This document shows positions 1 to 64,000 of a stretch of 64,000 nucleotides of DNA, in pieces. The stretch is from Caecitellus pseudoparvulus. Taxonomy: Eukaryota; Protista; Bigyra: Bicosoecida. Where the stretch lies: positions 186,001 to 250,000 of the forward strand of contig CBFFRQ010000067.1 of the NCBI GenBank assembly GCA_965644315.1, given 5' to 3'. The position numbers were made by a program, and so were the translations under genes. The notes beneath the pieces are model-generated. The model searched no databases. It was not told where the DNA came from and worked only from the letters and a program-made list of their open reading frames with translations. Every line of letters begins with the position of its first letter. Position 1 is the first letter of the stretch.

Positions 1-2420
1 CCAGTGGGCGGGTGGCTCGGCCAGGCGCCGGCGTGTGGCGGCGGGGCACTGCCTGCACTTGGGCTTGGCGGGGCGTTGCCTGTTTTGGCGTGGCCCGGAG
101 GAGGGCACCGCGTGGGTGGAGGGGGGGGTGCTGATCCCAGCAGTCCAGACCCCCCCGAGCGAGAGCTGGACACACTGCTGCCTCGCTCCCTCTCACTGCC
201 TTCTTCAGGCACTTGGTCCAGCAACCCCCCTCCCAGCATCGCCGGGGGGGGCCGAGGTTGGGCAGGTCGAGGGGTGGGCCAGACCCCCCCACTGGGGGCC
301 GCCCCCTGCCCACTGGACATGGGCGCTGGGTGTGACGGCGCCATGGCCCCTGCCAGCCCCGTGGCAGGCGGCGCCCCTTTCACCAGGGCATTGCCCAGTG
401 TCGTAGGGGGTGCTGAAGCTCGTGCCGAGCGGGGATGGGGTGCCGCCTGCGCCTCTGGCCGCCGCCGCAGCATGGGGCCTGACGAGTCCAGGGCGATGCT
501 GCCTCGCATCGGGGGCCGCCCACCACCACCACCACCGCCGCCGCCTTGTCCCCGCAGTCGGATAGCGCTGGCCAAGGACTGCCCCGCAGCAGCCACCGCC
601 GCGCCCAAGTTAGTGCCGTGCTGCAAGCTGTGCATGGACTGGGGCTGGGCGGAGTGGCGGCGGGGGGGCGCCTGGTTGCCGCCCTGCACATCCACCTCCA
701 CAGCGGAGGACAGGCGCCGGTGGTGGGAGGGCTGCAGGGGCACTGATGCGCTGGTGATGGAGTCACGCCCAGCACCCCCCCCTGCCACACGCATAGAGTG
801 GGCGCGAGCTGCAGCGCCAGAACGCAGCAGCTCAGCCATGGATGACGTGGGTGGTGGGGGGTGTGCCCCGCTGGGCGGGGGCGTGGGCTGGCCCCACGAG
901 CCAAGGCTGCGGTCTTGCCAAGCGTGCACACCTCCTGGCGGGCCAGCGTGCCACTCACGGGGAGGGTGCTCAGCGGGCAGCTGGCCTGCCGTCCACATGG
1001 CACTGCCACGGCGCTGGTCCATGGTGGAGTCCACTGAGAAGGCGTAGCTGCCACGCCGTGGGCCCATACCTCCGCCGATCAAGTCAGGGTGCTGTGGAAC
1101 GGGCGGAGTTCGTGGTGGGTTGTGCAGGTGCAAGGCACAGCGTGCACAGGAAGCCAGGGCGCGCTGCCAGCTCAGCTGGCGAGGACAGTACAGTGGCTCA
1201 GTTTGGAAGTTGAGTTCACGCCCCCTTGCGAGGGGTCACACTCGAAAGATGGTTGAAAAAGATCGTCACAGCCGAAACAAGCAGGCAAGGCAGAGAGCAG
1301 CGCAGGTCGGGCAGACGGCAGCGCTCGGTCAGGAAGTTGAGTTCACGCCCCCTTGCGAGGGGTCACACTCGAAAGATGGTTAGGTATGATCTTCATGGCG
1401 CAGGTGCCGCCGAGGCAACACGGGGGGCAACCGCAACGGCCACAGACACAAGTGCAACGGGCAGCTTCGTGGCAGGCCAACGTACTTGAGGTGGGGAATC
1501 TGCCCCGTGGGCAGGCCAACCCTGCTGCACCGTCGGCAGCAGGGAACAAGAGGTGCCCACCTGGACCAGAGCCCCTGTCACGGCATCCAGTGCAAGCAGG
1601 CAGTGCTGCACGTCGGCTTCACGCCGGTCCTGAGGCGGTGCGGAAGTTGGGCGCGCACATTCAGTGCCAGGCGTTGAGGGAGGATGGATGGGCGCGACCA
1701 GGCTCACCTGTACGAGGTTCAGGAGGCTTCGCACTTCCACAGAGTAGTCCAGGGCCCCTTGCAGTTCCTGGGAGCGCGGGGAGGGAGGGAGGTGTGCCGG
1801 GCGCGTGAACTTCAGCCTTGGCTTGAGGCAGTCGGCGCACGCCGCCTTTGCAAGCGTCGAGTGCCGTGGGACGCGACCAGCTCACTCACAGCTGACGCTG
1901 TGGGGGTACTGTTGGACACTGCAGACCATGCCTTGACGACAATGGAGTGGCACTGCTGCAGGGCCTGCACGGCGTGGGAGATCACCGCTGCGCCCTGTGT
2001 CGGAAGGACGTGCGATGGGAAATTGACGGCGTCTGTGCCGGCCTAGGCACCGGGCGCCGCTGGCCTCACATCTGCACTGGAAGCAGCCAGCTGGGACAGT
2101 TTGTCAATGCTGGTGGCCAGGTTCAGGAGAGCAGAGGCGACGGCCACCGTGTGTTCGGCAGCTGACATGCTGCCCAACGGCGCACAGCGTTGCGCACCAA
2201 TGCGCTGCACAGGAGGCAGGCGAGCGCCAGCGGCACGCTGCGCCGGGCAGGGACGTGGCAGTCACTGTTTGTGGGCCTTCAGGAGCTCCTGTGCCGCTGC
2301 GAGCTGGCGGGGGCGCGGGGAGCCCACCAAGGCATGCACAGACTGCCGGACCTGCTGGTGTGCCTAGCGCCGGCGGAGGGGCAGGCGGAAAAGCAGCCTG
2401 CTCACGCGAGCGCGCACCAT
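1..2420 (-). CDS. Multi-exon hypothetical protein, 3' end beyond window start (snoRNA host gene)
   Basis: Short minus-strand exons (AHQQVRQSVHALV..., GAAVISHAVQALQQ..., ELQGALDYSVEVRSLLNLVQ, DRREADVQHCLLALDAVTGALVQ) are bounded by gt..ag. A phase-0 intron at 1560-1092 joins in frame to a long exon (HPDLIGGGMGPRRGSYAFSVDSTMDQ...) that appears open to position 1. The start at 2420 is tentative. Confidence 0.6.
1195..1273 (-). ncRNA. Box C/D snoRNA-like unit B (snR39b/SNORD2-like)
   Basis: Terminal stem GGC...GCC flanks box C-like GTGACGA (1269-1263) and box D CTGA (1201-1198). Same 50-nt core as unit A. Confidence 0.62.
1205..1381. repeat. Perfect 50-bp direct repeat (1205-1254 and 1332-1381) with a 77-bp spacer
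   Basis: ggaagttgagttcacgcccccttgcgaggggtcacactcgaaagatggtt occurs twice. Confidence 0.97.
1329..1396 (-). ncRNA. Box C/D snoRNA-like unit A (snR39b/SNORD2-like)
   Basis: Box C-like ATGAAGA (1396-1390), guide ACCATCTTTCG followed by D'-like GTGA, internal CCCTC-GCAA-GGGGG hairpin, box D CTGA (1332-1329). Intronic and sense to the host gene. Confidence 0.6.
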
Positions 2421-2663
2421 GACGGGGGCAGAGTGTCGGTATTTTGAGTTTATGTGTGAGTCTTGTGAGGGCACGTCGGTGTGGCGCCCCTCCGAGCCGG
2501 TCGCGGGGGGTTGGTCGAAGGGGGCTGCACAGAGCATGCACTGCGTCGATTTCCGCAGCCCGACCATTCCGCATCACAGTGCAGACCGGAAGCCCAAAAA
2601 TCCGCTGCAGGCGCTCACCCGGCAAGGCTCGCAGCTCTTTTCCCCTTCCTCCAACTGGCCACC

Positions 2664-4169
2664 ATGCAAGCTTTCGCAGCCGCTTGTGCGGCTGCTGCCG
2701 GCACACTGCTGCTGCGTGTGCGTGTTGGGCGCAAGGCAGCTGCCAAAGCAGCTCAAGTGAAGGCCTTTGCAGCGCGTGCAGTGCCCCGGCCAGATGCTGA
2801 GTGCTTCCGGGTGGTCACGTACAATGTCCTTGCGGACGGGCCGTGGTACTGCCTCAACCCGTGAGCGGCTGGCGGCACAATCGTGGCAGACTGCCTTCAG
2901 CCCACCTGCACTGCTCCTGCCGCCTCTGTGCAGAAACGCAAAGTACTCTGTGGGCAAGTGGCACCTGACTGCTGACCGGCGATTTCCAGCCCTGGTGCGG
3001 GAAGTGACAGGGTACAAGCCCGACATTCTTGCCCTGCAGGTGAGTGGCGAGCGAGAGCGGAGTCACACCCGCTCGGTGCTCACGGCCAGCACGATGCCCG
3101 TGCAACGCAGGAAGTGCAAGACCACTCCATGAAGCAGTACTTCACACCTGGATTCTCGAAGGACATGCCGGCGCAGCACGTGAATGATCGGGTGTTCTTC
3201 CAGCACCGTGCCACCGGCGACAAGGCCAACCAAATGCTCAAGAGCAAGGACGCTACCTTCTACAACACGGCCGTGTGGGAGGTGCTGGCGAAAGACATGG
3301 TGCCATTCGACTCCATGCTGGACGCCTGGCTGCTGGAGGCGCGCCTGTTCACCGACTCCCGCAAGCTGCTGGAAGCTGGCGCACCGGAATACGCCGACCC
3401 AGGCCGCAACGTCTCTGAGCTGTACAGCGCCATGCGCAAGCGGTACGACGGCGTGCTCATGTCTCTACTGCGGCACAGGCCCTCTGGTCGCCTGCTGGTG
3501 TTCGGGCAGTCCCACCTGTACTACAACCCCGTCGCACCGCAGGTGAAGGCCATGCAAGGGTTCTTCATGGCACGGGCGGTGGCTGACTTTGCGCGGCAGC
3601 AAGGCTGCGTCGTGCCTGGCCCCGACGGCGCCGCACCCTCGCCAGACACCGCTGGCAAGCCCGCAGCAGAGGTCATTCTGGCAGGGGACTTGAACAGCCT
3701 GCCACACCGCCCCTCGCCCAACCCCACCTTCGACCTGCCCCAGACACAAGAAGAGTGGGACGCAGCGGCAGCCAGTGACCCATACGCCGCGACATCTGGT
3801 GTCGTGACGCTGTGGAGTTCCGGGCGCCTCCCCGCGACGCACCAAGAACACCCTGCTCGGCGTGGCGCCGCAGGTGTTCCGGACCTGGTCAGCGCGGTGG
3901 GCCCCCTCACGTCTGCGACGGTTGCCGCCAGTGGGCGGGAAGCTCCCTTCACGACTCGCACGCTGACGTTCGAAGGCACGCTAGACTACATTTTCATTTC
4001 AAGTGGTCTGGAAGTGCGGGGCATGCTGCCGCTGCCGTTTGATGTGGACGGCTTGACGCCGGACGGCTCGCCCTTCCAGGCAGTGCCCAACACCACCTGG
4101 CCGTCAGACCACTTGGCCATTGGGGCGGACATCGCCTTCAAGCAGGCGCCGGGGGCGGCAGCTCCCTGA
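2664..4169 (+). CDS. Endonuclease/exonuclease/phosphatase family protein, CCR4/nocturnin/PDE12-like (3 exons)
   Basis: Motifs VVTYNVLAD, PDILALQ|EV (across an intron), SHLYY, AGDLNS, GTLDYIF and WPSDH. The Ala/Arg-rich N-terminus resembles an organellar presequence. Introns at about 2862-2933 and 3040-3110. Confidence 0.88.
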
Positions 4170-4186
4170 AGGCTGTTCATTGCAAG

Positions 4187-7100
4187 CTATGTCCCGGAGC
4201 GACCACGACCCCGACCGCCGCGACCACGGCTGCGACCCCCGCGACCGCGGCTGCGACCTCCCCGACCACGATTCCCGCGACCCCGCCCGCGGCCACGCCC
4301 ACGGCCACTGCGGCCATCAGCACGCACTGCTGAGGAGTGGTCTGTCTCGTACTGGTAGTTGAATGTGAGCTCGTCGCCATCGGCGATGTCCCGTCGCGCG
4401 AAAAATGCAATGCGCCGCTGCCCTTGCAACACCCCCATGATGCGGGCGACGCAGTTGGGGTTGGAGGAGTGGTTCGCGAAACGGATCTTGGACCCCTTCC
4501 GAGCGGCGTCCAGCACTGACAAGTTGCTCAGCTCGAATAAGTAGGACATGTTGAGGCGGTCGTACACGTTGCCGCGTCGGTCGGCTTCGTTCTGTGAGAT
4601 GAGTTCACCACGGTACTCGTACAGCAGGTCGCGCGCACTGGCTGGCTCGTCCAGGAAGGCCCCCCAGCCGTGGATGAAGCTGCGGCCCACCCGCACCCTT
4701 CTGTGCTCGCCTGACATGAGGCGGCGTGCGTCACGCGTCAGCACTGACTCATCGTTCGACACAGCCACCAGCCCCTCCACGGCACCTGACGCGCCGCCAC
4801 CTCGAATGGCGGTGGCGGCGTTGCCTCGCGGCACCAGAGGGCCACTGGTCTGGCGCCGTTTCTGGGCAGGGGGCGGGGGCATGCCTCCTTCACTGCTGCG
4901 GCCTGAGACGCTGTCGCCGCTGGGCAGGGGCGAGGGGGTGGGCGATGGCTCAGGCACGTCGCCGGTGAGGTCCAGTGCGCCGCCTGTGTCGCTGAGTTCA
5001 GGCGTGACACCGCCAGTGTCCACGCCGCCTCCCTCCGCTGCCCGGCTTGCCGCAAGTACTGCCGACACGGCCCGGCGCACGGCTGCGTACTGACTCTGCC
5101 CCGCCACCTCCAGCAATGCGCCCCTCTCCGCGCGGCTGACTCGTGGAAGTGCCGCGAGAACACTGCCGTGCCGGGCGAAATCGTGGCCCAGTAGAGCACA
5201 CACGGCATCCACATCGCCGCCACACAGCCGTGCCAGGCGGGGGATGAGAGTGGCTTGGCGGGGAGTCAGGACGCAGCCACTTGCGTCGCTGCCAGCGCTT
5301 GTAGCAGCCCCAGGCACTCGCATTTCCGCTGCCACGGCACGTGCCATGTCAGCAAGAGCGGCAGCGGTGGTGCCAAAACGCTCACTGGCTGCCGCTGTCG
5401 CTGCTGCCTCGGCGGCGACGGCTTCCGCCACTGGGCTTGGCATGCGGCTGGGGCTGCGGGGGCGTTTTGTGCCGCGAGTCGCTTCCACGTGCAGTGCGCG
5501 GAGGAACTGCTCGGTCTCCCGGGCGAACTTCGTGGATGTGATGCGTTTCCGCGTGGCCTGGTCCGTTTCACGGGGGTGTGGCAGCGCGTGCAGCACGCCG
5601 TGCTGCCTGTCGTCGTACAGCTTGGTCATGGGGCAGAAAATCACGTTGAACGTCTCGTGCGACCCGTCGCCCTCGGCGTGTGACGTGGTCCCGCCACTGA
5701 ACGCTTCTGGTGTGGGTGAGGGGTGAGGCCCCTCGCCCAGGGCATCCAGCACGCCCCGCAGGCGCTGCCGCTCCGCTGCTGCCGTGCGCACGCCCAGGCT
5801 GTCGATGCCCAGCTCGTGAAACGCAGACCAGGGCTGCGCAGAGGGCACCTGTAACGCACCAGAGACGCCACTGGCGGATGCTCTGTGGGGCACTTGAGCA
5901 GCCTCGGCAGAGCCCCACTTCCAGGTGGCAGCGTCGCCCAGGTCGCGAGAGGCCTGTTGAAACGCATCACGCACCTCCTGACTCACGCGCTGTGCCGCGC
6001 CATTGGCCCGCAGCAGGGGGGGCAAGGCAGCACAGGCAGGCACGCCAGGGCGAGCAGACAGCTGCAGCCACGCGGCAGGAGGCAGGAAGGTGGGTGGCTG
6101 CGCCAAGACTCCGACGCGGCAGGAGTCACTGGCAAAGTGCACCTGCCCAGCCGCCAGTGCCCGCAGTAGGCGCAGGGGGTGGTCTGTCGGGAGCAGGTTG
6201 TAGGTTTCGCACAGACGCAGGCGGCGCCGGGCTGCGAGCACGCCCCGCCAACGCTCGAGTAACGCTGCGAGGAGGAGGGGCACGTCTTGCTTGGCCACGA
6301 GAAACGCATCAGGGGCGCCTGCCGGGGAGGCGCGCCCTGACGAGGCAGGCGAGGTGGGGGACTGCTTGGTGCTGGGTGGCGTGCGACCGCCACGAGTGGC
6401 GCGAGAAGGCGCTCTGGGTCGGCTGCGACCCCGGCCGCGACCTCGGCTGCGACCTGCCGGGGCGGACGACTTGGTCGACGCGGTGTCATCCGCCCCCTCC
6501 TCGCCGCCCATTTCCGCCAACGCATCACTGAGCACGACAAAGTCACTGCTGCAGTACGCTGGCCGGGCGGGGATGGCGGCGAGGCAGACTGAGGGGGGGC
6601 CTGCCACGGCACGTGCACCCCCCCTTCCACTGCCGCTGGACCCCCCTCCCGCCTCATCCACACCTGGGAACAGCAGCACACGCAAGAGGGGGTCTGCCGC
6701 GGTGTGCGCCAGCAGACGCAGACACAGCTGTGCCTGTTGCGTGTTCTGCCCCTCTGCCTCCTCCACCGTGAAGGAAACGCCCTCCCGACGAGTCACCCGC
6801 TGGACGGGTTTGAAACGGCTGGTGGCCATGGGGTGGGACGGCGGCTGCGGCGGTTCTGCGAAGCCCAGCATGCGAGAGGCCAGCCGCACCAACTCCGGCA
6901 GCAGGCACTGGTGCAGCGTGGAGCCCATGGTGCCGCTGCGGTGCAGCTTGTCAGTCAGCTGTGACTTCACACTGGCCGCCTGGGGAATGACGTCAGCGGG
7001 CAGAGTGCCAGCTTGGGCGACGGCGCCAGGCGCTGCGGCGAGCACAGTGGCGACCTTAGAGTGCGAGTACCCCGACAGGTCCAGTTCGCGTTCGTCGTCG

Positions 7101-10100
7101 TCGCCGAAATACGGCTTGTAGTGCAGGGTGGTGTCGTCGTCCTGGAAGAAATTTCTCCGCAGACTCACCCAGGCGCTGCGACGCGGCGGTGGCGGAACCA
7201 GCGGCAGCACAGTGGACTGCCACGTGTCCAGGGAATTGCCCACTTCCTCGCGCAAACACCCGCCCACTGCACGCCGCAGGGCGTTGGGAGTCACTGCGCT
7301 GCCTTTGCGCGGCCGCAGGCAGGCCTGCAGGGGGGCCAACGCACGCGCAGTCAGCCACAGCCGCCGCCGGTTCCACAGCATTTTCCGCAGCGCACACCAC
7401 TGTTCCGGGGGCTGCACGCGCTGCACTGCGGCCAACAACGCCAGTTGCAGCGTGAACTGGCGTCGGCGTGTGGGTGTGGCGAGGCTGCGCCACAGACATC
7501 GGGGCGTGCGACCTGCCAGTGATGGGGGCAGGGAAGCATGCTCGTCTGCCGTCGCCACAGCCTCACCCACCATGGCACCCACATCCACGGCCTCCTGGGC
7601 ATCCTCCCCGTCCTCAGAGCTTGAGGCACTGCCGCCGCTCAGAATTGTGGAGCCAGTCTCCGACGCTGGGGGACTAGTGCGGTTGCCGGCTTGCGGGCTG
7701 GAACCGCCCTCTCCGCCGCCACCAGAGCCGCTCGTTGGGCCCTTTCCGCTGCGCCGCCTCCATGCACTGAGAACACCCCCCTCTTGTTCCTCGTCAGCGC
7801 CCTCACTGTCCCCTACCTCGCAGCCACATGCGAGGGCCATGGCTCGGCGTATGGCGGCATCCTGCACCGCTACAATCTCAGCCGCCTCGGCAGAGCTGGT
7901 CGCACGAGAAACGCTCCATGACGGCACGGCCATCACGTGCAAATCAGAGGGCAGCACCGGCGTGGCGAGGTGGGTGCGTGTGACACCCGCCGTGCCTTGC
8001 AGCGCAACGCCCAGTGCCGCGAGCGTTTCGCGTTGTGCGTTGGTGTGCAGGCTGGCCCAAGTGGTGCGCACCGGGTCACTGCGGAGGTGGGTGGGCCCAT
8101 CCTCGCCTGGGCAGGGCAGGGACGCTGATACAGTCACTGTGTCATGTGGCTCCCGCTTCAGGCGCACTGCCGCGGGGGGAGTGGTGCCGGGCTTGGCGTC
8201 GTGAGCAAGAAACGTGCTCACGAACACTGCCATGGGAGGGCTGAGGGGCGGCGTCGTGGGCGCGGTGTCCTGGGCGCTGGACGAGGCGGTGGAGGAGGAG
8301 TCACTGTCGTCGTCGGAGTCACTGCCACTGCTGTCGGAGTCAGCGCCGGAGTCACTGCCGTCCCCCTCATCCCCACCCGCCTGCACCTGCTGTAGTGCAC
8401 CCAACACACCCCCTCGCTGCAGGAGTGCCGTCACGTGAGGGTGCCGCCCGATGGCAGCGCCAAAGTAACTGCTCAGTGCGATGTCCATGCCAGCCACGTC
8501 AGCGGGGTCGGAGCCGCCCAGCAACGCCTGTGTCTCCCGCAGAATGTACCGCGGCATGCTAGCACTGGCAGTCGTGACGACTGGAGTGCCGCGCACTGTG
8601 GCGAAGCTGCCTGTGGAGCGGCCGCTGCCCAGCACAGTCGCGCGCGAACTGCTGTGGCCAGGCGCGCTCCAACGCTGGCTGCGCGCAAACATGGGCCCCG
8701 CCCCACCACCCTTCCGCGGCAGGGGCATAGCGGGACCAAGTGACACTGCCAACACGCGGCGTGCGGCTGCCAGGGCGGGTGTGTGGGTGGAGCCTGCCTC
8801 AGGCAGTACTTCGAGTGCGGTCAAATTCCGCCGTGCAGCAGGCTTGCCCTTCCCTGGCAGCAGGTGACTGCCCCCCAACACGTCCTCACGCAGATCGTGG
8901 CGCAGAGCATATGTCGCAGACTGTGTGCCGCTGGCTCCGGCACAGCGGCATCCCCGCCTTGCACCGCCCCTGGCGAGAGCAGCAGCGCGCGCAAACGCAG
9001 CGAGCAGGCGAGCCGCATGCCGCTGCCACGTTAGCTCAGCGGCACGGGCACCGACGATGCGCCGCAGCAGTCCTGGCAGTGCAGCGCGCAGCTTAGGCAG
9101 GAATGCAGCCGCCACATCCTCTGGCTCGGCGATGGCGGTAGTGCCGTCTGCGGCGGGGGTCGGCCACGGGCCAGAAACGCTCTTGCGCCACGCAGCCATG
9201 TGCTGCGCCAGCGCTTCACCGTAGCGGAGAGAAGCGGAGAATTGAAATGCAGTCAGGGCTGCCAGCAGACTCAGTGCTTGTTTCAACTGGTCAGCTGTGG
9301 GGGGTGGCAGGGCGCTGACAGCGGTGTGCAGAGCAGTATTCCACGCCCCCGCCGCCTGCTGCGTTGGCGAGGCGTGGCGCGTCAACGCAGCAGCGACCAG
9401 CACATGCCCCACGTGACTGGGCATGAGCAGTCGCAGTGGGCGAGGCAGGGCGAGGTATGCGGGTGTGTGCAGGCTGCCTGGCAGCTTCGCAAAGGGGAGG
9501 TGCCCTGTGAGGCGGCGCGTGGCTCGAACATACCCCCGTGCAGCGGAATTCCGCCGCGACGTGCTGGCGACAGAGCCCGCCACACTGGCCGTGGGGGAGG
9601 GGGGTCGAGGGGGGGGCACTCGTTTGGCGGGCCGTGGCTGGGCGGCGGAGGGGGGTTGCCGGCGCTTGCGCCTGCGAGAGGGGGCGGGGCGCGCCTCCGA
9701 TCTGGCATCGCGCGTCTGCCCGCCCTCTGCGACGCCCGCCACACTGCTGCTGTCCCCTTGCGAGTGTGGCGTGCCCGCTGACAGTGCGGAACTTGTGACC
9801 GACGCCGCGTCAGTCGGAACACTGATGGGCGGTGGGGGCGCCATGGCAGGCAGCTGCGCGACTGCCCGCACAGAGGCAATGCTTGGCACGGCGGCGGCCG
9901 AATCCCGCTGCGAGGGGCTGGTCGCAGCGGCCACGGTCGGCACCTGCGACGTGGCGCCAGTGGAGCCGGGCTGGTCGGCTTGGGAAGGTGGCGCGGCGGC
10001 AGCACCCCCCGCCGCTGGTGACGGGTGGGGCGGCAGCATGGCCGGCGACCGCCGCTTGCCCTGCAGGCTGGGGGGGGGTGCATGTCCCACACTACCCCCC

Positions 10101-10648
10101 CCTCCGCTGGTGGAGGGGGGGGGTGCAGTGGGGAGCAGGGCAGGGGGGCGGCTGCGGCCGTGTGGCGAGTGGTGGGGCGCAGAGTGCGTCGCAGGGCCGC
10201 GGCGCTGCACCCCCCACGTCCCCAGCATGCCCAGCCCCGCGGCATTGCCGACAAAGCCGTGGGGGGGGGGTGCCACAACCCTGCCACTGCCAGCGCCGGG
10301 GGGCATGAGGTGGGTGAGAGGGGGCAGGTGTCGGCGGGCACCGTGCCAGTCCACGCCTGACATGTTGGGCGCCAGAGTGTCGCCCCGCATGGACTGGGCC
10401 TGGCCCACGCTCGGGTGGGGGCTGGAACTGGCGGGCATGCCGGGGTTGGGTGCAAATTCCGCAAAGCCCCCCCGCCGCGTCGGCGCGTGGTGCGCCCCCC
10501 CCTGAGACGACAGAAAGTCAAACGTGCTCAGCATTGCAGAGTGCTGCATGCCGCCTTGTCCGTGTCCTGCCTGCGAATGCCCGCGCACGTGGCTGCCGGC
10601 TGGCCCGTGAAAGACGCCGTGCGGCACGCTGCCCTGTCTGTGCTGCAT
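4187..10648 (-). CDS. E(z): Enhancer-of-zeste (EZH/CLF)-like H3K27 methyltransferase, PRC2 catalytic subunit
   Basis: C-terminal SET domain HGWGAF...EYRGELISQNEADRRGNVYD...SYLF...DAARKGSKIRFANHSSNPNC...ELTFNYQY. SAL-like AWVSLRRNFFQDDDTTLHYKPYFGDD and MCSS-like FNVIFCPMTKLYD. First ATG at 10648. Confidence 0.85.
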   Translation of the reverse strand: MQHRQGSVPHGVFHGPAGSHVRGHSQAGHGQGGMQHSAMLSTFDFLSSQGGAHHAPTRRGGFAEFAPNPGMPASSSPHPSVGQAQSMRGDTLAPNMSGVDWHGARRHLPPLTHLMPPGAGSGRVVAPPPHGFVGNAAGLGMLGTWGVQRRGPATHSAPHHSPHGRSRPPALLPTAPPPSTSGGGGSVGHAPPPSLQGKRRSPAMLPPHPSPAAGGAAAAPPSQADQPGSTGATSQVPTVAAATSPSQRDSAAAVPSIASVRAVAQLPAMAPPPPISVPTDAASVTSSALSAGTPHSQGDSSSVAGVAEGGQTRDARSEARPAPSRRRKRRQPPSAAQPRPAKRVPPPRPPSPTASVAGSVASTSRRNSAARGYVRATRRLTGHLPFAKLPGSLHTPAYLALPRPLRLLMPSHVGHVLVAAALTRHASPTQQAAGAWNTALHTAVSALPPPTADQLKQALSLLAALTAFQFSASLRYGEALAQHMAAWRKSVSGPWPTPAADGTTAIAEPEDVAAAFLPKLRAALPGLLRRIVGARAAELTWQRHAARLLAAFARAAALARGGARRGCRCAGASGTQSATYALRHDLREDVLGGSHLLPGKGKPAARRNLTALEVLPEAGSTHTPALAAARRVLAVSLGPAMPLPRKGGGAGPMFARSQRWSAPGHSSSRATVLGSGRSTGSFATVRGTPVVTTASASMPRYILRETQALLGGSDPADVAGMDIALSSYFGAAIGRHPHVTALLQRGGVLGALQQVQAGGDEGDGSDSGADSDSSGSDSDDDSDSSSTASSSAQDTAPTTPPLSPPMAVFVSTFLAHDAKPGTTPPAAVRLKREPHDTVTVSASLPCPGEDGPTHLRSDPVRTTWASLHTNAQRETLAALGVALQGTAGVTRTHLATPVLPSDLHVMAVPSWSVSRATSSAEAAEIVAVQDAAIRRAMALACGCEVGDSEGADEEQEGGVLSAWRRRSGKGPTSGSGGGGEGGSSPQAGNRTSPPASETGSTILSGGSASSSEDGEDAQEAVDVGAMVGEAVATADEHASLPPSLAGRTPRCLWRSLATPTRRRQFTLQLALLAAVQRVQPPEQWCALRKMLWNRRRLWLTARALAPLQACLRPRKGSAVTPNALRRAVGGCLREEVGNSLDTWQSTVLPLVPPPPRRSAWVSLRRNFFQDDDTTLHYKPYFGDDDERELDLSGYSHSKVATVLAAAPGAVAQAGTLPADVIPQAASVKSQLTDKLHRSGTMGSTLHQCLLPELVRLASRMLGFAEPPQPPSHPMATSRFKPVQRVTRREGVSFTVEEAEGQNTQQAQLCLRLLAHTAADPLLRVLLFPGVDEAGGGSSGSGRGGARAVAGPPSVCLAAIPARPAYCSSDFVVLSDALAEMGGEEGADDTASTKSSAPAGRSRGRGRGRSRPRAPSRATRGGRTPPSTKQSPTSPASSGRASPAGAPDAFLVAKQDVPLLLAALLERWRGVLAARRRLRLCETYNLLPTDHPLRLLRALAAGQVHFASDSCRVGVLAQPPTFLPPAAWLQLSARPGVPACAALPPLLRANGAAQRVSQEVRDAFQQASRDLGDAATWKWGSAEAAQVPHRASASGVSGALQVPSAQPWSAFHELGIDSLGVRTAAAERQRLRGVLDALGEGPHPSPTPEAFSGGTTSHAEGDGSHETFNVIFCPMTKLYDDRQHGVLHALPHPRETDQATRKRITSTKFARETEQFLRALHVEATRGTKRPRSPSRMPSPVAEAVAAEAAATAAASERFGTTAAALADMARAVAAEMRVPGAATSAGSDASGCVLTPRQATLIPRLARLCGGDVDAVCALLGHDFARHGSVLAALPRVSRAERGALLEVAGQSQYAAVRRAVSAVLAASRAAEGGGVDTGGVTPELSDTGGALDLTGDVPEPSPTPSPLPSGDSVSGRSSEGGMPPPPAQKRRQTSGPLVPRGNAATAIRGGGASGAVEGLVAVSNDESVLTRDARRLMSGEHRRVRVGRSFIHGWGAFLDEPASARDLLYEYRGELISQNEADRRGNVYDRLNMSYLFELSNLSVLDAARKGSKIRFANHSSNPNCVARIMGVLQGQRRIAFFARRDIADGDELTFNYQYETDHSSAVRADGRSGRGRGRGRGRGNRGRGGRSRGRGGRSRGRGGRGRGRSGT

Positions 10649-11426
10649 GGCGTGTGAGCTCTGCGCAGGGGGCGATTGCGGGGCGACGGCGAGTGCTCCG
10701 GGTGCGAAAATGCAAAAAATGTGGGGATATTTCACGTAGAACAAGCCCCCGTGCTTGCTGGCACGGCTCCTTGTCACTACGGCACAGGAACACTGCCGTG
10801 GCGTGGCGCTGGCAGCATTTGAACCGTGGTGCCAGGAGAGTGCAGATGGCAGATGACGCCCGCCACCGCGGTACCGCGCGCACCACTGTCAAATTCATGC
10901 AAATGCTGGAACTCACAGACTACGTGCGTGTGGCAGCGTGTGCGCCGTCGTTTTCCAACGTGCCTCGTCTGGGGCGAGGCGCAAAGGTGGCAGGGCGTTT
11001 TCTGCCTCACCAGCCACGCGGCAGCTTTGCCTCGCACACACTTGACAGAGGCACGCTGCCAGGCACGACGCTGCACAAGAGCAGCGCAGGGATGCCGGTG
11101 AGGACGCAGGTCGTGGCCTGGACTTTTATTTTGACTCGCCAGCATGAGAGCTGCTTGCAAAAGTCTGCGCCGGCTGGCGTGCTGTTGCTTGGCAGTGGCT
11201 GGAAGCGCTGCAAGCTCGCCTGACGCCGTGCCAGATGCACTTCTGCAGCACAACACAAAGTATGGGGAACGTAGTTCAGCCTCCCTACTCGCCCACGACT
11301 GCACCCCTTGCGCAGCCTTTGACACTCGCCGCGACACCACGTTGCACTTGCGTTGCCGTGCACAGCAACGCAACACGAACCTGCCCCAAGGTCACCCCCT
11401 CACACCGCCGACACGCCGCGCCGAGC

Positions 11427-14400
11427 ATGCCTGTCCGACGCCCCCGCCGCGCAAGGCGTGGCCTGGCCTCCAGTGGCAGCCTCAGCCGCCGCGAAGCTGC
11501 CAAGGCCTCTGCCACAGCAGCGCTTCTCTCAGCCGACGCGGCACATGCGCAAGCCTGGCTGGGCAGAGCGACGGCGTCGGTGGAGCAGGAAATTCGAGCC
11601 CTGCGTGAGACAGTCATGCGGGCTGGCAAGGTGCCTCAGGATGCCAGCTCCTCCTCGGACCTGCGCCTCGTCGGCCGCTCCATTGGCTCGGCAGACAGTG
11701 CCGCCGCGCGGGGACAAAGGTGCGTGCGCCAACGGTCGTGTGGGACGCTTGCCCGAAACCCTGTGCCACGGCGTGGGTAGACGTTTTTCGGGGTATTATC
11801 ATGGTGCATTACATTGATTTCTTGTAAAGTTCTCTCACCGCGATGCCTGTGCCCAGTGTGGTGTCGCTGGTGCTGGAAAGGTGCACGAGTGCGCCCGCCG
11901 TTTCACCCACGTTTCGCCCCCGCACAGCTCGCCGTGGTTGGACTCCCAGAGCAAAGTGGCGGCCGGCGCTGCTCTCCGGCGCCTTCGCAGCGCCCTTCTA
12001 CCTCCATACGGCACAGATGCACAGCAGCGCATGGCGGTCTGGGCTCGCTACGATGTGGGGGACTCTGGGCAGGTGGGCTGCCTGGCGCTGCAACGTGCCG
12101 CGGCAGCCATGGGCGCTGTGGTGGGCGACGCCGACGCCAGTGCGTTGCTGAAGGCCTTCCCGGGGCCCAGTCACGCCCACCTCCGTTACGCAGACTTGAA
12201 CGAGGCTCTGCGGAACGATTCCCCCTGGCTGGCGACGGGGGGTGGCGTGTGGGAGGTGGACGATGGGGGGGGTCGGCGAGTGCGACCAGGCGCCACGGAG
12301 CCCCCCATCTCCGCGGCCGACCTCAGCATCAACGACGTCTTGCGACGACTGGCCCGGCGAAACGCACGACGACCCGAAGGCGTCCTGGCCGCCCTCTTCG
12401 ACAAACACGCCAGCGGAGCCAAGGGCCTCACGCGCCGGGAACTGGCTGCTGCGTTACGGGACGTCTTCGGCCTGCACTTGAGCGGACGCGACCTGCACGC
12501 CACACACACAGCACTGGACACGAACAATGACGGCTTTGTCAGTCCTGCGGAGTTTGCGGCGCGAGTGGCGGCGACAGAAGCTGCCATCCGCGGCGCCGGA
12601 GCTGGTGCTGCGTTTCAAGCCGCCGGCGCTGGACTAGCCCCGGCCCAGGGCGAGGGCGGACTAGCAGGTGCATTTGCCTCTGCCGTAGCCCACGATTCCG
12701 CTGCTGCTCAGGCTGTTAGCCGTGGCAAGGGCGCTGTGCGTGCGGTATTTGAAGCCATGGACGCCGACGGAAACGGCAGCGTGGATGCTGAGGAGCTGGC
12801 CTCTGCGCTGCAACGCCTGGGGCTGGCCAGTGCTCCCAGCAGCGCATACCGCATCGTCACTGCGTTGGACTCCAACGGCACTCGGCAGGTGGGTTTCCGG
12901 GAGTTCCTAGACGGTTTTTTCGCGGCAGCCGGCTGGATCAGCGAAGCGGCCAGGACGCAGTTGGGCATGGGCCCACCAGTGGACGCCGGGGCAGGTCTGG
13001 ATGCCCCCGCAGCTGGTATCTTGACGGGGTGGGTGGAGTTCCTGGGACGGCTGTCGGCGCGGCAGGTCGTCATGCGACACGCAGTTGCGAGGGGCGACGT
13101 CGGCGCCCGCGACCCGCTCCAGTCCGACAGCCAGGCGAAGGACATTTTCCGCGACATCTCCGTCCACGCCCGCGCCTTTGATGCACAGGCGATGCAGACA
13201 GCAGTGGACCAAGCCATGCCTGGCGTCGCCCCTGCCCCCAGCGCCTTCTTGGGCTCCACAACGGGCGGGTCACTGGGCGGATGGGCCGCGGCGCCGCAGG
13301 TGCATCCTGCGGTGGACACCGCCTTCACATACTTCGATCCGGACGGCAATGGTTCTGTCTCGTATGGCGCCTGGGTGGACGGCCTGTTCATGTGGGCCAC
13401 GCGGATTGTGGTGGCTGCGGCACAGGCCGCGGCGGCGCAGGGCCGGATCGGGTCCGCTGCTGCGGAATTTGACCTGGAAACTGTCATGCTGCGCCTGGCC
13501 AGCATGACGGTTCCCGAGTTGGAAGCCGTGCATGCGGCTGCAGGGCGTGTGGGAGGGGGGGTGCCTGGCCCCCCACACCCCCCCCTTTCCATGCCTTGGG
13601 GAGCAGGGGCAGCGCCTGCTTCAGACCCGCCCACATCCGACCAGCAAAACAGTGACCCCGCCGCCCCAGATGTGTACACCATCCACTCCTTCCTGGACAT
13701 CACCGGCACATCACAGGAGATCGTGCCCGTGGAGGGCGGCCTCGGCGAGTGGGAACCCAGACGCAGAGCCAGCGGCCGACCCCCCCTCGCACCCCCCTCA
13801 CAGGCACCGCACCCTCCAGGCATGGCCCCTCTGCCACAGCCCACACCCCCTCCCCAGCTCGCCTCTCCCCATGACCTTGCTCGCAGCATAGCAGTGGGTG
13901 GCACGCAGACACTGCACGGTGGGGCCCCCCCTGCCAGTAGCCCTGCACTGTCAGCAAGCCTGAGCAGTCCATTTCCGCACCTGCAGGGTGGGTCTGGAGG
14001 GGGGGTACCGCCTGGTACGTGGGGAGGGGACTGGGGACGGGGTGGCCTGGTGGCGGACATACGACGCAGCTGGGAGGCAGTGGCGGCGGGGGGGGGTCAG
14101 GGCGGTGCGACTGCCCCCCTCGTGTCTCCCGGCGCGGGGGGGGGTCTGAGGTGGACCCGGCCGCTGCCGGAGGGGGATGAGGGGGGGGCTCCCGAGACCA
14201 AGGAGGGGGGTGATGCACCCCCTCCTGCACCGACACCAGCCTGGCCCACCGCCACCCCAGCGGCATGGTGGCCGCCCCACTCACAGCCACCCCTGCCAGT
14301 CATGCCCCCCATCACCCCAGCGCACTGGCTGCCTCCACAGCCCGCCCACACAGCCCCTCCCCAGCCGCCATCCACCGACCACGTGGATCTGAGCGCCTTC

Positions 14401-16473
14401 GCCTCCCCACGGGGGTCGTTGGACCCGGGCGCCCGTAGTGCTCTGGGGGACGCCTGCCGCCGCCGCATCCTGGCCCTGCGTGTGGGGCCACGTGTAACGC
14501 GTCAGTTCAAACGCATGGACGAGGACGGCAACGGTGTCCTCGATGCGGGGGAGCTGCAGGCGGCCCTGGGCCGGGAAGGCATCACCCTGGACGGTGGGCA
14601 GCTGCAAGGGCTGCTGGAGGACATTGCGCGATCCGCCTGTGCGGGCGTGTTGGACGCACACGGCCGCCCACTGCCCAGCATCGGAGGGGAGAGCATGCTT
14701 GCGGCACTGCAGGCGGGCCCATCCGCCCTGCGAAACGTGACGGTGTCTGCGCGGCAGTTTCAGCGGTGGGTGGACCACCCCGCCAACCCCACGCGAGGTC
14801 GCCTGCTCGCAGCGCGACCAGCGTCCCCCCCCAAGTCTGCCCCCTGCTCCCCCGACCACCGTCCCCCCTCGGCAACGGCATCGCCCCGCTCTGTGCGAAA
14901 GGACCTGCGGGCTTGGACACGCAGGGGTGGTTCGTCGCCCTCGCCGGGGCGGCGTGGGGGCAGCGGAAAACGAAGTGGCGCCGGACAGCGTGGTCGCAAG
15001 CGGCGCGGAGGGTCGGCAAAAACCCGCACACAGTCGACCCTGCAAGATCTGGCTGCGCTGGCCCCGCCCCGCGATCTGCAACGCGCCTCGCACAGCCACG
15101 TAGAAGCGAGTGACAGCATGCTGCACCTGCGTCGTCTCGTGCGACGTGCCATGGTCGTCGAGGGGAACGCGGCAGTCACGCGCGTCGCGGCCAGCGGGTC
15201 AGCGGGCGCCGGCGCCCTCGCTGGTCAGCGCCGTGGAGTCATCGACGAGACACATGCTGCGTTTACTCGCCATGGCGGTGGGGACGGCACGTGCACTGTG
15301 GCGCATGTGCGCACAGCCCTGCTGTCGCTTGGCCTGGGCGCGGCAGTGCTGGAAGAGGACGAGCTGCGCCCAGCACTGGCCAGTTTGGGCGCCCTGAATC
15401 GTGAAAAACGGGTTAGCATCCCGGTGTTGGCTGATTTCCTGTTCGAGGGGCTGGTGGGGTGGCGGGAGCAAGGCGACGAGCAGGCTGTGAACCACTTTCC
15501 CGCCACCACACGCCTGGCCGCTGCACTGCGCGACGATGGGTCGGGCGTCGGTGCATGGGGCACAGACGGCGAGGGGGGCCCTGCACCCCCCCCCAGCCCC
15601 GGCTGGGCGCCCCGCCCAGTCAGCCCTGCAGCCAAGTCCCCCACCCGGGCTGTGTGGCGCGGGAGGGATTTCTGGCGCACGGTGAGCCAAGTTGAAGCTG
15701 CGTTGCAGCGGGAAATACTCGCCCGTGCAACCTCCCTGGGCGGCGGGGCAAGGGGCCGCCTGCCCTCCGTCACCGCCTCGGCCGCAGGCATGGCCCGCAC
15801 GCCAGCACGGCATGCGACGTTTGACCTGCGTGATGCGTTTCGCTTCCTGGACCCCGCCCGCACCGGCCGTGTGCAGCTGCCTGCTTTCCACGAGGCGCTG
15901 ACTCGCCTGGGGGAGCTGGAAGCACCCCCGTACCCCTACCCCCTCGCTGAAACGCAGCAGGCAGCCACACCCACCACGGCAACCTCCCTCGCCAACACCC
16001 CCGAAGCAGTCTCCGTCGCCCGTGCCGTCTTCGTGCGTGTGCTGGGCGGGGAAGACCTGCACGGCAATGGGTGCGGGGATGCAGAGGGCACTGGGCGACC
16101 ACCTGCCGTCCAGTGGGGCCGCCACTCCCACAGCAACTGCATGTACGACTGGAGCATCACCTTCAGCTCCCTCGCGCGATGGGCCGTGCCGCTCAGTGAT
16201 GCTCTGCTGGCGGCGCGTGATAGGGTGTTGGCAGAGGTGCGCAAGCGGGGCCGAGGGGGCGGCGGCAGCCTCAGCTGGCACCGAGCCTTCCAGCGTGTGG
16301 ACGTGAACGGCGACGGCGTCCTGCAGCGCAAGGAGTTCCGCGAGGTCCTGCGGTCCGCCCTGCCTGGCGTGCAATGGGCGGATGTGCGGACGCTCGTGGA
16401 CGCCTTCGACGCAAACGGGGACGGAGTCGTGGACCTGCGAGAGTTCTTGCAGCTCGTGCACGTGGAAGACTGA
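11427..16473 (+). CDS. Large multi-EF-hand calcium-binding protein
   Basis: EF loops DTNNDGFVSPAEF, DADGNGSVDAEEL, DSNGTRQVGFREF, DPDGNGSVSYGAW, DEDGNGVLDAGEL, DVNGDGVLQRKEF and DANGDGVVDLREF. Upstream exon 11427-11719 joins in phase 2 via intron 11720-11927. Further 5' exons are possible. Confidence 0.8.
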
Positions 16474-16768
16474 TGTCTTGCTTGACGGCGTGTGGGGGGC
16501 TAGATGTGCACGTGCAAGGGCCATGTTTTGCATTGCTGCCGGGCTGTTGGGAGTATTTGTGCTTTTCAGGCAGTGGCCCCTGTATTGATGTTCGGGCGTG
16601 GAATGAGCTGTTTCTGATACGACATTCCCTGTTTGGACAATGCATGATAAATGACACACTACAAAAGAATACAGGGCTGTGCAAGCCACTGCAAGGCTGG
16701 GCACAGTGGCGGCGTGCGAAGCCGAGAGGTGGGGCAGCCTCGCGGCGCCGAGTCGCATCCCCCGCCCC

Positions 16769-17242
16769 ATGCTGCAGTCTCCGCTCCTGCAAGCAGCCTT
16801 CGTCCACCGTTCCTTCCGCTCCCTGCACGAGGGCGGCGGCATCCCGGGTCACCCTGATCTTCACTGGGGCCCGCCCCTCATCGCCGAGCCTGATGATGGC
16901 GAGGATGCGCATGCACTGTGGGGAGTGGACATGGGCGACTTGCCGGCTGGGCTGCGTGACGCTGTACAGAGTGCCCAGATGGGGTGGGGCACGACGCCCC
17001 TCATCCAGCGCCGCAACGCTGCTGTGCAGTCCATGCACGCGGGCCTGTCTCCCCTTACCTTGTGCTGTCTGAGCCCCCTTCCAGGGCACGCCATGACACG
17101 GCACGACAACGAGCGATTGAAGAAGATCGGCGACGCCTTGCTGGAGGTGGTGCTGCGGCATGCCGTGTGGCAGTGTATCGTTGTGAAGAACGTCAGTGCG
17201 TGTTGCCACTGGTGCCCCGGCGTCACACCTTGCGGGACATGA
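16769..17242 (+). pseudogene. Degenerate RNase III-domain ORF (catalytically altered or pseudogene)
   Basis: LLQAAFVHRSF and HDNERLKKIGDALLEVV resemble RNase III ALTHRS...NERLEFLGDAVL. No clean continuation downstream. Confidence 0.5.
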
Positions 17243-18424
17243 GCTAGACAGGCTCATGCCTTGCCGGGCAGGTAGCTTGGCGCAATATGATGCTGAATGC
17301 GGGGCGGCTTGGGCTGTTGCACCGTCTACAGTGTGTTCGGTTGGAGGGGGCTCGCAAGTCTGCGATGGACATGCCACGGTGACAGCGCCGGAAGCAAAGC
17401 GGGAGGCAGGAAGACAAGGCAGTTTAGAGGTAAGACAGGGGTTCCTATGGATTGAGGTTGGGTGTGGCCTATCAAGGATCATTGGTCTGCTGTTGCTTCG
17501 AGGGAGACCTTTGCTCGGAAGTGAACAGCGGCGCATGGATGCTCGCGGTTTGGATGATCAGCATGATTGAAGTGAATTCCTTCGGAGCTCAGCTAGGTGG
17601 CATGGGGGAAGACAGGTCGATAGTGGTGCTTCAAGCCCATGAGTCAACTCAATCACTTTTAGGGGTCGCACATGGGTTGTTGTCCAAATTGAGCAATATG
17701 TGGGAAATGAGGTGTGCACCAGGTCAACGCTCCCGTCCTTCACACCGAAGAGGAGTCACAGAACTCCACTTTATGCTTCATTCATCACCTCTCTCTCCAG
17801 GAGCATCGTTGCAATGCCGAGTGCCGACAAGGCTGCTACAGGAGATGCATCAATGTCGCACAAGGCTCGCGTCCTCATGCTCGGATATGTTGTGTTTCAA
17901 ACACAAGAACGAATCCAAGCTTTTCGAATAAGATGGTGTAAGGCTTTGAACCTGTGCATTGCCTGCTTGGCGAGTGTTGAAGACAAGAGCTGTACAGTCG
18001 AGAGGGAGTATTCACGATGTTGCAGCGAAGGAGAGTTGTGTGCAGCGCGACAGAATGATCCCGACGGCTGATCTGGGGTCAATGCACTGGAAAGTTCTCA
18101 AACTAGCAGTCGCCAACGTCATCCTTCGATGTCAAGAGGATGTGGCTCCGGAAACACAGACACTGGACAACGGTTCAGGTGCTCATCCGTCGACAAGTTC
18201 AATTGCTCAAACATCGGCAGAACAATCACAAAAGAGGGCCCGAAACGCGGAGTGGATTCTTGGTGGTGTCACTGAAGCTGTGTGGGTGCTCCGAAGATGC
18301 CACACTTGACACAATCCGTGAAACGGCTGTGCCCTACAACTTATCCTCTTCGAAAGGCATTCTGAATTTCAGGCCGCTCAAGAGCTGCCCGGAATTCATA
18401 CAATACAACCATCGATTGACTCGA

Positions 18425-21400
18425 TCAAGGCCACAGTCCCTTTCGTTTGAGGTTTGCTATCGCAGAGCTGCTTCCCTGCTCCGCCGCCGCCCTGTACCAC
18501 CGCACAGCCTCAGCATCATCCTTCGCCACACCCACGCCGTGCTCGAACATGAGACCGAGGCTCGTCTGACCGCTCACATCTCCCTGCTCCGCCGCCGCCC
18601 TGTACCACCGCACAGCCTCAGCATCATCCTTCGCCACACCCACGCCGTGCTCGAACATGAGACCGAGGCTCGTCTGACCGCTCACATCTCCCTGCTCCGC
18701 CGCCGCCCTGTAACACCGCACAGCCTCAGTCTCGTCCTTAGCCACACCCCTGCCGGTCGCGTACATTACACCAAGGTTTGTCTGTCCCCCTGCATGTCCC
18801 TGCTCCGCCGCCACCCTGTACCACCGCACAGCCTCAGCATCGTCCTTCTCCACACCCCTGCCGTCTGTGTACATCAGACCAAGGTTGCTCTGCCCTCCGG
18901 TGTCTCCCTGCTCCGCCGCCGCCCTGTACCACCGCACAGCCTCAGCATCATCCTTCGCCACACCCACGCCGTGCTCGAACATGAGACCGAGGCTCGTCTG
19001 ACCGCTCACATCTCCCTGCTCCGCCGCCGCCCTGTAACACCGCACAGCCTCAGTCTCGTCCTTAGCCACACCCCTGCCGGTCGCGTACATTACACCAAGG
19101 TTTGTCTGTCCCCCCGCATGTCCCTGCTCCGCCGCCACCCTGTACCACCGCACAGCCTCAGCATCATCCTTCGCCACACCCACGCCGTGCTCGAACATGA
19201 GACCGAGGCTCGTCTGACCGCTCACATCTCCCTGCTCCGCCGCCGCCCTGTACCACCGCACAGCCTCAGCATCATCCTTCGCCACACCCACGCCGTGCTC
19301 GAACATGAGACCGAGGCTCGTCTGACCGCTCACATCTCCCTGCTCCGCCGCCGCCCTGTACCACCGCACAGCCTCAGCATCATCCTTCGCCACACCCACG
19401 CCGTGCTCGAACATGAGACCGAGGCTCGTCTGACCGCTCACATCTCCCTGCTCCGCCGCCGCCCTGTAACACCGCACAGCCTCAGTCTCGTCCTTAGCCA
19501 CACCCCTGCCGGTCGCGTACATTACACCAAGGTTTGTCTGTCCCCCTGCATGTCCCTGCTCCGCCGCCGCCCTGTACCACCGCACAGCCTCAGCCTCGTC
19601 CTTCACCACACCCCTGCCTTCCTCGTACATCAGACCAAGGCTGTACTGCCCCTCCGCATAGCCCTGCTCCGCCGCCGCCCTGTACCACCGCACAGCCTCA
19701 GCCTCGTCCTTCACCACACCCCTGCCACGTTCGTACATCCAACCAATGTAGAACTGTCCCAGCGCATGTCCCTGCTCCGCCGCCACCCTGTACCACCGCA
19801 CAGCCTCCACATCATCCTTCACCACACCCTTGCCGTTCGCGTACATCAAACCAAGGTAAAATTGCCCCTCCGCATAGCCCTGCTCTGCCGCTGCCCTGAA
19901 CCACCGCACAGCCTCAGCATCGTCCTTCACCACACCCATGCCATTTGCGTACACCACACCAAGGTTGTACTGACAGTTCGCATCTCCCTGCTCCGCCGCC
20001 GCCCTGAACCACCGCACAGCCTCAGCCTCGTCCTTGCCCACACCCGTACCGTTCGCGTACATCAGACCAAGGTTGACCTGCCCTCCTGCATGTCCCTGCT
20101 CTGCCGCCGCCCTGAACCACCGCACAGCCTCAGCCTCGTCCTTGCCCACACCCGTACCATTAGCGTACATCAGACCAAGGTTGGACTGGCCCCACGCATG
20201 GCCCTGCTCCGCTGCCGCCCTGTACCACCGCACAGCCTGCACATAATCCTTCACCACACCCCTGCCTTCCTCGTACATCCATCCAAGGTTTGTCTGTCCC
20301 CCCGCATGTCCCTGCTCTGCCGCCGCCCTGAACCACCGCACAGCCTCAGCCTCGTCCTTCGCCACACCCTTCCCGTCCATATACATTCGACCCAGCTCCC
20401 AGCAATCCCAAACGTCTTCGTCTTCTGCTGCTATCCGCATTCTCTCAACATCCACAGCTTCCTTCCCACACCATACCCCATCATGAATCCCGGCAACATC
20501 CTTCATGTGCTCAACCACTTTCGACACCACGTCGCCTCCGCCCACCAAACATCCCCACACACCCACACAACCACTCCCTTTACTCCCCTGCCCAAACAGA
20601 TGCCCCACGATCCCCGCCACATCAACCAATCCACTGCACCTCCCTGCCTTCCGAACATCTCCTCTCACTCTCACTTCGGCTTGCCACCCCCGCATTCCAT
20701 CCCACAAATCCTGCGCATTCCCCCCATCTCCAGCCACAGCATCCCATACACGCCCCATCTTACCCTCACTTAGTTCTTCCCGCGCCCACCCCACGCCATC
20801 AACACCCATACCCCCAAAACGCTGGGCCGCACACACCAACTCATCGCACCCTCCCTCATCCACGCTGCCGCCCCACACGCCCCCTTCGTCAAAACTCGCC
20901 AACACACCACAACCTCCTTCACCACCACCACCTCCACACTCAGTGCCAAGCATGTCCCCCAACGCATCACTCCACTCCCCACACCCAGCCTCACCCACCA
21001 CCTGCCCCACACTCCCAGCACACAGTCGCACTGATGCCGCACCCCGCAACACATCGCCCACCACCCCACCAACGCCTCCACCCATCCCACGAGTCCCCTC
21101 AACGATCAGTGCCCCCAGAACGCCACCTCCAGCATATCCAGCCCCTGACTCCTCACAAGCGCTCAACACGCCCAAACACTTTCGTGCCACAACAGCCTTC
21201 ACATCGCCCTCCACATCATCCCAAGCCTCATCACCCACCAAGTCCGTCACTGCCACGCCCGCATCCACAGTCACTTGCAACACGAGACATGTCCAAGCTC
21301 CCAGTGGACCAGCACCACTAGCATGGCGTTGGTCTACACGAACAGCAACACCCCGCAAAGCCTGAACAGGCGCCGCAACACCAGCTGCATCTGCCCACGC

Positions 21401-32422: not shown

Positions 32423-34457
32423 TTATGCGGCGTCAGGACGCACCTTAGACAGCCGCGCCACGTGCACAGCGACGGCATGGGAGCCCTGGGCGGCACCAAG
32501 GGCAGCCACCCACACCAGAGGAGTGGTCAGCGTGGCGTCGAGGTCTAGGGTCGGGTGGAGCACTGCCGCCCATGCGGAAATGCCGCCCAACGCAAGCGCC
32601 CAAATGACCAGTGAGCGCCCGCTGCCAGAGGAGAAGGCGTGGCGCGTGGACAGCAAGCCGACGCTCGCGCACTGTGCAAGGAGTGCACAGGGCCAGCAGG
32701 CACATCCTCCGCACGCAGCTCCAGTTCTTCGATGTCGGAGGGCGTTTCGCGCCGCCTGTGTGACGGCCCACACTGACGTGGCGAGGTAGACACACAGCAG
32801 CGTCATGGGCAAGATGAGCGTGTACCAGGTGGAGAGGCCGTGTGGATCAGGGAGGGATGCATGGCCGGAGCATGTATCAGCGCTTCCTGGTGCGTTGCAG
32901 GCGTGGTTGTGGCTGGCTCTGGCAACCGCCGCCAACGTGCCGACGACAATAGGGGCGGTGTCGACTCCCGTGCGCAGACCTAGGAGCAGGGGCGGCGTGG
33001 AGTTCGTGGGGTGGCTGGGTAGGGCGTGCGTGGCGCTGGCCCACAGAGACGGGAGAGTGCCGCTGAGGCCGAAAGTGGCCACAGCCGAGTCAGCGGTTCG
33101 CAGCGCCCACAGGAGCAGGGTGAGGGCTGTGGCTGACGCCTTCCACACAAAGGAGTGCGTGGAGGCGAGTGCAGCAGCCAATTTCCGCAGGGCAGCTGCT
33201 GCGTTGAGGGCAGTGACTCGGCGCCACGTCGCCTCGCCTGGCAGGCAAGCCAGCACGAGCAGTGTCACCAGGCCAGTGTACTGTGACGCTGCAGCGGCAG
33301 TGACCCAGAGGGCAGCTGCAGCGATTCCTCGAGCATGTGCCATGCTGCGTTGCCGCCAGGCAGAAATGTCCACCAGGCTCCGCACCGCCAGCACAATCGC
33401 CGGCAACGCAGCAGACACGGCCAGCACCCCTGGAACAGACCAGGCTGGCACGGTGTGCATCTCAGACCCCACTGGGAGGATGAAAGTCAACTGATCGGCA
33501 CACGCATACACCATGCACGCGCCAACTGCGACTATGGCGGTGGCAGGCAACACGCCCGCGCCATGCACGAAGACGAAACGCAGCAGTGTGAGCACCAGCG
33601 CCAGCAGCACAGAGACAGGCAGAGCCAGTCCATACAGCGTCTCTCGTCTGCCCGCCCACTGCCCAAAGGGTGTGTCTGCCGGTGGCGCCAGGGTTGCCGG
33701 GTGCAGGAGGGAGGTTGACACCGTCACCGTCGCCTGCACATCGTGCAGCACTTTGGCCACGGCAAGCATGGTGAGGGTCACCATGCCCACGCCAGCCACA
33801 GACACGGCCGTGGTGGATGCCTCTGTGGCCAGGGCAGGCAGCGCGCGACACAGCACCGTGCAGAGGCCAGACTTGGAACCTGCCCCAGCCTCAACGCCAG
33901 GCATGGCCCCGGCGACTGCTGCGTCGCGTCCAGAGGCGGCACTGTTGATGTAGACATCCACGAGGTGTTGCAAGCGCCGGTTTTCTCGAGTGAGCTTGTC
34001 GATGTCCCCCAGAAGGCGGCTTTCAACCTGTGGTGCGGGGGAGACGGTGCGGGCCTGGGCGCGGAAATTGCTCCACCACGCTGTCACATACCTCTGTCTT
34101 TGACGGGGCCTCGGTGGCTGAGCGCGCCGGACGGGCCTGGGACTGTGCCTGCGCGAGGGCATGCAACAGCTCATCCCTTTCCCGTGTGATGTCTTCGAGG
34201 CTGCTCAACAGCATACGCTGGGAGCGCAGTATGGCTGCGTGTGGGCTGCGGGAGGTGTCTCCCCCCCACGAGGCGCCACTGCCGCCCCCCCCAAGATGAA
34301 AGGAACGTTCATCCGGAACCTCTCGACGACCCGACGCATGGGGCGTGTGCTCCATGCCCTCTCTGCCCTGCACTAGCCCACCCGCCCCTCGCCGCTGCGC
34401 CCAGCCAGCCGTTGCAGGCCCGCTGCGTGCCAAGTCTGCATACAAGCAGCCGTGCAT
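32423..34457 (-). CDS. Hypothetical polytopic membrane protein with N-terminal coiled coil
   Basis: ORF 32423-34174 has multiple hydrophobic helices. The upstream exon encodes LLSSLEDITRERDELL; start and splice sites are uncertain. Confidence 0.6.
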
Positions 34458-34608
34458 TTACAGCAAAAGAATAGCCTCAAAAATGTAACCGCGCACGATG
34501 TGCATACCCTCAACGCACTGTAAACTTGTGCAGCATCCACTGCAGCCCCCTGTGCTGGCCCGCCGTTCGGGCGCGTGCCAGGAAACGCACGCGAAACGCA
34601 ACGCCAAC

Positions 34609-35111
34609 ATGTTCACACTGACAGATAACCGGAAGATCGGCATCATGCTGACCAGTTTGGGCCTCTTTTTCATGGTGCTGGGAGTCATGTTGTTCTTCGA
34701 CAGCGGCCTCATCGCCATTGGTGCGTGCAGGCGGCCCCGTTCACGTGGCAGGGGAGCGAACCAACGCGCCTGTCAAGCACAGGCGACATTCTCTTCCTCG
34801 CGAGCTTTCCCTTCCTGGTCGGGGTGCAGAAGTCCGTGCAGTTGTTCAATCCGTTCGCCAAGGGCAACAGCATGCGCGGCATCGCTGCCTTCTTCGTGGG
34901 CGTGGTGCTGGTGCTGCTCAAGTGGGGGCTCGTGGGCATGTTGCTGCAGGCGGCGGGGCTCGTGGACATGTTCGGCACCTTCTTCTGGCGCATCGTGGAT
35001 TTCCTGCGCGGCATGCCCTATGTCAGCACTGTGCTCAACTTTCCCGGTATCAAGCAGGTGGTGGACCTGCTGGCCAACGCATCCGCCAAGCCCCTGGAGA
35101 GCAAAGTGTGA
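34609..35111 (+). CDS. GOT1: Got1/GOLT1 vesicle transport protein (2 exons)
   Basis: MFTLTDNRKIGIMLTSLGLFFMVLGVMLFFDSGLIAIG|DILFL...RGIAAFFVGVVLVLLKWGLVGM...FLRGMP; intron at about 34721-34782. Confidence 0.92.
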
Positions 35112-35207
35112 CGGGCGAGCGACCAGTCGCCGTGAGGTGGTTGCAGGGCCGCGGTCGGGCCTCGGCGTTAATCTCCCGCGCAGGGGTCCCAGGGACATTG
35201 AAAAACG

Positions 35208-37685
35208 TCACATTTTGCAGCTGTCGATCTCGTACGGCTGGGGGGGCGCGGGGGGGCCGCCTGCATGCAAGCTGGACACCACCACCGCCACATCGGACAA
35301 ACTCACGCCGCCCTGCACGTCCACCACCACCAGCGTGTTTGGCGGGCCATCTGGCGCATGCAAGGCGTCCAGAGGGACGTGGTACAGGCGCTGGGTGAGC
35401 AGGCCAGACCCGTCGTTGCGCAGCACTGACCAGAATGTACCCATGTCCACTCCGTTCACGTACCACACGCCGCGGCGGAACCCTGACAAATCCACCGCAA
35501 CAGAGAACGGAGTGCCGGCCACCGCACCATCGGGGCGGCTTGGCGTGCTGAAGGTCGTGCGGAACCACGTCAGGGGCTGCGACGTGCCGTCTGCAGGCGG
35601 GGGGCCCCATGGCAGAGTCGCAGGTTGTGCGGAATTTGACGAGGCAGCACTTTGTCCGACCAGCCCCTTGCGCTGCGTCCAGGGGCCCAGCAGTGTGCCC
35701 CCGAGCGGGAAGGAAGCGTCACTAATGCCTGTGCTCTGCTTGCCGGCTCCTGACGGGAAGAAGTTGTTGTAGCCCAGGCTCTGGGAGAGAATAGTCAGGC
35801 GTGCCGTGCCGGGAGCGGATGCCGGGCTTGAAGGACAGGGGATGGTGTAGGTCTTGGTGCTGCCGTCGTGTGTGGCGTCGGCCGCCACCCCCACAACGCT
35901 GCCGTTCAGCCACGCAGTGAGTCCGACGCTGCTCCAGGCAGAGACGGTCAGCGGGAAGCCTTCCGATGCTAGCGGCAGAGCCACGTCGACGTCGTACAGC
36001 ATGAAGGCGTTGAACGCCGCATCGCCCAACTGCACGCTGGCGTTGCCTTGCTCAAGGGGTGTGGACGACGTCACATTGGGCAGGGGGGGACCGCCCAGGA
36101 CAGGCTCTTGCCAGGCCTGCCAGGCGCCGAGGCAGTCTGGACATGGCGAGCTGACCCGGTGTGTTGCGGGTGTTGCAACGTCGGCAGTGTCAAACAGGAC
36201 ATTTCCTGAGGCCTCGTCCACCACCAGCACGCTCTGGGGCTGCATGGGGTACTTGCGTCCGCCGTACAACACGTACAGCTCCCCGCCCATGAACTGGTTC
36301 TCCAAGAACACCACGCCCCCGTGGCCCTGTTCAGATGGGTACCGCCAGCCCAGCTGCTGTGTTCCGTTCACGAACGCCTTTCCGTCAAAGTACGGCACTG
36401 TGAACTGCTTCCCGGTCTGGGCAGGGGCTGCCAGCAGCACTGGCGCAATGTGCGCAAGGGTGCTGTGCATGGCAGTGAAGTGGGCAGCCTTGGTGGGGTG
36501 TGGGAGCAGGTCTGGGCAGAGGGGCGCGTCCAGGCTGTACGCATTGGTAATGCCGGCGCCTGCCCAGTGCCCGACGTTGTTCCCGCCGGTCCACATGTAG
36601 TAGTTGACGTGGGAGCCGCCGCGTGCAAACCAGCGCAAGGTGTGGTACGCTTGCAGAGCGGGGGGCACGCCCCACCTGTAGTTGGTGGGCAAGGCTGGGG
36701 ACTCGCCCCAAAGTTGAAACCCGCCCTCATCCTCGGTCCACAGGGGGGGCTGGCTGACACCGATGGCGCCAGACTGGCCATGGCTCTCGATGAAGTCCAC
36801 GCAGTCGAAGCCGTTGCAGGTGTTGATGGTGAGGGGGCTGGAGTTGCCGTTGCACATGAGGATGGGCACCCACACGCCCGCTGACGTCAGCGTGGCATTG
36901 GCCATGCGCCCACACCAGTCCACGTACGCCATGTCGTCGCCGTGCAGCTCGTTCTCCACCTGCACCATGACGATGGGCCCACCCTGTGCGGCGAAGAACG
37001 GCCGCGCAACGTCCACCACCCGCTGGAACCAGCCTTGCATGGCTGCTTGCCAGGGCCCCTCAGAACTCCGCAGGCGCATGCCTGGCTTCAGGCCCAGCCA
37101 CACCGGCACACCACCGTACGTCCACTCAGCGCAGACGTATGGACCGATGCGCAGGTTGACGAAGCTGGGAATGAGGGCGGGGGTCCGGGGCGTGTGAAGG
37201 TGCGGAGGATGAGGCAGAGCACCACACTTGAGCCTCACAGTCCGTGGGACGCAGCCTTTTCCAGGAACAGGGTGAAGTTCCCGCGGCCCTCCCAGTTAAA
37301 AGTGCCCTCCACAGGCTCATGGAAGTTCCAGAACGTGTACCTGCAGTGTGCGGCGGCGCCGTGAGGGCCGAGTCGGCGTGGTGGGCAAGTGCACTGCACA
37401 TGGTTGCCACACGCACACCTCCACCATGTTCAGCCCCGACGCCACCATGTTGGCAAAGACCACGTCCCACTCTTGTACACTCAGCCGAGGCGGGTGCACA
37501 GACCCGCTGAGGAACAGCGAAGGCTGCCCATTCAGCGTGATGGCGCGTGGCGAAAAGTCAACGGTAAATGGCTGGCCCGAGAAGTCCTTGTAGGCAGGGA
37601 AGAAGCTGCTGCCAGCTGCAGCAGTGGACACCGCTGCCAGCACAATGCTGAGCGCTGCGGCGCTCCTTGTGCCTGTGGCTGCCAT
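35208..37685 (-). CDS. Secreted beta-galactosidase, glycoside hydrolase family 35
   Basis: Signal peptide; LFLSGSVHPPR, VFWNFHEP, FVNLRIGPYVCAEWTYGGVPVWL, QGGPIVMVQVENE (acid/base), WTED (nucleophile), NYYMWTGGNN and TQRLYHVP. Confidence 0.93.
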
Positions 37686-37857
37686 TGTGGATGGGGCTGG
37701 GCGATTCAGCTGCCGGGCGCCGGGACCGCAATCCTCGCCTCTTCTCTGCACTTTGGAGGTACTCGGGAACACCACTGAAGCACAGGGGGCATGGTGAACG
37801 CGAAGGAAGTGATACTTTTCATTTTGAAGTGGGGTCACTGCTTCTCTGTCTCACCGC

Positions 37858-37906
37858 GGTCTCGCCAGGGGCGGACACGGGTCTCGCCAGGGGCGGACAC
37901 GGGTCT
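37858..37906. repeat. 22-bp tandem duplication upstream of the GH35 gene
   Basis: ggtctcgccaggggcggacacg x2 followed by ggtct. Confidence 0.9.
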
Positions 37907-37991
37907 GCTGCTTTGGGCGAAGTGGTTGGCTTGCATTGCGGAGGCAGTCAATGACCTCTGGTGCGCAGTTTTCAGACTCACAGCGAAAAGC

Positions 37992-40900
37992 TCACTTCCA
38001 AGCTTCAATTTGCAACGGTGACATGACCACTCTCGTGCTCTTCTCCTCGGGCTTGGCCGCCGCCGTGGGTTTAGGGGCTGCCGCCGTTGGAGCTTGGGCT
38101 GCAGAGGTGAACCAGCCCATGCGCCGCCCCACGAGAATCACCGCGGCAATGAGGGCCAGGAAGAGAACACTGCCAACAGCGATTCCAGCGGTTCCACCGG
38201 CAGACAAGCTTGTGGAGGCTGGCTTGGCACTGCCGCCAGAGGCCGGTGGAGCCTCTGATGCACTTGGGGACACAGTGCCGGTTGCAGAGTGAGAGGGTGT
38301 GGAGGTTGGGGAAGAGGTGGAGGAAGGCGGGGGCTGGGAAGAGGTGGGGGACGAGTGAGAACTTGCTGAGGGTGAGCTGGAAGGGGATCTGGATGCAAGA
38401 GGTGAGGCGCCGGTGCTGCGGCTGGGGTCCGCAGTGGGTGACACGCTGGGCGACACCGAGGCAGATGGTGTGGAGCCCTCAGTCGGGGACACGCTGGGCG
38501 ACACCGATGCAGATGGTGTGGAGCCCTCAGTCGGGGACACGCTGGGCGACACCGATGCAGATGGTGTGGAGCCCTCAGTGGGTGAGACGCTGGGCGACAC
38601 CGAGGCAGATGGTGTGGAGCCCTCAGTGGGCGACACGCTGGGCGACACCGAGGCAGATGGTGTGGAGCCCTCAGTCGGGGACACGCTGGGCGACACCGAG
38701 GCAGATGGTGTGGAGCCCTCAGTGGGCGACACGCTGGGCGACACCGATGCAGATGGTGTGGAGCCCTCAGTTGGTGACACGCTGGGCGACACCGATGCAG
38801 ATGGTGTGGAGCCCTCAGTCGGCGACACGCTGGGCGACACCGAGGCAGATGGTGTGGAGCCCTCAGTCGGGGACACGCTGGGCGACACCGAGGCAGATGG
38901 TGTGGAGCCCTCAGTGGGCGACACGCTGGGCGACACCGAGGCAGATGGTGTGGAGCCCTCAGTTGGTGACACGCTGGGCGACACCGATGCAGATGGTGTG
39001 GAGCCCTCAGTCGGGGACACGCTGGGCGACACCGAGGCAGATGGTGTGGAGCCCTCAGTCGGGGACACGCTGGGCGACACCGAGGCAGATGGTGTGGAGC
39101 CCTCAGTCGGGGACACGCTGGGCGACACCGAGGCAGATGGTGTGGAGCCCTCAGTCGGGGACACGCTGGGCGACACCGAGGCAGATGGTGTGGAGCCCTC
39201 AGTCGGGGACACGCTGGGCGACACCGAGGCAGATGGTGTGGAGCCCTCAGTCGGGGACACGCTGGGCGACACCGATGCAGATGGTGTGGAGCCCTCAGTC
39301 GGGGACACGCTGGGCGACACCGAGGCAGATGGTGTGGAGCCCTCAGTGGGCGACACGCTGGGCGACACCGATGCAGATGGTGTGGAGCCCTCAGTGGGTG
39401 AGACGCTGGGCGACACCGATGCAGATGGTGTGGCCGATGACGTCGGCGATGGTGATGGTGTGGGCGATGTGGTTGCTAGCGGCGCCGGCACCGTCCCCAT
39501 CACATCAGTCAGTCCCACACCCGCTGTTACGATTCCGTCCCCATCACCACCCTCCACACGCGCAAGACAATCCAACCACGCCCCATGCTCCACCTCACCA
39601 CTGCATGGAGCGTCGCCCCGAACTGCCACAGACTGAGACGCGTTCGCAGGGCCCACCTCCACACGCATGCGGCACGTGCCATGCCAGACGGGCGAACCCA
39701 GACGCTCCGTCAAGACATACTGCACCTTCGACGCTCGGCCCCGCAGCACCATACAAGCAGGCCTGCCGCCTCCACATGCACTGTGCAACACCCGCTCAGA
39801 CAATGGCACACCCTGACCGGCGCCTGTGTACCAGGCCTGCAGCGTGTCCCTGATGGTCTGCAGGTACGCTTGTGGCGCGGCCGGACTGCACGCCCCCTCC
39901 GTCAAGCGCACCTGCACGTACGGCAAGAGCGACCACACAGTGGTGGCACCAGGCGTTAACCAGCTCAAACAAGACGCCGCATCCGCACATGCTGCCGGCG
40001 CAACCTGCACACCCCCCGCCCACGGCAAGCCCAACCCACTCCCCGACAGGGACGGCAGCTCCACACCTGGCACCTTGGCCACCCAGTGGCTGGAGCGGAA
40101 GGTCACCCCCGGCACACTGCCGATCGTGCTCGTAGACGTCGTGCCGCTCGTCATGCTCGCGCTGTCGTCCACAGCCTGCCTGTTGGGGTACAGCACGAGG
40201 CCCTCGTCGTCGTCGCCCAGGGCGTCCGTCACAGCAGACACCACCCGGTCGCAGATGGTGCCCGCCCGACTCCAGAAGAAGCCTGCCACCTGACACAGCA
40301 GCGACTTCGCCTCCCGCAGCGCAGGGCTTCCCGGCAGCTCCGCCACATGCACACCTCGCAACAAGGGGAAGCTGTCGCCGTCCACTCGCACCTGCGCCGA
40401 CGCCAACATGCTCCCGTACGACAACCACTTCACCCACGCCTGCACATCGCCAGGCAGCCCAGATGCTGGAAACGTACCCACACGACTCTGGCCATGTGTA
40501 GCTGCTGAGAGATTCACCGACGCGCCCCCCTGCGTCCACAGCTCAAGCACAGACGCCCCCCCGGCACTGACGTTGGGCAGCAGCGACACACCAGTCTGGC
40601 CGCGGGCTGCACCCGAGTCCGACACACCCAGCACGAGCTCCCCTGCGAGCTGCAGCGGCTGCTGCGTCACAGTCTGTGTGCTGGGCAACAGCGCCCGCAC
40701 CTCCACTTGCAACGCGCCCGCTCGACTCCACCTCGACGCAGCCTCCCGTGCAAGCTGCAACAAGGCCTTGCGCGACACGCTGGTGGAGCCTGCGATGCCC
40801 CAGCTCACGCTCGGCAGCAGGCCCTCCGCCAACGGGCGCATCGCAGACCCTGCATCAGGCACGAACACCGTGCCACTCACGCCCACTTGCTGCGGACACG

Positions 40901-43900
40901 CTGGCCCTGACCCCGGCATGCTGTCACATGGCATCTTCGCCTGCACCTCCCCCACCGGCACACCCAAGGCACTCTGCTCTGGGCTCGCTGCCGCTGTCAC
41001 GTACAGTGCGCTGGAGCTCGCATTCACCTCCGGCGCTTGCAACTCCTGCATGGTGCCTCGCAGCCCCGCCGCAGCGATGATCGCGCCAGCGGTGCTGTCC
41101 AGCAGCAAACTCGCCTGCAGCAGCAGTGGCCGCAGTGGCAGTTTGAACGCCAAGTGGTTGTATGGCAGCAGCGGCAGCACAGGGTACTTGAACGCGTTTA
41201 TCTGTAGCAGCTGTGAGAGTGAAGGGGCCCACGTCGACCTTTTGTGGGCACCCACTGCCTGCCCAACACACATGGAGCCAAACGACACGCCGGTCGCGTT
41301 ACAGTCGGCCGGCACGGCGCCAGGTGCACAGGCGCCCCGCATGGCCAACAAGACAGATCCCGATGGCGTGCACAGTGGTTTCTGCTGGTACGCTGCGATG
41401 CAAGTTGACATCTGGACGGGCCAAAGAAACTCAGGACCGTTGCCTGTCCGGCGGTTGGCGATGTACGTTGCCAGTGGAGTCGCGTCAAACACCGGCCCCA
41501 GACCAGACACAGCCAGCCAAGGCACCCACATGTTGTCAAAAGGGTTCACCGTCGGTGGCAGCCCCGCAGGTGTGCGGTACTTCTGCTGCTTGGCAACCAC
41601 CTTCACCTCACCGTCACTGGCGCCTGCATGCGCCAAGTGCTCCTGAATCGCCAACCGCAACGCAGCTGCAGGCGGCATCGTCGGCTCTGTGGAGTTCTTC
41701 ACACGCTGCCACAGCCACTTGGCAGTGGCTTCTGCAGCGCCACCAGGGTCTGACGCCTGCACCGACACGCCTTTCTGCGACACCGCCTCCTGCAAACCGC
41801 CCGCATCCAACTCGGCCTCACCACGCACGGCCAGGATCACAACGCCACCATTCCGCACATCCGCCACATCAACACTCAGGCTGATGTTGGCCAGCACGCT
41901 GCGAGCGCGGGGTAGGACATGCATGGACGACAGCCAGTCACCGAGGGAGGCTGGGATCTGGTCAAACCTGTAGAAATCTTGAATCGGGGCATTGCGGCCA
42001 ACGTGCGTCCACACTGACGGGCAGTACCCACCAATTTTGAAGCGGAAAGGAAGGTTGTCATACGTCCACTTTGTTGCGATGCCGTCACGCGGGGTGGTTA
42101 CAAACCCGGACACCCCAGATGTACCCACAGACGTGCCTTCAGTGCTGAAAGAGTACGACGTGGAGTCTGAGCTGGTCCTGCTATAGGGCCAGGATGAAAT
42201 CCACGTTGTCCATCTCCTGAATCGGGTGCGCTGGGCGTTCCGCGCGTGCCTCACGAAGCGGGGCGGCCCCCCCACCTCCTCATCACTGCGCGCTAGGGCC
42301 GCGTCCACAGCATTGCTCAACGCAGCTGATGCAGCGAAGCCCTCCGTCACGGCAGCGAGGGCGTTGTTTACCAAGGCCGTCGCGTTTACAGAGATGTCCA
42401 CATGCACCGTATCCGTCACAGTCACACGCACCGCAGCGTCCACACCCACGACCCTGCGGCTGTCTCCATCAGACGCCCACACACACTCTGCCCCTGAGCC
42501 GCCCGACTCCGCTGACCCCACAGGGTCCATGCACAGGCTCAGCTGCCCTGCCCACTCCCCTGCGAGGTCCAAACCAAACGCCGATGCCGCAGATGGCAGG
42601 TCATACACCTCATCCATCGACCACTCAGCGGTCAGCACGCCATCACGGCTGGCAGAGGGCGAACCCTCCTCCGTGCGGCGCTTGCCTGGCTCGCCGAACG
42701 CTGACCCACTCAGGAATGCAGAGCTGCTGGCGAAGTTCAGCAGCTTCAACATGTTCCATGCGCCGTAGCCATACACCGTAGTGTACTGGCTGGTCAATGC
42801 CTGCTCGTCCCACCCCGACAGCCACCGCACACCCTCGTCAAAGCCCGCCGGCACCATGTTGTCGGGCACATCAGGCAGGATGGTGGTGTTGTGTGCGTAT
42901 GGCCAGGCACACAGCTGCGTGCCGATGAAGCCCGCTGGGTCTGTGCCTGGTACATCCTTCTCGGACAGGACCCACCAGTTGCGGTTCGCCGCCGAGAAGC
43001 CGAGGTTTCCCACAATGTCGCAGGCGCGCACAGGCAGCGAGCCGACCGTGAAGGTGTCCAGCACGCCTTGCTCGTCGCTGTAGCTCCACGCCAAGTCGTT
43101 GTTGATTGCCATGATGGGCTGCACCAGTACTGCCACGTTACGCAAGTGCCACAGAGGCAATAGAAGCGGTGCCACAGGTGTCGCCGCCCGCGCCAGCCGG
43201 ATGTCAGAGCTGGACACCGCCACCGCTGCGCTCTGCAACCCCGTCACTGCTGTAGCTCGGAACTCCGCCGACATGCTGGGCGACGCCACTGCATCATACG
43301 CATGCTGTCCGCACACGCTCGCCAAGGTCATGTTCACAAGCAGCTCCACTCTGATGATGGGTGTGCCGCGCGGAATGCTCACAGTCACTCCACGCAGCCC
43401 GCAATCCAACACCGTCGACTCGCCGCCGCCGCCGCCGGACAGCGTGAGGTTCGTAGAAAGGCCGCTAGCAGGGAACATCACTTGATAGCCACCATTTGGT
43501 AGTCCGTCTGTGTCCAACTCTACCTTCACTGTTGCCAAATCAGGCTGTGTGGCGGGATATGGCGTCTCCATACTCACACTGCGAAAGTTCACCATCTGCA
43601 CACGAGGACGTGTGACGCGGCCCAGCGCCCGACCTGCGCCAGCAGGCAGCATCTCCTCTGGCAAGGTCGCAGTACTCAACAGTGGGACCCACGCAAGGGA
43701 AGGCAGTGAGCTTACCATCAACACCGCAGGAGCCTGTGCCACCCACAGCATCGTGCTCGGGGACCGAAGTGACGCCAACAGGCGCTGCACTGATGCGTGC
43801 ATGCTGGCCTCCACGTCGTCCATCGCGTCCTCTGACGCCTGCGATGCTGCAGGCAGCAGTGCACTCCAGTCCGGCGCATCGTGGGTGTCAGGACTCAGCG

Positions 43901-44969
43901 TGTGCAAGGCAGCCGCGCCAACAGCCTCCAGAGCCGCAGGCTGCACCGCCGCGCGGGCAGCATCACCCATCGACCGTGTCACTGCCACAGCCACGGTGTC
44001 CTTCACTGACGCAGCCACAAAATAGATGGATGCATCGATGCTTGCTGGAGCTGTGGGGCCAACCCACGACACTCCGCGCAACTGACAAGCCGCTTCAGCC
44101 GTCGACATGGAAGGGACTGCCTGCTCAGACCCAGCCTCGCGGTTCGCCAACAACAACATCACGTCAGACTGCACAGTCACAGACACTGCAGGGTGCAAGC
44201 TGAGCATGTCGCCCACAAGGTCCTGCAGCGCGGGGGGCTGCAGGCTGGGAGCCAGGGGGTTCGGGTCTCTGCGGGAATCGCTGTCGGCAGTACTTGGCAT
44301 AGTCGTTTCCGCATCTTTGGGTGCTGCGGGCTTCGAGAGGAGACGCTGCTTGGTCATGGCAGTGTGAGTCACATTCTCGGCAACAACTGCAGCCCCTTGC
44401 ATCGCACTGGGGTTCAGGGCAAAGGACACTTCGCGGCCGAACATGTGCAGGCCCCACAGGCGAACTGCAACTGAGCACACAACCTGCGCCGCCTGCCCCG
44501 CTCCCGCGTCATCTCGGAGCAGTTCCAGTGAACCAGACCATGATGAAGTTGGGGACAGCACTGTGCATGCTGACGAGGTGCGGCGAATCTCCCCTGCTAG
44601 GACTTGGGCACGTGCTCCTTTCGTGTTTGGCTGGACACGGCAGGCAGTCGGGCATGCGCTCCACGCCACGCCGTGCACATCCAGCGTCAGGGAAGCGTTT
44701 AACTGCATCCGCATATGACCTGTCTCTGCTCCCTCTGCTGTGGAGGTGTTCATGTGCAGCTGGGCGGAGTGCAGCGTGGGGGGGCCGTCGGGAGCCAAGC
44801 CTTTCAGTTCCAAGATCAAGCCCACCACTGCCGCCAGCAGGGGCAGCAGCACGAGCAGCCATCGAAGCGAGCGGCTGGACTTGGTGTCTGGCTTCTTGGA
44901 ACCGTACTTGAGTTTTTCCGCGCCTGCCGCTGCTCGAGGCAGGAGAGCGGCTGAGCCTGGTTGCTGCAT
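37992..44969 (-). CDS. Giant (~2325 aa) membrane protein with N- and C-terminal TM helices and a mucin-like S/T/P stalk
   Basis: Uninterrupted ORF. TM WLLVLLPLLAAVVGLIL near the N-terminus and TM GIAVGSVLFLALIAAVILV near the C-terminus, with a repeat stalk just before the latter. Confidence 0.85.
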   Translation of the reverse strand: MQQPGSAALLPRAAAGAEKLKYGSKKPDTKSSRSLRWLLVLLPLLAAVVGLILELKGLAPDGPPTLHSAQLHMNTSTAEGAETGHMRMQLNASLTLDVHGVAWSACPTACRVQPNTKGARAQVLAGEIRRTSSACTVLSPTSSWSGSLELLRDDAGAGQAAQVVCSVAVRLWGLHMFGREVSFALNPSAMQGAAVVAENVTHTAMTKQRLLSKPAAPKDAETTMPSTADSDSRRDPNPLAPSLQPPALQDLVGDMLSLHPAVSVTVQSDVMLLLANREAGSEQAVPSMSTAEAACQLRGVSWVGPTAPASIDASIYFVAASVKDTVAVAVTRSMGDAARAAVQPAALEAVGAAALHTLSPDTHDAPDWSALLPAASQASEDAMDDVEASMHASVQRLLASLRSPSTMLWVAQAPAVLMVSSLPSLAWVPLLSTATLPEEMLPAGAGRALGRVTRPRVQMVNFRSVSMETPYPATQPDLATVKVELDTDGLPNGGYQVMFPASGLSTNLTLSGGGGGESTVLDCGLRGVTVSIPRGTPIIRVELLVNMTLASVCGQHAYDAVASPSMSAEFRATAVTGLQSAAVAVSSSDIRLARAATPVAPLLLPLWHLRNVAVLVQPIMAINNDLAWSYSDEQGVLDTFTVGSLPVRACDIVGNLGFSAANRNWWVLSEKDVPGTDPAGFIGTQLCAWPYAHNTTILPDVPDNMVPAGFDEGVRWLSGWDEQALTSQYTTVYGYGAWNMLKLLNFASSSAFLSGSAFGEPGKRRTEEGSPSASRDGVLTAEWSMDEVYDLPSAASAFGLDLAGEWAGQLSLCMDPVGSAESGGSGAECVWASDGDSRRVVGVDAAVRVTVTDTVHVDISVNATALVNNALAAVTEGFAASAALSNAVDAALARSDEEVGGPPRFVRHARNAQRTRFRRWTTWISSWPYSRTSSDSTSYSFSTEGTSVGTSGVSGFVTTPRDGIATKWTYDNLPFRFKIGGYCPSVWTHVGRNAPIQDFYRFDQIPASLGDWLSSMHVLPRARSVLANISLSVDVADVRNGGVVILAVRGEAELDAGGLQEAVSQKGVSVQASDPGGAAEATAKWLWQRVKNSTEPTMPPAAALRLAIQEHLAHAGASDGEVKVVAKQQKYRTPAGLPPTVNPFDNMWVPWLAVSGLGPVFDATPLATYIANRRTGNGPEFLWPVQMSTCIAAYQQKPLCTPSGSVLLAMRGACAPGAVPADCNATGVSFGSMCVGQAVGAHKRSTWAPSLSQLLQINAFKYPVLPLLPYNHLAFKLPLRPLLLQASLLLDSTAGAIIAAAGLRGTMQELQAPEVNASSSALYVTAAASPEQSALGVPVGEVQAKMPCDSMPGSGPACPQQVGVSGTVFVPDAGSAMRPLAEGLLPSVSWGIAGSTSVSRKALLQLAREAASRWSRAGALQVEVRALLPSTQTVTQQPLQLAGELVLGVSDSGAARGQTGVSLLPNVSAGGASVLELWTQGGASVNLSAATHGQSRVGTFPASGLPGDVQAWVKWLSYGSMLASAQVRVDGDSFPLLRGVHVAELPGSPALREAKSLLCQVAGFFWSRAGTICDRVVSAVTDALGDDDEGLVLYPNRQAVDDSASMTSGTTSTSTIGSVPGVTFRSSHWVAKVPGVELPSLSGSGLGLPWAGGVQVAPAACADAASCLSWLTPGATTVWSLLPYVQVRLTEGACSPAAPQAYLQTIRDTLQAWYTGAGQGVPLSERVLHSACGGGRPACMVLRGRASKVQYVLTERLGSPVWHGTCRMRVEVGPANASQSVAVRGDAPCSGEVEHGAWLDCLARVEGGDGDGIVTAGVGLTDVMGTVPAPLATTSPTPSPSPTSSATPSASVSPSVSPTEGSTPSASVSPSVSPTEGSTPSASVSPSVSPTEGSTPSASVSPSVSPTEGSTPSASVSPSVSPTEGSTPSASVSPSVSPTEGSTPSASVSPSVSPTEGSTPSASVSPSVSPTEGSTPSASVSPSVSPTEGSTPSASVSPSVSPTEGSTPSASVSPSVSPTEGSTPSASVSPSVSPTEGSTPSASVSPSVSPTEGSTPSASVSPSVSPTEGSTPSASVSPSVSPTEGSTPSASVSPSVSPTEGSTPSASVSPSVSPTEGSTPSASVSPSVSPTEGSTPSASVSPSVSPTEGSTPSASVSPSVSPTEGSTPSASVSPSVSPTADPSRSTGASPLASRSPSSSPSASSHSSPTSSQPPPSSTSSPTSTPSHSATGTVSPSASEAPPASGGSAKPASTSLSAGGTAGIAVGSVLFLALIAAVILVGRRMGWFTSAAQAPTAAAPKPTAAAKPEEKSTRVVMSPLQIEAWK
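38434..39432 (-). repeat. 48-bp coding minisatellite, ~21 copies (TPSASVSPSVSPTEGS)
   Basis: gacacgctgggcgacaccga(g/t)gcagatggtgtggagccctcagt.. at 48-bp period. Confidence 0.97.
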
Positions 44970-45601
44970 GGTAGACGGAGGAAAGTTGCAGGCTGCCGAC
45001 ACCTCTCTCGGCGCACCTGCCCGCTCGAAGGAATCCTGGCCAGGGTCTTACCCAAGGCAGGCTGAGAAGATGCAGCAAAGGAAATGTCAGGTGATGATTG
45101 TTTTTGCAAAGTGTGTGCTTGTGGACAGGCAGAGTTTCTGTTGTGTGCGCCTTTCTCGGCAACCTGCCTGGTAGCGCGAGGACTTGCGCTCAGACGCGGC
45201 CGACTGCCCAGCTCTCTATGGAACCACCAGTGCAGCGCATTGAGGCGGTTCATTGCGGGCTGCACGTATATGAAGGCAAGTGCCTCTTGCAAGTCAGTGT
45301 GTACAGGTCAGGCAGCGTTTGCGATTGCTGGCATCTTTGCTGCGTGCCCTGGCGCCCATTCAAAACCCAGCAGAGCACCGCCAAGTGGCAGCCGCCCCTC
45401 TGCGCTGCATTGCTAATGGGGTTCCAGACAGGCTGCTACAGCACGGTGCATGGCCCGCTCTCCCCAAGCAGTGCATCGTTGGCAGATACGACGCAGACCA
45501 TTGCGCTGGTCCACAATTCCCCGCCCCACCATTCACGGGCACGCTCCTGCCGAAGCAGTCTCTTTTGTGAAGCCTGTCCCGCCCTGTGCACCGCCTTCAC
45601 C

Positions 45602-46719
45602 ATGCAGCCGCTAGTTGCTGCGTTGCAGCCGGTGGTGGATCCGGCGCTGGATGCTGGTGAGAGCATGGTGCGCTGGCTTGGGGCTGGCACGAACATGACC
45701 GACCGCAGCTACCACGCTGGGAGTTCTGTGTCCTTTTCCTGGTACTTGACCCCTCGGCAGCACGCGGCAGAGCTGATGGCGTTGAACCTCGTCGTCATCC
45801 CGCTGTTGGTCTGGCTGGCTCGCCGGTACACGCGTGCTGTTGGCATCAAAGCGCGGCCCGTTGACCAAATGGGCTGGCCGCTGTGGCTGCTGGACCAGGC
45901 AGTGCACTTCACCGGCCTCATCACGCTGGGTTTCACGCTGTGGTACAAGTATGAGAAGGACGCCTTCGTCTTCATGCTGCAGCCGTGAGTGCGCCTGCGT
46001 TTCGTGTGAAACTCCGCCAAACGGGCGGCTGCAAGAGTGCGACGCCGTGTCCCCTGACAGGTGCCACATCTCCAACACGCTCATGATCATCTTTTGGTTC
46101 TTTCCTGGCGCCAAGACGGGCAAGGACGGTAAGGTTGTGGAGAACACCTTCATCAAGTGCGTGGGCCAGGATTCGTGGCGGCGCTGGCTCTGCTGCCGAA
46201 CTGCCACACACGCGCACCTTGGGCCCCACGCTGCGCAGCTACCTGCAAGCCTTCAACATGGACATTTGGTTCGGCTCCCTGGCCGCGCTGCTCATGCCTG
46301 ATTTCCGGAACACCCGCTTGTTTCTGGAGAAGGAGATGTTCATCATCCAACACGGCTTGCTGGTGGCGTTGCCTTTCTACTACATGGCCGTGCGGCGGTA
46401 CACCGTGTACTCCGACTTCATCCACATCTTCCAGAACTACCTCATCTTTGCGCTCATCCACTGGGACGTCTTCTCCACCGTTAGCATCTTCTGGAACTGC
46501 AACGTCAACTACATGGCCCAGCCGCCCAACGGCTTCACCAAGTACGGCGAGTGGTACCGGGGCGTGGTCATGCTGCAGTGCTTGGCGGCGACGCTTGCGG
46601 CGCGGTACATCTTCTCGGGGCTCTGGGGCTTGCTCGTGACGTGGCAATACCCCTACACCGTGTGCTGTGTGCGCCGCTCAAAGGGGACGGTCATGGGCCT
46701 GGCCAAGAAGCAGCAGTGA
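45602..46719 (+). CDS. TMEM164: TMEM164-family membrane protein (3 exons)
   Basis: YLTPRQHAAE, FMLQP|CH, LAALLMPD, EMFIIQH and NVNYMAQPP; two in-frame GT-AG introns. Confidence 0.8.
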
Positions 46720-47087
46720 CTGCTGCCCCTTAGAACGCGGCACGGCGCCCACGCCGGGACCAGCACGCTGCATCGGGTCGGAAGCAATGCATGCAGTGTT
46801 AGGTCTGTGAAGACTGCCGTTCATGGCGCGGGGGCTTCGTCATCAGGCTTAGATTGATAGATGTTGCTGTGGTTTGCGAGGGCCCCGCCCGGCACCCCCC
46901 GCCGGGTGCAGAATCTTGCCAGGCACGAGCACACGACAAATGCAAAAGCGTCAGTCCATCTTGCACGGCCTTTCCGTGCCAAGAGGTGCTTGCTCGGCAG
47001 CACAGGCCCAGCACGCCGGGCAGGCTGCCTGCGGAAGTTGGAGTTTTGGCGCAGCGACGGGCGCGCTCCCTGCCACACACAGACGAC

Positions 47088-50000
47088 ATGGCATCGCCCA
47101 GCAGCGCTTCCAGGCCCATCGTGCCATCTGTTTTGGACAGCCTGGCGGCGCTGGAGAGCAAGCTGAACGCCTTCCAGAGCCTGGAGGAGGCGGCGCTCTC
47201 CTCCAGCACTGCAAGCAAGCAGCCAAGTGCAGGCAAGCCAAGCTCGCCGCCTGGAGGGGGTTCACCCAAGACAGCGCCGGCGAGTGAAGCCCAGCAGATC
47301 CTGAACATGTACCGCACCGCCTCGGGCAGTCCAGACCGCACCCGCCGCAGCCCCGGCGGCAGCGTCGGGCGTGGTGCGCACGTCGCACGCGACGCCGGCA
47401 CAGACAGCGCGGGTCGACGCCCGGCGCAGCAAGCTCTGAGCCAGGCAGCCCAGCGCCTTGCCCAGAGGTTTGAAGGGATGGATACAGTGCAGGACCTGGA
47501 CTCTGCGCCTGCCCACAGCTCTCCCTGGCGCCTGAGCGATGTCACGGGCGGCCCACCTCCGCCCGAGGCAGCCGTCCATGCGCCAGCTGGGGCAGGGTAT
47601 GCTCGGTCGCCTTTGAAGGAGTTCCAGGCTGGCTCACTGGATGCAGAGGGGCATGCGGTGGAGGAGGATGAGGAGGTCGTCGTTCGCGACCAGCTGCCCC
47701 CCCTGGACCGGGCGTCGCTGCTGCGCTCCGCTGACGCACACCTGGGCCCAGTGGCTCAAGAAACGCTGCGTGCCCGGGCCAACGCGTCCCCATACGCCGC
47801 TTGGCCAGAGGGACCCCGGCAGCCCTTCCTGTCGGAGGATGCCGATGTTCGTGGGCGGGAGGCGTCCTCGGCGTGGCAGGCAGCTAGCGCCGTGTACACG
47901 CCAAGTCGAGAGGCGCTTGCCGCGGTGGGGCAGCACCCGCCCTCGGCATCAGGGGCAAATCAAGAAGGCAAGGCATCGCCCACTGCGCTGCTCGCCCACA
48001 GCGACCTGCCACGGGACACCGCTGTGCAGGCGTCACAGGGCGCGACCCCAGGTCTGCCTGCTGCCGGCCCAGCTCGTGGGTACCTGGGGCACAGTTCCTC
48101 ACCTGCTGGCGTGACGTCAGTGGATGACGGCGGCCTGAGCTTCACCCTGGCCCAGCGCACAGTGCCAGGCGGCCTGGTGTCTCCGCAGGATACCGAGCGG
48201 TATCGCGCATCGGTCGCTGCGACCATGCAAGGCGCCCTCGCGACCACTCTGGCCGAGACCGAGGAAGCGTCTCGGCGCGATCTGGCGCTCGTCGCCAGTG
48301 ACGCCCTCGTAGCGACACATGCCGCCACACGGCAGGCGCTGGAGGAGGGGGGCGACGATGCAACGGTGCTCGGGAGGTGGTCGCGGGGTCGGCAGGAGTC
48401 GCACGCTGCGCTGCAGCGCCAGCTGGTCGCAGCCGAGTCGGCGGCAGGCGCAGCCGAGGTGACCAGTGCGCTCGTCATGGGCGCAGATGGGACGCGGCGG
48501 TCGGTGGATGTGGATGCGCTGGCGCCCCCCCCCGGCACGAAGCACGAGGGCGACATGGCCCACCTGCGGGCCAAGCTGGCAGGGCCAGGCGCAGTGGCCG
48601 CCTCTGCTGCCCACCGCCTGGCTCACAACAGAGGTCAGTTGGTGACTGTCTCGGGCACGGCCATGGCACTGCGAGGAGGGCACAGCCTGGGTGCTGACAG
48701 CGCCTCTGGTGCGTTTCAGGACGCTGGCATGTCCCTGACGGATCAGATGCAGGGCATCGTGGACAGCGAGCTGTTCATGGGGAGCATGGTTGCTGAGCAG
48801 CAGCGCTCCCAGGCCGACGCGGCGACGATTCGGCGAGCCCAAGTGCTGGCTGCTGCCACGCGGGACATTCCAGACTGCGACCTGGTGCAGGATGAAGGGA
48901 GCGGCAAGCCCCGCACGCCGCCCTCACACACGGCCACGTCACGGCATTTCTTCTCGGAGTCTGACACCGCCAGCGACTTTGCATCGTCACGGCGGCGGGC
49001 TGCGGCTGACACGACGCTGCCCAAAATCACCGCCGTCACGGCGTCGCTGTCGGAGATGTTCGGCTCGCCAGGTGGCGGGGAGGGCTACTCCACAGTGCCT
49101 CACCGACGAGTGTTACAGTCTCCCATTGACTCTGCAGCAGGCACGTACGTGACGCCCATGGCTGCGCCCAGCGGCATGTCGCAGGAGGCGCTCGTGGCGG
49201 CGTTTCCGCACGCGCAGGCAACGCTTGCAGAGCGCCGCAACCAGCGCCAACTGGCCACTGGGGAGCTGACACCGTCCACAAAACACATGGGCGCACTGGC
49301 CGCACAAGCCCATAACCAGGAACAGCTGCTGCAGCGCGTGGCAGCGGCAGAGGCCAAAGCTGCCGCGAAGAAGGGCGAAGAGCTGGCTAAGGCTGCGGCA
49401 GAGGCGGCACGTGTGCGGGCATCGCACATCACGGCTGAGAAGGTGGAAGCAGCGACACGGGAGGCGGCGGCGAAGGCCAAGGCGGCCCGCCGGGCGGCTC
49501 GCGCGGCCAAGGTGGCGGAGGCGAACCCGAAACCTGCGCCACCACCCAAGCAGCAGGCCGCGCCCAAGGCGAAACGCACCAGGGCCAGCATGACGCCCCT
49601 GGACCGCATGAGTGACTCCCAGCGTGCAGCGCGGAAGGATGACTCGTCGGGCGTCGTGACTGACGTCATCCCCGACGCGAAGCCGACCACTGCCAAGGCT
49701 GAAAGCAAGGCGCCGTCGAAGCCACCGCCCCCCACCGCTGCACGCGGCACGGCAGTGTCCAGCAAGCCCCCTCCCCCCTCCACACCCCACGCCAAGGAGA
49801 GCTTGAAACGTGCGACGCAGGCAAAGCGCACGTCTGTGCTGACGTTTTACTCCAGTCGCGTGAACCTTGCGGGGGGGCGTTTCCAAGGCGCGCCGCGCTC
49901 AGCTGGTCGCAGGCGCATGCAGCCGCAGAGCACCCCCAAGCACTCTCCACGACACGCTGCCACTGACTCCGATTCCGACTCCACAGCCACCATGGTGACG

Positions 50001-52571
50001 CCAACGTCAAGGGGTGGCGGCAGTGTCAGCCCAGGCGGTGGGCGGCGGAACGCTGTTGACGATGACGGGTCTTCCTCCGACTCCACGTTTTTCGACGACA
50101 CAGCGTCAGATTCCGACGACGCAGGGGCGAGCCAGCGCACACCAGCCACTCCCAGCGTAAGTGCCACACGCAAGGCTGTGCAAGCTGTGGAGCAGCAGCA
50201 ACTGCAGCGCAAAGCTGCCCAGCACGCAGGGCCAGTTCGCGTTGAGAAGCCACCGACGCCGCTGACCCAGCAACGAGCAGCCCGTGCTCGGGCAGCTGCA
50301 GAGGCCCTGGTGGCGGCTGACGACGCGTCATCCAGAGAGGCTGGAGAGGGTGGGCTGAGTGCGACACAGACAGCACAGCTGCGCTCGTTGCTTGGACTGG
50401 TGCAGCAGCATGTGCCAGGGCTGACCGCGCCACCTGTCTCGACGGTGCAAGCGAGCACGCCCAGTGTGGCAGCGGCGCCACGCCGCGCAATCATGCAGTA
50501 CCAGTCCACTGGCAGTGGTGTGGTGGCGTCGCGAGGCATGGCGGCTGGCTCCCCGACGCAGCAGGTGGAGGAACGCGTTCCACAGCAGGCCGTGGCAAGC
50601 ACCAGCGGAGTGGGCAGCCACGCCGCACACTACGTGGCGTCACCACCCCCCACACGTGGCGCGGCTGAGCTTCTGGCCGACTCTATTGTGCCGGCTGCAG
50701 AGTTGGAGCACGTGTTCTCGCCGTCCGGTGACTCTGTTCTTGATGAGCTGACGCAGAGCCGCTCTGCCACGGCCTCCCTGCACCACCTCGCAGCCATGGC
50801 GCGGCAAGAAGTGTCGCGCGCAGAGGCCCATGCGGAGAGTCAATCCCGACTGCGGGCGCTGCTGCAGCAAAAGGCAGACCTACTGTCCAAGTGTGGGTAT
50901 TGGGACGAGGCCGTGGCGGTGCTGCGAGGGGAAGACGTGCCCCTCCCAGCGGAGCTCACGGGGGAGTCACAGCCTGCAGCAGACGCCCCGCCCTCACCAG
51001 GCACGACCTCCAATCGCGCCGACATTGAGGGAGACCTCCCCCCTGCTGGGCAGCGCATTGGGCGTTTCTTCGCCGTGCCAGCCTTCCCCAAGTACACCGC
51101 TGGGGGCGTGCGTGTGCAGGAAGCCCCTGACAAACCCTCATCCCAGGCCGCTGCAAGCACCCTCGCCTCAGCCCTGCTAGGCACCGGGCAGCACGTGCAG
51201 AGCAGGGAGGATGAGTTGACGCCTGAGGAAGCCCAGGAACAGCTGCTGGCCGTGGCTGGCGCGTTGCACCCGGAAGTGCACAACCGCTCCGTGTGGGGCC
51301 AGGCCACCTTCAGCACTGCTGCTGCGTTACAGCGCGCCGGCATCACTGACGCCGACCGGGAACTGGAAAGCCAAGGCAAGGCAAAGTCCAACGCCAAGTA
51401 CGTGCTGTCAAACGTCGTCGTGCCAGACGTGTACTTCGCAAAGGAGTCACCACCTGAGCCTGAGGCAGAGGATGGTGCAGGTGCTGGCGGGAGGGGGCCG
51501 ACCACCCCCCCTCCTCCCCCCTCCACGCCGCCCACCAGGTCCCCCGCCCTGCATGAAGGCGTACAGGCCGCGCCTGGACCCGGGTTCACCCTGCCCACCA
51601 TATCCCAAGCCGCAGGGGGGGGTGCGGCGCCCACCCCCCCCTCGCCTCGCCTCCGGGCTCACAACAAGCGGTGGAGCATGCCCCCCCAGATGCTGGCGGC
51701 GCATGACCAGCGCGTGGCCGCACAGGCCATCAAGGGCATCAGCCCTGTCTCCGCCACCGGCAAGTCCACCATGGCAGCCACTGACAAGGCGTGTCTGGGC
51801 ATCGAGGACGGTGGCTACACGGGACAGTCCCCCGCCGCCAAGCCAGACTCACCCAGGGCGCCAGTCAACCTGCCCAAAGAAGCCACAGCAGGCACCCAGC
51901 CCGCCAAACCGACGGCGTCACCGACCACCAGTGGCGAGCCTGCCAAACCACCTTCTTCCGCTGTGCCGGCGCCAGCGCCAGCTCCAGCTCCAGCTCCTGC
52001 CAAGGGTCGCCGCCTGACCCCCCCCAAGCCAGTGTCGCCAGGGCCCCGGCCAATGCCTTCGCCCCGCCCCACTGGCCCCGGCACCTCTCCCAAGAAGCCC
52101 CGCTCATCAGCTGCGGGGCCACTTCCCAAGCCCGGTGGCGTGACAGGGCCCCGACCTGGGGCGCCCCGGACCCCGCCCCGTGCCAGCGGACCCGGCAGTG
52201 CACCCCGACCTGGGGCGCCCCGGACCCCGCCCCGTGCCAGCGGACCCGGCAGTGCACCCCGACCCGGGGCGCCCCGGACCCCGCCCCGTGCCAGCGGACC
52301 CGGCAGCGCACCCCGACCTGGCGGTCCCCGGACCCCGCCCCGTGCCAGCGGACCCGGCAGCGCACCCCGACCTGGCGGTCCCCGGACCCCGCCCCGTGCC
52401 AGCGGACCCGGCAGTGCACCCCGACCTGGGGCGCCCCGGACCCCGCCCCGTGCCAGCGGACCCGGCAGTGCACCCCGACCTGGCGGTCCCCGGGCAGCGG
52501 GGCCGCGTCCAGGCCGGCCAGGTGGCGAGAAAAAGAGCCCCGCGGCGAACGGCTCGGACGAGTGGTTATGA
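47088..52571 (+). CDS. Large low-complexity/disordered protein with a Pro/Arg/Gly repeat C-terminus
   Basis: Uninterrupted ORF of more than 1800 codons with coiled-coil patches; no domain recognised. Confidence 0.75.
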   Translation: MASPSSASRPIVPSVLDSLAALESKLNAFQSLEEAALSSSTASKQPSAGKPSSPPGGGSPKTAPASEAQQILNMYRTASGSPDRTRRSPGGSVGRGAHVARDAGTDSAGRRPAQQALSQAAQRLAQRFEGMDTVQDLDSAPAHSSPWRLSDVTGGPPPPEAAVHAPAGAGYARSPLKEFQAGSLDAEGHAVEEDEEVVVRDQLPPLDRASLLRSADAHLGPVAQETLRARANASPYAAWPEGPRQPFLSEDADVRGREASSAWQAASAVYTPSREALAAVGQHPPSASGANQEGKASPTALLAHSDLPRDTAVQASQGATPGLPAAGPARGYLGHSSSPAGVTSVDDGGLSFTLAQRTVPGGLVSPQDTERYRASVAATMQGALATTLAETEEASRRDLALVASDALVATHAATRQALEEGGDDATVLGRWSRGRQESHAALQRQLVAAESAAGAAEVTSALVMGADGTRRSVDVDALAPPPGTKHEGDMAHLRAKLAGPGAVAASAAHRLAHNRGQLVTVSGTAMALRGGHSLGADSASGAFQDAGMSLTDQMQGIVDSELFMGSMVAEQQRSQADAATIRRAQVLAAATRDIPDCDLVQDEGSGKPRTPPSHTATSRHFFSESDTASDFASSRRRAAADTTLPKITAVTASLSEMFGSPGGGEGYSTVPHRRVLQSPIDSAAGTYVTPMAAPSGMSQEALVAAFPHAQATLAERRNQRQLATGELTPSTKHMGALAAQAHNQEQLLQRVAAAEAKAAAKKGEELAKAAAEAARVRASHITAEKVEAATREAAAKAKAARRAARAAKVAEANPKPAPPPKQQAAPKAKRTRASMTPLDRMSDSQRAARKDDSSGVVTDVIPDAKPTTAKAESKAPSKPPPPTAARGTAVSSKPPPPSTPHAKESLKRATQAKRTSVLTFYSSRVNLAGGRFQGAPRSAGRRRMQPQSTPKHSPRHAATDSDSDSTATMVTPTSRGGGSVSPGGGRRNAVDDDGSSSDSTFFDDTASDSDDAGASQRTPATPSVSATRKAVQAVEQQQLQRKAAQHAGPVRVEKPPTPLTQQRAARARAAAEALVAADDASSREAGEGGLSATQTAQLRSLLGLVQQHVPGLTAPPVSTVQASTPSVAAAPRRAIMQYQSTGSGVVASRGMAAGSPTQQVEERVPQQAVASTSGVGSHAAHYVASPPPTRGAAELLADSIVPAAELEHVFSPSGDSVLDELTQSRSATASLHHLAAMARQEVSRAEAHAESQSRLRALLQQKADLLSKCGYWDEAVAVLRGEDVPLPAELTGESQPAADAPPSPGTTSNRADIEGDLPPAGQRIGRFFAVPAFPKYTAGGVRVQEAPDKPSSQAAASTLASALLGTGQHVQSREDELTPEEAQEQLLAVAGALHPEVHNRSVWGQATFSTAAALQRAGITDADRELESQGKAKSNAKYVLSNVVVPDVYFAKESPPEPEAEDGAGAGGRGPTTPPPPPSTPPTRSPALHEGVQAAPGPGFTLPTISQAAGGGAAPTPPSPRLRAHNKRWSMPPQMLAAHDQRVAAQAIKGISPVSATGKSTMAATDKACLGIEDGGYTGQSPAAKPDSPRAPVNLPKEATAGTQPAKPTASPTTSGEPAKPPSSAVPAPAPAPAPAPAKGRRLTPPKPVSPGPRPMPSPRPTGPGTSPKKPRSSAAGPLPKPGGVTGPRPGAPRTPPRASGPGSAPRPGAPRTPPRASGPGSAPRPGAPRTPPRASGPGSAPRPGGPRTPPRASGPGSAPRPGGPRTPPRASGPGSAPRPGAPRTPPRASGPGSAPRPGGPRAAGPRPGRPGGEKKSPAANGSDEWL
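52150..52492 (+). repeat. 54-bp coding tandem repeat, ~6 copies (PRPG[A/G]PRTPPRASGPGSA)
   Basis: ccccgacctggggcgccccggaccccgccccgtgccagcggacccggcagtgca repeated. Confidence 0.95.
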
Positions 52572-52988
52572 TGCGCCTGACTTGCCGCCCGTGGGTGTGA
52601 GCAATTTCATGAAGGCACCTTCGTATGATGCGAATGCAGACTTGTGTATGCGCCAGAACGTGTCCAGAGCCTTCAGGCTGTACTCCCTTGCGCCGTTCAC
52701 CAGCATGACAGACGAGGCAGGTGGCAAGTCTGGCAGCGCCACCGTGCGCGTGGTGCTGCCTTGGCTGGCGTTTGTTGTGCTGAGCACTTGCGTGAACAGT
52801 GGTTGTGGCTACCTTTCTCTGGATGGCAGACTGTCCACTGACCAGTGCCTTCGGCACCACGGCTCCAGTGCCTGCGTCAACAGTAAGTGTGTGCGTTTCA
52901 GTGGCGTTTCGCTGCGCGACGCACGCTCCTCCAAACGCCTCCGCGTCCAGTTCCCGCTGCATGCCCGGGCTTCGACACCATTAACCGC

Positions 52989-53819
52989 ATGTCCACACGG
53001 TGGGTGGGTAAGGCCATTGCTCTGGGTGGGCCACTCCTCGCGTGGGCGCCAGTGCTGCTGGTACTGGCGCTGGCACCACGTGGAATCCCAACAGCCGTGC
53101 GGCATCAGATGCACCTGAACCTGCGGGGGGCAGTGCTGACTTTCCTCCTCCTCGTGGATGGACATCGCTTCATTACCAAGCTGCAGGACTTTCTGGATCC
53201 CAGCGGGCACCTGCTCGTGTACGGCTGCGCCATGCTGGCGCTGGCACCCCTGCTGCACTGGTTCATCCCCACGGCACTGGCCACCAAGCGCGACGCAGCA
53301 CCGAAGCTCCTGGCAGGCAAGGACACCAAGCTCCCAGGGGACGCAGGGGCCCGCACCCAGGCTGAGGCGGAGGAGGGTCTGGCCTTTGCCGCTGGCATCT
53401 TGGCCTGCCTCTGTGCCTCGGCAGTGTGCTACTTCTCCTTCACCACGGCGGCGTTCTTTCACCCCGCCCCCGACACCTTCGTGACGGCGGTGTGCATTGC
53501 CCTGGCGGCAGGGCTCATCGACTTCCTGGGGCGCTGGGCGACGCCCTGGCACACGGCAGAGAACGCGGTCTTGGCAGTGTGGCTGGTGCTGAAGCTCGCG
53601 GGGCTGTACGTCGCCTGCACCCATGTGCTGCCAGTGCTGGCCCGGCCCCTGGCGCTGGCAGGGTGGCACCTGCGGTCAGTGGGCGGCGTGCCGCATCCCC
53701 CCATCAAGCTACCTGCTGCAGGCATGGGGCTGGGGTACGACGTGCTGGTGCTGGGCCTGTACCTGTTCTACCTCCGCGCACCGCCTGCATTACCCGCCTC
53801 CAAGGCCAAGCACCACTAG
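52989..53819 (+). CDS. Hypothetical multi-pass membrane protein
   Basis: ~276-aa ORF with about 6-7 hydrophobic segments; ends KAKHH (KxKxx ER-retrieval-like). Confidence 0.65.
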   Translation: MSTRWVGKAIALGGPLLAWAPVLLVLALAPRGIPTAVRHQMHLNLRGAVLTFLLLVDGHRFITKLQDFLDPSGHLLVYGCAMLALAPLLHWFIPTALATKRDAAPKLLAGKDTKLPGDAGARTQAEAEEGLAFAAGILACLCASAVCYFSFTTAAFFHPAPDTFVTAVCIALAAGLIDFLGRWATPWHTAENAVLAVWLVLKLAGLYVACTHVLPVLARPLALAGWHLRSVGGVPHPPIKLPAAGMGLGYDVLVLGLYLFYLRAPPALPASKAKHH

Positions 53820-56581
53820 GCGCTGCCGTTGCTGACCTGCTCCGCGCGCTGCACTGCCCGTCCTCCTCCCGGGCGGCGGGTTCGTGAGGCGAGGCGGCTG
53901 CGCGCGGCACGCAGCTGCAGCGTCACATCGGACGCCTCCACCCGCCCGTCGTCGGCCAGACCATGCTGCCGCACATCCGCAGTCATGTGTTCGTGGAATG
54001 CGTCGGTTGCCGCGGCGCCGGAGCGCGTGAGCAGTGCCTCCATGGCCTGGGCGTGCGCTGGCCCGACGGAGGAGGGTTTGCCAGAGGCTGCGTTGCGGAG
54101 CGTGCCGTCGGCCCCCCGCCGAGACCGGTGCAGCATGCGCTTCTTGCGCTTGCCCTTGATGCTGAAGGAGGGCGAGGCTGGCGTGACCCCCCCACCTACC
54201 TCGCCCTCCCGCAGCGTCTGCGCCAGGCGGCTCGTGACAGCCTCCAGCTGCGCGTTCTTCGCCCGGGCCACCTGCGTCACGTCCAGCACGCTGTCCCGGG
54301 GCGTCAGGTCGCCGCTGTCTTCCTTCCATTCGTAGTGTGTGCCAGGGTGCAGGCCCTGGGGTGCTGACCGCGGCCGCCGCAGGTGTGCCACCTGCCCCGC
54401 CGCCCGAGCCCGCACAGCGGCAGCCAGCGCTTCAGCAGCGTGCACACGTGCGTCCATGGGCTCGCTGTCTGGCGCTGCCAGGGTATCGGCGGCGTCCAGG
54501 CGCTGGGCCAGGCGGGATCGGCGAGCCTGCGCCTCCAATGCACTTTGCCCGGGGCCCCGCAAGAGCTGCTTGAAGCGCCAGCGCGTGCTGCGGGGTGCAG
54601 CGGGCGACTCGCTGGCGGGCTGTGGGAACTCCACAGTGACGCCCAGCAAGTCGTGTGCCCTCCCACTTGACTTGCTGGGCGCAGTGCTGGGTCGCATGGG
54701 GGTAGGGGGTGGCCCCTGCGACACGGCCACTGGCGGCGCCGGAGTGTCTGCCTGAGCCGTGGGAGGGGCCACCTGTGGGAGACGGGCAGGGGCCTGCTCC
54801 CCTTTGCCCCGCACTCGATTCCGCAGCGGTGTGTGCTGCAGTGCCTCGGCCGCCGCACGTGCCTCGGCGGCCAGCTTGGACTTGGCCTGCAACGCACCCC
54901 GCAGTTTTGCCTCGGCCTTTTCCGCACGGCGCTGTGTGCGCGCCAGCTCCGCCTCCAGCTCTTCGTACTGCGCCTGCCCCTTTTCAAAGGCTTCCTGCAG
55001 CTCGCGCACCTTGCGCCGGCCTGCCGCCACATCTGCCGCCCGGTCGGCGTACCGAGACAGAAGCCGCGCCACCTCTTCAGGCTGCACTGACTTGGAGCGG
55101 ATGGAGAAGGTTGCCCCCGCATTCACGTCACGCATCTCAAAGGCCGTAGCCATGACCTGCACCAGCTCGTCAATGGTGCGCTGCTGGGCAGCGAGGCGCT
55201 CCACGTGTGACGCTCGCTGCAAACGCAGCGTGTTCACCTCGCCGCCCAGTTCCGCCACCTGTGCGTGCAGGGCTTCTGCCCGCGCAGCTTCGCGCTCAGC
55301 CTTGGCCTCGGCATCCTGGCGCTTGCGAAAGTTCGCATTGCGTGCCATGGCTCGGCGGGCTGTCTCGGCTGCTTGTGCTTGTGCCTGCAGCACCTGGTTC
55401 TGTTTCTGCAGGCGCGCAAACTCTGCGTCACGTGCCGCGCTGTCAGCGCGTTCCCGCTCATGCTGCACTACAGCGTGCTGCAGCCTGCCCTTGACGGCCA
55501 CTAGGTCCTGCTGCAGGGCTTTGTTTCGCTCCTTAGCTTCTCCCAGCGCAGCCTTGGCGGCTCTGTCCTGCTCCTCCAGCTGACTGTGTAGCTCTCGCAC
55601 CCACGCCCGAAGCGGCTGCACCATGGCCGCCAGAGGCGTCTCCCGCAGCAGAGCCGAGCGAGCAGCGTTGCCTGCAACCGTGGACTTCAGCGCTGCCAGG
55701 GGGTCTTTCTCCTCCTCTGCCTCCCTGCCTGCCAGCTGCTCTGCTTCCAGCTGCAGCTGCCGATGCTCCACGCCTGCCTCAAACCCAGCTGCCGCAGCAG
55801 CGCGCGCGACGTTTGCTGCGACGGCGTCCACTGAGTCTGCCAGGGATGCGTTCACCTCCTTGGCAGCTTGTAGTGCGGTCGGCGACGTGAACGGCTCTGG
55901 CCTTTGCTCGGGGGGGGCAGTGGCCTCTTGCAGCGTTGCGTGGCGTCCAGGTGACGATGGGGACGCGCGAGTTTCTGGAGCCGCAGCACTGCCACGGGGG
56001 GCTGCAGCGTCTGCGTCCGCAGCAGAGGATGTCTCTCTATCGAGGAAGACTTGCAAGTGTTTCTGCAGGCCCTCCACCTCCTGCTGGGCAGCTCGCGCCT
56101 GGGACTGCGCATGTTGCGTTGCCGAAACCAGGGCTGCAATGCTCCCCATGCACGCTTTGCCGAGGGGTTTCGCGAATGCAACGTCGGACACCAGCGCTTT
56201 GGACAGCTGTCCGGCCTCCACGCTATGCTTGCCTCCGCTCCGACCCTGCGGGAGCCGAGCTTGCAGCTCCTGTGGGAGTGCGGAAATTGCACCGCGTGCA
56301 TCGCTGCCGCGCAACACGCTCAGCTTGTTGCTGGCGGTCAACAGCGCTGCAGAGACTTGTGCGAAGCACTGCAAGCTTGACGCGAATGCCGGGTCACACC
56401 TCCCTGCAGCCGGCTTCTCGATGTGCCTGCCACTGATGCCCTGCATGGCGTTGACCGTTGCCTGACCATGCAGCGCAAGAGATCTCGTAAGTCCAAAGCC
56501 CCCAGCGGGCAGGCGGGACTTGAGGAGTGGTACCTTGGGCAGATGGGCATGCAGCAGATGGATCACGCTGTGTTTGCACAT
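53816..56581 (-). CDS. Coiled-coil protein, unknown function
   Basis: 921-codon ORF with long heptad A/E/Q/R-rich stretches. The true start may be downstream (MQGISG). Confidence 0.75.
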   Translation of the reverse strand: MCKHSVIHLLHAHLPKVPLLKSRLPAGGFGLTRSLALHGQATVNAMQGISGRHIEKPAAGRCDPAFASSLQCFAQVSAALLTASNKLSVLRGSDARGAISALPQELQARLPQGRSGGKHSVEAGQLSKALVSDVAFAKPLGKACMGSIAALVSATQHAQSQARAAQQEVEGLQKHLQVFLDRETSSAADADAAAPRGSAAAPETRASPSSPGRHATLQEATAPPEQRPEPFTSPTALQAAKEVNASLADSVDAVAANVARAAAAAGFEAGVEHRQLQLEAEQLAGREAEEEKDPLAALKSTVAGNAARSALLRETPLAAMVQPLRAWVRELHSQLEEQDRAAKAALGEAKERNKALQQDLVAVKGRLQHAVVQHERERADSAARDAEFARLQKQNQVLQAQAQAAETARRAMARNANFRKRQDAEAKAEREAARAEALHAQVAELGGEVNTLRLQRASHVERLAAQQRTIDELVQVMATAFEMRDVNAGATFSIRSKSVQPEEVARLLSRYADRAADVAAGRRKVRELQEAFEKGQAQYEELEAELARTQRRAEKAEAKLRGALQAKSKLAAEARAAAEALQHTPLRNRVRGKGEQAPARLPQVAPPTAQADTPAPPVAVSQGPPPTPMRPSTAPSKSSGRAHDLLGVTVEFPQPASESPAAPRSTRWRFKQLLRGPGQSALEAQARRSRLAQRLDAADTLAAPDSEPMDARVHAAEALAAAVRARAAGQVAHLRRPRSAPQGLHPGTHYEWKEDSGDLTPRDSVLDVTQVARAKNAQLEAVTSRLAQTLREGEVGGGVTPASPSFSIKGKRKKRMLHRSRRGADGTLRNAASGKPSSVGPAHAQAMEALLTRSGAAATDAFHEHMTADVRQHGLADDGRVEASDVTLQLRAARSRLASRTRRPGGGRAVQRAEQVSNGSA

Positions 56582-56611
56582 GGATTGTGGCAGGGCAGCA
56601 GCGCTGTTTTC

Positions 56612-59600
56612 CTAGATGACCTTGGATGACCCCAGCTGCTCGTACACTCGGATGACGCCGTCGGAGTCACAGGCAACGAAGATGGCCGCACAGCGCTCCA
56701 GGGGCTTTCCACGGCGCTCCGCGACATGGGCCAGCTCAGCGTCAGTCGGCTCCGACAGTGTCTCGGCGTCTGCCGCAGCTTTGAGCCCTTGAAAGGCTGG
56801 AGTGGTGATCGCGCTGTCCACCACGGCCGCCGCCCGCGCATCGGGCAGCATGAAGGAGGGGGGCCGGGACATGGCCACGGCGGGGATGGGCGCAAAGGCG
56901 GCGCAGGTGACGCACAAGTTGCGCTGGGCAGCGCCGGAGGGCGGTGCCTTGGAGGTCTGGCTGGCGAGGCGGGCCATGTCCCCAGCCCCATGAGCCGGCG
57001 TGCCGGAAGTGATTTGGAACGTTTCGTAGGAGCGGTTTTTCTCGTGCTTGAAGCCCGTGTAGATGGGGTTCAGCATCGGCGTGTACCCGTCGTGGAAGGT
57101 GCGCCACACGAACACACCCGTGTCCTCGGAGCCGCAAATGACGCGATCTCCAGTCGCGTCGAAGGACGCGTGGATCTGGGTGTGCCACACCGTCGGCCCG
57201 GAGAACTTCATGACCACCTTCATGTCCTCCAGCCGCACCAGGCGAATGCGCGAGTCGTTCGTGCTCACCAGCATGTGGTCGCCCGGCGTGTTGAACCGAA
57301 TGCCGCTCACCTTGCGCCCCCCCGACAGACGCCCCCTGCGATTGCGCACCTCCACATCCGTGCGGAAGCGCAGGCCGTCGGTGTAGTACATGCTGACGAC
57401 ACCGTCTGTGCGGCCCACTGCCACCTGCTGCGCGTCGGGGGTGAATGCGATGGCCGACACCATCGTGCGCACTGCTGTCCACAGCACGACCCGCCCCGAA
57501 TCCAACGACCACACCCGCACACGGCGATCAAAGGCGCCCGTGACGAAGTAATTGTCCGCCACGGGGTGGAAGTCCACTGCCGTCACCGACGACGGGTGTT
57601 GGAACTTGTGGATGCAGGTCGCCGAGTCTGGGTGCCACAGCCGCACGTAACGGTCCATGCTCGCTGTCAGTAGCAGGCTGGATCGGGACCAGGCCATGTC
57701 CACGACGTAGCTGCCGTGTCCACGCCATGTCCGCACTGGCTCCGCTTCAAACACGGGCAGGGGGGTGCCCTCGGGGCCGTAGGACGAGATGACGGCCGGG
57801 TGCAACTCGCCCTCCACGTCAGCCAGCGTCCCGCCGCCGCCCCACCCGGCGCCGTCAGGCAGACACCCTGAGCCCTTGGCGGGCGAGGCGTGGGCTGGCT
57901 TCGTGTCATAAACGTGCCCAGCTGCCGGGCTGTCGCCCTTCTCATCGTCGTCAGGCTTGGGCGATGCGACCCGCTCCGGCTGTGGTGCTGGGGTCGCAGC
58001 GCCTCCCTGCCCAGGCCCACTAGATGCCTCCCCAGCACCCTTGGAGGGGGGCCCCTCTGACGGCTTCTCCACGGCACTGGCACTGTCTGCCGCACTGGGC
58101 CCCTCGTGGTCTGACTGCTCGGACTCGGCCGCAGGCTTGGGTGACGAGGCTGGTACCTTGGGCTGCTGCGCTGCACGCAGTGACTCTGTCCACGGCTGCA
58201 CCGCCCAGCAACGCACCGTGGCGCCCTTGTCCGTGCCACCTGCCGTGGCAAAGTACTGGCCGTCTTTGGAGAAGGCGGAACACCAGATGTGTTCGCCCTC
58301 ATCCGCATGCCCCGTCATGGCCTGGCAGAACCGCAGGTGTGTGAGTTCGCGGATGTCCCGCTGGGCGTACCCGGTGCGAACGTCCCATGCGCGCCGGGTG
58401 CGACCCCCACTGCGCGACCGCGACCGTGTGCGACCTGCAGAGCTACCGCTGGACGACCGCGACCGCAGCGCTGTGGGCGTGGACGATCCCTCCGCCGCTG
58501 AGCCCTGTGCCATGCTACCGCGAGGTGACGCCGCGGCAGCCTGTGTCCCAGCGTCACTGCGGAACAGTCGAGAGAAGAACGAACGCCGTGCTGGTCGAGG
58601 TGGCAGCGCACTGCCCTGGACTGGCCCCTCACTGGCGCCCGCCCCTCCGCCACCAGCGGCACCACCGCTGCGCCCACCTCCAGCGTCGACGGCGGCATCT
58701 CCCTGTGGCGTTGGAGACCCTCTGGCTTGGCCCGCACGGGACCCGGCCGACACTGACTCGGAACGCACTCGAGTCAGCGCCCGCACGCCGACGAACGTGC
58801 TGTGACCCCGGTAAAACGCACCATCTGGCCCCGTCGGCGGCTTGCCTGCCGCAGCTGCCGGCAAGCTAGGCGTGGTCAGGGCTGTTCCGACGCCAGTGCC
58901 CTGCTTGGTGGGCGAGTCACCGCCCAGCCAGTACACCTGCCCAGTGTCTGCATCCCGCACTGCCACACGGCCGAACTCGTCCACCAAGCCAGCAGGCGCC
59001 TGAGGACTGGAGCCAGCTGAGCCCTCCACAGGCGGCACGGTGGCTGGCAGGGGTGGGGCTTCCACGCTGCGTTGGGAAGGGGAAGGGGTTCCCTCTTCCG
59101 CCTGGCGTGGCAAAGGCGGTGCGTCTGTGTCTGGCGCTGGCTGTGGTGGTGGTGTGACCTGTGGCGCAGGGGGAGACGAGGCGGGGGCCTCAGGGGGAAC
59201 GGGCACACCTGCAGTGCTGGGCAGGGTCTGAGATGGGTCATCGTCGTCGCCTGCTGGTTCAGGTGCAGGGTCCACGCCGCCCAGCCCGCCCGCCGACGCG
59301 TCACTGAGTCCACTGCCCGCCGAAACGCCAGAGTCTGACGCCATGATGGTGGGCAGGTGCCCTGGAGCGTCCTCGGCCGGCTCCAGCCCAGCCAATACAC
59401 TGGCAGTGTTGCTGGGCAGAGCAGACATGGACGCTGGCGTGCGCACCGCCAGCAGCCGGCCTGTGATGGCCACTGGCAACACTGGCGCTGCGCCGTGCAA
59501 CGCCGACGAAACGCCAGTGTCCGTGGCAAACGTGCTGGACGTGATCATGGCGCCTGACGCGTCTCGTGGAAGAGTAAAGGGGCTTGACCAATGTCCAGGT

Positions 59601-59916
59601 GGTGGCAACGCACTCAGCTCGGCACCCACTTCCCCGACACCGCCCTGAGGCGCCTCGGCGGCAAAGTGTGGCATGGCTGCCGCAGCCACTCCAGCGCTGC
59701 TCAGGTTCAGGTTCAGCGACCCATGGGACCGCAGCGCGTAGCCATCTCCCAGCGGAGACAAGCTGTCCTCATCAAACTCGTCTGGGTCGTAGAACTGCGA
59801 AGGGGGCGGGGGCGGGGCGCAGTGCCGCGCTGGCGTTTCGTCCCATAGCAAGCATGGCGACGCACCTCGCCGCTGGAGGAGGAGGAGGGCGAGCCCCCAC
59901 GGGCGATGCCAGCCAT
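56612..59916 (-). CDS. WDR44: WD40-repeat protein WDR44/Rab11BP-like (2 exons)
   Basis: IWCSAFSKDGQYFATAG, PVRTWRGHGSYVVDMAWS, LLTASMDRYVRLWH, FQHPSSVTAVDFHP.ADNYFVTGAFDRRVRVW, NRRG..GRKVSGI and VSTNDSRIRL. Exon 1 (59916-59866) joins in phase 0 to 59794. Confidence 0.85.
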
Positions 59917-61675
59917 GCTTGACTGGAGGGGGGAAAGGGAGTCCTACACTGCAGGAGCTGGGTGCTTTGCATTTGGCCCGGGGGTGAGACCTCGCACCCG
60001 GGTCGGCGAGGATTCACGTACTGCGCAGGAAAACGCGACAGATGGAAACCAAGCCCAGTGTAGTAGGAGAAGGAAGTGGGAGGAGGGAGGACTTGGTGCG
60101 CGGAAGTGCAGCAAGCATGGCGCTCGTGGTAAGGCATGGGGGTGTCCGTAGGGGCGCCAGATCGTTGAGCGTAGCGGGAGAAGGACGAGATTATCAATCT
60201 TCCACGCTGTCATGAGCAGCTGATCTGGAGCGAAAAAATGGACCTGTATACATGAACCAAGAAGCGCTCGGGCACTTGTGCCATCATAACACGGGCCAGT
60301 CTGGCCACAACCACGCGAGCTGGACGTGCTAGCACACGATTCTTTTTTTTGGTATGGTTCTTTGGAGTTGATAGCGTTGTTTGTCCAAACGCTCAGACTG
60401 CTTGGTCCCCTCAACCCACCCTGTTTAGTCAGGCAGGCGACGTTCATCTCTCGCAACCCACAGGGACTGGCCCTGTGAGCGCGTCGCATCCCGCCTCAAG
60501 GGACGAAGCTACCGCTCGTCAACACGTTTGGTAAGTTCGTCTTCATTGGAGAAGACAAGAAGGAGGATTCACTATACAGTGATCCTGTTCAAGTATGGTC
60601 TTGCTGTTCGGACGATCAGATGGGGAGGGTGTGGCACGCTGAAAAGCACCCACTGGGAAAGCACAGAGCAGAATCTGGCTCGCAAGAGGTGTGCCGCTGA
60701 AGCTCACTCCATGGACTCGCAGCTCAACATAGAGAGCTTACCATTTGCACACTTCTTCCGTTATTGTTTGTTTCAACATGGCAAAGCTGTGGAGCGAGCC
60801 AGAACGCCGAGAAAAGTTGAGCCCGCACAGAGTTCAGGCAGCTCCGCCCAACGACGCCCACGGCAATGCATGTATTTCCTGGTATGACGCATGCTACTGC
60901 ACGCTTTTTTTGTGTCTCCTTCCTCACTGTGGGGACTTCTGGAAGGTGTGCATTGTTCGACAACCAATTTCCGCACACTCGCCCAATCCTAGCAGCGCAG
61001 CTTTCCGGTCTACACGAGCCTGGCGCGGCGCTTTTCACGCATACTTCCATTGCAGCTTGTTCATTATCATTCCAACCGGTTTCTTGGGCGAAAGTGCATC
61101 TCATTCCCGGATCGCTCATTCTCATCAACTGGTCCTGCTACGCGGTCAACCACACAAATCATTTAAAAATTTAGAAAGCCAGATTACGACATATGCGTCT
61201 ACGTTGCGCCACACTATATTCTCCTCTCGTTTCCCCATCCTTTCAAGCATCCTCACCCCACGCGCTGTTCTGCAAAGCCAAACTTTCAAGCCTTGACAGA
61301 TGGGCAGCAGAGCCGTGCCCAAACATTCTCCGTCCAGTGCGCCAGCTTCTCATGATCCAGTGACACGCGACCCTGACACTCCAGCAAGAAGCAAGCTCAA
61401 CGCCCCATCTCCCTCAGAGCAGCTTCACATCGCTTCCACACCAATTACCGTGCGCGTTCACGCTTGGAGTCCATACTCGCACATCTGCGCTTCGTTAGCG
61501 TCTGCAAAACGCAAACCACAACCCACCTCGACGCGAGAGATCAAACATCTGCACCCCCACCCAGCCACCCACCCACTCCTTCGGCAGCCTATCATCTGGC
61601 GCCCCCGCCCCCCCTTGAAAAGGTCTCCGCTCCGCCTCACCACCTGCGCTGGGTCGTTGAGGCGTCCAACGCAGC

Positions 61676-64000
61676 ATGGCGCTGGGGCTGGCTGCAGCCA
61701 CCAACGCAGCGGCTGTTGACCCGTTCGCGCCGCAGGAGACTGCGAGGGAGCGCCAGCAGCAAGATGCCGTGCTGATGGGGGAGTTGCTGGGGCAGTACGC
61801 GTCGGCTCAGAGCACGCTGACGGGCGCCACACCATTCGCGCACGCCGGCACCGGCGTGCGCCTGGCCTCGGCTGACTGTTCCCAGGCCGCCCACGACGCG
61901 CTGGCAGGGCAGTTCGGGCAACACCACAAGCACCCTCACGGGCGCATGTTCAATTTTGCCCATGCGCCGCCGGGGGAGCTGCTGTCCAACTCGGCCGTGC
62001 GCAAGGTCGCAGCGACCAGGATGCACGCTGCGTCGAAACGCCGAGCCAAGGCGCACAGCGCGGGGTGGATGCGCCGCGTCGTCCCTGCGACGGGCAGCGA
62101 TCACGATGCGAAGGTGTTCGACGAGCTGCAGGAGCTGCTGCGCCGGGGGCATCTGTTGGGGTACCGCAGGCGGGCCCGGGATGCGTTTGGCTCGGTGCGT
62201 GTCTGAAACGCTCGCGAAACGCATGCGGCACGTGCCCACACCCGCTTCCTTTCTCTGACTGCAGATTGACGCAGTGATTGCGCCAGACAAGGTGGCACGC
62301 ACAGGGCTGCTGCATCCCAGCGACGGTTCGTGTCGGTCTGCGTCGTTCACCCTGGCAGGGGTGGGTGTGCGGATCAACGCACCAGTGAAGTACCCTGTTA
62401 CAGACTTCCTCCCGCGGCACACGGAAGTGCTGGTGAAGCTGCCGGGAGGTGGCGCCCTGCATTCCGTGCTGCAGTCAGAGGGCAACCCCCTGTCTCTCAT
62501 GGCAGCGAACCTGGCAGACCCCAGCATGGGGTACCGCGAGCACACGGTGTTTTTCGGCCGCGTTCTGGAGCATGCCCCCGACGGCACGTACAAGATCCTG
62601 AACCACACGACGAAGAAGGCCATGCTGGGCGTACCTCGGCGCTGCCTGAGCATGGCCTCCAGCGCCTACTTGGAGGGCCTGCACCACTTCCACACGGGGT
62701 TCAAGCGTTCCGCCCTGCTCAGCATGCTGGAAGCCATCCGCCACCGCCCAGATGAAACGCGCGCCTATGTCGTGGCGGCAGACCTCTTGCTCTCTGTGGG
62801 GCGCGTCATCGAAGCGCGTTCCTTCGCGCGCCGGGTGACGCTGCTTGACCCACAGAGCGTTTCGGGGCACTTGCTGCTGGGCCAGGCGCTGCTACGCGGC
62901 ATGGCGTCCCTGCCGAATTTGTGGGAGGCGGTGCTGTGTCTGCGCACGGCACACCGCCTGGAGCCGTGGAACGAAGCCACCCACCAGCCCTTGAACGAGG
63001 GCGAGGCGCGTCTGTGGAATGCGCTCAAAATGGAGGCGGGAAAGTGTACGTTCTCTGCGCCGTGCCTCTGGCTGCTGTTTTCCCCCTTCGCCGCTCCCTG
63101 CCCAACTGCCCCCACTCCCCCTCGCCCGCACAGTGTCTCGTTGGAACTTCGGTCAGACTGCAGTGCAGCCATCCGCCTCTGCAGCTTCTCTGCGCCCTGC
63201 TCCGCCCTCTGCCCCCGCGAGCGTTTCTTGGGCGGATGATGCCAGCACGGGGCGACAGTCGACGCCGACCCTAGCCGGCACCGCCTCGCGAGGCATGTTG
63301 CGACCCGGCTCGCGACTGACGCGACAGGCTTCTGCTTCCTCTGCCGTCGCTGCGGCTCAGGCCATGGTGCGGTGGGCGCCGCGGGATCGCCCCATGTCCT
63401 CCGCCGCTGCGGCCACCGCACTGGTCGGCACGACCTCGTCTCGCGTGACGCGCGACCTCATGGGCGGCGACGGCGGCGCCACGGCGCGATCTGTGCACGA
63501 CCCCAACGCCTTCCTCCCAGCCCTCGTGCGGCTGTGGGCCGTCTCGCACCTGGCAGGCTCCACCATCGAAGGACGCCCAGTGGCGTTTCTGGCCAACACC
63601 ATCAAGGACGCAGGGTCCGCACTCCTGTACACATCCAGCCTGGGGGGCAGCGTCCTGCACACCGACAAACCACCCAAGTCATTCGGTCGAGCACCCACCT
63701 TGCAAGCCCCCCCCTGCACCCCTTTCCTGTACGTGTTGCAGGGGGGTGGCGGTCGGCGCCGCGCGCGATCCCGCCTCGCTTCACGTCTGCACACCACACG
63801 CACTCTGGTGGATAGGGGCCTGCTGCACGTGCCCGAAGAGCAACCTGCCAGCGAAGGTGCCGGCGAACCCACTGCAGACGGCTCCGTAGCCAGCACTCGG
63901 CTGCCTTCAGCGTGGCTCACACTGCACGCAAGCGGCGGTCGCGTCTTGCCAGCAGCCTGGTCGCACGGGTCCATGGATGTGGACGACCACCTGCCACGTG
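61676..64000 (+). CDS. TPR-containing hypothetical protein, 3' end beyond window
   Basis: Exons at about 61676-62194, 62265-63044 and 63134 to the window end. TPR-like PDETRAYVVAADLLLSVGRVIEARSFARRVTLLDPQSVSGHLLLGQALL. Confidence 0.65.

Follow-up and report, generated by a model that had tools for sequence, protein, structure and literature searches.

Known guides and the locus

In yeast snR39b and vertebrate SNORD2, the guide is located between box C and D', and SNORD2 is hosted in an intron of EIF4A2. SNORD2 is excised from its host intron (PMC11028025), snR39b guides yeast 25S-Gm805 (PMC8053091), and plant snoR39BY guides Arabidopsis 25S-G814 (PMC8053127) and also targets 5.8S G79. The RNAs of the Am807 register (snR39/snR59, U51, snoMe28S-Am982 and ceN109; clan CL00054) have D' two nucleotides earlier, so that their target is an A two positions downstream. 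When an intron holds two snoRNAs and the spacer between them is not cut, the product can be one composite RNA with snoRNP caps (PMC11028025).

The window analyzed here comprises 64,000 nucleotides of Caecitellus pseudoparvulus (contig CBFFRQ010000067.1, positions 186,001 to 250,000) and carries two box C/D units on its minus strand at 1195–1401. Most probably, this pair is an ordinary intron-encoded box C/D snoRNA, present in two local copies and functionally orthologous to snR39b, SNORD2, and the D' half of snoR39BY. The LSU target region and the D'+5 nucleotide are those of snR39b and SNORD2 (PMC8053091). The D' guide and its register match the family consensus of RF00055 (SNORD96 family, clan CL00072) and plant snoR39BY, and the G814 target of the latter is common to the window guide (PMC8053127). 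Unlike snR39b and SNORD2, the locus has two copies per intron, D' GTGA, C' GTGAACT, an A instead of a G at D'-3, and a low-complexity host gene. It also lacks, in both copies, the 5.8S Gm75/G79 guide that precedes box D in snoR39BY/SNORD96 and, unlike RF00055 members, scores below the gathering threshold. Two C/D units per intron are likewise found in intronic snoRNA clusters and sno-lncRNAs (PMC11028025), whereas the spacer in the window measures only 59 nt and the units are paralogues with one target.

Architecture of the tandem pair

The units follow each other with an offset of 127 nt, and four CT..AC joints in RNA contigs identify minus as the transcribed strand, in agreement with the first-pass annotation of this DNA. 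The identical 50-nt core that it had reported was recovered by exact comparison at 1205–1254 and 1332–1381. Each unit consists of a box C variant, a 9-nt spacer, a 14-nt antisense stretch, D' GTGA, a GC-rich hairpin able to close a GCAA loop, C' GTGAACT, a short spacer, and box D CTGA. The annotation had already read the box C-like motif, the guide followed by GTGA, the GCAA hairpin, and box D, all of which are present in both units; the C' box, an A-C mismatch at D'-3, and the unequal D-guide lengths were absent from it.

The 5' copy spans 68 nt from box C to box D (1329–1396). Its box C variant is ATGAAGA (1396–1390), and its D' guide (1367–1380) is complementary to the organism's own LSU rRNA. 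D' (1366–1363), the hairpin, and C' (1346–1340) occupy 1340–1366. Box D (1332–1329) and the 7-nt D spacer before it, whose length does not suffice for a guide, make up 1329–1339. A possible terminal stem GCGC/GCGC lies at 1401–1398 and 1324–1321. Beyond the 59-nt spacer (1270–1328), the 3' copy (1195–1273) is closed by the GGC/GCC terminal stem previously noted for one unit, and measures 72 nt from box C to box D. It contains box C GTGACGA (1269–1263), the D' guide (1253–1240), D' (1239–1236), C' (1219–1213), a candidate second (D) guide of 11 nt (1202–1212), and box D CTGA (1201–1198). The deviations of D' GTGA and C' GTGAACT from consensus appear to restore stem-II pairs. The folding energies of the units are ordinary (z = 0.25 and −0.25), as expected for C/D RNAs. 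Outside the core, identity between the copies is 6–7 of 10 positions around boxes C and D and 1–6 of 10 in the flanks, and the 59-nt spacer has no similarity to the outer flanks beyond that of shuffles (p = 0.6 and 0.9).

One or both copies could be non-functional, either as a pseudogene or as a weak guide. Each box C has one mismatch to consensus, D' is non-canonical, the guide duplex contains a mismatch, and the D spacer of the 5' copy has only 7 nt. Yet all four boxes are intact in both copies, the features are conserved in distant relatives, and no other Gm805-register guide was found in the genome. In run X13, which represents a second strain or sample, both cores are present with no differences among those listed; contig pieces covering the cores have 0–1 changes, while adjacent intron letters vary and the surrounding DNA differs at about 2–3% of sites. 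Loss of function is thus quite unlikely.

Host gene and intron

The pair sits on the sense strand of a spliced intron, as established by RNA joints. Its host gene (minus strand, 1–2395, ATG at 2168) has five exons at about 2395–2070, 1994–1890, 1767–1708, 1629–1486, and from 1091 to past the window start. Intron 4 (1092–1485, GT..AG), which holds the pair, is 394 nt long according to joint 1091/1486, which is present in run X1 as well as in run X14. The 469 nt originally proposed have to be corrected accordingly, and the donor assumed for them at 1559 falls within exon 4. For the neighboring introns, the RNA joints give 75, 122, and 78 nt, consistent with the earlier estimate of roughly 60–120 nt; the 78-nt intron 3 contains no snoRNA. 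The spliced frame comprises 499 codons without a stop and encodes a low-complexity protein, and an exon-by-exon search detected no Pfam family among the exons tested. Contigs of run X1 that contain the intron and span the spacer have a depth of 3, versus 21 for the spliced form, and may represent precursor or DNA.

Guide, rRNA target, and register

The D' guide forms 11 contiguous Watson-Crick pairs with positions 712–722 of the organism's own LSU rRNA, starting at D'-4; D'-3 forms an A-C mismatch, beyond which two further pairs follow. The nucleotide at D'-5 pairs with G713, which is the position designated by the D'+5 rule. The own LSU reads CCCGAAAGATGG at 710 in all 10 rDNA loci inspected, and the D'+5 position lands on the G of the conserved LSU motif CCCGAAAG, this being G713 in each of the five lineages aligned to the own LSU. 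By way of the shared motif, G713 is the counterpart of yeast Gm805 and Arabidopsis G814. The suggestion of an LSU guide of the snR39b/SNORD2 type is supported by complementarity to the own LSU at the Gm805-equivalent G, and the proposed register by orthologues that match RF00055 in the identical register. The pair has the attributes of predicted box C/D guides: boxes C and D near opposite ends, with spans inside the expected 60–100 nt, D'/C', rRNA complementarity of at least 9–10 nt, and an expressed context.

The mismatch at D'-3 weakens the guide duplex from −24.6 to −17.7 kcal/mol, and the target is flanked by one pair on its 5' side, less than the strict rule of PMC8053127 demands. In human guides whose sites are fully methylated, internal A-C mismatches are rare yet tolerated (PMC5027482); they are also found in Dictyostelium guides (PMC8817022). 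A perfect target with U for C does not occur in the genome, and all rDNA copies checked are alike. Nine base pairs, including one G-U, between the C'-proximal letters and LSU 685–693 involve the C' box and were taken as chance. A divergent SSU rRNA match of 451 bits at G000:C213:27842–29337 (−) is probably organellar or foreign.

The Rfam check of the region had a divided outcome. The window copies reached only 16.2 bits with RF00055, below the gathering score of 43, and 16 bits with ceN109, whereas their relatives reached 31–36 bits with RF00055 in an unchanged register (best E 1.5e-5). A search of the own genome with the RF00055 family found nothing. Matches of fiv_FSE, SAM-IV, and miRNA models at the pair were dismissed as chance. 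The reading as a Gm805 guide is weakened by the low RF00055 scores, the D'-3 mismatch, and the imperfect box C in both copies. It is favored because the own LSU target is identical in all rDNA copies checked and offers 11 pairs plus two, and because independently found relatives keep box C, guide, D', C', and D while the hairpin changes.

The antisense stretch of the Am807-register RNAs overlaps the window guide, and their Rfam matches at the pair are weak. If the two letters preceding D' are disregarded, the window guide takes on the Am982/Am807 register, and the unpaired A is kept in the independently found relatives. One RNA might accordingly methylate the equivalents of both Gm805 and Am807 via an extended six-letter D' region; yeast snR48, which methylates two sites one nucleotide apart, provides a precedent (PMC5389607). 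This appeared plausible at first, as earlier searches had found no Am807 guide, but a mismatch search then gave a dedicated Am807-register C/D candidate, drawn from the matches listed, of which few were inspected. It lies at G000:C40 about 208080–208170 (+; L120, L121) in an intron of a ribosomal protein L35-like gene and has box C ATGACGA, an 11-nt guide, D' CTGA, C' GTGATGA, and an A opposite C adjoining D', whereas no clear box D could be assigned to it. As this separate candidate in the intron of another gene makes dual targeting unnecessary, we regard dual targeting as very improbable.

The D spacers were also compared with rRNA. Neither is complementary to the own 5.8S rRNA, and when such a guide, split off from the unit, was sought elsewhere by pattern, the matches were three copies of one repeat with no visible box C. 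The 11-nt D spacer of the 3' copy forms nine perfect pairs (D-3 to D-11) with both SSU 1316–1324 and LSU 1007–1015, which are the best duplexes in the two rRNAs; in shuffles, at least one such site has a probability of 0.05, and two sites have a probability of 0.002. This would allow the 3' copy to act as a double guide that also directs SSU G1318 and/or LSU G1009, with the functions of the copies having diverged, as the 5' copy contains the identical letters with box D 4 nt closer. However, the complementarity was noticed post hoc and amounts to 9 bp only, the D spacers of the relatives differ and match nothing alike, so that the feature is not conserved, and the Arabidopsis list of PMC8053127, mapped by eye, has no counterpart near the SSU site. 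We therefore consider a double guide possible but doubtful.

Copy number in the genome

The pair had been proposed to belong to an amplified, high-copy, or mobile snoRNA-derived family, together with the suggestion of a similar motif recurring in Cafeteria gene models. No named Cafeteria protein was among our protein-search matches. BLAST with the unit detected one locus in the genome. The 13-nt guide pattern, applied to 30.6 Mb, matched only the two copies outside rDNA (control: one match), the pattern of hairpin plus C' had two matches genome-wide with three mismatches allowed, and the pattern of guide plus D' retrieved the two copies and one unrelated match without boxes. A profile built from 10 homologues yielded two matches among 150 candidates scored. 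A further Gm805-register guide was not found in the genome by these searches. At this sensitivity, the genome yielded no copy besides the window pair, which is not a spreading element. The first-pass annotation had itself named a copy number of two as refuting its amplified-element part, and two is the number returned by BLAST, the three patterns, and the profile.

Neither a poly(A) tail nor target-site duplications are visible where the units adjoin their flanks, and no direct or inverted repeat flanks the units. A mobile element would account for a 50-nt core occurring twice, for the four copies in one relative, and for homologues of other lineages occupying different host genes. Nevertheless, the genome searches at the sensitivity used yield only the window pair and the extra copies of the relatives all lie within one host gene, which makes such an element extremely improbable. 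AT-rich repeats on contigs C19, C66, and C149 (L089, L090, L092, L099, and L100) of this 65% GC genome are possibly integrated elements.

Relatives and the similarity of the cores

Relatives of the locus were located via the neighboring EEP gene, so that the RNA sequence played no part in finding them. The EEP protein is 44–47% identical between the window and the related contigs, the longest of which retains the gene order SNAP, host, EEP, SET, and EF-hand. Three related contigs extend to this place, and in all of them the RNA lies on the strand of the host. Here box C is canonical (TGATGA), as is D' (CTGA), C' (conserved in L025/L026) and the guide including its mismatched A are unchanged, and the hairpin and D spacer differ from the window copies. 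Given these syntenic orthologues and a guide pattern confined, outside rDNA, to the two copies, the pair is more than chance.

The related contig L026 has the snoRNA pair in intron 3 and again in intron 4 of a host with a comparable five-exon layout, and thus four copies. Its two-snoRNA cassettes in these consecutive introns (7774–8652, minus strand) are identical at 270 of 274 positions; judged by this identity, the second cassette is a recent copy between introns. Across the relatives, copy numbers range from 1 to 4, with all extra copies confined to the one host gene. In L025, L029, and L026 (8580–8597 and three other copies), box C and guide are separated by a longer stretch, in which 9 nt are complementary to SSU rRNA at the motif targeted by SNORD110-type guides (weak Rfam match, duplex computed); no D box follows, and these 9 nt are absent from the window copies.

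A pattern scan of metagenomes provided more homologues, with 1–2 copies, in other host genes. Since the pattern demanded GAGT, conservation of the mismatch among those matches is by construction, and only L025, L026/L027, and L029 are independent in this respect. Contigs L030 and L033 (71–72% GC) have one copy in an apparent intron, and the lineage of L034 and L050 has two introns, apparently consecutive, with a single copy each; the introns of these contigs were judged by splice signals. In L034 (70–390), L050 (50–450), and L037, the guide is unchanged, box C is RTGATTA, box D is ATGA, and one copy is present per intron of a host gene tentatively read as that of the spindle checkpoint protein MAD1. 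In contigs of 40–47% GC (L031, L032, L035, L036, L045, L048, and L049), box C, guide, and D' CTGA are kept, but a canonical box D is not obvious within 80 nt.

Unit identity is 81–98% within species versus 54–68% between distant lineages. The hairpin varies between lineages yet is identical in the window pair, and the flanks of the pair are unrelated; near-identical cores in unrelated flanks thus likely result from gene conversion or repeated local duplication. Of the recent duplication, conversion, or mobilization initially envisaged, the unrelated flanks make a duplication of the complete cassette unlikely in the window; conversion or a core-only duplication appears to explain the pair better. 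Positional sharing of the unit ends with the second copy of a relative is suggestive only; the 5' copy also shares GCCATGA with it. A more elaborate history is unlikely, namely that of an old tandem whose cores were homogenized by conversion while the ends diverged, in which a lineage-specific second guide of the 3' copy marks one nine-letter motif in both rRNAs and both units possibly form one 200-nt RNA.

Further features of the window

A U3 snoRNA at 60388–60602 (−) scored 69.4 bits, over the Rfam gathering score. An intron-free frame of 2196 codons at 4187–10777 (−), with a SET domain at its end, converges with the EEP gene, the two tails being only 18 nt apart; the arrangement is kept in the relatives. 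A near-identical EEP protein was found in run SRR8404393, which is cited by two Mariana Trench or deep-ocean papers. The GH35 beta-galactosidase at 35208–37238 (−) shares 94% identity with a protein that carries the label Symbiodinium sp. KB8, and we suspect that the window organism contaminates that assembly.

Proposed mechanism and implications

For an ordinary intron-encoded snoRNA in two local copies, the following steps can be envisaged. The host gene is transcribed and spliced, as seen from the RNA joints. Following the known pathway, the 394-nt intron would be debranched, and trimming would then proceed as far as the C/D ends with their bound proteins. Freeing two RNAs of about 70 nt would need a cut in the 59-nt spacer; if uncut, the spacer would leave a 200-nt RNA with snoRNP caps at both ends. 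The D' guide, with its observed complementarity, would pair with LSU 712–722, and fibrillarin would methylate G713, which lies five nucleotides from D', on its ribose. The two copies may serve as dosage or back-up copies, and their cores would be kept alike by gene conversion or be re-duplicated locally rather than belong to a mobile family.

The pair is of an ordinary kind, an added member of the known Gm805-guide family in two local copies. Its value lies mainly in annotation, as it provides a predicted Gm805 guide for a protist lineage with poorly annotated snoRNAs, and Rfam at its thresholds misses this guide. The window guide offers a natural test of the tolerance of an A-C mismatch three positions from D'. 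The locus also represents a compact case of snoRNA copies that appear to be homogenized and copied between neighboring introns of one host.
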